Assembly: GCA_020696855.1 (NCBI GenBank)
Contig: JAJFMT010000011.1
Span: forward strand, 15,380 to 79,379
Length of the DNA stretch: 64,000 nt
Source: Pseudobdellovibrio sp.
GTDB lineage: Bacteria > Bdellovibrionota > Bdellovibrionia > Bdellovibrionales > Bdellovibrionaceae
Direction: 5' to 3'
The position numbers were made by a program, and so were the translations under genes. The notes under the pieces are model-generated. The model made no database searches and had not been told where the DNA came from. It worked only from the letters and a program-made list of their open reading frames with translations. Within the stretch, counting starts at the first letter, position 1, and each line of letters begins with the position of its first letter. Shown one piece after another: positions 1-64,000 of the stretch.

Positions 1-426
1 GGCAAGATCAACGATGTCTTCAACGTGATTGCGCGGGATCGCAGTAGCCATGACATCGGCTGCAGGTCCTATTGTTTGCACGACTTTTGATTCAAATACG
101 CAAGAGTCGGCATCAAACGGAATATCTTCTTCCATCTCAAACGGAAGACTTTTTTGAACTTTCAATCGGTCGTTGAAAGGAAAAGATTTAAAACGTGTCG
201 TCACTTTTGACTGAGGGACAGCGATGACCCATCGGTCCTGCGCGTAATCACCCGATGCAATGAAAGAGCGAACGAACTCGATAACTTCAAGCTCTTTATC
301 TTCTTTTGTTACGTTTTGGCTGAGAACTTTTTCCTGATACTGGCTGATGTAAACGCTTTTTTTATTCTGAACGAGTTCAACGATCTTGACTGAATAGTCA
401 CCGATATCGACACCGATAGATCGCAT
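1..426 (-). CDS. gspL: Type II secretion protein L / PilM-like actin-fold protein, 5' part only (runs off window start)
   Basis: Manual translation from ATG at 426: MRSIGVDIGDYSVKIVEL...LPFEMEEDIPF. GxDIG N-terminal motif of PilM/GspL; GGAAGGGG SD upstream; lies after gspK. Confidence 0.75.
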   Translation of the reverse strand, partial: MRSIGVDIGDYSVKIVELVQNKKSVYISQYQEKVLSQNVTKEDKELEVIEFVRSFIASGDYAQDRWVIAVPQSKVTTRFKSFPFNDRLKVQKSLPFEMEEDIPFDADSCVFESKVVQTIGPAADVMATAIPRNHVEDIVDLA

Positions 427-496
427 GTGGCCCCTTCCATGAAGAAAAATCTAAAGACCGAATTAAAGATGTAATTCTTAAACTCAGGTCCGCGCT

Positions 497-1777
497 CTAG
501 TACTCTGTCCAGTATATGACACGTGGTGCGCCTTTGGGAAGAGGTTCTTGCTTAGGGGCACTGGACGCAGGTCCAGGCGTGGGTGAAGGCGATGGATTCG
601 GGTTCGGTGCAGGTGATTGCGGGTTTTCTTCCTGTTTTTCTTTATCAAGAAAAGTTTTTACCTGAGCGGCTGCTTTTGTAATATCAACGACGTAAGCCAC
701 GATATTTTTTTGAAGCGCGAAAGCGCCACTGCCGTAAATACCGGTCGCTGTAATTTTAAAATTGAAAACTTTGTCACAAATCATCGGAATCTTGTCGAAT
801 TCCGGCGCCAGGCGCGCCCCTTTGCTCTCTACAAAAGATTTAAAATCTTTAAGGCATTCATCGCCTTTGCCTTTGAACGGACCGCCTTTGTCGGGGTCTT
901 CGCGGCGGGCAATGGCCTCAGCTACCGCTTCTTCACCCATGCCGGGATCAAGCGAAAGTAAAACTTCTTTCGATGCAGAATTCGGGTTGATCGCTTTCAT
1001 CCCGTAAATAGTTACCCGCTGGGCCAGCAACTGATAAAAGTCTTCATTCATTCCGGGTACCAGGCGTAACTCTTCAAGCGTGCGAAACCCGCGGTTAGGC
1101 GGGTAGCCCTGGCCCAGCTGTGAAAAGGCCTGGCGCTTGTCTCCGCCCTGAACAGCCGTGTTGGAGTCGCTCATCCAGTCATAAATGCGGCCGACAAGGT
1201 CCTCAAAGTTTTCATTTTGGTATTTATTCCGGAACTCATCATCTGAATTAATTTTTTGTTCAAAAATATTTAAGATTTGTTTTTGCGTAACTTCACGCAG
1301 TGTTTTTGAAGGGGATGCCAAATCGTTTAAGTCAATTTTTGAACCTTCGTCCTCAATCGAATGCGTGTACGTCGCATCCATTAAAGATTCTTTCGTTACA
1401 TTTTCCATGGTTTCTTTGTCGACTGAATTTAAATCCGAAGCGATTGGTAATGGCCACGCAAACGGAAACTTCCAGATCAGATCCAGTTGGCTTGCATATG
1501 CTTCCGGGAGCGGAAGCTGAGATGCCTGCTGGAAAAGTTTCACCCGCAAAAGGGCAATCTGCATACTGTTACGGGCGGCATAATATGCTTTCAGTCTTGT
1601 CATTTCTTTTGAGTTCACAATAAATTCAACAGCAGAATCTTTTGTGACCTCACTGGCGATGTAAACCATGAACATCAGCGATGTCAGAGCCATAATCAGC
1701 GCAACACCGTTTCTTTTCTGCAGAATTTTTTCGTTACGGCGGTATTTAAAGCGGTTTCTGAAAAGTCTATTGATCAA
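497..1777 (-). CDS. gspK: T2SS minor pseudopilin K
   Basis: G|VALIM prepilin site lacking E+5; DEGSKIDLN and EELRLVPGM motifs typical of GspK. Confidence 0.9.
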   Translation of the reverse strand: MINRLFRNRFKYRRNEKILQKRNGVALIMALTSLMFMVYIASEVTKDSAVEFIVNSKEMTRLKAYYAARNSMQIALLRVKLFQQASQLPLPEAYASQLDLIWKFPFAWPLPIASDLNSVDKETMENVTKESLMDATYTHSIEDEGSKIDLNDLASPSKTLREVTQKQILNIFEQKINSDDEFRNKYQNENFEDLVGRIYDWMSDSNTAVQGGDKRQAFSQLGQGYPPNRGFRTLEELRLVPGMNEDFYQLLAQRVTIYGMKAINPNSASKEVLLSLDPGMGEEAVAEAIARREDPDKGGPFKGKGDECLKDFKSFVESKGARLAPEFDKIPMICDKVFNFKITATGIYGSGAFALQKNIVAYVVDITKAAAQVKTFLDKEKQEENPQSPAPNPNPSPSPTPGPASSAPKQEPLPKGAPRVIYWTEY

Positions 1778-2603
1778 ACTGGCCGCCTTGCTGTTGTTGC
1801 TGTTGCTGGCCTGTGTTTGCCGGGTTGCCCCCGCCGCGTGCAGGATTATTCGGAAAGTGAATCGGAATTACAAGCTGCATAGAATAGGATTTTTGCTTTC
1901 CTTCAAACTCTCGCTCGATTCCCAAAGAAACTTCGACCGAATCAGGAAAGCGGCCGCGGGTTCCGGCATCAACTGCGGTATTAGACGAATTCCATTCATT
2001 TACCCAGTCTTGCTTTGTTTCGCCGATGTAACGCAGTTTAAACTCTGAAACGTTTTCCAGCATGACGATTTCGTTCCCGCCGGATTTTACATCTTCATCG
2101 ACAATGTTCTGAATGCGGCGGTAAAGGCAGCTGCTGGCTTTATTAGTCGTTAAATTATTGCAGCTTTTAAGTGAATAGCCGACTTCAACAAAATCCGCCT
2201 GAACAACCGCCGACGATAAGCGGCCGCTGTTTAACGTTACAAAATTAACCTGCGAATCGTCGCCCACAAATTCTGTTGTGGGGTCATAACGTTTAGTTTG
2301 GCGCTGCGGCTGCTGGGCGCTGGCAACTGCGCCAGGTGCAGTCGTTGTGGAAGAGGCCGGCTTGGTCGCCAGATCCTGCATCTCTTTTTCAAAGTCGCGG
2401 TGATGAAAAGCTAAATTAATGTCGGCGCGAATCATGCGAAGCGAGTCGCGCAAGGACGAAACGTCGTCAACTTCAGCCTGAATTTTTGTACGCGCTTTTA
2501 GCGCCCTTGATAGAGCTTGAGTTGAAATCACGGCCATTGTCGCAAGTATAGTTATGGCCAGAATAACTTCTAAAAGCGTGAAGCCCGAAGCGCGTTTCTT
2601 CAC
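1767..2603 (-). CDS. gspJ: T2SS minor pseudopilin J
   Basis: G|FTLLEVILA type IV prepilin motif; RFPDSVEVSL C-terminal motif; operon position. Confidence 0.85.
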   Translation of the reverse strand: MKKRASGFTLLEVILAITILATMAVISTQALSRALKARTKIQAEVDDVSSLRDSLRMIRADINLAFHHRDFEKEMQDLATKPASSTTTAPGAVASAQQPQRQTKRYDPTTEFVGDDSQVNFVTLNSGRLSSAVVQADFVEVGYSLKSCNNLTTNKASSCLYRRIQNIVDEDVKSGGNEIVMLENVSEFKLRYIGETKQDWVNEWNSSNTAVDAGTRGRFPDSVEVSLGIEREFEGKQKSYSMQLVIPIHFPNNPARGGGNPANTGQQQQQQQGGQFDQ

Positions 2604-3157
2604 TGGCCGCCTCCGTCTTCACCGCCGGCACCGCCTGCGCCGCCCGGAAGCGGAAGCGGGCGGTCGTAGTCGATCATGTAAATTGTAACGTCTGCCGTAA
2701 CAGGTTTTCCAAGTTCGGTATTAATTACGCTGATTTTAACTTCTTTGATGGACTTTGATAAATGCTCAGTAAAAGTTTTCATGAGCGTGATCATGCTTTG
2801 ATTTGCGCCACCGTCCTGTGCCACGAGGCCTGCCGAAATATCCGGAATCTCCAGTTTTTTCGAAGTCATCTTCCAGCTGTACGTATCAGGAACATCGCCG
2901 CCGAACTTATCTTCTTTTTCTTCTTCGATGGATTCTAAAGATTTATTTTTATATTCTCGTTCAATCTCGGTAACTTTGCGCTCAAGTAGTGCGGCAATCT
3001 GCACCTGGATCTGCGTTTTACGAAGACGGTTATATGTGCCTGACCATGAATTAGTTAAAATGAAGAGGCCCGCAGCCATCACCGCCAGCGCAAGAACGAC
3101 TTCTATCAATGTGAAGCCAAGCTGTCTTTGTTTTGGCGGTGCTTTAGATAAGATCAC
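2600..3157 (-). CDS. gspI: T2SS minor pseudopilin I
   Basis: G|FTLIEVVLAL prepilin motif; lies between gspH and gspJ. Confidence 0.8.
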   Translation of the reverse strand: MILSKAPPKQRQLGFTLIEVVLALAVMAAGLFILTNSWSGTYNRLRKTQIQVQIAALLERKVTEIEREYKNKSLESIEEEKEDKFGGDVPDTYSWKMTSKKLEIPDISAGLVAQDGGANQSMITLMKTFTEHLSKSIKEVKISVINTELGKPVTADVTIYMIDYDRPLPLPGGAGGAGGEDGGGQ

Positions 3158-3181
3158 GGTTCATGATAGCCCGAAAAAAAG

Positions 3182-3781
3182 CTATCTGGAAAGATCTTTT
3201 AGAAGCTTCGCCTCGGGAATAATATCCAAGTGACCTGTCAGAGGGTTGTAGATGAGTGTCCAAACATTTTTCTTCGGATCTTCAATCTGAAGAGCCGATG
3301 TTTCAATGAGTCCTTGCGGAAAAAAGTGAATATAAGCCAAGCCTTCAGTGTAAAGGACATCGGCTGTACCGCTTTCTACCTGTTTAAATTTATAACCATC
3401 GGGCAGCTGCTGTTTGGTTTTAAAAATGGAAGTGTCGATAGAAAAATCGGGTGGTGGGGCGCCTTCTTCAGGCTTTTCATTGTTTTTTTGTTGTTCTTTT
3501 AGCTCTTCTATTTTGGCTTTATCGAGCAAAACTTTTTTGGTGGATTTCTCAACCCACCAAGATGGATTCTTTTCGTTCAGATCAAATGCTAAACGGTAAG
3601 TCGAGCCGTCAAGTTTGGCGCGGCTTTTTAAATCTTTTCCGGCAACGATAAAGTCGCGGAATACACGACGGGTTTCCTGTTTTTTGTCAAATAAGCGCGG
3701 AACGGCGACCGCTAAGATTGCGCCGATAATCGCCATGACCAGCGCAATTTCTAAGAGAGAGAAGCCGTTAGGTTTTCTCAA
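3182..3781 (-). CDS. gspH: T2SS minor pseudopilin H
   Basis: G|FSLLEIALV prepilin motif; IHFFPQG motif; TTG start. Confidence 0.8.
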   Translation of the reverse strand: MRKPNGFSLLEIALVMAIIGAILAVAVPRLFDKKQETRRVFRDFIVAGKDLKSRAKLDGSTYRLAFDLNEKNPSWWVEKSTKKVLLDKAKIEELKEQQKNNEKPEEGAPPPDFSIDTSIFKTKQQLPDGYKFKQVESGTADVLYTEGLAYIHFFPQGLIETSALQIEDPKKNVWTLIYNPLTGHLDIIPEAKLLKDLSR

Positions 3782-3786
3782 AACTT

Positions 3787-4224
3787 TTATTCTTCGGATG
3801 AAGAGCCTTCGGAATAAATATCTTTGTCAGGGCCAGAGCCGCCTTCTTTTTTATCTTTGCCGAGACTTTTAAGAACGTAGCCGTTCCCTTTTGCAGAATA
3901 TTCCAGATCTGTTCCCCATTCGTCTTTCATGAGTTTTTTATTCTGGTTGTTGCTTGTCCAGTTACGGCAATCAGGAGCATCGGTAATCAAAAAATCAATT
4001 GTGCTAGGAAGCTTGCTGCATTCAGCCTGAAACTCCATGATTTTAGCATCCACTTCGTTCATGCGGATACGAGTGTTTTTTACGTTGGAATTATCACGAC
4101 CTTCCATAACTTTTGGAACAACAATACCCATAATCGTACCGATGATGACCAGAACGATCATAATTTCCATCAGTGAAAAACCTTTGTTGTTTTTAGCTAA
4201 ATTTTTAGCCGCCCACTTTTTCAT
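3787..4224 (-). CDS. gspG: T2SS major pseudopilin G
   Basis: G|FSLMEIMIV; KDEWGTDLEY and SLGKDKKEGG...DI motifs of GspG; strong AAGGAG SD. Confidence 0.92.
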   Translation of the reverse strand: MKKWAAKNLAKNNKGFSLMEIMIVLVIIGTIMGIVVPKVMEGRDNSNVKNTRIRMNEVDAKIMEFQAECSKLPSTIDFLITDAPDCRNWTSNNQNKKLMKDEWGTDLEYSAKGNGYVLKSLGKDKKEGGSGPDKDIYSEGSSSEE

Positions 4225-4267
4225 AAAACAAACTCCTTAGATGTGCCAATTAGCGAATCAACTTAAT

Positions 4268-5488
4268 CTAACCCAATTTCGAGGTGAGTTCAAACATTGG
4301 AACGATAATGGACAGGACGATAACAAACACAACGCCCGCTATTAGTAGAGTCATAATCGGGTTTACAAGGCTGGTAATACTCTCAATTTTTGATTTAACC
4401 TGAAAATCATAGGCGTCTGCAACTAGAGTCAGCATATTTTCGAGATCACCGGTTTTCTCGCCAATGTTAACCATGTGCACCACAAGTGGCGGGAACAGCC
4501 CTGATTTTTTTAAGGGTCCAGCTATGCTTTCCCCTTCGGAAATGTTTCCGCGGGCTTCGTCAATTGCTGTCGCAATAACATGGTTGTTTACAACGTTACG
4601 GACGATATCCATGGCATTTAGCATAGGAACGCCGCCATTCAGCAAAGTCGCCAGTGTTCGTGTGAACCGGGAGATCGCCACCATTTTTACGATTTCACCC
4701 ATGAGCGGAAGCTTCAATGAAAGGGCATCCCAGGATTTTTTACCTTCAGTCGAATTCTTCCAGTTTCTAAAAAGTAAAATACTGAAGAAAATAAAACCGG
4801 CGAAGAAATACCAGTAGCTGACAAAAACCTGGCTTATAGAAGAAATAGCCTGCGTGTACCAGGGTAGAGAAATATCAGGGAAAGATTCAAAAATGCTGAG
4901 AACTTTAGGAAGCACGCTGGTAAATAATCCGAAAATCACCAGCGTGATCACGACCACCATGATAATCGGATAAGTCATTGCTGAAGTTAAACGCTGACGG
5001 AGTTCCGCCTGGCTTTCGGTGAACTCAGCTAACCGGATTAAAATAATGTCTAGTGTACCGGTCATTTCACCGGCTTCGGCCATTGAGACATAAATATTAT
5101 CAAACAACTGTGGGTATTTCGCTAAAGCTTTATGTAATGAGGAGCCTTCGTTCACCATGTTTTTACAGTCGGCAACCGCTTCAGACAAAATAGGGTTTTC
5201 AACCTGTTCAGAAATAGCGGTCAGCGCATCAACTAGCGGAATGTTCGCCTTAATTAAGGTCGCGAGCTGGCGGGTCATCAATGCTAAATCTTTTACGGGA
5301 ACAGAACCGGATCTGATTTTAATCGCGGATCTTTTTTGAGTACCGGCCTTTTTCTTATCTTCGATTGAGGAAACGAAAATACCGTCTTTTTTAAGTTTCA
5401 GCCGGGCCGCACGCAGGTTTTCCGCATCGACAACACCTTTGGTGTCTCGTCCGTCGCGGGTCGTCCCTTTGTATTCAAAAATCGGCAT
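4268..5488 (-). CDS. gspF: T2SS inner-membrane platform protein F
   Basis: TRQLATLI, EAGEMTG, AMTYP and GEKTG motifs of GspF/PilC. Confidence 0.95.
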   Translation of the reverse strand: MPIFEYKGTTRDGRDTKGVVDAENLRAARLKLKKDGIFVSSIEDKKKAGTQKRSAIKIRSGSVPVKDLALMTRQLATLIKANIPLVDALTAISEQVENPILSEAVADCKNMVNEGSSLHKALAKYPQLFDNIYVSMAEAGEMTGTLDIILIRLAEFTESQAELRQRLTSAMTYPIIMVVVITLVIFGLFTSVLPKVLSIFESFPDISLPWYTQAISSISQVFVSYWYFFAGFIFFSILLFRNWKNSTEGKKSWDALSLKLPLMGEIVKMVAISRFTRTLATLLNGGVPMLNAMDIVRNVVNNHVIATAIDEARGNISEGESIAGPLKKSGLFPPLVVHMVNIGEKTGDLENMLTLVADAYDFQVKSKIESITSLVNPIMTLLIAGVVFVIVLSIIVPMFELTSKLG

Positions 5489-5495
5489 GTTTTAA

Positions 5496-7187
5496 CTATA
5501 TATCCATCTGCGTATTAGAGACAAGCTCTTCAATCGTTGTAATTCCGGCAAGAACCTTTTGAACACCGTGGTCACGGAAGGTTTTCATGCCGTTTGCAAC
5601 AGCCTGGCGTTTGATGGTGTTACCATCCTTACGCTGCATGATAAGAGAACGGATATCATCTGTAACAGGTAGAATTTCGGCGATGACTGTTCGGCCCACA
5701 TAGCCTTTTTGACCGCATTGTTCGCAGCCTTTAGGTTTGCAGATATTCGCACTCATCGCACGCTGACGGGTAATACCCAAAGTTTGCAAGTCAAAATCCG
5801 AAGGCGTGTGCGGAACTTTGCAATGCGGGCATAACACGCGCACAAGACGCTGAGCTAATACTCCGAGAATAGAAGTCGCGATTAAGAACGGCTCACAACC
5901 GATATCCATCATACGGGGGAAGGCACCGGCCGCATCATTAGCATGGATTGTTGAAAGCACTAAGTGACCTGTTAATGATGAGTTAATCGCAAGCTCTGCC
6001 GTTTCTAAGTCGCGAATCTCACCCACCATAATAACTTCAGGATCTTGACGTAAGAAAGATCTTAAACCGGCCGCAAACGTTAACCCGATTTTTGCATTTA
6101 CCTGAACCTGACCGATACCGGCAATACGCTGCTCGACAGGATCTTCGATGGTTAAAATATTAATGTCAGGCTTATTTAACTTTGCTAAAGCGCCGTAAAG
6201 GGTAGTGGATTTACCGGAACCCGTAGGGCCCGTTACAATCATGATTCCGTAAGAGCGTGCAAGCAAGTCATCTAAAATTCTGAGGGTCTCTTCTGAAAAT
6301 CCCGCGTGCTGAAGCTCGCGCACCTGAGAGGATTTATCCTGAAGACGCATCACGAGGCGTTCGCCGAATGCTGTCGGCACGCAAGAAAGACGGATATCGA
6401 TATCTTTACCACCGACTTTAAGGGGAATACGGCCGTCCTGTGGTAAACGTTTTTCGGCGATATTTAAATTCGCCATAACTTTAATACGTGACGTGATCGC
6501 ATTCTGTAATTTCTTCGGCGGACGGAATATCTCATACAAGATACCGTCGTTGCGGTAGCGAACAACCATTTCTTTTTCGTAAGGCTCAATGTGAATATCG
6601 GAAGCTTTTTCTTTTACCGCGCGGAAGAGCAGGGCATTGACCAGTTTAATAACGGGTGCGTCGTCTTCGCCGGCTTCCAGTAAGTCGATGATCGGGTCTT
6701 CAAGATCCATTTCATCTTCTTCAATGTCATCTAATCCACTGAGGGCGGCGGTACTTTTTTCGTAAACACGGTTGATGGTATCCTGAAGCCGCTGAGTTGT
6801 CGTAATTAAAGGGCGGATTCGCTTTCCGAAAATCACACGCAAATCATCAAGCGCTTTTGTGTTCACTGGGTTCGAAGTCAGAACCCAAACATCGTTTGGC
6901 TCTTCCTTGTAAGGAATGATGCCCTGAGATTTTGCGTAATTGATCGGAATGTTACGGATTAAATCCGCAGAAATATCATTGATCGGAATATCTTTAATAA
7001 AATCCAAACCGAGTTCGCGGCAGAGATCTGCCACTAAATCATCTGCCGTCGCATAATCTTTTAGTGAAAGAACATCGCCCACTGAACGGGGTTGCGAAGC
7101 CGATGGGTTTCGCAAAACCATTTTGATCTGATCAGAGTTCAGAGACGTTGCTTTTGTTAAAACGACATTGATATCGGTTGAAGCCAT
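5496..7187 (-). CDS. gspE: T2SS secretion ATPase E
   Basis: ASDIHIEP, RLPQDGR, Walker A GPTGSGKSTT, LRQDPEVIMVGEIRD, tetracysteine motif. Confidence 0.97.
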   Translation of the reverse strand: MASTDINVVLTKATSLNSDQIKMVLRNPSASQPRSVGDVLSLKDYATADDLVADLCRELGLDFIKDIPINDISADLIRNIPINYAKSQGIIPYKEEPNDVWVLTSNPVNTKALDDLRVIFGKRIRPLITTTQRLQDTINRVYEKSTAALSGLDDIEEDEMDLEDPIIDLLEAGEDDAPVIKLVNALLFRAVKEKASDIHIEPYEKEMVVRYRNDGILYEIFRPPKKLQNAITSRIKVMANLNIAEKRLPQDGRIPLKVGGKDIDIRLSCVPTAFGERLVMRLQDKSSQVRELQHAGFSEETLRILDDLLARSYGIMIVTGPTGSGKSTTLYGALAKLNKPDINILTIEDPVEQRIAGIGQVQVNAKIGLTFAAGLRSFLRQDPEVIMVGEIRDLETAELAINSSLTGHLVLSTIHANDAAGAFPRMMDIGCEPFLIATSILGVLAQRLVRVLCPHCKVPHTPSDFDLQTLGITRQRAMSANICKPKGCEQCGQKGYVGRTVIAEILPVTDDIRSLIMQRKDGNTIKRQAVANGMKTFRDHGVQKVLAGITTIEELVSNTQMDI

Positions 7188-7191
7188 CCGG

Positions 7192-9498
7192 TTATTCTAC
7201 CTCAGTACTTTGCGGATTGCGATTCCTTCCCATAACTTTATCCATAGCGGCGCCATAAGGGTCTTTACCGCCTTGCTGTTTAATAAAATTGAGACGGTCC
7301 TGCTCTTTCGCATTTAAAAGATTCATTTGATCTTGTTTGGTGCGAAGAATTTTCGGTGTTAGGAATACAACCATGTTTACTTTTTGTTTTGTAACTTCCC
7401 GGCCTTTAAAGAGCCAGCCGATAATAGGGAGGTCACCCAGTAAAGGAACTTTTTTGGTTGATTCATTCTGTGAATCGCGAATAAGGCCGCCGATAACGGC
7501 AGTGTCTCCATCATTGACATTGACGTTCGTATCGATGGTGCGGGTAGCGAGTGACTGGGCGCTATTCGCAAACTTTGCAGGGACATTTCCCTGAACAAGC
7601 TGCTTAACAACCTGCTTGAATTCGATTCGAAGGCTATTTGAATTCGGGCTTACATATGGAGTTAATGTCATCTTGATAGTTGCCGCTTCAAAGTTCGGTT
7701 CTTCGAAGCCCGGAGATCCATTCGTTCCCTGAGTTACTTTCGAACCGGTTACAACGTTTTCACCAACTTCAATTTCCGCTTTCTTAGAGTCAGTCGCGGT
7801 AATTTGCGGAGTCGATAAAATATTTGTTTTACCGAAGCTCTTAATAAATTTTAAGTAGGCCACTAAGTTAGGTAATGTAACTGCTCTTTGAGTTAATGGA
7901 TCGGTAACCGAAACACTTCCCTGTGCGAAACCTAAAATTGCGTTTCCTGCACCTTGGAGCGGGCTTAATACATCAGTAACGTCTTTTTCACTCGCAGTAA
8001 ATCCGACTTTGCCGCCGTCTTTGTTAAACGCAACTAAACCGCCACTCGAGTTAAATCCGTCATTAAGCGACATCTCCATAATGATGGCAGAAATGAAAAC
8101 CTGATCGCGTGGAATATCAAGCTTTTGAATAATCGTTAAAACGCGTTCGTAATCCTGCTTGTTTGCAGAAATCACAAGTGCATTTGTATTTTTGTCGGCC
8201 TTAATGCTGACTTCTCCGCCGAACAACCCTTCACGTGCCGCTGCCTGCCCTTGAGGTGCGAAACCGATGCCGCCGGTTGTTCCGCCGGTTGCAGGCGCCT
8301 TTGTTCCGGAATCTTTTGCTACATCTGATAGTGTAGCCGCAATGTCTTCTGCTTTTCCGTTTTTAACGTAATAAACGTAAACACCGCCGGCATCTTCAGC
8401 TTTAACTCTGAAGTCCAGCTGGCCGATTAGTTTTTTAACCCGCAAAATGCCGGCTTTGTTTCCGACTACGACTAAAGAATTCGTTCTGTCTTCAGGAAAA
8501 ACTAAAAAGTAAGCCGCGCCTTGCTTGCCGCCGCTTGAAGTATTGGTTGTTGCACCAAAGCGGGGAACACCCGCAGCAAATCCGCCGGGAGCAGCCGTTT
8601 GAGATTTCTGGCCTTTGTTAACGACTTTATCAATCAGTTCAGCGATATCTTTTGCTTTCGCGTACTTGATACCGATCACTTCCAGTTGATCTTCAAAACC
8701 GGGAACATCTAACTGATTAATAATTTTCATAACACGGTCGATGTTCGCACCGAAGTCAGAAATAATAAGCGAGTTCGTTTGACCGAAGGCCGACATCTCA
8801 CCATAGCTTGAAGTTAAAAGACGTAAATCTTTTTGAACCGTGTCTGCAGTGATGTGTTTCAAGTGAATGATCTTTGTGATCATTTGATCAGAATTCGGGT
8901 AATAAGCTCCCGAATACGTATCGATATTATCACGCTGGGCAGAGCGGGCATTTCTGATTTTCAAAAAGCCGCCGCTCGGTACGACTGTAAAGCCGTTAAT
9001 TGCTAACGCTGACAAGAAGGCCTTGTAAGCTTCAGCCACCGTGATTTTACTCGGAGCTAAAATTGTAATTTTACCTCTGACAGTCGAATCAATAATAAAG
9101 TTTTTACCGGTCAATTCGCTGATCGCCTTAATAACGTCAGTGATTTCCACGTTAGGAAAGTCAAAAGACTCGATCGTTTCAGGAAAATTTTCGCCGTTGA
9201 TGTCTTCAGGGTTCGAGCGCGCGAATTTTTCTTTTTGAGTTTTATCTAAAATTCCCGGTTTGCCGCCGGAAGTCGGGCCAATAACAGTTTCACCGCGGCC
9301 CAAGCGTGGAGCGCTTGTATTTGAAGGAGTCGGAATCGGCGCAGGTGCCAGCAAATCTGCAGGAGGTGGCGCGCTGAAGTCTTCAACAGGAGGAGGCGGC
9401 AACTCATCAAATTGTGCTTGCGTCGGCAAAGATAACAATAATGACAGAGCCATTACTGTTGAAGTCGTCCGTCTGAAGATCGTATTTCTAAAGGTCAT
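7192..9498 (-). CDS. gspD: T2SS secretin D
   Basis: N-domain repeats; KVPLLGDLPIIGWLF and VFLTPKI secretin signature. Confidence 0.96.
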   Translation of the reverse strand: MTFRNTIFRRTTSTVMALSLLLSLPTQAQFDELPPPPVEDFSAPPPADLLAPAPIPTPSNTSAPRLGRGETVIGPTSGGKPGILDKTQKEKFARSNPEDINGENFPETIESFDFPNVEITDVIKAISELTGKNFIIDSTVRGKITILAPSKITVAEAYKAFLSALAINGFTVVPSGGFLKIRNARSAQRDNIDTYSGAYYPNSDQMITKIIHLKHITADTVQKDLRLLTSSYGEMSAFGQTNSLIISDFGANIDRVMKIINQLDVPGFEDQLEVIGIKYAKAKDIAELIDKVVNKGQKSQTAAPGGFAAGVPRFGATTNTSSGGKQGAAYFLVFPEDRTNSLVVVGNKAGILRVKKLIGQLDFRVKAEDAGGVYVYYVKNGKAEDIAATLSDVAKDSGTKAPATGGTTGGIGFAPQGQAAAREGLFGGEVSIKADKNTNALVISANKQDYERVLTIIQKLDIPRDQVFISAIIMEMSLNDGFNSSGGLVAFNKDGGKVGFTASEKDVTDVLSPLQGAGNAILGFAQGSVSVTDPLTQRAVTLPNLVAYLKFIKSFGKTNILSTPQITATDSKKAEIEVGENVVTGSKVTQGTNGSPGFEEPNFEAATIKMTLTPYVSPNSNSLRIEFKQVVKQLVQGNVPAKFANSAQSLATRTIDTNVNVNDGDTAVIGGLIRDSQNESTKKVPLLGDLPIIGWLFKGREVTKQKVNMVVFLTPKILRTKQDQMNLLNAKEQDRLNFIKQQGGKDPYGAAMDKVMGRNRNPQSTEVE

Positions 9499-9515
9499 CC
9501 TTAACCTCTTTCCTG

Positions 9516-10436
9516 CTACTTAACGTTATAAGTAAAAGTGTCTGTTTTTCCGCCGCGTTCAATCTGCAACTTCACTTGTGTACCGTTCTTTAACGTGTTG
9601 TACATTTCCATCGCTTTTTGAATGCTGTCTACCGGTTCGCCATTAACTCCTTTAATGACGTCCATTCGCTGTAAACCCAATTGTTCATAAATACTGCCCG
9701 GCTGCATGTCTAAAATGCGGAAGCCGTTGATTTCACCTGTGTTAGGATCGCGGTTCGGCACAGCCCGCGCCTGCATCAGGACACTTGATAAGTCGTTGGT
9801 ATACTTTAATAAGTTAGAGCGCGAAATCGTAAACTCATTTGTTCCGGTTGTCTGAACTTCTTTTCCGCCTGTGCGGGCAGTAGGGCGGGACGCATCGAAG
9901 TTGATTTTCGATTTATCTTTTGCCATCTCAATATATTCAAGCAATCCGTTTGAGTTGTTGCGGACGTAAATAATGTTGCGCTCAACCTTTTCAAGAGTGC
10001 AAAGCCCTTCGATATCAGAGCCAACGGTATAAGAACCGGTTTTGCTTTTTGTTTTCAAATCCAAAGCGGCAATGGATTTTTTAGGATCAGAGTGAACGAG
10101 TGTACCGATAATGCTGATCGGTAACTGCGACTGAACAGGAGCGTTATCCTTCCTCTGATCTTTTTCGCCGCCGGATGTAATGGCCGTCGGCATTACGCCT
10201 GTAGACGAAAATAAATTGCGGTTTGAGATGACCGAATACTGACTTCGGTCGACATAACCTCTCTGTTTATAAGCTGTAACTTTTTTTGGAGGAGCTGCAT
10301 CTGGCAACATGCGGTCGCGGTAATAAATAATAGTAAGGTCAGCAATTGCGAATGCAATAAACGCCAGAAATGCATATAAAGCAAATGAGGCTAAACTCTT
10401 GTTGTTGGTCTTGCTGCCGGATCTACCTAGTTTCAT
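9516..10436 (-). CDS. gspC: T2SS protein C with C-terminal PDZ domain
   Basis: N-terminal TM segment, RNLF motif, HR domain, PDZ (LGLQRMDVIKGVNG). Confidence 0.9.
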   Translation of the reverse strand: MKLGRSGSKTNNKSLASFALYAFLAFIAFAIADLTIIYYRDRMLPDAAPPKKVTAYKQRGYVDRSQYSVISNRNLFSSTGVMPTAITSGGEKDQRKDNAPVQSQLPISIIGTLVHSDPKKSIAALDLKTKSKTGSYTVGSDIEGLCTLEKVERNIIYVRNNSNGLLEYIEMAKDKSKINFDASRPTARTGGKEVQTTGTNEFTISRSNLLKYTNDLSSVLMQARAVPNRDPNTGEINGFRILDMQPGSIYEQLGLQRMDVIKGVNGEPVDSIQKAMEMYNTLKNGTQVKLQIERGGKTDTFTYNVK

Positions 10437-10591
10437 TCTCTATAAAATAGTATCAATAGGCTTTGGTCACGGGCAGCATAAATCACAAGTCGGGGTAAAG
10501 CTGGACTCATTCTGGACCTACGGCCAATTCTCTTCATTGGCTTTGATTTGACTTCAAAACTCTCCTAAAGTGCTGCTACCCTAAAGGCTAG

Positions 10592-11101
10592 ATGAGTAAC
10601 AAAGTGACCATGACGGTCATCTACTTCACGGACGGAGCACTCATAGAAGATTTGCATATTCGCAAATCGTTGCTTCGTATTCCCGAAATCATCCAAACCC
10701 TCCGCGAAAATCAAGACGAGTTTTTAAACTGTGATCTTTTTATTGCGATGATGGATCAAAACATTTTCAATCAGTTAAATTATCACCAGAAAGCCCGCCT
10801 GAAATCTTTGATTCAGACGGCCTTGTACGAGCGATGGTGCCGTCAGGGAATCGAACCCGATCTGATTATTCACCGTAAAAAATATAATGATTTTTCTGAA
10901 GTCTGCGCCACTTTTGCAAAATTGGCGACCATCGAAGGTTTGCGTGTTGTTACAGTAGGGCCGGGCTTTGATGAATTGGAGAAATTTTTACGTCAAACTC
11001 TGAAGCTGGAAACCCAGATTCTTCACGACATGATTTCAGTCGACCCTCAGTTAAACTGGTTTTGGGACGACGTTAAAAGCGGCATTCAGCTGCACTCTTA
11101 A
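10592..11101 (+). CDS. Hypothetical protein resembling a truncated malonyl-CoA:ACP transacylase/PKS AT domain with no GHSxG active site
   Basis: IQTALYERWCRQGIEPDLII resembles the AT segment before GHS; VVTVGPG resembles the AT C-terminal EVGPG. Confidence 0.55.
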   Translation: MSNKVTMTVIYFTDGALIEDLHIRKSLLRIPEIIQTLRENQDEFLNCDLFIAMMDQNIFNQLNYHQKARLKSLIQTALYERWCRQGIEPDLIIHRKKYNDFSEVCATFAKLATIEGLRVVTVGPGFDELEKFLRQTLKLETQILHDMISVDPQLNWFWDDVKSGIQLHS

Positions 11102-11359
11102 CAGCTCTTTAATGGGCTCATCCTCATATCTTAAAATCCCTTAAATTCGTTATAAAATCCCGGGAATTTTTTTCAAACTATCAATTCCTTTAGGAATTTT
11201 CAGAACAGCAGTCGTAATGTGCTGGTTTCATTCGGGCACTCCCAAAGGAAGAAATTATACGTCCATTTCAGAATTTTATAATTAGCTGGAAAAAAGCGGC
11301 TTTCTATGGTCTTTTACGCGCACTAAACCAAATCTTATAAAACCGTTCCAGGGGGAACT

Positions 11360-12013
11360 ATGAAAAAACTATTGTTAGCCGTTTTGTTAACTGTATCTAC
11401 TGCTGCTCAAGCTGCATTATTAACTTACGAAGCCGGTCCTAAAAAATTAAACGATGTTGTTCTGAACAAGTCAGCAACTGTAAACGATGCTGCTGGAAAG
11501 CCAACAGCATTGAAAATGGATTTGTTAGGCGCAGGTCTTCGCACTAAAACTGTCTTAGTTGTTGAAGCGAAAGTTTATACTCTTCAGTTATTTTCTGATA
11601 ACAAAGCCGGGTTCAGCCGTGATGCAAACGCTTTAGCAAGCTTAGTTAAAAATTCTAACCGCGTAGCTTTAAGAATCGATATGTTAAGAACGGTAAGCGC
11701 TTCTTCATTGTCTGAATCTTTAAAAGAAGCAATTGCTGCTAACGGTTACTCAATCGATGCTGAGTTAACTAATGTTTTAGCCCTTTTCTCTAAATCTGCT
11801 GAAGCGACTCAAGGCAAATCAATCAGCGTACTTTTAACTAAAGACGCAGCTACCGGTAAGACAAATCTTTACCTGGAAGACACAAAAGGCGCTCAGCAAT
11901 CAATGGTTGGTTCTGCTGATTTAGCGGCGAAAATTCTTTCAATCTGGTTAGGTAAGCCGGTTGATGACGGTATCGCGAAATTAAAAACATCTTTAATGTC
12001 GCCGGTATACTAA
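11360..12013 (+). CDS. Secreted chalcone isomerase-fold protein
   Basis: Signal peptide (AQA); LLGAGLRTK..VY and ILSIWLG..LKTSLM motifs of bacterial CHI-like proteins. Confidence 0.8.
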   Translation: MKKLLLAVLLTVSTAAQAALLTYEAGPKKLNDVVLNKSATVNDAAGKPTALKMDLLGAGLRTKTVLVVEAKVYTLQLFSDNKAGFSRDANALASLVKNSNRVALRIDMLRTVSASSLSESLKEAIAANGYSIDAELTNVLALFSKSAEATQGKSISVLLTKDAATGKTNLYLEDTKGAQQSMVGSADLAAKILSIWLGKPVDDGIAKLKTSLMSPVY

Positions 12014-12032
12014 TAATAAAATAGGACCGATG

Positions 12033-12063
12033 AAAAGCAGCTCTTTATGAGCTGCTTTTTTTT
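12033..12063 (+). terminator. Rho-independent terminator
   Basis: AAAAGCAGCTC-tttat-GAGCTGCTTTT plus T-tract after the CHI-like gene. Confidence 0.9.
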
Positions 12064-12122
12064 GACTTAAAAAAAATCTAACGCAACTGGATGCAAGGTC
12101 AGCAAATCTTGCGGAGGCAAAT

Positions 12123-13178
12123 ATGAAATTCTTAATCTTAATAACTGCAGTTCTGGCTTTAAGCTCTTGTGACAAACTTAAAAAAATGGAAGAGGGCATG
12201 GAGGCGACCCGTAAAGGTATGACCGCCACTCAAGAAGGTTTGCGCAAACAGAAGCTGGCTGAAGCTTCTAAAATCATGTTAGATAGCAACAACCGTAAAA
12301 CACTGTCTCCGATCCCGAGCAATATGATGTCAGCAGCAAAAGCAATGGGTGAGGCGATCACAGCTGATGAAATGCTTTTATGGACTAAGAATTACCTAAT
12401 CAAAGTGAACGAAGAAAATTTTGCCGATACTTACCCGTTGGCTTCACAGCCGGATTCTCCTTCAGAGCCAACTGCACCTACTGAGCCGGTAAAACCAACA
12501 CCGGAAGACAACCCTGACTATGATCAGCAGTTAGCTCAGTACCAAAAAGACTTGGCTCAATACCTGATCGACAAAGAGCAATACAAAGCCGACTACGCCA
12601 TTTACCGCGCTGATTTGCGTGAATATAATAAGAACTTAACCGCGTACCAGGAGCTTCTGATCAACTTCACTTTGAACAAAGCAGCTGACCTTCAAATGAT
12701 TACTCTTGTTTCAGGTTTTGTATCAGATTCTACAATTCAGGAAATGATCGAATTGCAATCTGAACAAGGTGCATACCGTGACGTGCTTTTTGCGATCCTG
12801 AAAATGCGAGTTAACTTCTACAATGATGTCATGCTTGAAGCCGGTCTCATCGGTGGCGACAAAAAACTGGCGACATTAGGCCAAATCGAAAAGGCAGTTG
12901 AGTACACGGACAAAATCGATTTCGTTTGCAGACTTCCGATTGCTAATCAAGTGGCCATGAAAATTACCGGTTTTACGGAAGAGATGAACGCTAAATTGTC
13001 AGAGCCACTTCAAAAGGACTTAGCAGCTAAGAAGTGGGCTAAGGTTTTAGATAAAGCTCAAAAAGACTTCCGTGGTGACAGCTTTGCCGCTGATCCGGCT
13101 CAAAAAGACAATCAGGCTAAAGAATACGCAGCACGTTACAAGGCATTACTTCAGAAAATTCAATCTAAGCTAAAATAA
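12123..13178 (+). CDS. Lipoprotein of unknown function with PxxP repeat and Tyr-heptad helix
   Basis: Lipobox LSSC; internal PDSPSEPTAPTEPVKPTP followed by seven Tyr at 7-residue spacing. Confidence 0.8.
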   Translation: MKFLILITAVLALSSCDKLKKMEEGMEATRKGMTATQEGLRKQKLAEASKIMLDSNNRKTLSPIPSNMMSAAKAMGEAITADEMLLWTKNYLIKVNEENFADTYPLASQPDSPSEPTAPTEPVKPTPEDNPDYDQQLAQYQKDLAQYLIDKEQYKADYAIYRADLREYNKNLTAYQELLINFTLNKAADLQMITLVSGFVSDSTIQEMIELQSEQGAYRDVLFAILKMRVNFYNDVMLEAGLIGGDKKLATLGQIEKAVEYTDKIDFVCRLPIANQVAMKITGFTEEMNAKLSEPLQKDLAAKKWAKVLDKAQKDFRGDSFAADPAQKDNQAKEYAARYKALLQKIQSKLK

Positions 13179-13237
13179 CCGGGCCTTGGGAAAATTTAAT
13201 AGACTCAAAGCCGCGGTTAAAGGTAAATAGCAGTTCT

Positions 13238-13693
13238 ATGAAAAGCTTATTATCACTTGTTGCAGTTGTTTTTATTGGTTTAAGTGCTCATGCAGAAAAC
13301 GAGGTCGGATTCGTGCTGGGAACAGCTTCCGGCCTTTCGGGAATGATCGACCTCAATCAAAACCGTGCCGTCGACTTCGCTCTTGCTTTTAACAGCGATT
13401 CAAAAACACATTTCTACGCTGATTATCTTTTTAATAATGCCCGCAGCTATGATCTTAAAGGCAGTGCTACTCCGATGACACTTTACTACGGTATCGGTGT
13501 TCGCTTTTACACTCATAAGGGCGGAAAGCGCGATGGTGATAACTTCATCGGGCCTCGCGCTCCGATCGGCCTTCACTATAAAATTGTTAATCCTGATATC
13601 TCACTTTTCGGCGAACTGGCTCCGGTCGTAAACCTGACTCCTGAAGGCAGTGTTGATCTCACAGCCGGCGTAGGTGCGCGCATCCGTTTCTAA
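13238..13693 (+). CDS. Small outer-membrane beta-barrel protein (DUF3996-like)
   Basis: Signal peptide (AHA); amphipathic strands; GPRAPIGL and FGELAP motifs; C-terminal ARIRF beta-signal. Confidence 0.7.
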   Translation: MKSLLSLVAVVFIGLSAHAENEVGFVLGTASGLSGMIDLNQNRAVDFALAFNSDSKTHFYADYLFNNARSYDLKGSATPMTLYYGIGVRFYTHKGGKRDGDNFIGPRAPIGLHYKIVNPDISLFGELAPVVNLTPEGSVDLTAGVGARIRF

Positions 13694-13696
13694 TTC

Positions 13697-14305
13697 ATGC
13701 TAAAGAGCCTGAAGTACTATTTTTTCAAGAAACGACGTAAAAAATTTATTGATGAAATGTATAATGCGGTCGACCCATGGTCGGCCGTTTTAGTTAAAGA
13801 CGTCATTTCGGGATTTATTATTACGCATACGCAGGGCAAGTATAAGTCGGCTCTGGACGTGGGTTGTGGCGAAGGCACTTTGACCAGAACTTTGTCTGAT
13901 ATCTCGGAAAGCTACACGGGTATCGACATTTCAGAAGAGGCATTAGCGCGTGCCAGAGAAGCCCATAAAGATAATCCAATTGTAGAGTTTAAAAACCTTG
14001 ATTTTGACCGGGCGGCTGAAATTCCGAAAAAATTCGACTTACTTTGCTTCAGCTTCACGCTGGATTACCTCGGGTTTCAGAAGTATCCGGAAAAGTTCAC
14101 AGAAAATCTTTTTCAGTTAATCTCTCACTGCGCAGAAAATCACTGTGACGTTTTTATTTTCAATCCTGTCTACAATGATAAAAACCTCGAAGACCTGCAA
14201 AAATATTTTTTCATTTTCAAAAATTTCGGTTTTCACCCAAGGCGAAATGAAATTCTTGAATTAGAAGGAATGAAGCTGGCCTGTGCGTGGCTGGTCAAGC
14301 GCTAG
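13697..14305 (+). CDS. Class I SAM-dependent methyltransferase (NodS-like)
   Basis: ALDVGCGEG motif I; GIDISEEAL motif; N-terminal Y..DPW. Confidence 0.8.
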   Translation: MLKSLKYYFFKKRRKKFIDEMYNAVDPWSAVLVKDVISGFIITHTQGKYKSALDVGCGEGTLTRTLSDISESYTGIDISEEALARAREAHKDNPIVEFKNLDFDRAAEIPKKFDLLCFSFTLDYLGFQKYPEKFTENLFQLISHCAENHCDVFIFNPVYNDKNLEDLQKYFFIFKNFGFHPRRNEILELEGMKLACAWLVKR

Positions 14306-14319
14306 TTGTCTGAAGCTTT

Positions 14320-15465
14320 CTAAAACCAAATGAAATCAAGCCATACAGGATTATTGTTCAAAAGACTCAGTTCCGGTAAAAAATCCCGGTCATGGGCTTC
14401 AACGGTATAAAGCCCGTAAGGAATTTCAGAGTAGATGCTTCCTTTTGGCGGCCGTTTCTTATAATCAGAAAACTCATGAGCATAGATGAGAAATTCATTT
14501 TGCGATGAGGTTCTGTAGCACTCTCTGATGAGAGCGTTAAAAACTTCCTGATGGTCAGAAATTAAAAAGTGCAGAAGCCTGAAGCTCAGGGCCTCTTGCT
14601 TATGACTTCTTGAAAATGGTCTTGTCAGTCTTCTGCCGAATCTCAGAAACTGCGCGAATTTTAAAAATTGTCTCAGGTTTGTCGATTGCGGGCTGTAGTC
14701 CTGAGGTAAGTAATCCTGAAGAAGACTCGAACTGATCGGCTGAACGCAGCCCACTAAATTTTGTTCGTTATCAAATGCTAAAATAAACTGGCTCCAAGAA
14801 TACAAAAGCGAGCGGTCAATGTAAGCGGCTACATTCGCCAGGAGATCGGCCGGTACATAATCGCACTTGTGACAGTTCTTCATCAAATAGTCGATCAATT
14901 TAGGCTTATCCGAAGCCTTGTAATGCCGAACCTCGATATTTTTGTTCGGTTTGTTCATAAGCGGGTAAAACCCGTGAATTGAAACCAAATTGTAAGACCT
15001 TGAAAGCGAGTACTGCGGCTGGTAAGCGCGTTTTTGCTTCGGCCTGATAAATGCGTTCAGTGACTGGCTTTCCGTTTGATTAATGGAAGTTATAAAACCG
15101 TCACAATGTTCTTCGTAGCGCAATCTCTCAAGAATCGGCTGAAAGTATTTTGTCCACGACAAAATAGCTTTACGGTTATTTGAAATCCTCAGGTCGCAGG
15201 CCTGCGCCAGCTTTAAACTTCTTGAACTGAAGTGCAGAGTGCGAATAAGAAACGTGGCTGTGCCCAGGATTTCGTTGTCTTTTTCATCCTGAAAAATATA
15301 AGTCTTATAAGGCATTCCCATTCGCTGATAGAACGAAAAAAAATGCTGTTCCCGCTGAATTTTGATGTCAATTTCGCCGCGTAATGGGATGGAGGTAAAA
15401 AACTCACTCAGCTTTTTTGAGTCTTCAATTCCGGCTTCTTTTAGAACCAGTTGGTCACTAGACAT
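14320..15465 (-). CDS. Hypothetical protein, probable GNAT-like fold
   Basis: Long ORF; N-terminal LKEAGIEDSKKL and ACDLRIS..R resemble GNAT elements; overlaps pduO stop. Confidence 0.5.
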   Translation of the reverse strand: MSSDQLVLKEAGIEDSKKLSEFFTSIPLRGEIDIKIQREQHFFSFYQRMGMPYKTYIFQDEKDNEILGTATFLIRTLHFSSRSLKLAQACDLRISNNRKAILSWTKYFQPILERLRYEEHCDGFITSINQTESQSLNAFIRPKQKRAYQPQYSLSRSYNLVSIHGFYPLMNKPNKNIEVRHYKASDKPKLIDYLMKNCHKCDYVPADLLANVAAYIDRSLLYSWSQFILAFDNEQNLVGCVQPISSSLLQDYLPQDYSPQSTNLRQFLKFAQFLRFGRRLTRPFSRSHKQEALSFRLLHFLISDHQEVFNALIRECYRTSSQNEFLIYAHEFSDYKKRPPKGSIYSEIPYGLYTVEAHDRDFLPELSLLNNNPVWLDFIWF

Positions 15466-16021
15466 TCTCTTTTTTCCAGATGGTTTCAGAGATGTTGCAC
15501 TTCAGGTTCACCCAGCGAGCCCATGTAAAAAATAAATCGCTTAAGCGGTTTAAATAAATCAGAACATCCTGATAATGTGCTTCGGCCGCATAAATTTCTG
15601 CCGTTCTTCTTTCGGCCCGCCGGCACGACGTGCGGCAAATATGCAAATGGCTGGCCGCTATGTTTCCGCCGGGAAGAATAAAATTTTTCAAAGCGGGTAG
15701 CTGCTCTGAATAAGAATCGATCCAGCCTTCGAGCTGCATGATATGGTTTTCTTTAATGGCCGGAAGTTTTTTAAACACGTCCGCATCGGATGTGGCCAGC
15801 AGCGACCCTACTGAAAACAATTGATTCTGAATGATTTCCAGTTGTGCATTGAGTTCTGAAAAAAGAGTTTCCCCATTCAAATGCGAGCGAACCGCCCCAA
15901 TTTGCGAGTTTAGCTCGTCGACGCACCCGTAGGCCTCAACCCGAGGGTTGAATTTTTCCACACACGATCCGTCAACAAGTTTTGTCGTTCCTTTATCGCC
16001 GGTTTTTGTGTAGATTTTCAT
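15458..16021 (-). CDS. pduO: ATP:cob(I)alamin adenosyltransferase, PduO type
   Basis: KIYTKTGDKGTT, EAYGCVDELNS, FILPGG, RRAERR, YLNRLSD. Confidence 0.95.
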   Translation of the reverse strand: MKIYTKTGDKGTTKLVDGSCVEKFNPRVEAYGCVDELNSQIGAVRSHLNGETLFSELNAQLEIIQNQLFSVGSLLATSDADVFKKLPAIKENHIMQLEGWIDSYSEQLPALKNFILPGGNIAASHLHICRTSCRRAERRTAEIYAAEAHYQDVLIYLNRLSDLFFTWARWVNLKCNISETIWKKENV

Positions 16022-16047
16022 ATAGATATTCCAATAGAGGAATTAAT

Positions 16048-16857
16048 ATGAGTCAAACTATTCCGTTTTTTATTTCAATTCCTCATTCAGGAGAAAAAAT
16101 TCCTGAGCTGACTCCTTGGCTGAATGAATTGCCTGAGGAAGTGCTGATGTCGGATGTCGACCGTTTTGTCGATGTGCTTTACAAACCTTCGCTTGAAAAG
16201 CTTGAAATTCCGAATCAGATGACTGAGTGGCACCGTTACGCTGTTGATTTGAACAGAGTGCCCGAAGACGTGGATGCGGACTCGGTACTGGGCGCGCCGA
16301 AAAAGTCGGGCAGTCATCCGGATGGATACCACTGGGTCATGACGAAATCCGAAATCAAAATTATGCCGAAGCCGGTTGATCAGGTGACCCATCAAAAACT
16401 AACTCAACTGATTTTTGAACCTTTTCATGCAGGTATCCGTAATCACTACAAAAAATTTAAAGACATGGGTTGCGAAAACGTGTTTCATATTGACGCTCAC
16501 TCAATGCCTTCTTTGGGCACTCGCATGCACCGAGATCCGGGTGAAAGACGCGCGGATATCGTAGTTAGTGATTGCCTAGGTAAAAGTTGTCATCAGAAGT
16601 ACCGCGATCTGGTGATCGCCGCGTATGTAACCGCAGGATTCAAAGTCGGTTACAACTGGCCCTACATGGGCGGGCGCGTTACCGAACAATATGGGCGGCC
16701 TTCACTTGGACAACAGGCGATTCAAGTGGAACTCAATAGATCTTTGTATATGGATGAAAAAACGAAACAGCTTTTGCCTTCTCATAAAGCTGTTCAAGAG
16801 AAAATTTTAAAAGCTCTTGCTTATTTAAAATCGGAACTTCCCAAACTCGCTATATAA
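16048..16857 (+). CDS. N-formylglutamate amidohydrolase family protein
   Basis: SIPHSG, DLNR, IDAHSMPS, NWPYMGG, IQVELNRSLY; start reassigned to ATG 16048 after AGAGGA SD. Confidence 0.88.
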   Translation: MSQTIPFFISIPHSGEKIPELTPWLNELPEEVLMSDVDRFVDVLYKPSLEKLEIPNQMTEWHRYAVDLNRVPEDVDADSVLGAPKKSGSHPDGYHWVMTKSEIKIMPKPVDQVTHQKLTQLIFEPFHAGIRNHYKKFKDMGCENVFHIDAHSMPSLGTRMHRDPGERRADIVVSDCLGKSCHQKYRDLVIAAYVTAGFKVGYNWPYMGGRVTEQYGRPSLGQQAIQVELNRSLYMDEKTKQLLPSHKAVQEKILKALAYLKSELPKLAI

Positions 16858-16875
16858 GAGTAGCGTTATCCGCAA

Positions 16876-18270
16876 ATGGTCTTCAAAAATAAAGCGTTCA
16901 ATAAGTTCTGGAGATTCTCCAGCTCTTTTCAGCTGGGTATTCCAATCATGGTCGCCATTGGCGTTCTTATCGCGTGGGGAACTATAGTTGAATCCAATTA
17001 CGATGCTGCCACTGCAAAAAGAATTGTATACGACAGCTGGATGATGTGGACCACGATGATTCTTTTGGTCTACAACCTGACCGTCGTAGTGATTGACCGC
17101 TGGCCATGGCAAACCAAACACTATCCTTTTATTTTAGTTCACGCCGGCATTATCACTTTGATCGGCGGCGGGTACGTCACTTCGAAGTTCGGGCTGGACG
17201 GCAACATGGTTGTTCCGATCGGCAGTAAAAATAATGTGGCTTCGATCCCGGTAACGGACGTCGTTGTCTACGCCACGTTTGATGGCGACCGCTACAGCCG
17301 CATGATCGACCGCGAAGTCGACTTCTTTACTCATCCGCCGGCTGAAGATAACCCGATGATTCTCGAGCTCGGTGTCGAACAAATTAAAATTACCGATCAC
17401 GTGCCATATGCGCTGCTGGATAATAAAACCCGCAAAAGCGATGATCCGAATTCAGGCGCATCGATCCGCTTTCAGTTAATGAATGAACGGGTGAAGCAAG
17501 TCGAGCAAATCACGCAAGCCAAGAAGGGCAAAACAGCCTCGTTCAATCTTGGTCCCGCAAAAATTCACCTGGGTGAAGTGCCGGAGCAGGTTATGCCTGC
17601 AAACGAAATTTATTTAGCACCGCTGAATGAAAACGAGCTTCGTTACACAGTGATGCATAAATCTTCTCATAAGCCGTTTAAGACCGGAAAGATTAAAATC
17701 GGTGATGTGGTGGCAACCGGCTGGATGGGGCTTGAGTTCCGCCTCTTGGATTATCTGCCGCTCGCTAAAGAAGAGTACGATGTCATTCGCAAACCGCGTC
17801 CTACCGAGCAGACAACGGCCGCAATAAAAATCGAGCACCGGGGTGCAACCCGCTGGGTGGCATTGAATGATGTGGTTAAACTTTTCGGAGACACAAGCGC
17901 CTTTTTAATGAGTTATCAAAACCGCCGGATTCCGCTTGGCTTTGATCTTCATCTCTTGGATTTCAATGTAAAACGCTACGAAGGTATTTCAAAAGCGATG
18001 GGCTACGAAAGCCAGGTGCAGATTCTTGATTCTAACAAACAGCCGCTGCTGACCCAGACGATTTCGATGAACGAACCGCTGAAGTACGCCGGCTACACCA
18101 TTTATCAGGCCAGCTTTCAGGAAGATCCTGTCACTCGCGAGCCAACCATGTCGATTTTTTCAATCAACAAAGATCCGGGCCGCGCCATTAAATATATTGG
18201 CTCCATTATTCTTTCACTCGGAATTGTCTGGTTATTTTTTCAACGCAGGAAGAGGGCAACCGCTGTATGA
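16876..18270 (+). CDS. resB: System II cytochrome c biogenesis protein ResB/CcsB-like
   Basis: GTIVES, HAGII (conserved His), ISMNEPLKYAGYTIYQASF, DPG plus C-terminal TM. Confidence 0.85.
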   Translation: MVFKNKAFNKFWRFSSSFQLGIPIMVAIGVLIAWGTIVESNYDAATAKRIVYDSWMMWTTMILLVYNLTVVVIDRWPWQTKHYPFILVHAGIITLIGGGYVTSKFGLDGNMVVPIGSKNNVASIPVTDVVVYATFDGDRYSRMIDREVDFFTHPPAEDNPMILELGVEQIKITDHVPYALLDNKTRKSDDPNSGASIRFQLMNERVKQVEQITQAKKGKTASFNLGPAKIHLGEVPEQVMPANEIYLAPLNENELRYTVMHKSSHKPFKTGKIKIGDVVATGWMGLEFRLLDYLPLAKEEYDVIRKPRPTEQTTAAIKIEHRGATRWVALNDVVKLFGDTSAFLMSYQNRRIPLGFDLHLLDFNVKRYEGISKAMGYESQVQILDSNKQPLLTQTISMNEPLKYAGYTIYQASFQEDPVTREPTMSIFSINKDPGRAIKYIGSIILSLGIVWLFFQRRKRATAV

Positions 18271-19964
18271 CTAACATGAAACCATTTGCTTTCGGCAAAA
18301 TAGCTTTCGCTTTCATTTTCGTAATTTTGTTTTCGGGTTTGTCTTTTGCAAAACCCGGCGACGAAATCAAATATCTTCCGGTGCAAGATGCGGGACGTAT
18401 TAAGCCGTTTGACACTTTCGCAAAAGAAACTCTTGAGCTTGTCTACGGTAAAAAAACTTACAAAGCTCAGGATGATTCGCCGTCTATTGAGGCTCACTGG
18501 ATCGTGCTGACCTGGATGCTTTCTCCTGAAAGCTGGGTGAACCGTCCGTTGTTCGAAGTGCGCAACAAAGAAGTTCTTGCGAAGTTAAAACTTTCCGACA
18601 GCCAAAAACATTTTTCCGGCCAGGATCTTTTTAAAGCGTCTGAATTTCAAAACTTAATGCAAGAGCTGACCAATAAGCGTGAATCCAAAGAAAAATTAGA
18701 CCCGTATTTTCAGGCGATTCAGCGTCTTGAAAATCAGTTCATTATTTTTCAGGAGATGGCTGCCGGAAATTTATTAAAAGTTTACCCGGTGCCGGATAAA
18801 GACACCTGGCTGTCAGTTGCAGAATTGCCTCAGGATTTGCAGCCGGCTTTTTATGATATCAGTAAGTCAATTGCCGGTTATCTTGGCCAGACTACTGACC
18901 CGAACGGATCCCAGCAAACGTTAGCGGCCGAAGGTGAAAATCTGGATAAAGCCGTGCTTCATTTCAAAGAACTCGCAAGAAAATCAGCACCGGACAAATA
19001 CAACGTGGATCAAAAAATTAAAACGGAAGTAGCGTACAACTCGTGGCATCCGTTTCGTTTGGCCTACATTGCGTACCTGATTGCGGCTTTAATTTTATTG
19101 TTCGTTTGGATTAAGGGGACAAAATCCGGAATGGCAGCAGCCTGGGTTTTTGTGGTGATCGGTTTTATTCTTCATACTTTCGGTTTCGGCATCAGGATTT
19201 ATCTTGCAGGCCGACCACCGGTTTCTAACATGTATGAAACAGTTGTGTGGGCTTCGTGGGGAGCTATATTATTTTCAGCCATTCTTGAATACCTTTACCG
19301 CTTCCGGGTGATTTTGCTTGCCGGAACACTTTGTGGATTGTTCGCGTTGATCGTTGCTGACTTTGCGCCGGCGGTTCTTGACCCGAGCTTGCAGCCTCTA
19401 GAAGCTGTTTTAAGAAGCAATTACTGGCTGGTTGTGCATGTGATGACAATCTGTATTTCTTACGCTGCTTTCCTGCTGGCGTTCGGCCTGGGCGATTTGG
19501 GCCTTATTTACTTTGTCATCAATGAAGAAAAACATGCTGAAAAAATTCAACAGATCACGACGGGCGTTTATCGCGCAATGCAGATAGGTGTGGCTTTTTT
19601 AGCACCCGGAATTATTCTCGGCGGCGTGTGGGCCGATTATTCATGGGGCCGTTTCTGGGGATGGGACCCAAAAGAGACCTGGGCGCTGATCGCATTGCTT
19701 GGTTACATCGTTGTACTTCATGCTCGTCTCGTCGGATGGCTGAAAAATTTCGGTATGATTGCCTCTGGAGTAATAACATTTAGTTTAGTGGTAATGGCTT
19801 GGTACGGAGTGAATTTCGTACTTGGGGCAGGGCTTCACTCTTACGGTTTCGGAGCGGGTGGAGTGGAGTATGTTTCAGCAGTCGTCGGACTGCACATTTT
19901 ATTTTGTGCTTACGCTTACATCATTCACCGCAATCGAAAACCAAGTGATAAAAAAGCCGCGTGA
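18267..19964 (+). CDS. ccsA: System II cytochrome c synthase CcsA with large periplasmic domain
   Basis: GRIKPFDT, GRPPVSNMYE, WWD motif WGRFWGWDPKETW, GLHSYG. Confidence 0.92.
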   Translation: MTNMKPFAFGKIAFAFIFVILFSGLSFAKPGDEIKYLPVQDAGRIKPFDTFAKETLELVYGKKTYKAQDDSPSIEAHWIVLTWMLSPESWVNRPLFEVRNKEVLAKLKLSDSQKHFSGQDLFKASEFQNLMQELTNKRESKEKLDPYFQAIQRLENQFIIFQEMAAGNLLKVYPVPDKDTWLSVAELPQDLQPAFYDISKSIAGYLGQTTDPNGSQQTLAAEGENLDKAVLHFKELARKSAPDKYNVDQKIKTEVAYNSWHPFRLAYIAYLIAALILLFVWIKGTKSGMAAAWVFVVIGFILHTFGFGIRIYLAGRPPVSNMYETVVWASWGAILFSAILEYLYRFRVILLAGTLCGLFALIVADFAPAVLDPSLQPLEAVLRSNYWLVVHVMTICISYAAFLLAFGLGDLGLIYFVINEEKHAEKIQQITTGVYRAMQIGVAFLAPGIILGGVWADYSWGRFWGWDPKETWALIALLGYIVVLHARLVGWLKNFGMIASGVITFSLVVMAWYGVNFVLGAGLHSYGFGAGGVEYVSAVVGLHILFCAYAYIIHRNRKPSDKKAA

Positions 19965-20016
19965 CAATTAGCGCAAATTTGATTTAAATCGAAATCAAAG
20001 TTTAAAAAGGAAATCT

Positions 20017-20580
20017 ATGCAACTTCGCCTTCTGCAACAGTCGTTGATCGGGCTCGCTATGGCCGCGATATTATTATTTGTTTCCGGATGTTTATGGCAA
20101 TCTCCAGATGCTGAGTATAGAGCTTCACGCAGTATCGGTTACAACACCGGTTATGCCCCTGAACAACCACTTCCGTTCAGCCATGAACTTCATGTTGGTC
20201 AAAATAAAATTCAGTGCCAGTACTGTCACAACCAAGTTGAATTTTCAAAAACTTCAAATGTTCCGGCGTTATCAACTTGCATGAACTGCCACCAACAAGT
20301 GAATGGTTCAAAAAATCCTGATGCAATTAAAAAACTTCGCGAAGCCTATGCTGACGGAAAACCAATTGAATGGGTTAAAGTTCACTTACTTCCTGATCAC
20401 GTTCAGTTCAACCACCAGGCTCACGTTAGCCGCGGTGTAAACTGCTCAACTTGCCACGGACCGATTGAAACGATGGCGAAAGTTTACCAATACTCTGATT
20501 TATCAATGGGCTGGTGTGTGAACTGTCACCGTCAACCAGAAAATAAAGCTCCACTTAACTGTTCGACTTGCCACCAATAA
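20017..20580 (+). CDS. actA: Alternative complex III pentaheme cytochrome subunit
   Basis: Five CxxCH motifs (CQYCH, CMNCH, CSTCH, CVNCH, CSTCH); PEQPLPFSH; LSMGWC. Confidence 0.92.
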   Translation: MQLRLLQQSLIGLAMAAILLFVSGCLWQSPDAEYRASRSIGYNTGYAPEQPLPFSHELHVGQNKIQCQYCHNQVEFSKTSNVPALSTCMNCHQQVNGSKNPDAIKKLREAYADGKPIEWVKVHLLPDHVQFNHQAHVSRGVNCSTCHGPIETMAKVYQYSDLSMGWCVNCHRQPENKAPLNCSTCHQ

Positions 20581-20597
20581 GAGAGACGAATACACAC

Positions 20598-23500
20598 ATG
20601 AAAACTACACACGACTCAATCAACGAAAAACAAACGGACAGACCGCAAAGAGACCGCACTTACTGGCGCTCTTTTGAAGATTTAAACGACACACCTGAAT
20701 TCAATCAGGCATTACAAACTGAATTCATGTCTTCTCCTATTCGTGCAGAAGCTGCTAAAGAAGGCGATAACGATAAATGGGCCCGCCGTGAATTCATAAA
20801 GCTGATGGGAGCTTCTGTAGCGTTAACAACAGCTGCCGGTTGCATCCGTCGCCCTGTACAAAAAATTGTTCCTTACGTTCGTCAGCCTGAAGAAGTAACT
20901 CTTGGTGTTTCTAACTGGTATACGTCTTCTTACTTCGACGGCCAGGAGCACTTAGGTTTATTAATCAAGTCACGTGAAGGCCGTCCTGTACACATTCAGG
21001 GTAATCCTTCAAATCCACTGAACAAAGGCGGCGTTTCTTCAAGAGCCCAGGCTTCGTTATTAAGTCTTTATGATCCTGAAAGACTTCAAGCTCCAAAAAG
21101 AAATTTGCTAAATGAAAAACGCACTAACCGCGAAACAGTTGCTGTTTCATGGGAAGACCTTGATTCAAAAGTTGCCGGTGAATTGCAAAAAGGCAATTCA
21201 TACATTTTGTCAGGCAACATTACTTCGCCTGCAACTCAGGCCGTAATCAATGACTTCGGTCAGGGCTTTGGCACAAAACACGTTGTTTGGGAGCCGCTCG
21301 GTAATGACGACGTAGCTGAAGGTCAAAGAGTGTCTTATGGTGAAGCTGTTGTTCCGTCTTACCGTTTTGATAAAGCCGAAACGATTGTTTCAATCGATGC
21401 AGACTTTTTAGGTACATGGATTTCTCCTGTTGCTTTCACTAAGCAATTCTCATCGGCCCGCAAAAATCCTGCGACGATGAACCGCTTGTACTCTTTCGAT
21501 TCGACTTATTCTTTGACGGGTTCTAATGCTGACGTTCGTTTCAGAATTAAGCCTTCACAGCAATTAACTGTGGTGATGGGTTTAGTAAATGCTGTTATCA
21601 AATCAGGTAAAGCAACAGGCGTTAGTGATGCAGCGAGAAGCTTAGCGGCTAAATACGCAAACGCAGCTCAAGACCTGGGAATCGCACCGGAAAAATTCCA
21701 GAAAGTTGCGACCGATTTATTAAATGGCCCTTCACTTGTGGTAGCGGGTGGCTTGGCAACCCGTACTGAAGCTTCATTGCAATTGCAGATCGCTGTGAAT
21801 CTACTGAACAGCCTTCTGGGTAACGACGGCAAAACTGTTATCGGCAATGCCGGAAGCAGCCGCTTGAAAGCTTCATACGCTGACATGCTGAACCTGATCG
21901 AAAGAATGAAGTCAGGCGCAGTGACAACTTTAATTATTTACCGTTCAAACCCAATGTACGCTTTATCAGGTGCAGCAGGTTTCGCAGAAGCTCTTAAAAA
22001 AGTTCCAACTGTCGTTTACATCGGCGATCAAATGAATGAGACAGCATTGCATGCTCATTACGTTGCGACCGACAATCACGCTCTTGAAACATGGGGTGAT
22101 GTTGAATACGCAGCAGGTGTTTACGGTGTTCATCAGCCGTTGATCCGCACTATGTACGATACACGTTCGTTCCAGTTGTCTTTGATGACTTGGGCGTACA
22201 TGTCTAAAAAAGGTCCTCAGCGTTTACAAACTTACGAAACTTTTTATGATTATCTGCGCGCTTTCTGGAAAGAAGAAATGGCCGGCAAAGTTGCCAAAGG
22301 AAGAGATTTCGAAACTCTTTGGAACGATTTACTGCAAAACGGCAGCGTTGGTGAAGTTGCGACTTCAGGATCAGCTCGTTCATTTAAAGCTGACGCTCTT
22401 TCAAAAATTTCGGGAAAACAAAACTCATCTTCTCTTGAGCTTGTTCTATACCCAACAGTTCAAATCGGTGACGGCTCATTAGCCAACATCGGCTGGTTAC
22501 AAGAGTTGCCGGATACAGTTACTAAAATCGTTTGGGACAACTACGCATCAGTTTCTTTAAAAACAGCTGAACGTCTTCACTTAAAAGAAGGTGATGTTGT
22601 AACTTTAACTGTAAACGGGCAGAAGGCTGAACTTCCAACTCATATTCAACCGGGCTTACATGATGAAGTTGTAGCAGTTGCAGTTGGTTACGGCCGTACA
22701 GCAGCAGGTAAGGTTGGTAATGGAGTAGGTGTTGATGCTTACAAACTTGCAGGCGTGCAAAATGGCGAAGTTGTATTCGCAGGTTCTGCAGCTGAGCTTA
22801 CTAAAACCGGAAAATTCATTCAGTTAGTAACAACTCAAGGCCACGATTCAATGGAAGGCCGTCAGTTAGTCGTTCAGGCAACTAACAAAGATTATAAAGA
22901 AAACAAAGAAGCAAATATCCACAGACATCACACTTGGTCTATTTGGTCAGGTCACCAGTACAACGGTCACAAATGGGGTATGGCAATTGACTTGAACTCG
23001 TGTACGGGCTGCTCAGCTTGTATGACCGCGTGTCAGTCTGAAAATAACATTCACGTTGTGGGTAAAAAATATGTCTTCCAGGGCCGTGAAATGCACTGGA
23101 TCCGTATTGACCGTTACTACACCGGTGATGTTGAAAATGCAGAGACAGTATTCCAGCCGGTAACATGCCAGCACTGTGACAATGCTCCTTGCGAAACAGT
23201 TTGCCCGGTGGCTGCGACTTCACACAGTGAAGAAGGCTTAAACGACATGGTTTACAACCGTTGCGTTGGAACACGTTACTGTTCAAATAACTGTCCTTAT
23301 AAAGTACGCCGTTTCAACTGGTTCAATTACGCAAAGTTAATTGAAAAACCAATGCACATGGCTTTGAACCCTGAAGTGGGTGTACGTACCCGCGGTGTAA
23401 TGGAGAAATGTACTTTCTGCGTTCAGCGTATCAAAGAAGGTAAAAACAAAGCTAAAGTTGAAGGCCGTCCATTAAAAGACGGAGATGTTAAAACAGCATG

Positions 23501-23744
23501 TGAAGTGGCTTGCCCTGCTGACGCCATCGCATTCGGTGACCTGAATGATGAGAACTCACGCGTAGCAAAAGTTTTCAAAGCAGAACCTCGCGCTTACGCG
23601 CTTCTTGAAGAATGGCATGCTCGTCCTTCTATCCGTTACATGTCTAAAATCAGAAACAACGATCAAGTGACTCCGCCTAAACACGGTCATCACGGGGAGG
23701 CTCCTAAGAACGAGCCTGCACATCAAGAAGGAGGTCACTCATGA
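20598..23744 (+). CDS. actB: Alternative complex III subunit B (fused molybdopterin-oxidoreductase-like and Fe-S domains)
   Basis: YWRS, TAT motif RREFIK, AAGC lipobox; four Fe-S motifs including [12 protein letters not shown]; start set to ATG 20598. Confidence 0.93.
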
Positions 23745-25105
23745 GTCAGATGAAACGTAATCCTTTAGTTTTAGGAAATAAAACACTTAAAGATGTAACA
23801 GATGATATCTGTGCTCCGCTTGAAAGATTTCCGTCAAAAGGCTGGATGGGACTTTTCCTTGCAGCTAAAACTCTTTTCTTATTTTACATTGCGACCATCG
23901 CGATCGTCATCGCTACCGGTATCGGTTTATTAGGTGTAAATCACCCGGTTGCATGGGGAACGATGATTATCACGTTCGTATTCTGGATCGGTATCGGTCA
24001 TGCCGGTACTCTGATTTCAGCGATCTTGTTCCTGTTTCGTCAAAGATGGAGAACATCAGTTGCTCGTACTGCGGAAGCAATGACGGTTTTTGCGGTTATG
24101 ACAGCGGGTATCTTCCCTCTGATCCATACCGGCCGTCCTTGGTTAGACTTCTGGTTATTCCCTTATCCGAATCAGCGCGGGCCTTTGTGGGTTAACTTCC
24201 GTTCACCATTACTTTGGGACGTTTTCGCCGTATCAACATACGCGACTGTTTCAACAGTTTTCTGGTTCGTAGGTCTTATTCCTGACTTCGCTACGATTAA
24301 AGACCGCGCGACCAATAAAATCCGCCGTACAATTTACGGAGCTTTGTCGTTAGGTTGGAGAGGTACAGCTAAGAACTGGTCACACTATGAAATGGTGTAC
24401 TTAATTCTTGCGGGTCTATCGACTCCGCTGGTTCTTTCGGTTCATACGATCGTATCGTTCGACTTCGCGGTTTCAAATTTACCGGGATGGCATGCGACGA
24501 TCTTCCCGCCGTACTTCGTTGCGGGTGCGATCTTCTCGGGTTTTGCGATGGTTATTACGCTGTTCACTTTGGTGCGCATCGGATGGCCTGAGTTTAAAAA
24601 CTACGTCACCTTAGACCACATGGAAGTGATGAATAAAATCATCATGATGACAGGTTTAATGGTTGGTTACGCTTACGGATCTGAATTCTTAATCGCTTGG
24701 TACTCTGGTAACGATTACGAGCGTTACGTATTTATGAACCGTGCAATGGGCCCTTACGCGTGGTCTTACTGGATTATGATCTGCTGTAACGTTGTTATTC
24801 CGCAGCTTTTCTGGTTCAAAAAATTCCGCCGTTCAATCCCAGTGATGTTCGTCGTTTCAATCTTCGTTAACATCGGTATGTGGTTCGAGCGTTTCGTAAT
24901 CACGGTAACATCGCTTCACCGCGACTTCTTACCATCGAACTGGGGTCAGTACGCTTGGTCGATCTACGATACATGTATCTTAGTTGGTTCATTCGGTATG
25001 TTCCTGACCATTTTCTTATTATACCTACGCGTTTTCCCTGCGATCTCGATTGCGGAAATTAAACCTGTCTTACATGTCGGTAAAGACGAAGAAGGAGGTC
25101 ACTAA
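23741..25105 (+). CDS. actC: Alternative complex III quinol-binding subunit (NrfD family)
   Basis: [48 protein letters not shown]. Confidence 0.95.
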
Positions 25106-25629
25106 TGGCTAAGGCTATTGGCGGCATCGCCGGAATCTTTTTAAAAGAAGCAACAGTTCTGAAAGCAGCGGCACGGGTTCGCGAATCAGGATTTGTAAAG
25201 TTTGATGCGATTACACCTTACCCTGTACACGGTATGGAAGAAGCGTGCGGAATCAAACGCTCGACAATTCCTTACGTGGCATTTGCAGCGGGTTGCACAG
25301 GTTTAATGGCAGCATTGGCACTTGTTTGGTACACGTCGGTTGTTGACTGGCCTTTAAATATCGGAGGTAAGCCGATGTTCTCATTGCCTGCATTTATTCC
25401 GATCATGTTCGAGTTAACAGTTCTATTTGCAGCCTTGTCTTCAGTGGTGGCTTTGTTTGTTCATGCAGGAATGCCAAAGGTTGATCCGCCGGTAATCGAC
25501 AAAGATCTGACTTGCCATAAGTTCGCAATCTTCATTCCGGAAAATGACGTTGGTTACAACGCTGACCGTGTTGAAAAGTTATTGAGAGAGCTTGGCGCAG
25601 ACGAAGTTAAGAAAGTGGCGGAATACTAA
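25105..25629 (+). CDS. actD: Alternative complex III subunit D (DUF3341)
   Basis: TPYPVHG, WPLNIGGKP, FIPIMFELTVL. Confidence 0.92.
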   Translation: MAKAIGGIAGIFLKEATVLKAAARVRESGFVKFDAITPYPVHGMEEACGIKRSTIPYVAFAAGCTGLMAALALVWYTSVVDWPLNIGGKPMFSLPAFIPIMFELTVLFAALSSVVALFVHAGMPKVDPPVIDKDLTCHKFAIFIPENDVGYNADRVEKLLRELGADEVKKVAEY

Positions 25630-25630
25630 T

Positions 25631-26221
25631 ATGATAAATTCAACTAACAGATCACTTGTTAATCTTCTCATGACTCTGGTAGCAGGTTTTGTAGTGATTT
25701 CATTTACAACAGCTTGCTCAAAAAATCAGGATCAACCGAATGTTGAGCTGATTCAGGACATGATGATAAGCCCGGCCATTAAACCTCAAGAGGGCGACGT
25801 GGATTCTCCGAATAATTCGGGAATGCGCGTGCCGCCTGAAGGCACTCAGCCGGTTGGATTTATTCCTTACAAATACGCTAATGACATCGCAGGTGCAGCT
25901 CAGAATCAAAATCCATTGGGTTCAGATTCTTCAGAAGCCGTTATGAAAGTCGGACTAAAATATTATTCGACTCAATGTGCGGTTTGCCACGGTGAAAAGG
26001 GCGAAGGTTCGGCTGCAGCAAACTCTGCAGTAGGAACGAAAATGGCTCTTCAGCCGCCAAGCCTCGTGTCTGATAAAATGCGCGCATGGACAGACGGTCA
26101 GATTTATCATGTTATTACTGTCGGGCAGGGAATGATGGGGCCGTATGCTTCGCACATTCCGCAAAAATACCGCTGGCAGGTTGTTAATTACATCCGTTCT
26201 CTTCAGAAAGATAATAAGTAG
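25631..26221 (+). CDS. actE: Alternative complex III monoheme cytochrome lipoprotein
   Basis: TTAC lipobox, MRVPPEGT, single CAVCH, MMGPYA; start set to ATG 25631. Confidence 0.9.
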   Translation: MINSTNRSLVNLLMTLVAGFVVISFTTACSKNQDQPNVELIQDMMISPAIKPQEGDVDSPNNSGMRVPPEGTQPVGFIPYKYANDIAGAAQNQNPLGSDSSEAVMKVGLKYYSTQCAVCHGEKGEGSAAANSAVGTKMALQPPSLVSDKMRAWTDGQIYHVITVGQGMMGPYASHIPQKYRWQVVNYIRSLQKDNK

Positions 26222-26227
26222 GTCGTC

Positions 26228-27424
26228 ATGGGAACTCATTCATCACATCAAGAATTAAAATTAAATAAGTTCGAATTGTCTTCTACTCTGAAAGGCATTT
26301 TGGGCGCAGCTTTGTTGATCGGTCTTGCTACTTTCATTTTCGGGTTTGTAAAAAACCCGGATCGCATGTGGCCGGCTTACTTAACAGCTTTTTTCTACTT
26401 TGCTTCCATTGCAAGTACGGGCATGTTCTTCGTTGCTTTCAATCACGCGGCAAATGCGGGTTGGAGCGCTTCGATCAGACGTTTTGCTGAAGCGATGTCA
26501 GCATTCTTCCCTTACATGTTGGGTGGAGGCCTGTTGTTATTCGTTGGTATCAAGTACTTGTACGCTTGGGGCGTGCCTGAAACTTACCACACATTAACCG
26601 GCGGCAAGCAAACTTACTTAGCTCCTGGATTCGTGTTAGCCCGAATGATTATCTTCGGCTTGGGAAGTATTTTCTTCGCTAAAAAAATCGTTGGAAATTC
26701 ACTTAAACAGGACACCACAGGTGATCACCAGTTAACAAAAAACAATTTGAGTCTTTCAGTTGGTTACATTGCATTCTTTGCAATTTTCTTTTCTTTATTC
26801 TCAATTGATTTACTCATGTCATTGCTGCCAACTTGGTATTCTACAATTTACGGAGTTTACTGCTTCGCTGCCGGCCTTCAGGCTACGTTCGCATTCTTGT
26901 CGATTGTTATCGTTGTAATGAAGAATTCAAAATGGATCTCTGGCTACGTTACAGAAGAGCATCAGCACGATGTTGGAAAATACTTAAAAGGTTTTTCAGT
27001 TTTCTGGGCTTACATTGCGTTCTCTCAGTTCATGTTAATCTGGTACGCAAACATCCCTGAAGAGACAGAGTTCTATATCATGCGTTCTCTGAACGGGTGG
27101 ATGCCGGTATCGTTTGCTTTATTGATCTTCCGCTTTATCGTTCCATTCCTGGTATTGTTACCGCGCGGATCGAAGCGTACGGATTCTATCCTGGTCGGTA
27201 TCTCAGCTCTGGTACTTGTTATGCACTACGTTGATATTTACTGGCTGGTTTACCCGAACTTCTTCGACGGAATTCCGCAATTCGGTCTGTGGGAAGTGGG
27301 CATGTTCCTGTTTTTCGCCGCTATTTTCCTGGGTTCAATGTTCCAGTTCATGTCTAAAAACAATCTGGTTGCTATTAAAGACCCTCGCTTGCACGAGGCC
27401 CTTAAGCACCATGTGACTTACTAG
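26228..27424 (+). CDS. actF: Alternative complex III membrane subunit F
   Basis: Multi-TM; WYSTIYG, HDVGKY, FSQFMLIWYANIPEE. Confidence 0.92.
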   Translation: MGTHSSHQELKLNKFELSSTLKGILGAALLIGLATFIFGFVKNPDRMWPAYLTAFFYFASIASTGMFFVAFNHAANAGWSASIRRFAEAMSAFFPYMLGGGLLLFVGIKYLYAWGVPETYHTLTGGKQTYLAPGFVLARMIIFGLGSIFFAKKIVGNSLKQDTTGDHQLTKNNLSLSVGYIAFFAIFFSLFSIDLLMSLLPTWYSTIYGVYCFAAGLQATFAFLSIVIVVMKNSKWISGYVTEEHQHDVGKYLKGFSVFWAYIAFSQFMLIWYANIPEETEFYIMRSLNGWMPVSFALLIFRFIVPFLVLLPRGSKRTDSILVGISALVLVMHYVDIYWLVYPNFFDGIPQFGLWEVGMFLFFAAIFLGSMFQFMSKNNLVAIKDPRLHEALKHHVTY

Positions 27425-27474
27425 ACTAAGCTTCGATATTTGTGATCAAACTTGAAAATGCACAAAAATTAACT

Positions 27475-27504
27475 AAAAGCCCCTTGAAATGGGGGCTTTT
27501 TTTT
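27475..27504 (+). terminator. Rho-independent terminator of the act operon
   Basis: AAAAGCCCCT-tgaaat-GGGGGCTTTT plus T-tract. Confidence 0.88.
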
Positions 27505-27515
27505 GAGATTATAAC
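27484..27515 (+). promoter_or_regulatory. Putative sigma70 promoter for the thrS leader, embedded in the act terminator
   Basis: TTGAAA (27484) N17 GATTAT (27507, preceded by TG); overlapping TATAAC (27510) sits 6 nt before ATG 27522. Confidence 0.55.
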
Positions 27516-27521
27516 AACACG

Positions 27522-27608
27522 ATGATGTTCATGTTCTCTACAGCATTACATTCTCAATTCTTAACCAATACGACGACCCGTGCGGTTGTTGGCTCTACGA
27601 CATTTTAA
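27522..27608 (+). CDS. Putative Thr-rich leader peptide (uORF) of thrS, 28 aa MMFMFSTALHSQFLTNTTTRAVVGSTTF
   Basis: Open frame ATG..TAA with 7 Thr codons including ACC AAT ACG ACG ACC, ending 18 nt before thrS. Confidence 0.7.
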   Translation: MMFMFSTALHSQFLTNTTTRAVVGSTTF

Positions 27609-27626
27609 TGTCGATCTCATAAACTT

Positions 27627-29558
27627 ATGCCTGAAATTCAGATTATTTTACCGGACAACTCGGTACGCACTTTTGATCATAACCCTACGGCGCTTGAAGT
27701 AGCAGCGTCGATCGGTAGCCGTTTGGCTAAAGATACTCTCGGAGCAAAAATTAATGGCTCTCAGGAGATTATCGACTTTCGAACGCCGCTTGAAAATCAA
27801 ACGAAGTTACAACTGGTCACGACTAAATCTCCTGAATCAGTTGAAGTCATTCGTCACTCAGCCGCTCACTTGATGGCTCAGGCCGTTCAGCAAATTTGGC
27901 CCGAGGTGAAAGTGACAATCGGTCCGGTGATTGAAAACGGATTTTATTACGACTTCGATTCTCCATTTAACTTCACTGAAGAACATTTTGAAAAAATCGA
28001 AAAAAAGATGGAAGAGCTTCGGAATAAAGATTTTCCAGTGGTCCGTGAAGAATGGTCTATCCAAAAAGCGATCGATATTTTTACTAAAATGGGCGAGCGC
28101 TTTAAAGTCGAACTCATTAAGGATTTGGCAGCCAAGGGCGAGACGGTCGTTGGAATTTACCATCAAGGTGACTGGTTTGATTTGTGCCGTGGTCCTCACG
28201 TTCAATCGACAGGACAGATAAAAGCTTTCAAACTGATGAAGGTGGCGGGTGCTTACTGGCGCGGAGACGAAAAAAATCCGATGCTCCAGCGCGTATACGC
28301 GACAGCATTCAACGATAAAAAAGATTTGGATGCTTACCTTGTTCAGTTAGAAGAAGCTGCTAAACGCGACCACAGACGTTTAGGAAAAGAACTTGGCTTA
28401 TTCATGTTTCATGAATGGGCGCCGGCATCTCCGTTTTTTACCGGACGGGGAACGGTTGTTTACAACGAACTTATTAATTACATCCGCGAGCTGTATCACA
28501 AATACGATTACCAAGAAGTGATCACGCCGCAAATTTTTGATATCGAGCTTTTTAAAACGTCAGGCCACTATCAGAATTATAAAGAGAATATGTACTTCTC
28601 TAATCCTGATGAGCGCGAATTCGGTGTAAAACCGATGAACTGCCCAAGCCACTGTTTATTGTTCGCATCTGAAAAGCACTCGTACCGCGAACTTCCATTA
28701 CGGATGGCGGATTTCGGCCGTTTACACCGCTACGAAAAGTCGGGTTCCCTACACGGTTTATCCCGCGTAAGAACATTTTGCCAGGATGATGCCCATATCT
28801 TTTGTTCGATGGACCAGTTAAAAGGTGAAATTTTTAAATTCATCGAATTGCTGAATGAAATTTACCAAACCTTAGGTATGCCGAATTACAAATTATTCTT
28901 AGCCACTCGTCCGGAAAACCGGATGGGCAGTGACGAATACTGGGACATGTCTGAAAAAGCGCTGGGCGATGCGGTTACAGAAATGGGGCTGCAGTTCGGA
29001 GTACTTCCGGGTGAAGGCGCCTTCTATGGCCCTAAACTTGAAATGCATTTCGTCGATGCGATCGGGCGCTCATGGCAGACGGGAACAATCCAGGTTGATC
29101 CGAATTTGCCGGAAGCTTTCGACCTTAAATTCACAGGTGAAGACAACAAAGAGCACCGGCCACTCATGTTACACCGAGCGGTTTTAGGTTCTTTAGAGCG
29201 CTTTATCAGCGTTTACCTGGAGCACACGGCTGGCCACTTGCCTCCGTGGATGTCTCCGAACCAGGTAACGATATTGAACGTTACTGACCGGGTAAACGTA
29301 TTCTGTGAAACAATGCAGGCTGAATTGAAAGCTAACGGAATTCGCGTTGAGTTCGACAGACGGAATGAAAAATTGAATTTTAAAATCCGTGAAGCTCAGC
29401 TGAAAAAAGTTCCGTACATGCTGATTGTCGGAGATAAAGAAGCCGAGCAAAGATCGGTGTCGGTCCGTTTAAAAGACGGTTCGATGCACAATAACATTCC
29501 GTGGGAAAAAGCCCGCGAAGTGATTAGAAAACTGCTGCCCGAAATGGCGCAGGTATAG
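27627..29558 (+). CDS. thrS: Threonine--tRNA ligase
   Basis: TGS domain, HSAAHLMAQA, DLCRGPH, KPMNCP, HRYEKSG, QDDAHIF, HRAVLGSLERF. Confidence 0.98.
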   Translation: MPEIQIILPDNSVRTFDHNPTALEVAASIGSRLAKDTLGAKINGSQEIIDFRTPLENQTKLQLVTTKSPESVEVIRHSAAHLMAQAVQQIWPEVKVTIGPVIENGFYYDFDSPFNFTEEHFEKIEKKMEELRNKDFPVVREEWSIQKAIDIFTKMGERFKVELIKDLAAKGETVVGIYHQGDWFDLCRGPHVQSTGQIKAFKLMKVAGAYWRGDEKNPMLQRVYATAFNDKKDLDAYLVQLEEAAKRDHRRLGKELGLFMFHEWAPASPFFTGRGTVVYNELINYIRELYHKYDYQEVITPQIFDIELFKTSGHYQNYKENMYFSNPDEREFGVKPMNCPSHCLLFASEKHSYRELPLRMADFGRLHRYEKSGSLHGLSRVRTFCQDDAHIFCSMDQLKGEIFKFIELLNEIYQTLGMPNYKLFLATRPENRMGSDEYWDMSEKALGDAVTEMGLQFGVLPGEGAFYGPKLEMHFVDAIGRSWQTGTIQVDPNLPEAFDLKFTGEDNKEHRPLMLHRAVLGSLERFISVYLEHTAGHLPPWMSPNQVTILNVTDRVNVFCETMQAELKANGIRVEFDRRNEKLNFKIREAQLKKVPYMLIVGDKEAEQRSVSVRLKDGSMHNNIPWEKAREVIRKLLPEMAQV

Positions 29559-29585
29559 AAGAGAAACATACTAAAGGAGAAAAGT

Positions 29586-30245
29586 ATTAACACCCTCGCC
29601 CCAAGACCAAAAGGTCCTTCCAAGTTCGATAGAGACAAAAAACGTGAAAAAGATGGATTACGCGTAAACCGTGAAATCCGTGCCCAGCAAGTACGACTGA
29701 TTGATGATGAGGGAAAAATGCTAGGTGTAATGTCAGTGCCGGAGGCCCTGAGAATCGCCGAAGACCGAGGCTTGGACTTACTTGAAATTGCTCCGAATGC
29801 TCAGCCGCCGACATGTAAAATCATGGACTACGGCAAATACAAGTACGAAGAAAAAAAGAAAGCAGCAGCTTCCAGAAAAAATCAGGTTGTTGTCACCATT
29901 AAAGAAATTCAAATGCGCCCGCGTACGGATCAGCATGACTTCGAAACAAAAATGAAACATGCCCGCCGCTTTTTACTAGAGGGCGACAAAGTAAAAGTAA
30001 ATTTACGTTTCATGGGCCGCGAGATGGCGCACCAGGAAACAGGTTTGGCTGTAGTGAACAAGGCGATCGAGTTCGTAAAAGATCTTGCGATTGTTGAAGC
30101 TCCGCCAAAAACAGAAGGCCGTAACATGTTTGCCATGTTAGCGCCGGATCCGGTTAAAATTAAAGAATACATCAAGCTTCACCCGAATAAAAAAGATGAA
30201 GTTCTTGAGCCTATGAAAGAAGAAGTTGATAACGATGAAGAATAG
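29586..30245 (+). CDS. infC: Translation initiation factor IF-3, AUU start
   Basis: AAGGAG SD then in-frame ATT at 29586 extends the ORF to include RVNREIRAQQVRLID; CKIMDYGKYKY. Confidence 0.93.
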   Translation: MNTLAPRPKGPSKFDRDKKREKDGLRVNREIRAQQVRLIDDEGKMLGVMSVPEALRIAEDRGLDLLEIAPNAQPPTCKIMDYGKYKYEEKKKAAASRKNQVVVTIKEIQMRPRTDQHDFETKMKHARRFLLEGDKVKVNLRFMGREMAHQETGLAVVNKAIEFVKDLAIVEAPPKTEGRNMFAMLAPDPVKIKEYIKLHPNKKDEVLEPMKEEVDNDEE

Positions 30246-30678
30246 CTTTTTTCTGATAGCACTGCTGGCATTTACCGGTTGTGCCGGTGGTAAAGGGTTG
30301 TTTGGTAAATCATATGAAGTCACTCCGGGAGCAGAGCGTGTCCGCGTTTTAGATGCGGAACCTAAAGGCTGTCTTTACGTCGGAGAAGTGGCCAGCATTC
30401 AGGAAGACCGCAATGTAGGTACTCTTGAAACGCAAATGGAACTTGAAACGCGTGTTGATCTGCGAAACAAGGCGCACGCTCTTGGCGGAAACATTCTGGT
30501 TTTTCTAAAGGGGAAAAACACGAATACTCTTCCGGGCTCAGCTCCTGCAGCTAAAACCGGTGCAGCTAAACCTGCTGATGGCAATGCCACTCAGTCAATG
30601 GAACCGCCGGATAATCCGAACACCTTGGTGTTTCTCGCCACGGTGTTTAAGTGCCCTTCAAGCGTGTTGAATCAATAA
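30235..30678 (+). CDS. Lipoprotein, DUF4156-like
   Basis: FTGC lipobox; GCLYVGEV..LRNKAHALGGN..VFKC pattern; start overlaps infC end. Confidence 0.7.
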   Translation: MKNSFFLIALLAFTGCAGGKGLFGKSYEVTPGAERVRVLDAEPKGCLYVGEVASIQEDRNVGTLETQMELETRVDLRNKAHALGGNILVFLKGKNTNTLPGSAPAAKTGAAKPADGNATQSMEPPDNPNTLVFLATVFKCPSSVLNQ

Positions 30679-30708
30679 AAAAAAGCCGGTCCAAAGCCGG
30701 CTTTTTTT
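30677..30708. terminator. Bidirectional Rho-independent terminator
   Basis: A8-GCCGGT-ccaaa-GCCGGC-T7 between convergent genes. Confidence 0.9.
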
Positions 30709-30729
30709 ATTTCTTATATCTCAGAAAAT

Positions 30730-31029
30730 TCAGTACGGAAGCTTCTTGGCCTGATCAATTGTTTCAAGCACATCCTTGTTGGCTTTGTACTTCAAGCGAA
30801 TAGAAGCCTCATCTTTTTCTAACTGGTCACAGCGCAAGGTCTTCATCGCGATTGCAATTTGCGATGCGCGGTCTTTGTCATATGGTTCTTCACCGGACCA
30901 GTGAGCGCAGTCGCGGATTCTCGAAACCAGGCTGACTACATCGTTTGGCATTTTTGCCGGTGCGGAAGGGTTTTGAGCAAAAGCTGAAACAGATAAAATG
31001 GTAACAATGAGGAGGGTAATAGTTTTCAT
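30730..31029 (-). CDS. Small secreted two-Cys helical protein (paralog 1)
   Basis: Signal peptide (AFA); CAHWSGEEPYD..LRC..KY; similar to the neighbouring ORF. Confidence 0.8.
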   Translation of the reverse strand: MKTITLLIVTILSVSAFAQNPSAPAKMPNDVVSLVSRIRDCAHWSGEEPYDKDRASQIAIAMKTLRCDQLEKDEASIRLKYKANKDVLETIDQAKKLPY

Positions 31030-31073
31030 AAAAGAGATATAGCATCCGACCGGGAATATTTAAATGTCAGCAA

Positions 31074-31370
31074 TCAGACATAGACTTCGTCGATTGAGCT
31101 AACGATAGTTTTATCGTTTTGGTATTTTTGGCGGACAGCCATTTCTTCTCTAACAATGGCTTTGCAATTCAAGTTGTCCAATGCGGTTCGGATTTGAATA
31201 GAGCGCTCCTTGCTTTTCCAGGGATCTGCATTGTCCCAGTAGCTGCAGGCTTTAATTTTAGTTGTGAGAGCCGTGACGTCCGAAGGAAGTTGTTGTGTAG
31301 GAGCGTTTACCGCGAAACCTACGTTAGGAGCCAAAACCAAAAGAATTAAAATGTTTTTTAAGCTTTTCAT
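31074..31370 (-). CDS. Small secreted two-Cys helical protein (paralog 2)
   Basis: Signal peptide (GFA); CSYWDNADPW..LNC..KY aligns with paralog 1. Confidence 0.78.
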   Translation of the reverse strand: MKSLKNILILLVLAPNVGFAVNAPTQQLPSDVTALTTKIKACSYWDNADPWKSKERSIQIRTALDNLNCKAIVREEMAVRQKYQNDKTIVSSIDEVYV

Positions 31371-31400
31371 GAGACTACATTACCACAGGTCTCTAGAAAT

Positions 31401-31430
31401 AAAAAAGCCGCCCTTGTGGAGCGGCTTTTT
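31401..31430 (-). terminator. Rho-independent terminator downstream of the 60-aa Ala/Lys-rich gene
   Basis: A6-GCCGC-cc-ttgt-gga-GCGGC-T5. Confidence 0.8.
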
Positions 31431-31479
31431 ATTAACAAAAGTAAGGTAAAATTTGCATTTACCTGCGCTTAAGGCGCGA

Positions 31480-31662
31480 TTACTTTTTAACTTCAGTTGC
31501 AGGAGCAGCAGCAGGAGCAGCTGGAGTTCCAGCAGTTGCAGCAGCAGCAACTTCATTTTTCTTAGCTTTTTTAGCTTTCTTAGCTTTTTTAGGAGCTGGA
31601 GTAGCAGCAGTTGCAGCTGGAGTTGTTGCAGCAGGAGCAGCGGCAGCAGGAGCAGCCTCCAT
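31480..31662 (-). CDS. Ala/Pro/Lys-rich low-complexity small protein, possibly 5'-truncated
   Basis: MEAAPAAAAP..PKKAKKAKKAKK..ATEVKK; strongly biased GCT/AAA codons; own terminator. Confidence 0.65.
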   Translation of the reverse strand: MEAAPAAAAPAATTPAATAATPAPKKAKKAKKAKKNEVAAAATAGTPAAPAAAPATEVKK

Positions 31663-31869
31663 TTTTAGATCTGTTTGTTTATCGTTAGCTTGAAAGTTAT
31701 ATAATGAACTGCATCATACAGCAAACTGTTAAAATTTCTTTAAAATGCACGTTTTTTGTGATTTTTTCAAAACAGGGGCGGTTTAAATCGACCTTAAGCC
31801 TATCTACCTAACCTAAATGCTTGATTTTGAACGCCAAAACCTCTATTTCTAAAAGACTCAAAATTAAGG

Positions 31870-31923
31870 CTGACAGTTGAGCCATCAAGAAGGACTCCTT
31901 TTGAGTTCTCGCCCTGTCGGAGG
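31870..31923 (+). promoter_or_regulatory. Structured 5' leader of rpmI-rplT (candidate L20 ribosomal leader)
   Basis: Outer stem CTGACAG/CTGTCGG encloses hairpins TTGA-gcca-TCAA and AGGACTC-ctttt-GAGTTCT; abuts GGAGG. Confidence 0.5.
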
Positions 31924-31932
31924 AAGGTAAAT

Positions 31933-32118
31933 ATGAAAACGCACTCTGGTGCAAAGAAACGCATGCGCGTTCTTAAAAGCGGAAAAGTGAAGCGCAAACA
32001 AACTAAAATGCGCCACTTGAATTCTCACATGAGTTCAAAAGTTAAACGTCATCTTGGACAAGTAGTTTATGTCGACGATGCAAACATGCTTCAAGTGAAG
32101 CGCCAATTCGGCTTTTAA
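31933..32118 (+). CDS. rpmI: 50S ribosomal protein L35
   Basis: MKTHSGAKKR; basic 61 aa; precedes rplT. Confidence 0.95.
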   Translation: MKTHSGAKKRMRVLKSGKVKRKQTKMRHLNSHMSSKVKRHLGQVVYVDDANMLQVKRQFGF

Positions 32119-32128
32119 GGAGTAGACA

Positions 32129-32479
32129 ATGGCACGCGTAAAATCGGGGATGACAAATCGTCGTCGTCACAAAAAAGTTTTAAAAAGAACAAAAGGTTAC
32201 TACTCAGCAGGTTCGCGCTCTTACACTCACGCGGTTGAAAAAAATGACCGTGGTATGGTGTTCGCTTACAAACACAGAAAGATGAAAAAACGCTCTTTCC
32301 GTGCTCTGTGGACTCAACGTATTAATGCAGCAGCTCGCTTAAACGGTACTACGTACTCTCGTCTTATCGGTGGCTTGATCAAAGCTGGAATCGAATTAGA
32401 CAGAAAAGTTTTAGCTGACTTAGCAATCACTGATGCAGCTGCTTTTTCTTCTCTTTGCCAACACGCTATCAAACAATAA
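32129..32479 (+). CDS. rplT: 50S ribosomal protein L20
   Basis: MARVK..RRRHKKVLK; FRALWTQRINAAAR; LDRKVLADLA. Confidence 0.98.
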   Translation: MARVKSGMTNRRRHKKVLKRTKGYYSAGSRSYTHAVEKNDRGMVFAYKHRKMKKRSFRALWTQRINAAARLNGTTYSRLIGGLIKAGIELDRKVLADLAITDAAAFSSLCQHAIKQ

Positions 32480-32507
32480 GTATTGGAACTGAGATAAATT
32501 AAGAATG

Positions 32508-32537
32508 AAAAAGCGGGCTCAAGTAGCTCGCTTTTTT
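32508..32537 (+). terminator. Rho-independent terminator after rplT
   Basis: AAAAAGCGGGCT-caagt-AGCTCGCTTTTTT. Confidence 0.85.
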
Positions 32538-32557
32538 ATTAAGAGGGTAATTGAACT

Positions 32558-33601
32558 ATGTCTGACTCCTTTAATGAGTTTGAAGATAGAAAACGGGATC
32601 ACATCCGCTTAGCGCTGGATGATTCTGCTCAGCAACTTGTACGTACAGGTTACTCTAAAATTAAACTCATTCATCAGGCCCTACCTGAAATCGACTATGC
32701 GGATGTTTCTCTGCGGGTAAAACTTCTGGGTCATGAACTGGCGAGCCCGCATTTCGTTTCGAGTATGACCGCCGGCCACCAGGACAGTATTAAAATTAAT
32801 CGAAACCTCGCATTAGCCGCTGCTGAAAACGGGTGGCTTATGGGAGTCGGCTCTCAGCGAAGAGAACTCACTGATCCTGAAGCCGCATTCGAATGGCGCG
32901 AGATTGTTGCGACTGTTCCTGATTTAAAACTTCTCTCTAATATCGGTGTTCTTGAAGTCCTGACTCAAAGCCCGGAAAAAATTCTGGAACTTGTAGTAAA
33001 CTTGAATGCAATCGGTCTGATCATTCATCTGAATCCGTTGCAGGAAGTTTTTCAGAATAATAAAAATTTAAATTTCAGCGGGGCATTGGCTGCTATCGAA
33101 AAGCTTGTGAGGCAGAGTCATGTTCCGGTTCTTGTAAAAGAAGTTGGTTTTGGCATTAACAAAGATGTCACCAACAACCTGTTTGATATCGGTGTAAAAG
33201 CCGTCGATGTATCAGGATTTGGCGGCACTCACTGGGCTAAAATTGAAGCATTACGCCAGAATGAAGAGAGTATATTTTACAAATCGGCAGATGCTTTTGC
33301 CGACTGGGGATATTCTACTGTAGATTGTCTTCTCGAATTGCAGGACCAGGTGTTGTTTCACCAGATTTGGGCTTCGGGCGGAATCCGCAACGGTGTGGAT
33401 TCAGCTAAGTGCATGGCGCTGGGCGCCCGCGCTGTGGGAATCGCCCAACCACTGATGAAGGCCGCTATGGTTGATGCAAAAGACGTGAGCCATGCCATGC
33501 GTGAATTCGATTTTCAGCTGAAAACCGCATTATTCTGTATGGGTGTTAAGCGTTGCGAAGAACTGCTTCATAAAAAGGTGTGGTATGGCCCAGTTGGTTA
33601 A
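32558..33601 (+). CDS. fni: Type 2 (FMN-dependent) isopentenyl-diphosphate delta-isomerase
   Basis: RKRDHI, SSMTAG, GVGSQR, HLNPLQE, KEVGFG, GGTHW, ASGGIRNG. Confidence 0.95.
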   Translation: MSDSFNEFEDRKRDHIRLALDDSAQQLVRTGYSKIKLIHQALPEIDYADVSLRVKLLGHELASPHFVSSMTAGHQDSIKINRNLALAAAENGWLMGVGSQRRELTDPEAAFEWREIVATVPDLKLLSNIGVLEVLTQSPEKILELVVNLNAIGLIIHLNPLQEVFQNNKNLNFSGALAAIEKLVRQSHVPVLVKEVGFGINKDVTNNLFDIGVKAVDVSGFGGTHWAKIEALRQNEESIFYKSADAFADWGYSTVDCLLELQDQVLFHQIWASGGIRNGVDSAKCMALGARAVGIAQPLMKAAMVDAKDVSHAMREFDFQLKTALFCMGVKRCEELLHKKVWYGPVG

Positions 33602-34883
33602 AAAAACACTGAGTGAAATCTTCAAAGGCTTTTCAAAGTTCACTTATGGTGAGCGTCTTGATTTATTGAATGAAGCCGAAGTTCTGTCTAAGCAGGAAAT
33701 TAATTATTTAAAACAGGGCGGCCTTCAGGACGTCAAGCTGGCTGAAAAATTTGTAGAAAACGTTATTGGATATTTTCAGCTTCCGTTAGGTGTGGCTACA
33801 AATTTTAATATCGACAGCCGCGATTACGTTATCCCGATGGCAGTTGAAGAAACTTCGATCATTGCAGCTGCCAGCAAAACTGCAAAATGGGTTCGCGAAT
33901 GCGGATCGATCAGAACCGAAACTATCGGTAACAATATTATCGGGCAGATTCAGTTCGCTAAAATTAAAAATTTTGAAAACTTTCAGCGCCACTTACTGCA
34001 ACAGAAGAACTTCTTAATCGAACTGGCTAACCGCGAGGTGGCATTTGGTTTGGTTGCACGCGGTGGCGGTGTAACTGATATTCAGATCCGTCATTTGGAC
34101 CGCGGTGACGGCGACATTATGGCCATCGTTCACATTTACATGAACCCTTGCGACGCTATGGGTGCAAATGTCATCAATCAGGTTTGCGAATACTTAAAAG
34201 AACCGATCGAGCAGTTCACAGGTGAAAAAGTCACGATGTGTATTTTGTCGAATCTGGTGGATTCAAAACTGACTCGCGCCATTGTGACAATTGATAATAT
34301 CGAAGCGGAACTGGCAGAAAAAATTGAAGAAGCCTCACGGTTTGCAGAGCTTGATCCTTACCGTGCAGCCACGAATAACAAAGGTGTGTTAAACGGTATC
34401 GACCCGATCCTGATCGCAACCGGCAATGACTGGCGCGCGGTTGAAGCGGGAGTTCACGCTTATGCGGCCCGTGATGGACAGTACCGCTCGATTACCAAGT
34501 GGCGCAAAGTCGGCAACCAATTGATCGGTATTTTTGAAGCGCCGGTCATCGTTGGAACAGTGGGTGGAGTAACAACATTACATCCATCTGCGAAGTTGGC
34601 GATGAAGATGCTAGGTGTTGAATCTGCAAATCATCTGGCGCGTGTTGCGGCTGCTGTTGGTCTTGTGCAGAATTTAGGTGCTCTAAGAGCGCTGACAACA
34701 GTCGGTATTATCGAAGGCCACATGAAACTTCACATTAAGAATCTTTCTCTCGGTGCAGGCGCTACAGAGCTTGAAATGCCCGCAATGGTGAAGAAGCTTG
34801 AAGAAATTTTATCACTTCGTAAACGCATTTCACTTTCAAACGCTGTTGAAGTGCTAAAAGACTTACGTGAAACCAATCACTGA
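33585..34883 (+). CDS. mvaA: Class II HMG-CoA reductase
   Basis: ENVIG, PMAVEETSIIAA, DAMGAN, NKGVLNG, GNDWRAVEAG, GHMKLH; start set to ATG 33585. Confidence 0.95.
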   Translation: MAQLVKKTLSEIFKGFSKFTYGERLDLLNEAEVLSKQEINYLKQGGLQDVKLAEKFVENVIGYFQLPLGVATNFNIDSRDYVIPMAVEETSIIAAASKTAKWVRECGSIRTETIGNNIIGQIQFAKIKNFENFQRHLLQQKNFLIELANREVAFGLVARGGGVTDIQIRHLDRGDGDIMAIVHIYMNPCDAMGANVINQVCEYLKEPIEQFTGEKVTMCILSNLVDSKLTRAIVTIDNIEAELAEKIEEASRFAELDPYRAATNNKGVLNGIDPILIATGNDWRAVEAGVHAYAARDGQYRSITKWRKVGNQLIGIFEAPVIVGTVGGVTTLHPSAKLAMKMLGVESANHLARVAAAVGLVQNLGALRALTTVGIIEGHMKLHIKNLSLGAGATELEMPAMVKKLEEILSLRKRISLSNAVEVLKDLRETNH

Positions 34884-35766
34884 AACCAGTTTTAAAATTC
34901 CCGGGAAAACATTTTTAGTCGGGGAGTACGCTGTTCTGCTTGGCGGTCCTGCTTTGGGCCTGGCAACGGCTCCCTGTTTTGAATTTACAGTTGCCGGATC
35001 AAACGCCGTAACATTCCATCCGGAAAGTCCTGCCGGTAAGTATTTAGCGAAACATGAATCTCTTTCGGCTGTAAGCTTTTCAGATCCTTATTCAGCTGCA
35101 GGTATACGCGGCGGCTTTGGCCGCTCGACTGCCGAATATCTGGCTGCCATTACTCCTGATCTTTTAGAAAAGAAGTCGGGCGTTTACGATATTTTAAAAG
35201 AGTATAAGGGTCTTCACGCTGATCAGAAAGTCCGGCCCAGTGGGATCGATCTAGTCTTTCAGTACCTGGGCGGTGTAATTCTGGCGGATCAACAGCTGCA
35301 AATGTTTCAGAATTTCGAATGGAATTTTTTGAATCTGGATTTTGCGCTGATTTACTCGGGAATTAAAGTTCCGACGCATGATCATTTAGCGACAATTGAT
35401 CTTGAGCAGCTAAATGAATTGCCGTCTTTAGCATCGCAAATCTGCAATCTGTATGCGGCCAATAATGAGAATGAGTTTTTGTATCTGATCACTCAGTGGA
35501 GTGAACTGTTAAAAGCAAAAAAGCTGACCCATCCGCACTCACTTGAAATCCGTACGCTGCTTGAAAGCACTGGAGTCATAAAGCATGTGAAACCTTGCGG
35601 GGCTTTGGGGGCAGATGTTCTTATCGCCTTCTTTGACCGTGCTGATAAAAAACAGGTACAGCAGATGTTAGCTGAAAAAAAATATCATTACGTAGCCGGA
35701 TCTGGTGATCTGGCAGCAGGCCTCGCTTCACAACTGCGGCCGTACTGGAGTCAAAATGTGGGTTGA
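34867..35766 (+). CDS. GHMP kinase, probable phosphomevalonate kinase
   Basis: PGKTFLVGEY, GFGRSTA, PSGID, KPCGALGAD; sits inside the mevalonate cluster alongside a separate mevalonate kinase. Confidence 0.7.
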   Translation: MKPITETSFKIPGKTFLVGEYAVLLGGPALGLATAPCFEFTVAGSNAVTFHPESPAGKYLAKHESLSAVSFSDPYSAAGIRGGFGRSTAEYLAAITPDLLEKKSGVYDILKEYKGLHADQKVRPSGIDLVFQYLGGVILADQQLQMFQNFEWNFLNLDFALIYSGIKVPTHDHLATIDLEQLNELPSLASQICNLYAANNENEFLYLITQWSELLKAKKLTHPHSLEIRTLLESTGVIKHVKPCGALGADVLIAFFDRADKKQVQQMLAEKKYHYVAGSGDLAAGLASQLRPYWSQNVG

Positions 35767-36736
35767 AGCTTCTGCTCCGTCTAATATTGCCCTGATCAAG
35801 TATATGGGAAAGATTGATAGCCTCGGCAACAAGCCGACAAATTCTTCTTTTTCATTCTGTCTTGAAAAACTTCGCACATTTGTAAGAGTTAAAAAAAATC
35901 CCGAACTCAGTCAGGATATCTGGGCCCCTTACCAGCGCGAAGATCTACGTCCTATCGAGCTAAGCGAAAAGGGGCGGGAAAAATTTTTGAATCATTTTTT
36001 GTTTTTGAAAAAAGAATTTAAACTTGAAGGGTTCTATGTCATTGAGTCGGCAAATAACTTTCCGTCTGATTGCGGCCTTGCAAGTTCAGCTTCCAGCTTC
36101 GCAGCTCTGACATTAGCAGCTCACAATATAATGATCGAGCAAAGCGGTGGCGCTAAGATGGGTTACCGCCCGAAAGAGCTGGCAAAGCTTTCCCAGCGGG
36201 GCTCGGGCTCATCGTGCCGGTCATTTTTTTCGCCGTGGAGTCTTTGGCACAGCGAAGGTGCTGAAACCATTCAGATTCCGTATAAAAATTTAAAACACCA
36301 GGTCTTACTTTGTGATGAAAGTATTAAAAAGGTTTCTTCAAGCGATGCCCACCAGCGCGTGCTTTCGTCTGATCTCTTTAAAGGACGGGTGGAGCGTGCT
36401 GAAGAGCGTCTGCAAAAACTGATCAGTGCTATGCGCGCCCAAAACTGGAAGCTGTCTTACCAGCTTTGCTGGAATGAGTTCTGGGACATGCATATGTTGT
36501 TTCACACATCATCGCCGTCCTTTATGTACATGAACTCCAGCACAATGAAAGCGTTGGAAATGTTACATAAGATTTGGGATGAGAAAGGTGACGGTCCGTT
36601 AGTAACGATGGACGCCGGCAGCAACGTTCATCTGCTTTACCGCGAAGACCAAGGCGAAATCTACAATGAAGTATTACGTATATTCCGCCACGAAATGCCC
36701 GTGTGGACTGATGAAGGCTATTTAAATAAATTATGA
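35756..36736 (+). CDS. mvaD: Diphosphomevalonate decarboxylase
   Basis: APSNIALIKYMGK, NFPSDCGLASSASSFAAL, GSGSSCRS, TMDAGSNVH; start set to ATG 35756. Confidence 0.95.
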   Translation: MWVEASAPSNIALIKYMGKIDSLGNKPTNSSFSFCLEKLRTFVRVKKNPELSQDIWAPYQREDLRPIELSEKGREKFLNHFLFLKKEFKLEGFYVIESANNFPSDCGLASSASSFAALTLAAHNIMIEQSGGAKMGYRPKELAKLSQRGSGSSCRSFFSPWSLWHSEGAETIQIPYKNLKHQVLLCDESIKKVSSSDAHQRVLSSDLFKGRVERAEERLQKLISAMRAQNWKLSYQLCWNEFWDMHMLFHTSSPSFMYMNSSTMKALEMLHKIWDEKGDGPLVTMDAGSNVHLLYREDQGEIYNEVLRIFRHEMPVWTDEGYLNKL

Positions 36737-37617
36737 AAACGTTCTCAACTCAGGTTCCGGGAAAATGGATATTAGCAGGTGAGCACGCCGTTCTTCGCGG
36801 CAGTGAAGCGCTTGTGTTTCCGTTATTCTCGAAGTATTTGAATTTAAAGTATTCAGAGTCTGAGCAGGAATTAGAACTTGTATTAAACGGCGAACGCACA
36901 GGCGATCTCGAACTTATTATTTGGTCTGTTCTTGAAAGAGCATTCAATCTGTTAAATATCAAACGCTCTCAGCTAAAAGGCCGACTGGAAATCACATCGA
37001 AAATCGCACTTGGCGGCGGTATGGGTGCTTCTGCAACCCTATGTGCAGCTTTAACAGAATGGCTGGAATTTTTAGGTTACGTAAAGCCTGAAGAAAAATT
37101 TTCGTTTGCCCGCAATCTTGAAAATTTATTTCACGGCGAAAGCAGCGGTGTCGATGTTGCCGTAACACTTTATAAAACGCCTTTGGTGTTCACAAGAAAC
37201 AATGGCTTCAAAGAACTTCCGGTGAAACCTGATGTGAAACTTTACTTATCTTACTCGGGCCAAAGAGGCGTGACTCGTGACTGTGTTGAACAGGTGAAAA
37301 CTTTGCTGACTTCTGATCCTGAAAAAGGCCAGAAGATAGATCTGCAGATGCAGGAAAGTGTGAATGAGCTGAAGGCTTTACTTCAAAACGGGGGAAGCCT
37401 GATTGAATGGATTAAATCGATTAAAAAATCAAATAACTGCTTTGAACAATGGGGGCTGATTACCGATGCTGTTAAAAAGCATCAGGCTCTGCTATTGGAT
37501 AACGGCGCCCTTGCTGTCAAGTTAACGGGGTCAGGCGGCGGCGGTTACGTTTTGAGTCTCTGGGAAGCAGAGCCGCCTAAGAATTTGCCTTTTGAAATGA
37601 TTGCCTGCTTCACTTAA
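36733..37617 (+). CDS. mvk: Mevalonate kinase
   Basis: PGKWILAGEHAV, GGGMGASA, FHGESSGVD, KLTGSGGGG. Confidence 0.88.
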   Translation: MKTFSTQVPGKWILAGEHAVLRGSEALVFPLFSKYLNLKYSESEQELELVLNGERTGDLELIIWSVLERAFNLLNIKRSQLKGRLEITSKIALGGGMGASATLCAALTEWLEFLGYVKPEEKFSFARNLENLFHGESSGVDVAVTLYKTPLVFTRNNGFKELPVKPDVKLYLSYSGQRGVTRDCVEQVKTLLTSDPEKGQKIDLQMQESVNELKALLQNGGSLIEWIKSIKKSNNCFEQWGLITDAVKKHQALLLDNGALAVKLTGSGGGGYVLSLWEAEPPKNLPFEMIACFT

Positions 37618-37635
37618 AAGTAGGATAGTGTCGTT

Positions 37636-38328
37636 ATGAAAAAGCTGGTGATCATCCCGACTTACAATGAAATCGAAAATATGAAATCGCTTTTGCCGGC
37701 TTTGCTGTCATTACCGGAAAAGTTCGATATTCTGGTTGTCGACGATTCATCTCCTGATAATACAGCCGGTTATGTTTTTGACTTCGGTAAAACCGAAACC
37801 CGCGTTCATCTTTTACTTCGAGAAAAAAAGAGCGGGTTAGGTAAAGCCTATATTGCAGGATTTGAGTGGGGTTTACAAAGGGGTTACGAAGCGCTTGTTG
37901 AAATGGATGCCGACTTTTCCCACCGCCCTGAAGATCTGGTAAAGATTCTCCAAAAGCTTGAAACCGATGATGTGGTTGTAGGGTCACGCTACATTGCGGG
38001 CGGCGCTACAGTTAACTGGGGGCTAATCCGTAAACTTATTTCCCGCGGCGGCGGCGTGTATTCACGGTTGATTCTCGGTTATCCTGTTCAGGACTGGACA
38101 GGCGGCTTTAACGGCTGGCGCGCTCAGGTTTTGCGTGACATTAAGCTTTCAGAAATTCAGTCAAACGGTTACAGCTTTCAGATCGAATTAAAATATAAAG
38201 CTCAGAAGTGCGGTTATAAAGTAACGGAAGTTCCGATTGTTTTTGAAGACCGCCGTGTTGGCCAAAGTAAAATGTCATTAAAAATTGTACTTGAGGCGTT
38301 TTACAAAGTGTGGATGATCCGGTTTTGA
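37636..38328 (+). CDS. Polyprenol-monophosphomannose synthase-like GT2 (DPM1-like)
   Basis: IIPTYNE, VDDSSPDNT, GLGKAY, MDADFSHRP, GYSFQIE, RRVGQSKM. Confidence 0.9.
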   Translation: MKKLVIIPTYNEIENMKSLLPALLSLPEKFDILVVDDSSPDNTAGYVFDFGKTETRVHLLLREKKSGLGKAYIAGFEWGLQRGYEALVEMDADFSHRPEDLVKILQKLETDDVVVGSRYIAGGATVNWGLIRKLISRGGGVYSRLILGYPVQDWTGGFNGWRAQVLRDIKLSEIQSNGYSFQIELKYKAQKCGYKVTEVPIVFEDRRVGQSKMSLKIVLEAFYKVWMIRF

Positions 38329-38726
38329 ACTTTCCTTACCTGCGACACCCCTTAATACTAAGTGCTCTCGTCATTACGGCATTAAATGATCATGTATTTA
38401 AAGCCATGTTTCACAATGCTATTACGGGAAAGCTCAGTGACTTTTCAGGGTTGTTTTTCTTCCCGGTTTTTTTGTACGCTCTTTATGATTTAAGTAAACA
38501 CCCGAAGTCCACTCATGAAAAAATAAACTTAAAAAAACTCGCCTGGTGTGTTTTAGTGACCGACGTTCTATTCTGTATTTTTAAATTCACCGGCGTTCGT
38601 GTATGGCTTATGTCAGTTTTTCCGGTTTATATTGCGAACGATCCGTCCGATGTGCTGGCTATCTCCGTGAATATTGCAACAGTAGCTTATGCTCATAAAT
38701 TCAAGGACGAAGACAGTTTTATTTAA
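38310..38726 (+). CDS. Small membrane protein of unknown function
   Basis: Hydrophobic; LNDHVFK..TGKLSDFSGL..DPSD motif; exact start uncertain. Confidence 0.65.
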   Translation: MDDPVLNFPYLRHPLILSALVITALNDHVFKAMFHNAITGKLSDFSGLFFFPVFLYALYDLSKHPKSTHEKINLKKLAWCVLVTDVLFCIFKFTGVRVWLMSVFPVYIANDPSDVLAISVNIATVAYAHKFKDEDSFI

Positions 38727-38727
38727 C

Positions 38728-39111
38728 TTAGTCCAGATGGGTAAGATTCACAATACATGCAGGAATGCCATTGTCGTCACAGGTGTATACTGAAACGCTT
38801 ACGTTTGGAGTTGATGTATCCAAGGTGTAAAGGCAAGTTCTGGTTAAGGCGGGTGCCAGCTCTCCCGAAATATCGGCCCCGATATTTAAAGTCTCACTGG
38901 GGATTCCCAGAGCATAAAATGACATAACTGACGGACTAATTATGCGGCCTTCGGTTACAGAAATTTGCCCGGTAGTAAATGAGGCGTTCGAACAATTTGT
39001 AGAAACGCTGTATGAGTGTGTGACGTATTGTGCGTCCGGCTTTACAGAAGTGGCTATGGTGACAGCCCCGTACAAACACAAAAGAAGACCGGATGAAAAC
39101 TTATTTTTCAT
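38728..39111 (-). CDS. Small exported Cys-containing hypothetical protein
   Basis: From ATG 39111 (MKNKFSSGLLLCL...): hydrophobic N-terminus, Ser/Thr-rich, four Cys in mature part. Confidence 0.55.
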   Translation of the reverse strand: MKNKFSSGLLLCLYGAVTIATSVKPDAQYVTHSYSVSTNCSNASFTTGQISVTEGRIISPSVMSFYALGIPSETLNIGADISGELAPALTRTCLYTLDTSTPNVSVSVYTCDDNGIPACIVNLTHLD

Positions 39112-39874
39112 TCTGCTTTTTCCATTCCCAGAGAGCAAGGCTTGTTGAAACCATTGCGTTGAGTGATTCAACCTGGCTCGTTGGAATATTGATAAACTTC
39201 ATGACTTTTTTCTGTTCATGTTTCAAAGACAAACCGGGGCCCTCTTCGCCGACCCAAAGTCTTAAATTCTTCGGCCATCTTGCTGTTAACAGCGATTCGC
39301 CGTGCAGATCAAGCGCGTAGTTAGCACCATTCAGCGGGATTTCGCCGAGTGACAATGAGGACTTCGTAATTTTTAAATTCAATGCGGCTCCTGCGGACGC
39401 CTTTATAGCGTGAGGCAAAAACGGGTGGGCCGATTCTTTTGTCAAAACAAGCTCATTCGCTCCGAAAGCAACGGCTGTTCTCATCAGTGCGCCGAGGTTC
39501 CGCGGGTCACCTAGCGGGCAAACCAGCTCAAGGCCGGTAGGTTCGGCCGAAAAATTTTTTTCCGGAAATTCTTCGTAGCTGAGAATTAAAAGCGGCGACT
39601 TCGTGTTGAGAACATCCAGCTCATCGAAAAGCTCCTTGGACAGAGCGGTTTTTCTGGCGCTGGTTTTGATCCCCGGGTCTTCTTTGAACACGAGGTATTC
39701 GGCCTTAAAACGGTTTACCGGTGATTGTAAAAACTCGTTAACCAGTTTTTCTCCCATGAGAAAAAACTGTTTGTGTTCTTTTATTCCTTTCGCGGTCAAG
39801 AGGCTTTGCCACTGGCGGAAAAGTGAATTTGTGGAAGACGAAATCTGAGTAATTGAAGACGTTTTTGCATTCAT
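39101..39874 (-). CDS. TrmH/SpoU family RNA methyltransferase
   Basis: DPRNLGALMRTA, GEEGPGL, ESLNAMVS SPOUT motifs. Confidence 0.9.
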   Translation of the reverse strand: MNAKTSSITQISSSTNSLFRQWQSLLTAKGIKEHKQFFLMGEKLVNEFLQSPVNRFKAEYLVFKEDPGIKTSARKTALSKELFDELDVLNTKSPLLILSYEEFPEKNFSAEPTGLELVCPLGDPRNLGALMRTAVAFGANELVLTKESAHPFLPHAIKASAGAALNLKITKSSLSLGEIPLNGANYALDLHGESLLTARWPKNLRLWVGEEGPGLSLKHEQKKVMKFINIPTSQVESLNAMVSTSLALWEWKKQNEK

Positions 39875-40674
39875 TATTCAACTTCCTCATCAGGATCTTC
39901 AGGTAATGGCGCATTTTTGATTTTACGGTACACAACAAGGCGGCGGTGGTTTTCGGTATGTTTCAGTGTGTACGAAATGTCTTTTTCAAGTTTGTAATAT
40001 TCGGACAGCTCTTGCGCCATTTTAATTTCGGGATCAACGCCAGGGCCTTTCATAAAATAAACGGCTCCGCCTTCCTGAAGGCAGCTTAAAACATTTCGTA
40101 AAGTATTCGGAATATCTTCAACAGCACGGGTTATCACTGACTGAACGGGGTACACAAAGTGTTCGTTGATATTGCGGCCGATAATATCAAGATTTTCTAA
40201 TTTTAATTCTTCGCGCACGACTTTTAAAAATTCGACACGTTTTTGTACGCCCTCGCCCAAAAGTATCTTTTCTTTCGGGAAACGAATCTTCAAAGGAATT
40301 CCCGGGAACCCCGGGCCGGTACCGACGTCTATCAAAGGGAACTTGATATCCACCATTTCGGTAATCACAAGTGAATCAATAAAGTGCTTAATCGCAACGT
40401 CCTTCAGTTTTAATAGCCTGGTAAAGTTCTGGTGTTCCTGGTTTTTCATCAGAAGATAGTAGAAGTGCGCGAGTTTTCTTCGCTCCTCATGAGAGCATTC
40501 GAACTGATGATTGCGGAAAATATCGGCGAACCGGTCGTTAGCCTCTTCGATCTCGTAAATACGTTCCGGCCGGAAATCTCTTTTAGGCTTCTGCGTAGGC
40601 TGATTTAAACTGATTCCAGCCTTTTCTTTGCGAGCTTTGTAGGGTGAATAATTCTGCTTATTTTTGTGCGCCAC
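39874..40674 (-). CDS. rsmG: 16S rRNA m7G527 methyltransferase RsmG/GidB family
   Basis: [31 protein letters not shown]. Confidence 0.85.
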
Positions 40675-40714
40675 AGTAAACCTTAAAAAATCAAAGTATC
40701 ATAAGCCTAAACCC

Positions 40715-40743
40715 TTGAAAAGACTAAAATTATTTCTGATAAT
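40715..40743 (+). promoter_or_regulatory. Sigma70-type promoter of pheS
   Basis: TTGAAA-N17-GATAAT about 40 nt upstream of pheS ATG. Confidence 0.65.
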
Positions 40744-40783
40744 ACCTAGCAAAGTTTTCACAGATGTACGGTTAGGATTGAAT

Positions 40784-41803
40784 ATGTCACAAAGCCAGCT
40801 CGATCAAATTAAAAGTAATGCGCTTAAAGCGTTTACCTCGGCTCAAAACAGCCAGGAACTCTATAATTTTAAAGTTCAGTTTTTAGGTAAAAGCGGCGCT
40901 TTGACTGAAGCGATGAAGCTGATGGCGACCTTACCTAAAGAAGAAAAACCGGCTTTCGGAAAATTGGTAAACGAAGTCAAAGTCGAACTTGAAGCCGCTT
41001 ATGAAAAAGCCGAGTCAGCCTTAAAAAATAAAGAGATCGACGCCAAAATGCTGGAAGAGAAGCTGGATCTCAGCTTTGCTGTTTCGTCACAAGAGCAGGG
41101 GAAGGAACACCCGATCCACAAAGTGACGAACGAAATTTTTTCGATTATGGCCCGCTTAGGTTACAGTCTTCGTACCGGTCCGTTGATCGAAAAGGACTAT
41201 TACAATTTTGAAGCCCTGAATATTCCGCCGAATCATCCTGCGCGTGATATGCAGGACACTTTTTTCGTAGATGACACCCATGTTTTGCGTACGCATACGT
41301 CTCCCATTCAGATTCACTCTCTTGAATCAGAAAAACTGCCATTGAGAATTATCGGCACAGGCCCGGTTTTCCGGGTGGACAGTGATATTTCGCATTTGCC
41401 GAACTTTCACCAGATCGAAGGCATGTGTGTTGATTCTCAGGTTTCGATGTCGGACCTTAAAGGCACCATTTCATTTTTCGTAAAAGAGTTTTTTGGTCCG
41501 GGCTTAAAAACAAGATTCCGCCCGAGCTTCTTTCCGTTTACTGAACCTTCTGCAGAAGTGGATTGCTCTTGCCCGATTTGCAAAAGCAAAGGCTGTTCGC
41601 TTTGCAAACAAACCGGCTGGATCGAGATCGGCGGTTGCGGGCTTATCAATCCGAAAGTTTTTGAACATGCAAAAGTGGAGTATCCGAAGTGGCAGGGCTT
41701 TGCCTTCGGTTTCGGTGTTGAGCGAATGGCGATTATCAAATACGGCGTCGATGATATCCGTCACTTTCCTGCGAACGATGTTAGATTTTTAAAGCAGTTT
41801 TAA
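40784..41803 (+). CDS. pheS: Phenylalanine--tRNA ligase alpha subunit
   Basis: [39 protein letters not shown]; start set to ATG 40784. Confidence 0.98.
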
Positions 41804-41816
41804 TTAAGGATTCGAA

Positions 41817-44243
41817 ATGAAAATTTCTCTTAAATGGTTAAATGATTTTGTTGATGTGTCTGAGTACTTAACTAAAACTCAGGAACTGGCCGATGTTTTG
41901 ACAAAAGCAGGGCTTGAAGTTGAAGAAATTCAGGATAAAGCAAAAGATTTTGCTAACGTGGTAGTAGGCCACATTCAGGTTAAAGACAAACACCCGAATG
42001 CCGATAAACTTTCTCTGTGCCAGGTAGAAATTGCTCCGGGGAATGTAACGCAAATCGTTTGCGGTGCTCAAAACCATAAAGCGGGAGACAAAGTCGTGGT
42101 CGCCTTACCGGGCGCAGTTCTTCCGGGAAATTTTGCGATTAAAAAATCAAAAATCCGCGATGTTGAAAGTAACGGAATGCTTTGTTCTTTAAAAGAACTG
42201 GGTCTTGCCGAAACTTCTGAAGGCATTGAAATTCTCGACCCGAAAGCAACAACGGGTATGAGTTATGCGGAATACGCCGGTTACGATGATGTGACGTTTG
42301 AACTGAAAGTGACTCCAAACCGCGCCGACTGCCTCAGCCACTTCGGACTGGCACGAGAGTTGGGTTGTCTGTTAAATAAACCGGTAAAAAATCCGGAAGT
42401 TCTGACCAAATTTTCAAATGAGTCGACACAAAGTAAAATTAAGCTCGAAGTTTTAAACTCTGAATTGTGCCCGCGCTACTGCGGCCGCTACATCAGTGGT
42501 GTAAAAATCGGCCCAAGCCCACAATGGCTGAAGAAGCGTTTAGAAGCTATCGGCCAGAACTCTATTAACAACGTTGTTGATGTAACAAATTACGTGATGT
42601 TAGAAATGGGTCAGCCGCTTCACGCTTTTGATGCTGACTTGATCGGCGGCGCGCAGATCAAAGTCAGAAATGCAACTAAAGGTGAAAAATTTAAAACTTT
42701 AAAAGAGCAAGAACTCACGATGAACGGCGATGAACTTCTCATTTGCGACGCTCAAAAACCCGTGGCCCTTGCGGGAGTTATCGGCGGATTGAATTCGGGT
42801 GTTTCAGACACGACAAAAAATATTTTTCTTGAAAGTGCAAACTTCAAAGCAATGTCAGTCCGTAAAACGTCGCGCACTCACGGTGTTGATACCGACTCTG
42901 CTTACCGATTTTCCCGTGGAGTTGACGTAACTCAAACAGCTTCAATAATGGACCGCGCGGCTTTGCTGATTCAGCAGGTGGCAGGCGGAGAAGCCTTCGG
43001 ACAGCATTGGGATACGCATACTCCGCTGCCGGTTAAAAAACCGATTAAGATCTCAGTTAAGACCGTATCAGACAGACTGGGTTACCCGGCAGATGAAAAT
43101 TTATTTTTAAAATACATGACCGGCCTTCAAATCAAACATGAGAAAACAGGTCCCGGAGAGTACTTGATGACTCCGCCGCTTTTCAGATTTGATATTGAAC
43201 AGGACATGGACTTAGTTGAAGAGTACGCACGTCTTCACGGTTATGAACACATTCAGGAAACTATTCCTGCGTTGAATTCTGAGCCAACGACTCACGATCA
43301 TCAGTACATGATGAACCAAAAGATTTCGGCCTTCATGCGCGCTGACGGGTTTCATCAGGCTTTCAACTATGCGTTTACTTCAAACGCGACAGAAACCAAA
43401 TGGCTTGGAGATATCGCGAAAGTCACGGGTGCAGGTTTAGCTACCGCGGCTCAGGCTGTGACGATTAGAAACCCGCTCAGTGAAGATTTAAATGTGATGC
43501 GCAGAAGTTTAAGTTTAGGTATCTGGAAGAACACACTTGATAATATCCGCGCCGGTAACGCTTACGGAAACCTTTTTGAAACAGGGTCAGTGTTCGCTGC
43601 AAAAGACGGGCAGTATACTGAAACCAGCCGGTTGGCGCTGATCAAATGGGGTACACCGAGCGGCTTGTACGGTGTTCAAACTCCGCTTGTCTTGCAGCTA
43701 AGGTCAACGCTTGAAAAGTTATTTCAGAATTTGCAGATTTCAGCTTACAGCTTCGTAAGCGAAGGTGCCGCACCAGAGTTTTTACATTTGGGTCAATGGG
43801 CAAAAGTAGTTGTTGAAGGCCAGACAGTCGGTGTGATCGGCGCTGTACACCCGGGAATTCTAAATGAAGAAAAAGTCCGTGTACCGGTGGCCGTAGCCGA
43901 ACTTGATCTGCAGGCGGTTTTAAAAGGTCAGCCTCGTCCATTGAAATTCAAATCGCTTGCGAAGTTTCAGCCGGTTGAACGCGACTACGCCTTCGTCATG
44001 GAATCATCCAAACACGTGGGTGATCTGATTAAGGAAGCCAAAAAAGCTGCGGGCGGAACGTTGAAAGAGCTAACCGTATTTGACGTGTACGAAGGTGATA
44101 AGCTTCCGCAAGGGCAGAAGTCAGTGGCGCTTAAAGCAGTTTTTCAGGACATGAATGCAGCTTTAAGTGATGAAATCATCCAGCAATTAAGCAGTAAAAT
44201 AATCGAAGCCGCTAAAAAGTCGGTAAATGCTGTATTGCGCTAG
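41817..44243 (+). CDS. pheT: Phenylalanine--tRNA ligase beta subunit
   Basis: MKISLKWL, HPNADKL, IVCGAQN, TPNRADCLS, GQPLHAFD, FDVYEG. Confidence 0.98.
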   Translation: MKISLKWLNDFVDVSEYLTKTQELADVLTKAGLEVEEIQDKAKDFANVVVGHIQVKDKHPNADKLSLCQVEIAPGNVTQIVCGAQNHKAGDKVVVALPGAVLPGNFAIKKSKIRDVESNGMLCSLKELGLAETSEGIEILDPKATTGMSYAEYAGYDDVTFELKVTPNRADCLSHFGLARELGCLLNKPVKNPEVLTKFSNESTQSKIKLEVLNSELCPRYCGRYISGVKIGPSPQWLKKRLEAIGQNSINNVVDVTNYVMLEMGQPLHAFDADLIGGAQIKVRNATKGEKFKTLKEQELTMNGDELLICDAQKPVALAGVIGGLNSGVSDTTKNIFLESANFKAMSVRKTSRTHGVDTDSAYRFSRGVDVTQTASIMDRAALLIQQVAGGEAFGQHWDTHTPLPVKKPIKISVKTVSDRLGYPADENLFLKYMTGLQIKHEKTGPGEYLMTPPLFRFDIEQDMDLVEEYARLHGYEHIQETIPALNSEPTTHDHQYMMNQKISAFMRADGFHQAFNYAFTSNATETKWLGDIAKVTGAGLATAAQAVTIRNPLSEDLNVMRRSLSLGIWKNTLDNIRAGNAYGNLFETGSVFAAKDGQYTETSRLALIKWGTPSGLYGVQTPLVLQLRSTLEKLFQNLQISAYSFVSEGAAPEFLHLGQWAKVVVEGQTVGVIGAVHPGILNEEKVRVPVAVAELDLQAVLKGQPRPLKFKSLAKFQPVERDYAFVMESSKHVGDLIKEAKKAAGGTLKELTVFDVYEGDKLPQGQKSVALKAVFQDMNAALSDEIIQQLSSKIIEAAKKSVNAVLR

Positions 44244-44265
44244 GTATAATGGCGCAATACCTTTT
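44232..44265 (+). terminator. Hairpin over the pheT stop, possible weak terminator
   Basis: GTATTGCGC...GCGCAATAC 9-bp stem followed by CTTTT. Confidence 0.5.
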
Positions 44266-44299
44266 AAAAACTTGATTCATTTCAAGTACTTGCTAAAAT
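44265..44299 (+). promoter_or_regulatory. ihfA promoter with overlapping IHF consensus site
   Basis: TTGATT-N16-TAAAAT with extended TG; reverse strand 44265-44277 reads AATCAAGTTTTTA, matching WATCAA-N4-TTR. Confidence 0.6.
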
Positions 44300-44326
44300 T
44301 TTTATATCTTAAGGAGTGAAGCTCTC

Positions 44327-44671
44327 ATGGCAGGACAGAATGTCGGTAACTCAACTGTAACTAAAGCAGATATTGTTGAAAAAGTTTATGAGACTATTGG
44401 CTTTTCAAAAAAAGAAGCCAGCGAATTAGTTGAATTAGTATTTAATGAATTAAAGCAAACCCTGCAAAACGGAGAAAAAGTAAAAATCTCTGGCTTTGGA
44501 AATTTCGTTGTTCGCGGAAAAAACGAAAGAATCGGGCGCAACCCACAAACCGGTGAACAGATTAAAATTTCTGCTCGCCGAGTTCTTACTTTTAGACCCA
44601 GCCAAGTTTTAAAAGCTATGCTGAACGGCGAAGAATACGCCCACCTAAAAGATGAGGACGATGATGAATAA
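44327..44671 (+). CDS. ihfA: Integration host factor alpha subunit
   Basis: TKADIVE, VKISGFGNF, GRNPQTGE, RRVLTFRPS; follows pheT. Confidence 0.95.
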   Translation: MAGQNVGNSTVTKADIVEKVYETIGFSKKEASELVELVFNELKQTLQNGEKVKISGFGNFVVRGKNERIGRNPQTGEQIKISARRVLTFRPSQVLKAMLNGEEYAHLKDEDDDE

Positions 44672-45221
44672 TAAAAACAACTTAGACGGCTCGAATATTC
44701 AGCTCGAAGTCCAAACTGAATTTGAACTCTCATTAGAGGACAAATTTTTGGTGGATGATATCGTTGAAACAATCAACGCTGAATCTGCTGAAAAGATTGA
44801 GCAAAAGGCCGAAGCATCAAGCCTTCCTTCAGTACTTGTGGACGAAGAGCTTCTTCGTGAGCTGGCTTCTATTCCTGACCGTTTTGGTTTCAAAATCGGT
44901 GATGTTGCGGATATGCTGGGAATCAAACAGTATGTTCTTCGCTACTGGGAAGAAGAATTTGAATTGTTGAAACCTAAAAAAGCTTCGAATAACCAGCGTT
45001 TATACACTAAAAAAGATGTCGAAAACGCATTTCTGATCCGTAAACTTTTATACAGAGACAAATTCTCAATCGAAGGCGCTCGTCAGGCTCTTAAAGATGT
45101 GAAATTCGCTCTGAAAAAAGAAAAGGATTTCAATTCTGTCATTCAGAGAATTGATTTTGTTCAGTCACAAATTAAGAGTTTCGTAGACGAAATTAAGAAG
45201 ACCAAAGAGCTATTTAATTGA
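44664..45221 (+). CDS. MerR-family regulator (ihfA-associated type) with acidic N-terminal extension
   Basis: FKIGDVA..YVLRYWEEEF..QRLY..FSIEGAR; start uncertain (44652/44661/44664). Confidence 0.85.
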   Translation: MNNKNNLDGSNIQLEVQTEFELSLEDKFLVDDIVETINAESAEKIEQKAEASSLPSVLVDEELLRELASIPDRFGFKIGDVADMLGIKQYVLRYWEEEFELLKPKKASNNQRLYTKKDVENAFLIRKLLYRDKFSIEGARQALKDVKFALKKEKDFNSVIQRIDFVQSQIKSFVDEIKKTKELFN

Positions 45222-45252
45222 TTTTTCTTTACGCGGCTGGTAAACCCAGATC

Positions 45253-46206
45253 GTGCATATAATTGAGCATATTGATAAAGCAAAAGGCAAGGGGCCGCTT
45301 TTCAGCTTTGAAATCGTCCCGCCTTCCCGTGGAAAATCCGGGCAGGAGATTTTGGACGTAGTTGAGATGCTGCTTCCATACAATCCATCTTGGATTGATG
45401 TTACTTCACATTCGTCTTCAGCTTACTACCGCGAGAAACAAGACGGCAGCTTAGAAAGAAGAACAGTCAGAAAGCGCCCAGGTACTTTAGGTATCTGTGG
45501 GATCATCCAGAACCGTTACAAAATCGATACTGTGGCTCATGTTCTTTGTTTGGGTTTCGCAAAAGAAGAGACAGAAGACGCTCTTATCGAGCTGAATTTT
45601 TTAGGAATTCATAATGTTCTGGCTCTGCGCGGAGACACTCCTAATTTTCAAAAATCTTTCGGAAAAGAAAAAACTTTAAACTTTTATGCCCATGATTTGG
45701 TTTCGCAAATCAACGAACTGAAAAAAGGCAGATTTTTAGAAGATCTCGATAGCGCTCACCCGTTAAATTATTGCATCGGTGTAGCGGGCTATCCTGAGAA
45801 ACATTACGAAGCTCCGAGCTTAAAATTGGATGTTCAGAATTTAAAGCGGAAGGTAGATGCCGGGGCGGATTACGTTACGACTCAAATGTTTTTCGATAAC
45901 AAGCAATACTTCGATTACGTCGAGCACTGCCGGGCTGCCGGGATTACGGTGCCGATTGTTCCAGGCTTAAAAGTGATTCGCTCTGTAAAACAACTTCAGT
46001 CATTACCGAAGTCATTTCATATCGATTTGCCGGATCAACTGGTAGATGAAATCACCGAAAATCCCGAGCACGTCGTCGAGATCGGTAAGCGCTGGGCCTT
46101 AAAGCAGGCGCAGGAACTGATGGCTAACAATGTTCCCAGTGTTCACTTTTACGTTTTAAATGATGCTCCGACCGTTTGCGAAATCGTTAAAGAATTGCAA
46201 AGGTAG
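45253..46206 (+). CDS. metF: Methylenetetrahydrofolate reductase
   Basis: [38 protein letters not shown]. Confidence 0.93.
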
Positions 46207-46216
46207 AGAAATTTCT

Positions 46217-49200
46217 GTGCTGAAAAAAAATAAAATTTTAGCAGAGTTGGAAGAGCGTTTAAAAAAAGAAATTCTTTTTTTAGATGGCGCTATGGGAACT
46301 GTTATCCAGCTTTACAAGCTCAGCGAAGCCGATTTCAGAAAAGGGCATTTTGAAAGTCACCCGAAAGATCTAAAGGGTAACAACGATTTGTTAGTTCTAA
46401 CCAGACCCGATGTGATTAAAACCATTCATATGGATTATCTGGAAGCAGGTGCTGATATTATCGAGACGAACACGTTTAGTTCGACCCATCTAGGTCAGGC
46501 CGAATACGGACTGGAAAATTATGCGGACCGGTTGAATCAGGCCGCGGCACGGATTGCAAAAGAAACCGCTGTCGAATTTATGAAAAGGAACCCGCATAAA
46601 AAAGTATATGTGGCGGGAGCACTAGGGCCTACTAACAGAACGGCGTCGCTTTCCCCTGACGTGAATAACCCGGGTTATCGCGCCGTCACTTTCGATCAGT
46701 TGGTTCATTCTTATTATCACCAGGCTAAAAATCTGTTACTCGGCGGGGCCGACATACTTCTGCCAGAGACGACTTTTGATACTTTAAATTTAAAGGCATC
46801 GCTATTTGCGATTCAGCAATTGCAAGAAGAGCTGGGAGAAAAACTTCCGGTGATGGTGTCCGTGACGATCACGGACGCCTCCGGTAGAACCTTATCAGGT
46901 CAAACAATCGAAGCCTTCTGGAATTCTATTCGTCACATTGAACCATTGAGTGTCGGAATCAACTGTGCGCTAGGTGCGAAAGAGATGGGCCCGTTTCTGC
47001 GGGACCTTTCGCGGGTGGCCGATTGTTACATCAGCTGTTACCCGAATGCGGGGTTACCTAATCCTCTGTCGCCGACAGGCTACGACGAAACCCCGGAAAG
47101 TATCGCGTTTGAGTTAAATAAATTTGCGAAAGACGGCATTTTAAATATCGTCGGTGGCTGCTGCGGCACCACACCTGCGCACATCAAAGCGATCGCGCAG
47201 GAGATCCGTTCAGCCGGCCCTCGTAAGCCTCAGCTCATCGAAAAAAAAATGAGACTCTCAGGCCTTGAACCATTGAACCTGATTTCAAAAGGCGAGCGAA
47301 GCTTTATCATGGTAGGAGAGCGCACAAATATTACCGGATCTCCGCAGTTTTCAAAATTAATTAAAAATGGTCAGCTTAATGACGCGGTTACTGTTGCCAG
47401 ACAGCAAGTTGATAACGGCGCTAACATCCTTGATATCAATTTCGACGAAGGCATGATCGACGGCAAAACGATGATGCGCGATTTTTTGAATTTACTGGCA
47501 GCAGAGCCGGATATTTGTAAAATTCCGTTCATGATCGATTCTTCTAAATGGGAAATCATCGAAGAGGGCCTAAAGTGCATTCAAGGCAAAGCCATTATTA
47601 ATTCCATTTCGCTCAAAGAAGGCGAAGAGGTGTTTTTAAATCAGGCTAAACTTGCAAAAAAATACGGGGCGGCAGTTGTTGTCATGGCCTTTGATGAAAA
47701 CGGGCAGGCCGCGACTTTTGAAGAAAAGGTGCGTATTTGCTACCGTGCTTACAAGCTGCTGACAGAAAAAATTAATTTTGACCCATCTGATATCATTTTT
47801 GACACCAATATTTTAACCGTCGCAACCGGTATGGAAGAACACAATTCTTACGCGAAAGCCTTCATTGATGCCGTGGCCGAGATGAAACGTCTTTGCCCGG
47901 ATTCTTTTACAGTTGGCGGGGTGTCTAATTTATCGTTCAGCTTCCGCGGCAATAACAGAGTTCGTGAAGCGATGCACTCGGTATTTTTGTATCATGCGAT
48001 TCATTCAGGCCTTGATATGGGCATTGTAAACGCCGGTATGCTTGAGGTGTATGAGAATATTGATCCTGAATTACGAAATAAAGCTGAAGATGTTATTCTT
48101 AATAAATCGCCAGAGGCAGCAGAAACACTGCTGGCATTAGCCGAAAAGATTCTTCAAAAAACCGAAGCTGAAAAGAGTTCTGCGTCGGGTTTGATGGCAA
48201 AGGCAATTGCTCCTGACTGGAGACAACAGAGTTTAGAAGAAAGAATGACTTATTCGTTCGTTAAAGGTGTTGATAGTTACATTGAAACTGATACCGAAGA
48301 GGCGCGCCAGAAGCTGGGAAAACCTTTGAAGGTCATCGAAGGCCCGCTAATGGACGCAATGAAAGTTGTGGGTGAGCTCTTCGGCGCAGGTAAAATGTTT
48401 TTACCGCAGGTTGTGAAATCCGCGCGGGTCATGAAGAAAGCCGTTGCTTATCTTGATCCTTACATGAAAAAAGAAGTCGAGAACACCACGGTTAAAAACC
48501 AGGGTAAGATATTGTTAGCCACAGTTAAAGGTGACGTTCACGATATCGGAAAGAATATCGTTGGTGTTGTACTGGCTTGTAACGGGTACAAGGTTCTCGA
48601 TATGGGTGTCATGGTTTCTTACGATAAGATCTTCAAACTCGCTAAAGAAGAAGACGTAGACATTATCGGTTTTTCGGGTCTTATTACGCCTTCTCTTGAT
48701 GAGATGATATTTAATCTTCAGGAACTGCAGCGCGAAGGATACAAAAAGCCGATTCTGATCGGTGGGGCTACTACTTCAAAAGTTCATACGGCTGTAAAAC
48801 TTGACCCCCACTATGACGGCCCGGTCGTTCATGTGGCGGACGCTTCTTTAGCGGCCGGAGTATGCACGAAGCTGTTAAGTCCTACAGAAAGTGCAGAGTA
48901 CATTGCTCTCATTAAACGTGACTCTAAAATTATTCGCGAATCCTACTTAAAGAATAAAGACACAGCCAAAATACACTCACTTGAATTCGCGCGTGAGCGT
49001 GCGTTTAAAACTGACTGGGAAAAGGTCGATATCGCCGTCCCGGAAAGAACGGGCATTTTTGAGATTCATAATTCACTTGAAGAAATTCTCGAATACGTCG
49101 ACTGGAGCCCCTTCTTTTGGGCCTGGGAGCTTAAAGGCACTTATCCTAAAATTCTTGAGAGTGAAAAATACGGGTCTGAGGCTTCAAAACTTTTTAACGA

Positions 49201-49858
49201 TGCCCAGGCTCTTGTTCGCAAAATCACTCGAGAGAAATTATTTTCTCCAAAGGCACTGGTCGGTATCTTCAATGCTGCGTCGGAAAACGAAGATGTTATC
49301 CTTCGCGACCCTCAATCGGGGAAAGAGCTTGAGCGCTTTAATTTCTTAAGGCAGCGCTCAGAAACCGTTGTGAACAACGGCATCCACTTTTGTCTATCTG
49401 ATTTTATTTTGCCGAATGGTGAAAACGGACGTTCAGATTACCTGGGCTTGTTCGTTACCACTGCAGGTGCAGAAGTTGAAAAGTTGGCTGCTGAATATCA
49501 GTCGCAGCTGGATGATTACAGTTCCATTTTGGTTAAGGCGATCGGTGACCGTTTCGCTGAAGCTTCGGCAGAGCTCACGCATAAAAAAGTGCGCGAAATC
49601 TTCGGTTACGGAAAAGCAGAAAAGCTTTCAAAAGAAGAAATTATTAAAGAAAATTACAGAGGCATCAGGCCCGCGCCGGGATACCCGGCATGCCCAGTGC
49701 ACGAAGAGAAACGCAAGATCTGGAAGTTGCTCGATGTCGAAAACCGCATAGGCGTTACGCTGACAGAAACCTGCGCTATGTCGCCGTCGTCCAGTGTGAG
49801 CGGCTATTACTTTAATCATCCGCAGGCCAAGTACTTTCACGTTGGCCAGCAAGATTAA
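46217..49858 (+). CDS. metH: Cobalamin-dependent methionine synthase
   Basis: [29 protein letters not shown]12-binding motif, [10 protein letters not shown]; start probably GTG 46217. Confidence 0.97.
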
Positions 49859-49865
49859 CAATTAA

Positions 49866-51290
49866 TTAATTCACACTGACTTTAACTGCACGGCCCGGAT
49901 AATTATCAAGATACTCGCCGGATTCAGAAGCCCACGAAATATTAAGTTGCGGTCCGTTTTCAAGTTTATTTACCGGTTCAATCCAGTTCTTAACATCATT
50001 CGGAGTATAATATTTTTGAGTCTTAGCCCACTTTGCTAACCGGATATTCTCTGTTTTCCAGACGGGGAACAGATCCTTTTCGCCGAGCTTGTTCAGCATG
50101 TTGTAAAGCTGTCCTGCAGATCCTTCTCGTGAATCAAAAATACGGTACATTTGCTTACGTGCCCGGTCTTTGTCGGCATGTTGGCCCGGCTTTAAGTTAT
50201 CGGTAATTGCACTTGCAACGCGCGCATGAGAATCGCCATCGATTTGATAAAGCCACTCATTAATAATTCGGTCCAGTTCGCTCTTAATCTGAGCTGTCGG
50301 TTCGACACGGTTATCGTTTGCTAAGAGAATGAGTTCCTTCAGTTCAGTTTCTGATTTGACGTGATGACTGACTTTTTCTGCGTCGGGAGCATTGGCCGAA
50401 GTTCTGACCCATTCCGGTGCCAGCGCCGGTTTTCCTGCTAATGCGGCCTCAATTGCAGTTGTACAATGGCGGTGAATGATCGATTTCGATTTTAAGATCC
50501 ACGGAATAACCGGGCCATCGCGGTAAACAGAAACATTCGGATGCGACTGTGTATCAACCTGTTTACTATAAGTTTCTGCATTTTCATGGGGATGAGGGCG
50601 AATGATGACTTGCACGCCGGACAAGTCGCGCGAAAGATTTTTTGCAAGTGCGATATTGTCTGTAATCGAATAACGGCCATATTCAATGTAATGATTAATT
50701 ACGTCGTCAGAAAATCCCAATTTATTTTTATAAAGATCAATTTCACGCTCGACTGTCACAAACTGCGGATTGATGAGTGCCACCTTTGTGTTGATCAATG
50801 CAATTTTTTTATCTTTTAAGTGAGACGGAATTAAATTCAACTCAAGATTTCTGTATTTTTCAGAGTAAAAATCAAAACGCGGAAGGCCCGTGAGTACCAG
50901 GTTTTGCTTGTGCGGAAAATGCTCCTGTAAGTAGGTAAGCATCTTCTTTCCCCAAACGGTATTGCAGCGGAGATTCTCGTAAAGCTCATGATTTTGCGAC
51001 AAAATTTTCGCATAGAAATCTAGGTCGCCGTAAAATCCGCCTTCTGTATCGTTAATCCCGTATTGAATTCCACAGTGAATCAAACGCTGAACGAAGGTTT
51101 CATTATTCTTTCTCAGGTAATTCAGAAGGACAAAATCAGAGGCAAGTGAAAGGCATTCTCGCTCTTGCACATACATCGGGACCAAGAACACATCCAATCC
51201 CATTCTTGCCAGCTTGTACGCGATCAATGACACGCCTGGTAAATCACGCAAAGGGTGGTCAACTATTAGGGAAACTCTCGTTTTTGACAT
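49866..51290 (-). CDS. Surface carbohydrate biosynthesis protein (GT-B-like)
   Basis: RDL, DTEGG, WG, TGLPRFD, RPHPHE, CTTAIEA motifs; divergent from pseB. Confidence 0.65.
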   Translation of the reverse strand: MSKTRVSLIVDHPLRDLPGVSLIAYKLARMGLDVFLVPMYVQERECLSLASDFVLLNYLRKNNETFVQRLIHCGIQYGINDTEGGFYGDLDFYAKILSQNHELYENLRCNTVWGKKMLTYLQEHFPHKQNLVLTGLPRFDFYSEKYRNLELNLIPSHLKDKKIALINTKVALINPQFVTVEREIDLYKNKLGFSDDVINHYIEYGRYSITDNIALAKNLSRDLSGVQVIIRPHPHENAETYSKQVDTQSHPNVSVYRDGPVIPWILKSKSIIHRHCTTAIEAALAGKPALAPEWVRTSANAPDAEKVSHHVKSETELKELILLANDNRVEPTAQIKSELDRIINEWLYQIDGDSHARVASAITDNLKPGQHADKDRARKQMYRIFDSREGSAGQLYNMLNKLGEKDLFPVWKTENIRLAKWAKTQKYYTPNDVKNWIEPVNKLENGPQLNISWASESGEYLDNYPGRAVKVSVN

Positions 51291-51414
51291 CTTGGAAACT
51301 TATCAGAGGCCCATTGATGAAGAATCAAATAACACTTTGCGCAAAAATTTTGTTTTGGGGGTTTGGGAACTCTCTAAAATACGTTATAACCATTCAATTA
51401 CATTAAGGATAAAT

Positions 51415-52428
51415 ATGTTGAATGGTTATAAGATTCTTATTACCGGTGGTACTGGTTCTTTCGGTAAAAAATTCGTCGAAACGGTACTAAAAAAATACCC
51501 GGACATCAAAAGACTGGTTATCTACTCGCGTGATGAACTGAAGCAGTATGAAATGGCTCAACTTTATCCGCGTGATAAGTATCCTCAGGTTCGCTTTTTT
51601 ATCGGCGATGTACGTGATGGTAAAAGATTGCAGCGTGCATGTGAGGGTATTGATGTCATTATTCATGCGGCAGCTTTAAAGCATGTTCCGATCGCTGAGT
51701 ACAATCCGTTTGAATGTATTTCTACAAACATTATTGGGGCTGAAAACGTTGTGAACGCCGCATTGGATTGCGGAATCAAGCGTGTTGTTGCTTTATCTAC
51801 GGATAAAGCCGCGGCGCCAATTAATCTTTACGGTGCAACTAAGCTTTGCTCTGACAAACTTTTCATTGCTGCCAACAACATGAAAGGCGGACGCGACCTG
51901 AAATTTTCGGTTGTTCGTTACGGAAATGTTATGGGGTCGCGCGGATCTGTTATTCCTTTCTTTTTAGAGAAGAGAAAAACCGGCGTTCTTCCGATCACAC
52001 ACGACGGAATGACCCGTTTCAATATCACGCTTGAAGAAGGTGTCGATATGGTTCTTCATGCTATTGAGAATTCATGGGGCGGCGAACTTTACGTCCCTAA
52101 AATTCCTTCGTACAGAATTCTTGACGTGGCAAAAGCTGTGGCGCCTGAATGTAAGCTTGAAATGATCGGTATTCGCCCAGGCGAAAAAATCCACGAAGAG
52201 ATGATCACAGAGACGGATTCATTAAATACATATGACTGCGGAAAGTACTTTGTTATTGCTCCTGTGATTCCGAACTGGAATGAAGCTGAATGGACAAAAA
52301 AATTTAACGCTAAAAAAGTAGAGCAAGGTTTTAAATATAACTCCGGCTCAAATACGGAATGGCTTACAGTGGATCAGTTGCGTGCTTCTATTAAAAAGTA
52401 TGTTGATCCGCAATTCAGCGTGACGTAA
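51415..52428 (+). CDS. pseB: UDP-N-acetylglucosamine 4,6-dehydratase (inverting)
   Basis: TGGTGSFG, SRDELKQ, HAAALKHVP, STDKA, YGATK, RYGNVMGSRGSV, GIRPGEK; start set to ATG 51415. Confidence 0.93.
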   Translation: MLNGYKILITGGTGSFGKKFVETVLKKYPDIKRLVIYSRDELKQYEMAQLYPRDKYPQVRFFIGDVRDGKRLQRACEGIDVIIHAAALKHVPIAEYNPFECISTNIIGAENVVNAALDCGIKRVVALSTDKAAAPINLYGATKLCSDKLFIAANNMKGGRDLKFSVVRYGNVMGSRGSVIPFFLEKRKTGVLPITHDGMTRFNITLEEGVDMVLHAIENSWGGELYVPKIPSYRILDVAKAVAPECKLEMIGIRPGEKIHEEMITETDSLNTYDCGKYFVIAPVIPNWNEAEWTKKFNAKKVEQGFKYNSGSNTEWLTVDQLRASIKKYVDPQFSVT

Positions 52429-53303
52429 TGACCAAAATTCTTGTCGTTGGATCTTCAGGACTGCTTGGATCATGGTTTTCCGAGGAAGCCACTAAGCTTA
52501 AGTCGAAGCTCAATTGGACAATTAAAACTGTTTCCAAATCGCATATTGCTGATTACCAGGGTGATTTTTCAGACTGGACATTTGCAAATTCCTGCATGCA
52601 GGAATTTAAACCTGCAATTATCATCAATCTCGTTGCGCTGACGGATGTTGACCGCTGCGAACGCGAGCCTCATGAAGCTTATCAGCTTCACATGGGTGTG
52701 CCGGAGAATATCTCGCGGTACATGCAGACCGAAAAAAACTGCTGGGCACTGCAGATCTCTACAGATCAAGTTTACGACGGCGAAGGTTACAAAAAAGAAG
52801 AAAATGTTTCGATTAAGAATATTTACTCTCTAAGTAAACGCGCAGGAGAGATGGCATTGCCTGCGGACCGCACGGTTGTTTTAAGAACTAATTTCTTTGG
52901 ACGGTCTGTTTCAGGACACAGAAAGAGTTTCACGGACTGGGCTTACGGCGCCTTTCTCAGTAACGAAAGAATAACTTTATTTTCAGATTCGATATTTAAT
53001 CCGTTGCACGGGCGTACAGTAGCAAAAATGATGTGTGAAGTAATTCAAAACCCTAGATTCGGCATTTTTAATCTAGGTTCGCATGAAGGCCTTTCCAAAG
53101 CTGACTTTGTAATTTATTTTGCAAAGTTGGTAGGAGTTCATAAAGAAATATACACGGTTTCAAAATCAGTTTCGGTTCCGGACCGTGCAAGACGCCCGCT
53201 TAACATGCTGATGGATGTTTCAAAGTTTGAAACCACTTACAATTTACCTCTTCCGAGTTTGAAAGAAGAAATCAATAAGACAAAGGATGAATACCATGTA
53301 TAA
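52428..53303 (+). CDS. RmlD-like NDP-sugar 4-ketoreductase (SDR)
   Basis: GSSGLLG, ALTDVDRCE, ISTDQVYDG, YSLSK, LRTNFFG, RP motif. Confidence 0.85.
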   Translation: MTKILVVGSSGLLGSWFSEEATKLKSKLNWTIKTVSKSHIADYQGDFSDWTFANSCMQEFKPAIIINLVALTDVDRCEREPHEAYQLHMGVPENISRYMQTEKNCWALQISTDQVYDGEGYKKEENVSIKNIYSLSKRAGEMALPADRTVVLRTNFFGRSVSGHRKSFTDWAYGAFLSNERITLFSDSIFNPLHGRTVAKMMCEVIQNPRFGIFNLGSHEGLSKADFVIYFAKLVGVHKEIYTVSKSVSVPDRARRPLNMLMDVSKFETTYNLPLPSLKEEINKTKDEYHV

Positions 53304-54384
53304 ACCAGTTTCGGAATTTACGATTGATAATAAAAAAATCGGCCATAATCAGCCGACCTATTTTATTGCCGACGTTGCGGCCAATCACGACGGTGATATT
53401 GAGCGTGCAAAAGATTTAATTTACCTTTGTAAAGAAGCGGGTGCAGATGCGGCTAAGTTTCAGCATTTCGCAGCGAAGACGATAGTAAGCGATTATGGAT
53501 TTAAGAATCTGGGCTCGCAGCTTTCGCACCAGTCTAAATGGAACAAAAGCGTTTACGAAGTTTATAACGATGCAAGTCTTAAAGCCGACTGGACGCCGAT
53601 CCTCAAAGAAACCTGCGACAAAGCCGGCATCACATTCTTCACAAGTCCTTATTCATTTGAATTGATTGAAGATGTCGATCCTTATGTTCCGGCTTACAAA
53701 ATCGGGTCGGGTGATATCACCTGGCCGCAAATTATCGAATACATGGGAAAGAAAGGTAAACCGCTCTTTTTGGCCTGCGGAGCTTCTGACCTGCGCGATG
53801 TAGATATCGCCGTTAAAGCCATGATGAAAACAACAGGTAATGTTTGTCTTATGCAGTGTAATACGAACTACACGGCAAGCCTTGAAAATTTTAAATACAT
53901 TAACTTGAACGTACTGAACCTTTTCCGCGAGCGTTATCCGGGAATGATTCTGGGTTTGTCTGACCACACACCGGGACATGCAACCGTTCTTGGCGCCGTA
54001 ACGTTAGGTGCCCGCGCAATTGAAAAACATTTTACAGACGATAACAACCGCACCGGGCCTGACCATAAGTTTTCTTTAAATCCTAAAACCTGGAGAGAGA
54101 TGGTCGACCGCACCCGCGAACTTGAAGCGTCTCTCGGTGATGGTATCAAGACTGTGGAAGACAACGAAAGAGACACTGTTGTTCTTCAGCGCCGCTCGAT
54201 CCGAGTAAAAGAAGATGTTCGTGCAGGAGATGTCTTGCGTGCTGACATGCTGGAAGTTTTAAGGCCGTGCCCTGCAGACGCTTTTAAACCATCGGATCTT
54301 GATTTTGTGATCGGTAAGAAAACTAAAAACGCGATCAAAAAAGGTGACTGCGTAAGACGCCCGGATTTAAACGTTGAAATTTAA
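53296..54384 (+). CDS. NeuB/PseI family nonulosonic acid synthase with SAF domain
   Basis: FIADVAANHDG, AKFQ, KIGSGD, GLSDHT, IEKHFT, GPDH; alternative start at 53287. Confidence 0.93.
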   Translation: MYKPVSEFTIDNKKIGHNQPTYFIADVAANHDGDIERAKDLIYLCKEAGADAAKFQHFAAKTIVSDYGFKNLGSQLSHQSKWNKSVYEVYNDASLKADWTPILKETCDKAGITFFTSPYSFELIEDVDPYVPAYKIGSGDITWPQIIEYMGKKGKPLFLACGASDLRDVDIAVKAMMKTTGNVCLMQCNTNYTASLENFKYINLNVLNLFRERYPGMILGLSDHTPGHATVLGAVTLGARAIEKHFTDDNNRTGPDHKFSLNPKTWREMVDRTRELEASLGDGIKTVEDNERDTVVLQRRSIRVKEDVRAGDVLRADMLEVLRPCPADAFKPSDLDFVIGKKTKNAIKKGDCVRRPDLNVEI

Positions 54385-54387
54385 TTT

Positions 54388-55020
54388 ATGAAGCTTGCAA
54401 TTGTCATCGCTGCCTACAACGAAGAAAGAACCATAGGAGCCACTGTAAAATCAGTTGTTCCTTATGGTACGCCTATTGTTGTGAACGATGGCTCTAAAGA
54501 CAAAACCTCGGAAATCGCCCGCCAGAACGGTGGCCATGTCGTTGACCAGGAAAACAGAGGTTATGACGGAGCACTGGACCGAGGGTTTGCAGAAGCTGCG
54601 AAGCTTGGCTTTACTCACGTTATTACATTCGATGCTGACGGACAGCACCCGGTAGAGGCTTTGCCGGTTTACATCGAGCATTTATCAAAAGGCATCGAGC
54701 TTGTTGTCGGTGTCAGACCTAAAAAACAAAGAGTTTCAGAGCTTATCTTTTCATTTTACACGAAGTTGTTCTTTGGTATCAGTGATCCTCTTTGCGGAAT
54801 GAAGGGATACAAACTGGACCTTTACCGCAGCGTAGGTCATTTTGATTCTTATCATTCAACCGGCACAGAGCTTATGCTTCGCTACCTGAAAGCAAAAAAG
54901 CCAACGGTGCAGATTCCGATTGATATTAAAGACCGTGAAGATCATCCGCGCTTTGGCCGGCTTATCCGGGCCAATTTATATATTTTACGTTCGATGCTGA
55001 GAGGGATGTTTTGGACATGA
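54388..55020 (+). CDS. GT2 family glycosyltransferase
   Basis: AAYNEE, VNDGSKD, TFDADGQH, DPLCG. Confidence 0.88.
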   Translation: MKLAIVIAAYNEERTIGATVKSVVPYGTPIVVNDGSKDKTSEIARQNGGHVVDQENRGYDGALDRGFAEAAKLGFTHVITFDADGQHPVEALPVYIEHLSKGIELVVGVRPKKQRVSELIFSFYTKLFFGISDPLCGMKGYKLDLYRSVGHFDSYHSTGTELMLRYLKAKKPTVQIPIDIKDREDHPRFGRLIRANLYILRSMLRGMFWT

Positions 55021-55736
55021 TCGGAATTATTACCCAGGCCCGCATGACCAGTACCAGGTTGCCTGCAAAGGTGGCCAAGAAAGTTTTAGGAAAAACTTTA
55101 CTTCAGTATCACATTGAAAGACTGCGGATGTCAGGGTTTCCGGTTTATGTTGCGACTACCACCAACCAAACCGATGATATTTTAATTGAGCTTTGTGAAG
55201 AGTGGGATGTTCCGTATTTTCGTGGAAGTGAAGCCGATGTGCTTTCACGTTTTGCCGGTCTTGCAAAAACGTTCAAACTGGAAAAGGTTGTGCGAGTAAC
55301 TTCGGACTGTCCGTTAATTGACGGGAACCTGATTCGTGAATCTTACTTACAGTATAAAGAAAACTTTGGACCTCAAACCTATGTAACTAACTGCCAGCGC
55401 CGGACTTACCCGCGCGGTTTCGATTTTGAAATCTTCTCAGCAGAAACTCTGCTTGAGATCGACCGCGTTGCCACACAGCCATATGAGCGTGAGCATGTGA
55501 CACCTTATATCTGGAAGACAGCTCCTGAAAAATTCGAGATAAAGCACATTACCCGCGCGGATGACGCGTCAGAGTTCCGTATGACGGTTGATGAACCCGA
55601 TGATTTTAAATTGATCGAAAAATTGATTGTTGATCACAGAGCTGATCTAAAAAATGCCGAAGAGATCATTGCATTATTCCGGAAGTACCCCGAGTTAAAA
55701 ACGATTAACGCTCATGTCGAGCAGAAAAAAGTATAA
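55017..55736 (+). CDS. SpsF-type cytidylyltransferase (CMP-ulosonate synthetase), copy 1
   Basis: QARMTSTRLPAKV, FRGSEADVLSRF, RVTSDCPLID, YPRGFD, REHVTPY; ATGA overlap with upstream gene. Confidence 0.88.
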   Translation: MIGIITQARMTSTRLPAKVAKKVLGKTLLQYHIERLRMSGFPVYVATTTNQTDDILIELCEEWDVPYFRGSEADVLSRFAGLAKTFKLEKVVRVTSDCPLIDGNLIRESYLQYKENFGPQTYVTNCQRRTYPRGFDFEIFSAETLLEIDRVATQPYEREHVTPYIWKTAPEKFEIKHITRADDASEFRMTVDEPDDFKLIEKLIVDHRADLKNAEEIIALFRKYPELKTINAHVEQKKV

Positions 55737-55760
55737 CTTTAAGATGATTGGAAGGAACAC

Positions 55761-56363
55761 ATGATGAAAACGACCGACATATATTTAGAGGGAAAATCTA
55801 TTTTTCTGCGCTCGATGCAGCCGCAGGACTTTGGCGAGCCGATGGTACGATGGGTGAATGACCGTGAAGTTACAAAATATCTCTATCGCGGAACTTTCCC
55901 GGCGAACGCCCAGTCACTTCAGGACGAATTCCATAACATGAAGGGCAGTATGACGGACCTTCAGTTTGCGATTTGTTTGAAAGAAAATTCGCAGTACATT
56001 GGCGTTACCGGTTTACATAATATCAACTGGATCGCGCGTAACGGTGAGTTCCGCATTTTGATCGGTGAAAAATCAGCTTGGAATAAAGGTGCGGGAACAG
56101 AAGTGCTGCAGCTTATGACTAGCTACGCGATTGATATTTTGAATTTCAATAAAGTTTATTTAGGAGTTAATGAGGCCAATGTGAAGGCACATAAATCCTA
56201 TTTGAAAGCTGGATTCAAAGAAGAGGGGCGTTCACGTCAGGAAATCTTCCGTAACGGAAAGTATTTTGATGCTGTTCGCATGAGTCTTTTAAAAGGTGAG
56301 TATTTAGAAGCGAGAACATCGTGGCCATTATGGGAAACAATTCAAAAGCAACTTTCCGTGTAG
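55761..56363 (+). CDS. RimJ/PseH-like GNAT acetyltransferase
   Basis: WVND, IGEKSAWNKGAGTE, N..A..SYLKAGFKEEGR. Confidence 0.85.
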   Translation: MMKTTDIYLEGKSIFLRSMQPQDFGEPMVRWVNDREVTKYLYRGTFPANAQSLQDEFHNMKGSMTDLQFAICLKENSQYIGVTGLHNINWIARNGEFRILIGEKSAWNKGAGTEVLQLMTSYAIDILNFNKVYLGVNEANVKAHKSYLKAGFKEEGRSRQEIFRNGKYFDAVRMSLLKGEYLEARTSWPLWETIQKQLSV

Positions 56364-57379
56364 CCATTATCGGTTGCGGTAAGATCGGAAGTTATTGGGA
56401 TGAAGTGTCTTCGGACCGCGCTCAGGCCAAGACACATGCCGGTGCATTTTCAAAGAATCCGCAGACGGAAGTCGTGTGCTTTTTAGATATCTCTGCTGAC
56501 AGAGCCAGGCAGGCGCAGAGTTTCTGGAAAACGGGAATTGCTACCTCTTCAATGGAAGAACTTTTGGCGACCAAGCCGGACATCGTTTGTCTTTGCACTC
56601 CCGAAAGTGAGCGCTTAGTTTACCTGAAAGCCCTTCGTGCGCTTCCGAATTTAGTTATTATTAGCGAAAAGCCACTCTCAGTAAATTTTGCTGAAGCAAA
56701 AGAAATTCTACAGATCGCAAAAGAGCAGAAAGGCTGGAAGTGGATCGTGAACTTCATTCGCCGCTACTCTGACGGATTTCAAGAGCTTAATGAGTTTTTA
56801 AGAAACGATCCTTTGGGTGAGCCTGTCGGCGCCAATGCCTGGTATGGAAAAGGTATGCGAAACAGCGGAAGCCACATGTTCGATCTTCTTTCGATGATTT
56901 TTAAAATTGAACCGGTTTCAGTTCAGGCGCTCAGTCATGTGACTGATGATCTGACTGACAGAGACCCTTCACACGAGCTGCGCCTGGAATACAAAAATAA
57001 AACAGGAAACGTAGTACCGGTTCACTTGTCAGTTTGTGACCATAGAAATTTCATGTTCTTTGAAACGACAATGATTTTTTCAAAAGGCCGTATCCGAATC
57101 TCTGACCTGGGCCATTCTATTGAAGTCGATCAGGTTGTGGAAGATACTCGTTACCCTCAGTACCAGACGCTGAATCGTATTCATCACTGGAATAATGGGC
57201 TTAAGTCTTTCTTTGAGAATATGGGGAATGAGGCCGTAAGGCTGGCGCAAGGTGAAAAGTTGGATGTTAAATCCAGCCTGTCACAGGCTTTCAGCCAAAT
57301 GCATATATTGGAAGCGGCAAACGAGTCCGTCAAATTGCATGGACAAAAAATAACAATTAATTACAATGACCGATCTTAA
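56330..57379 (+). CDS. Gfo/Idh/MocA family oxidoreductase
   Basis: IIGCGKIG, CLCTP, SEKP, NFIRRY, GSHMFD. Confidence 0.88.
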   Translation: MGNNSKATFRVAIIGCGKIGSYWDEVSSDRAQAKTHAGAFSKNPQTEVVCFLDISADRARQAQSFWKTGIATSSMEELLATKPDIVCLCTPESERLVYLKALRALPNLVIISEKPLSVNFAEAKEILQIAKEQKGWKWIVNFIRRYSDGFQELNEFLRNDPLGEPVGANAWYGKGMRNSGSHMFDLLSMIFKIEPVSVQALSHVTDDLTDRDPSHELRLEYKNKTGNVVPVHLSVCDHRNFMFFETTMIFSKGRIRISDLGHSIEVDQVVEDTRYPQYQTLNRIHHWNNGLKSFFENMGNEAVRLAQGEKLDVKSSLSQAFSQMHILEAANESVKLHGQKITINYNDRS

Positions 57380-57390
57380 AAGAGGTACTC

Positions 57391-58695
57391 ATGTCTAAAA
57401 AACTTGCCATTAACGGTGGAACACCAGTTCGTACAAAAAAATTCGATATTCGCAAAACAATTACAGAAGAAGATAAAAAAGCCGTGGCAGAAGTCATGGA
57501 CAGCGGAGACATCTCGATGTTCTTCGGAAGCCCTGGTGCCTTCTGGCTGGGCGGGTCTAAAGTAAAAGAATTTGAAAATAACTGGAGTAAAAAATTCGGG
57601 TTTAAACATTCAATTACAGTGAATTCTTGGACCACAGGTTTAATGGCTTGTATCGGTGCGGTCGGAATTGAACCGGGTGATGAAGTCATCTGTACTCCGT
57701 ATACGATGTCAGCTTCGGCAACAGCAGCTATTTTCTACGGTGGTATTCCGATTTTTGCCGACATTGATCCGAAGACTTTTAATATCGACCCGAAAAGCAT
57801 TGAAAAGTGTATTTCTCCGAGAACAAAAGCCATCATGGTGGTTCATATCTTCGGTCAGCCGGCAGACATGGATGCGATTATGGCGATTGCCAGAAAACAT
57901 AATTTAAAAGTGATTGAAGACTGTGCGCAAACGCCGGGAATTCGCTACAAAGGCCGCTACGTTGGCACAATCGGCGATATCGGCGGTTTCAGTCTGAATT
58001 ATCATAAACACATTCATACCGGCGAGGGCGGAATCATTGTGACAGAAAACGATGAACTGGCGCAAAAATGCCAGTTGATCCGAAACCACGGTGAAAATCT
58101 CGTTGCATCACTCGGAGTAAAAGATATCAGTAATACTCTGGGTTCTAATTATCGTCTAACCGAATTGCAGGCGGCGATCGGTAATGTTCAGATTACAAAA
58201 CTGGATTACTGCCTGAAACACAGAGCAAAACTAGCTAAGTACTTTTCCGATAAGCTTTCTAAATTCCCGGGGCTGACTCCTGCATTCGTGGCTGAGGGCA
58301 GTGAGCACGCGTATTATCAGTATCCGATTAAGTTTGACGAAAACATTGTGGGCGTACCCCGCGCTACATTCTTAAAAGCGATTGCCGCCGAATTTCCTAA
58401 ACCGGATATCTGGGAGCAAACAGTAATGGTGGGTGGTTACGTAGCTCCGCTGTACTGGGCACCAATGTACCAAACGCAAACGGCTATCGGCAAAAAAGGT
58501 TTCCCTTGGTCGGTCAACCCAACTGTTAAATATAATTATTCCCGTGGCATTTGCCCTGTTGTGGAACGAATGCATGAAAAAGAAATGATCAACAGCCCAA
58601 TGATTCGCGAAGCCGTCACTGAGGCTGATTTAGATGACGTCATTAACGCGATTGAAAAGGTTATTGAAAACATCGGCGAATTAAAAGGACTTTAA
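57391..58695 (+). CDS. DegT/DnrJ/EryC1/StrS family sugar aminotransferase
   Basis: LAINGG, EDCAQ, FSLNYHKHIHTGEGG (PLP lysine), RNHG, NYRLTELQAA. Confidence 0.92.
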   Translation: MSKKLAINGGTPVRTKKFDIRKTITEEDKKAVAEVMDSGDISMFFGSPGAFWLGGSKVKEFENNWSKKFGFKHSITVNSWTTGLMACIGAVGIEPGDEVICTPYTMSASATAAIFYGGIPIFADIDPKTFNIDPKSIEKCISPRTKAIMVVHIFGQPADMDAIMAIARKHNLKVIEDCAQTPGIRYKGRYVGTIGDIGGFSLNYHKHIHTGEGGIIVTENDELAQKCQLIRNHGENLVASLGVKDISNTLGSNYRLTELQAAIGNVQITKLDYCLKHRAKLAKYFSDKLSKFPGLTPAFVAEGSEHAYYQYPIKFDENIVGVPRATFLKAIAAEFPKPDIWEQTVMVGGYVAPLYWAPMYQTQTAIGKKGFPWSVNPTVKYNYSRGICPVVERMHEKEMINSPMIREAVTEADLDDVINAIEKVIENIGELKGL

Positions 58696-58698
58696 AAA

Positions 58699-59691
58699 TT
58701 GGGATTGGTTGTATTCCGCCAAATGGGAACGTTGCATGCATTATTGCCGCTGATCTCCCATATGCGGAGCCAACTGTCAGAGCCTCTTCTTTTGGGCTGG
58801 GATCAGTTAATTCCTAAAGAGACAGCTGATTCCTTCGGGCTTCTTTTGTTTAATGATGTAAACCGGTTTTTAGAATTGGCCCCTGCGCGGACCTCTTTTT
58901 TACTGACAGGAACTTCTGAAAAAAGCGAAGAGGATTCCAAACTTTGGCAGTGGGCCTTTGAAAATAATATTCCTTCTTTTGCATTCGTGGATCAATGGTC
59001 GAATATCGCGATCAGGTTTAAGAATGCGGTGAGAGCTCCGGATCATATTTTGGTTCTTGATGGCTGGTGCGCAGAAGAAGTTAAAAAATTAAATCTGAGT
59101 TCCAAAGTTCATATCACAGGTACACCGCTTTGGGATGACTTAAGTACTGTTATTCGAAAAACAAAAAGTGATAAGTGTGAAGCCGTATTTGTAACTGAGC
59201 CTGTTTCGGTGATGCCGCTCGAAGAGCATATCGCGCTTCATGGTTATCAGGACTTGGACAGTCTGAAATGGGCCATCGTTGCATTAGAGCAGTGGCAGGC
59301 GCACACCGGGAAAAAATGTATTTTGAAAATTAAACTGCATCCACGCGATACAGAACAACGGATCAAGGACTGGCTGGAAAATCAAAAGCCGCAGGTTGAA
59401 ATTCAGATTTCAAATGAAGACAAGCAGACAACTTTAAGAACAGCGGATTATGTCTTCGGTGACCGGTCCATGTTGCTGGTAGAGGCTTCTTTAATCGGAA
59501 TTCCGGTGGTGAGTTTTCAGCCAAACAGAAAATCTGTAAGCCCCGCTACAGACCGGGACGGTATTGAAGTTGTAACAAAACAAACTGATATCCTTACAGC
59601 AATGAAAAGAGCGTTACATAACACTTCACATCTTCCTGCGGTTAAAGCTTCGGAAAAAATAATGGAAGTCATCAACGGAGAATTATCATGA
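58699..59691 (+). CDS. Hypothetical GT-B-like protein of the polysaccharide locus
   Basis: LLTGTS, VDQWSN, TGTPLWD, KLHPRD, SMLLVEASLIG. Confidence 0.55.
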   Translation: MGLVVFRQMGTLHALLPLISHMRSQLSEPLLLGWDQLIPKETADSFGLLLFNDVNRFLELAPARTSFLLTGTSEKSEEDSKLWQWAFENNIPSFAFVDQWSNIAIRFKNAVRAPDHILVLDGWCAEEVKKLNLSSKVHITGTPLWDDLSTVIRKTKSDKCEAVFVTEPVSVMPLEEHIALHGYQDLDSLKWAIVALEQWQAHTGKKCILKIKLHPRDTEQRIKDWLENQKPQVEIQISNEDKQTTLRTADYVFGDRSMLLVEASLIGIPVVSFQPNRKSVSPATDRDGIEVVTKQTDILTAMKRALHNTSHLPAVKASEKIMEVINGELS

Positions 59692-60464
59692 AGCCATCTA
59701 TGACCGTCATGTTACAGGCAAGACTGGGATCGACGCGTTTACCGGGTAAGGTGCTGCTTGATTTTAACGGCGTTCCCATGATTGAGCACATTTACAGCCA
59801 GGTTAAAAAAATAAAATCCGTTGATCTGAATTTTGTGCTGTCAACTTCCCCCGATGCTAAAGACGACAGACTGGCTGAATGGGCTGCTTCAAAAAATATT
59901 CAAGTGGTTCGTCATAATGTAGATGATATTGTCGGGCGCCTTTATCATTCGCTGCAAAAAAACAATGATGCCGGCCTGATCAGAGTGTGGGGCGACTGCG
60001 TTTTTATCTGCCCTGACATCATTGAAAAAATGCTTCAGAAATTCAACGATGAAAATCTTGATTTTATTACCAATGCCGGAGACAAAAGAAACCTTCCGGT
60101 GGGCCTTGATGCCGAAATTTACCGTCGCCCATTGCTTGAAAAGATGAACACTGTCGGCGATGTCTTTTTAAGAGAATTCCCTCTGCAATATGTAATACGT
60201 GAGCCAGGCGTGAAGTACGCCTATTTTATAAATCAGCAACCGATGGATGTTATCCATTTGACAGTAGACTATCCGGAAGATTTCGAAGCTGCGAAAGCGA
60301 TTTCGCGCGAAATTAAAGATCAGTTCGGCGAAATCAACTTTCCTAGCCTTTTTGAATATTATTCGACGAATAGATCTAAGTTTGACAGTTTTTCTAAAGC
60401 GGCGCGATTCGCAGATTTTAAAGCACAGCTAAAAGAATGGACTGAAACGAAAGAAAAAAAGTAA
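59688..60464 (+). CDS. SpsF-type cytidylyltransferase, copy 2
   Basis: QARLGSTRLPGKVL, RVWGDC, LPVGLDAE, LTVDYPED. Confidence 0.85.
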   Translation: MKPSMTVMLQARLGSTRLPGKVLLDFNGVPMIEHIYSQVKKIKSVDLNFVLSTSPDAKDDRLAEWAASKNIQVVRHNVDDIVGRLYHSLQKNNDAGLIRVWGDCVFICPDIIEKMLQKFNDENLDFITNAGDKRNLPVGLDAEIYRRPLLEKMNTVGDVFLREFPLQYVIREPGVKYAYFINQQPMDVIHLTVDYPEDFEAAKAISREIKDQFGEINFPSLFEYYSTNRSKFDSFSKAARFADFKAQLKEWTETKEKK

Positions 60465-60466
60465 GT

Positions 60467-61915
60467 CTAATCTGGCTGCCCGGGATGCAACAGCGTTTTA
60501 ATATTCCGAAGCAGAATGAATCTGACCAGAATAGCAGCCAGAATCAAAATAGCCATCAGCTTAATCGCAAAAGATATCCAGATTGATTCCAGTCGTACAT
60601 TCATAAGTAATACGTAAAAGACACCTGCCACCACCCAGGATGAAAGAAGTTTGGCAATATGAAGCTCTCGCGGAAAATATTTGATCGCAAGGATGATATT
60701 CACAATACTTCGGGCCAAGCTACCGAGCAGAACACTCCACAGGACGGCCCAAACGCCGTACTCCGGTAAAAAATTAAGATAAACGGTAAGGCTCACAATA
60801 ATGCCAGCAAGCGGAACAAGGGTGACCCATTTAGTGGTACCGGCCAAATCCATTCCGCGTCCTGTGATTTGCCCCACAGCAATAATATAAAAAGAAACAG
60901 CGAAGGCCGGAATGTATTCGATCAGCTTGATATAAACGCCAGTCGGGTCAAGTGCCGCCACAACTTCATATCCCAAAGTGCAGCAGGCAACGACCGGAAC
61001 TGTCATGAGTACACTGTAGACCAGGCTGAAATTTGAAAGCACTGCGGCCGCATTTTTTTTGATGGCGTTTATTTTATAAATATAAGGAATAAAAATTAGT
61101 TTTGTGATGGAATTGATAACATTCACAAGGCTCGCAAACTGCCGGGCCAGGTTGTAAAACCCGATGGTGGCTAAAGGCAAAAATTTATCCAAAAAGTAAC
61201 GGTCAAGTACCGTAGAAAACCCTTCAAAAATTCCCGCTAAACTTAGTGGGGCAGCAAATTTCAAAGGAATTTTCATGTATTTTTTGGAAGGAAACAGTTC
61301 GGCGTCTCTGAAGGTCATCAGCAGTGAAGGTATGAACCATATAGCATTCGCAATCCAAAAGCCGCGAACGTAACCGTAAACACCAAGTTTTTCATGCATC
61401 ACAAGATAAAGTACAATTGCAATTTGAGTCAGAAAGCTACCGTTCATCAGAATGTTATAAGTCAGCACTTTTTGCTTTATTCGGGAGATAGCGACCGGAA
61501 AGCTTAAAAAATTTACGAAGAAAGCTGACCACAGAGTGTACCGCAGTAGCGGGTCAAAAGAGACCGACGTAATGACATACCTTGAATACCGGACGCCCAG
61601 GGTATCCAAGATAACCGTTAAAACAAGAGTGAATGAAAAGATGAACCAGAAAAACCATCCCAGATAATGCGGTCGTTCTTCTTCTGTCCATTGATAATAA
61701 TAACGTTGAATCGTATCAGACGCGCCGAACAGATAAATTGGAGTCAGAAAAAGCGTGATGATCTGAGTAATAGCAATGACACCGAAATCTTCCGGAGTTA
61801 GAACTTTCCAGAAAAAGGGAATGAGAATTAAATTGATTCCTTGATTTAAGAAAACTCCAAAGCCGTAACCACCGAGAAGTGTACCGTATTTTCGGAGTTT
61901 TTCTTTTCTGGTCAT
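60467..61915 (-). CDS. wzx: Wzx-type oligosaccharide flippase
   Basis: Many TM helices; LTPEDFG, DRYFL, IGFYNLA motifs of MOP-family flippases. Confidence 0.85.
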   Translation of the reverse strand: MTRKEKLRKYGTLLGGYGFGVFLNQGINLILIPFFWKVLTPEDFGVIAITQIITLFLTPIYLFGASDTIQRYYYQWTEEERPHYLGWFFWFIFSFTLVLTVILDTLGVRYSRYVITSVSFDPLLRYTLWSAFFVNFLSFPVAISRIKQKVLTYNILMNGSFLTQIAIVLYLVMHEKLGVYGYVRGFWIANAIWFIPSLLMTFRDAELFPSKKYMKIPLKFAAPLSLAGIFEGFSTVLDRYFLDKFLPLATIGFYNLARQFASLVNVINSITKLIFIPYIYKINAIKKNAAAVLSNFSLVYSVLMTVPVVACCTLGYEVVAALDPTGVYIKLIEYIPAFAVSFYIIAVGQITGRGMDLAGTTKWVTLVPLAGIIVSLTVYLNFLPEYGVWAVLWSVLLGSLARSIVNIILAIKYFPRELHIAKLLSSWVVAGVFYVLLMNVRLESIWISFAIKLMAILILAAILVRFILLRNIKTLLHPGQPD

Positions 61916-63345
61916 AGTTTCTTCAGGTAAGAGTCCATAGAATCGTAGTACCGCTGAAGATTTCCCTCTTCATGGTGATAGAGTTCAAATGGGTATGACT
62001 GGCTCATGACATAACTAAAGTACTTCAAAATATTTTCTGAATCCGGTGCATCGACAGTTCCGTCACGTAATTTGATCAGCCACTGCTGCAGGCTCTGAAA
62101 CCCGTCGATCTTAGTTACAACGCCCGAGTTCCAGTAAAAACCGTTACCTAAACACACCACTTTTTTGTTGTATAAAAGTGATTCCGCTCCGACTTTTGAA
62201 TTAACAGTAACGATAGCAGAAGCTTTTTTTACGATATCATGAGTGTTGATCATCGGGTGAAGAACGATCAAGTTACTATTATCAGTCACCAGCTTTTTAA
62301 ATTCAGTGTAATCAAAGCCACCGATTGTAACCGGATGTTCTTTAACGACGACTTTAAAATCGCGCGGGCATGTCTCGCACAGGTGCCGAACCAGGGCCAG
62401 CTGATTTAAGAACTCAGGGTTTCGGATCGTAAGCTGATAATCCAGTTGAACGTGAAAAGGAAAGTACACAAACGGGACATCGGGAATTTGTTGCTGGTAA
62501 CGGCCGCCGAAGCGCATACGGTTAAAATACTGACGGATATTGCGCTTGACGTGATTACCGATCCATTCATACTCCTGGCGGTATCGGTGAATGTATTTGT
62601 ACGCCAGTTTGTTATAGAGCTTCTGAATATTTGAAACCTGAAACAGTTTCATCAGGCCCATATCTTTATAGTGCTGAATATCTTTAGAAACGATGACAAG
62701 CTTCTGTGATTTGGTAATTCCGTCAAAATAGTCTTTAACTTTTTGCCGGTACTGAGAAACCTGTGCATCGTCAACCTGGCTTACGGAAAGGAAATCGTTG
62801 TTCAGGCTGTTTTCGACAAAATGCATATGTGAGCGAAAAAAAGACGGCTCAAAAAACACATGATTTATTTTTTCGCGTTTACAGTTGTAATAAAGAGAGA
62901 GTGGGGCAATGAACCCGCCCAGCTCCTGAAAGACCTGAATTTCGTCAGGGCGGTACTTCTTTAATTGCTCGGCAAGGATATTCCGGCAGGCATTGAGATA
63001 GCGCCAGTATTTGTCAATGATCAGCTGAGTGTCTTTAATATTGAACGTTACTTTTTCGTGAAGTGTACGTGCCTGAACATTGTCGATCTGGAAAAAAGTT
63101 TCGATATCTTCTTTTTTAACTGTGAACGAACCGGTGCTTTCGGTGTAGTCGTAGATATCCCAAACTTTATAGCCGGCATCTTTTAATGTTTTGTTTCCCG
63201 GTTGAAAGAAAGAAATAAACTGAATGTCGTAGGCGGCATTTTGTTTTTTTAAATGATTGCAATACGCAAGGTAAAAATGAACTTCACGCTCAGCTATGGG
63301 AGCAAATAGTAACAACTTCTTCATGAGATAAAAATTTTCGTGCAT
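61912..63345 (-). CDS. Capsule polysaccharide biosynthesis protein (KpsS-like GT-B)
   Basis: YFPFHVQLD, VKEHP, VTVNSKVGAESLL, LGNGFY; start may be 63324. Confidence 0.7.
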   Translation of the reverse strand: MHENFYLMKKLLLFAPIAEREVHFYLAYCNHLKKQNAAYDIQFISFFQPGNKTLKDAGYKVWDIYDYTESTGSFTVKKEDIETFFQIDNVQARTLHEKVTFNIKDTQLIIDKYWRYLNACRNILAEQLKKYRPDEIQVFQELGGFIAPLSLYYNCKREKINHVFFEPSFFRSHMHFVENSLNNDFLSVSQVDDAQVSQYRQKVKDYFDGITKSQKLVIVSKDIQHYKDMGLMKLFQVSNIQKLYNKLAYKYIHRYRQEYEWIGNHVKRNIRQYFNRMRFGGRYQQQIPDVPFVYFPFHVQLDYQLTIRNPEFLNQLALVRHLCETCPRDFKVVVKEHPVTIGGFDYTEFKKLVTDNSNLIVLHPMINTHDIVKKASAIVTVNSKVGAESLLYNKKVVCLGNGFYWNSGVVTKIDGFQSLQQWLIKLRDGTVDAPDSENILKYFSYVMSQSYPFELYHHEEGNLQRYYDSMDSYLKKL

Positions 63346-63409
63346 TTACTGCGATTTTGCATCTGATTTCGCTAAATTAGTGCGGTGCCGCTAAAAACAC
63401 TGAGTCTGG

Positions 63410-64000
63410 CTAAATCTGCTGCTTCAGCCATTCAGCCATCAGTTCAACACCCTTTTTCAGAGGGACTTCCGGCTTCCATGGTGAAAGATGTTTTTTCGCC
63501 AAAGTTAAATCCGGGCGGCGTTTTTTTGGATCGTCGCTTGGTAAATCCTGAAAAGTCAGTTTTGAATTTGAAGAAACGCACTTTAGTACCACTTCTGCAA
63601 GTTCCAGCATGGTGAATTCGGTGTCGTTTCCTAAATTAACCGGAAAGGTAAGGTTTGAATCCGCGTACTTTGAAATGCCGTCAACCAAGTCATCAACATA
63701 ACAAAAGCTGCGTGTCTGTTTGCCGTCCCCATAGACGGTAAGATCTTTGCTTTGTAAAGCCTGAAGAATAAAGTTAATGACCACTCGGCCGTCATTCGGG
63801 TTCATTCGCGGGCCATAAGTGTTAAATATTCTGACGAGCCCGTGTTTTGTACCGTGCTTTTTGTTATGAGAGAAGATCAGTGCTTCGCCGAACCGTTTGG
63901 CTTCGTCGTAGCAGCTTCGCTCGCCGAACGAGTTCACATTTCCCCAGTAGGATTCCGGCTGTGGCGAAAACTCGGGGTCTCCGTAAACCTCGCTGGTAGA
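63410..64000 (-). CDS. UDP-glucuronate decarboxylase (UDP-xylose synthase) family, 3' part
   Basis: Frame open to window end: [53 protein letters not shown]. Confidence 0.92.

Follow-up and report, generated by a model that had tools for sequence, protein, structure and literature searches.

How do ribosomes reach a threonine-tRNA ligase gene that carries no SD sequence, and why does a short open reading frame (ORF) rich in threonine codons stand directly in front of it? The locus raising this question lies in a window of 64,000 nucleotides from Pseudobdellovibrio sp., the whole stretch of DNA that was analyzed here. Its features, in order along the forward (+) strand, are the following.

27476..27504, + strand: intrinsic-terminator-like hairpin with T-tract, belonging to the upstream operon (stem 27481-27495, followed by the T tail)
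27484..27489, + strand: predicted -35 box TTGAAA, from a promoter scan
27507..27515, + strand: predicted -10 region (GATTAT at 27507-12 at 17-nt spacing, overlapped by TATAAC)
27522..27608, + strand: Thr-rich leader ORF of 28 codons, predicted to be leaderless, ending Thr-Thr-Phe-stop
27571..27591, + strand: hairpin 1, 8 bp, over the Thr run (minimum-energy fold)
27598..27613, + strand: hairpin 2, 6 bp, in which the last Thr codons pair with the mini-ORF start (minimum-energy fold)
27608..27622, + strand: mini-ORF MSIS, candidate relay, in TAATG overlap with the leader stop and 4 nt short of thrS
27627..29558, + strand: thrS, threonine-tRNA ligase without SD, ATG at 27627 (TIGR00418 thrS, 700.7 bits)
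29586..30245, + strand: infC, encoding IF3; ATT start (29586-29588), own SD AGGAG at 29575-79

The leader ORF translates as MMFMFSTALHSQFLTNTTTRAVVGSTTF, with its seven Thr codons at positions 7, 15, 17-19 and 26-27, and its stop TAA (27606-08) shares one base with the ATG (27608) of the mini-ORF. At the local base composition the probability of at least seven Thr codons in the 27 codons is 0.00015, a value that concerns a single ORF chosen after looking. The gene itself is best matched, among named thrS records, by entries labelled Bdellovibrio at 74-82% identity. An earlier sequence-only reading had described a 28-codon ORF with seven Thr, a 4-codon ORF and two hairpins, all of which were recovered where it had placed them. 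It had also described thrS as devoid of an SD, and the anti-SD pairing energy at the thrS start bears this out (+0.3 kcal/mol; -2.7 at the leader start), an SD being counted at -4 or lower.

The first step of an answer concerns the transcript 5' end. The same reading had taken TATAAC for the -10 box; this box is present but lies 20 nt from TTGAAA, and the -10 element at 17-nt spacing is GATTAT, 9 nt before the leader ATG, which leaves a predicted untranslated leader of 0-3 nt. Across the order of predatory bacteria to which Bdellovibrio belongs (Bdellovibrionales), considering only ORFs that end near thrS, a TTG is found exactly 36 nt before the leader ATG at 53 of 157 loci and at 35-38 nt at 91 of 157, compared with 1 of 30 controls. 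Such a spacing fits a transcript start at or next to the leader ATG, and the leader ORF is likely leaderless, its start codon forming the 5' end of the message. Contigs from four RNA runs cross the predicted start unbroken, contigs of a type that can reveal neither a start nor transcription; the related locus of genus g17 is present in 24 runs, with word shares of 0.21-0.44. The promoter overlaps the terminator of the upstream operon in such a way that the -35 box falls in the hairpin loop region and the T-tract serves as spacer, and a thrS promoter inside the upstream terminator is also seen at loci L002, L005, L006, L009, L010, L016, L019 and L021. That operon (20568-27424) resembles alternative complex III, with matches to NrfD, ActD and cytochrome c, and its last gene, whose product ends in HHVTY, precedes thrS in many relatives.

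To place the locus in a wider frame, 173 thrS loci were taken from genomes of the order, among the matches listed (thrS matched in 195 of 201 genomes); since 47 weaker thrS matches lie beyond those listed, sampling is thin for the most distant families. One locus beginning inside thrS and four with fewer than 150 nt upstream were removed, leaving 168. For comparison, 73 thrS loci of other bacteria served as controls; they are mostly GC-richer, and 72 have enough upstream DNA. Composition figures are genus-weighted because kin are not independent. Tests blind to Thr content were preferred, as a loose test based on Thr content matched 9 of 72 controls besides 24 of 34 loci of the window's genus. 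In the assemblies, thrS is apparently split or shortened at G104:C1:1460000-1460715, L020 and L025, perhaps through assembly error.

A promoter rule devised after viewing the window's genus and blind to Thr, which asks for a -10 box followed after 4-11 nt by a short ORF, matched 79 of 168 order loci and 1 of 72 controls; a looser rule, equally Thr-blind, matched 117 of 168 and 4 of 72, respectively. Taken together, the two rules place a leader at 126 of 168 loci in 42 genera and leave 42 loci without one. The sequence-only reading had suggested looking for Thr-codon upstream ORFs (uORFs) ahead of thrS in relatives, and this Thr-blind search found them; its claim of a conserved and likely leaderless Thr-codon leader ahead of an SD-less thrS is supported by the order-wide counts. 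An SD stands at the thrS start of only 16 of 168 order loci, as against 52 of 73 controls; 44% of the long ORFs of genome G000 have one under a crude start call. When G000 was scanned throughout for a promoter followed by a short ORF, its 2231 long ORFs yielded 14 matches, of which thrS alone stood out. No cognate-codon leader was found in this genome before 14 other candidate synthetase ORFs, a motif-picked and incomplete set of which one is partial.

As to what the leader encodes, five of the 126 leaders have no start after their stop, are apparently mis-assigned and were left out of the counts over 121 loci. Thr accounts for 19.9% of the last eight leader codons in frame (z 10.7, genus-weighted), compared with 2.9% and 1.4% in the other two frames of the same span and 7.6% in base shuffles. 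Each of the four Thr codons contributes (ACC 147, ACG 90, ACA 77, ACT 52). Thr reaches 20-31% at leader positions -2 to -6 and occupies the final codon in none of the 121 leaders; Met is also raised in the last eight codons (4.4% vs 1.1%). At least two Thr among these eight codons are found in 80 of 121 leaders, spread over eight of ten families. The bias is strongest in the window's genus, where Thr makes up 47% of the last codons, against 20% in genus g17, in which Ser (27%) exceeds Thr. The g17 type of leader also occurs in the named Bdellovibrio record L032. Because ThrRS misactivates Ser, these Ser-rich g17 leaders (L120-L148) make Ser sensing worth a look. The promoter and the coupling described below are intact at L005, L006, L161, L189 and L221, where the leader holds no or one Thr codon, and two of these loci belong to the window's genus; they are natural controls for the sensing step. 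A CA-repeat enhancer of leaderless translation was considered as a source of the Thr codons and ruled out, the bias being frame-specific, shared by four codons and placed at the 3' end.

From this pattern it is probable that the leader senses the charging of tRNA-Thr. The opposing proposal is that the leader merely feeds the SD-less thrS with ribosomes constitutively, perhaps tuned by IF3, and that its Thr bias has no regulatory role. Delivery-only uORFs have been proposed (PMC12548453, excerpt), IF3 inhibits leaderless initiation according to the excerpted text of a review (PMC9031893), and 11 of the 121 order leaders are free of Thr. Further evidence comes from an outgroup set of 38 loci from other orders of the phylum, to which two more from this order were added. 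Eighteen of the outgroup loci, from three families, lack an SD altogether (0 of 18) and have an adjoining ORF in 16 of 18 cases, with TTG at the leaderless spacing in six and a Thr share of just 5% over the last eight codons; because an ATGA start creates an overlapping stop by itself, coupling counts for less in these loci. The other 20 mostly have no such ORF among those listed and several possess an SD, start calls being rough. From this comparison, the delivery ORF may have come first, without Thr, and the Thr run later. Constitutive delivery gives, however, no account of a frame-specific and codon-degenerate Thr excess ahead of the cognate synthetase in eight of ten families, and we consider it improbable as a full explanation within the order.

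The proposed passage of ribosomes from the leader to thrS is where the comparative evidence is most telling. The leader stop lies between -8 and +14 nt from the thrS ATG in 85 of the 126 loci, and 37 of these show a 1-nt stop-start overlap. Where the leader ends more than 8 nt before thrS, a relay ORF fills the interval at 22 of 41 loci, with 2.3 expected. For gaps above 14 nt the path is completed by one or two ORFs in 23 of 30 cases (shuffles: mean 2.1, maximum 7) and for gaps above 21 nt in 14 of 19 (shuffle mean 1.6), the five dropped, mis-assigned loci being scored as misses in these chain counts. Locus L012 carries the leader MLFITTTTTF followed by a 22-codon ORF that stops 2 nt before thrS, while at L019, L021 and L129 three ORFs are linked by two TAATG overlaps and one ATGA overlap. 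The relay ORFs themselves show no Thr enrichment (10 of 228 codons). MSIS in the window belongs to this conserved relay type. Best supported among the new results is that selection maintains an uninterrupted reading path from the 5' end of the transcript to thrS, and we infer that ribosomes travel along the ORF chain to the gene. Translational coupling, which the sequence-only reading had put forward, is the part of its proposal that the counts of leader stops near the thrS ATG and of complete chains support best; leaderless translation and coupling can together be held very probable on these comparative grounds. Frameshifting or readthrough into thrS was rejected: the window's leader is in frame with the gene with no intervening stop, yet the three frames are represented 70, 29 and 22 times over the 121 loci.

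If ribosomes are delivered in this way, the hairpins might still decide their fate. In the window, the leader region taken as a whole folds only modestly better than shuffles (z -1.49, equalled by 20 of 200). Hairpin 2 recurs frequently, as predicted pairing, in the window's genus, with loops of 4 to about 20 nt; at the position of hairpin 1, L002 and L003 carry a hairpin of different sequence. A translational switch of the mycobacterial Cys type would have the Thr codons pair with the next start, so that a stall frees this start for fresh initiation. Hairpin 2 does pair with the mini-ORF start in the window (probability 0.95), and similar pairing is predicted in many members of its genus. Over 41 genera, however, pairing of the next start with upstream sequence amounts to 0.43 and that of codon-shuffled controls to 0.46, with only 15 of 41 genera above their control, and covariation in hairpin 2 across 15 aligned loci falls below that of shuffles with 71% of cells paired, in a set filtered for Thr and TAATG and aligned without gaps, shifted registers being scored as unpaired. 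Ribosome stalls modelled at Thr17 and Thr19 leave hairpin 2 closed (0.93 and 0.95), and one at Thr26 opens it only through covering it. In 90% of 98 loci fewer than 27 nt separate the last Thr codon from the next AUG. A ribosome stalled there would therefore sit over this start instead of exposing it, and there is no SD to unmask. With the AUG covered and hairpin 2 closed, an opening switch misfits the order and is improbable. The two hairpins, which the sequence-only reading had made part of its model, are thus not borne out as general features. Leader-internal hairpins clearly beat codon shuffles (mean z below -1) in only 8 of 32 genera. In genus g17 (L120-L148) a hairpin often ends about 6-13 nt upstream of the thrS start (mean z -1.8).

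Other RNA-based devices find little to rest on. No intrinsic terminator with hairpin and U-tract follows the leader in the window, whose + strand is free of any terminator-like site there, in agreement with the earlier claim, and only 1 of 121 order leaders has one. Rfam models gave nothing at the gathering score in the window, the weak matches sitting on the upstream terminator; no T-box appears among these 13 weak matches, and ten relatives were without a match at the gathering score. ThrRS might instead bind the leader hairpins as an operator in the manner of E. coli thrS, and the loop of hairpin 1 contains CGU. A mimic of the tRNA-Thr anticodon arm is, though, found in 1 of 121 leaders and is absent from the window, and looser hairpins with GU in the loop number 20 compared with 26 in shuffles, which makes an operator very improbable.

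Coupling poses a problem of sign. Stalling lowers reinitiation (PMC4833913, excerpt). With coupling alone, a stall on the leader would therefore lower thrS expression, and the usual sign, a rise upon starvation, requires that the stalled ribosome save the message. The explanation that we prefer, with a probability of about 0.4 for the whole, runs as follows. The Thr-rich ORF at the predicted 5' end of the transcript would load ribosomes leaderlessly and hand them from stop to start, by termination-reinitiation through the 4-codon relay, to the SD-less thrS. When charged tRNA-Thr is scarce, the ribosome would stall on the Thr codons beside the junction and shield this C-rich junction, most likely against Rho, whereby the yield of full-length thrS-infC message would rise. 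That stalling raises output through shielding seems slightly more probable than not.

One alternative accepts the sign that coupling dictates: under Thr scarcity, stalling on the Thr codons would bring ThrRS synthesis down, for instance as a brake on Ser mischarging or when a cell outside prey starves. This would be a direct consequence of coupling (PMC4833913, excerpt), the stalled ribosome would cover the next AUG as described above, and no thrC was found above the cut-off in G000. A fall in ThrRS would, on the other hand, reinforce itself, and a plain throttle gives no reason for Thr to cluster at the leader's 3' end. All synthetase controls known to us rise upon starvation, which also counts against such a throttle, and it remains unlikely. 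A broader possibility, still doubtful, is that the sensor is the ribosome entry itself: charged tRNA-Thr would be read at the hand-over junction through the efficiency of reinitiation, possibly with inverted sign. This would amount to amino-acid control by termination-reinitiation, in which Thr codons were added to an older Thr-free delivery ORF and the relay comprises up to three tiny ORFs.

Returning to shielding, the question becomes from what the message is protected. Rho is encoded in G000. The C/G ratio within 60 nt on either side of the thrS start is 1.58, compared with 0.93 downstream and with 1.10 and 1.05, respectively, in controls; this C>G bias at the junction is partly a by-product of the Thr codons. 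In the window, the junction reaches the 91st percentile for this bias when ranked among G000 genes and has an unremarkable number of YC dinucleotides (11; median 10). The rut signal there is weak. In the excerpted text of PMC12360218, rut sites are described as favouring C>G and little RNA structure, and tnaC as a case in which the stalled ribosome shields one. Overlapping stop and start codons in Mycobacterium tuberculosis appear to suppress Rho termination (bioRxiv 10.1101/2022.06.01.494293, excerpt), which speaks against Rho at a junction of coupled ORFs. Overall, Rho rather than a nuclease is our tentative choice of agent.

The nearest rival to the preferred reading, ahead of the inverted throttle, the hairpin switch and delivery without sensing, keeps the relay and Thr sensing and lets the stalled ribosome shield the AU-rich junction or the 5' end from a nuclease of the RNase E/G type; a cut at the junction would separate thrS from its site of ribosome entry. 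G000 encodes an RNase E/G family protein, the final leader codon begins with U in 73% of cases (genus-weighted) and the stop region is AU-rich. RNase E prefers RNWUU, and this motif occurs at the leader stop in 43 of 121 loci, but it is almost as frequent in random leader windows (31 of 121). The RNase J model was unmatched in G000, which is 86.5% complete. On balance, nuclease shielding appears rather unlikely.

The nature of the control also determines whether it extends to infC, which is likely co-transcribed with thrS. The sequence-only reading had thrS-infC controlled by translational occlusion or coupling, or else by Rho-dependent termination. A translational control is unlikely for infC given its own SD and its ATT start, and only an effect on the message, through transcription or decay, would reach it. 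The ATT start lies 44 codons upstream of the first ATG. IF3 autoregulation is known in E. coli, and an ATT start behind an SD fits the same here. An Ile codon (ATT, some ATA) is seen at the infC start of L002-L030 and L111-L134, and the ATT overlaps the thrS stop in some of them. Downstream of infC (30226-31370) lie a DUF4156 gene and two short minus-strand ORFs, which break the usual infC-rpmI-rplT run; two short ORFs beyond them are, by their translation, presumably rpmI and rplT.

Among known systems, the leader resembles E. coli thrL and pheM (RF00506 Thr_leader, RF01859 Phe_leader), the latter preceding a synthetase gene, in being a leader peptide with cognate codons, and differs from them in having no terminator or antiterminator. 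A close arrangement is that of Streptomyces lividans TK24, where a leaderless thrL precedes thrS, likewise a short ORF with Thr codons (PMC8079986, excerpt). In the same excerpt thrL has a hairpin without a U-tract and its termination mechanism is left open; the peptide is another, with 2 Thr in 18 codons, and comes from a different phylum, and the excerpted text does not mention the coupling or relay ORFs found here. The mycobacterial Ms5788A shares with the present leader a leaderless ORF, a run of cognate codons at the 3' end and the lack of a classical terminator; as excerpted, its Cys run base-pairs with the SD that serves the following gene, and a stall releases this SD (bioRxiv 10.1101/834739), whereas here there is no SD and the leader stop usually abuts the next start.

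In tnaC, mgtL, corL and cruR the ribosome on the uORF decides the access of Rho without an intrinsic terminator (PMC12360218, excerpt), and it is most likely like these uORF-mediated Rho-dependent attenuators that the present element would work. According to the same excerpt tnaC is an arrest peptide with a separate intergenic rut site; here, by contrast, the peptide is not conserved beyond its Thr bias and a Ser/Phe end, and a stop-to-start link leads to the gene. Ribosome-delivery uORFs share with our leaders a short ORF that runs into or directly adjoins a gene without SD, and the excerpted reports describe for them neither a tie to a cognate amino acid nor a conserved relay chain at a single gene (PMC4833913, PMC12548453, bioRxiv 10.1101/2022.06.01.494293). 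Overlaps between uORFs have been reported in M. tuberculosis (bioRxiv 10.1101/2022.06.01.494293, excerpt).

Our literature searches listed nothing on a thrS leader in Bdellovibrio, and an earlier prediction within the group is possible. An abstract by Lopatovskaya and colleagues from 2010 reportedly names thrS among genes with predicted attenuation. What is new here is the mini-ORF as a putative conserved relay, and the relay chains together with the problem of sign set this element above an ordinary leader peptide.

Read in this manner, the element would add a fourth mode of thrS control to the enzyme-bound operator, the T-box and the classical attenuator, and it would do so in culturable predatory bacteria. 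The conserved relay chains offer unusually clear comparative evidence for short ORFs that would be kept only to pass ribosomes on. Cognate codons are moreover placed where stalling should lower coupled translation, so that either shielding at the level of the message outweighs this loss or the sign of the control is reversed.
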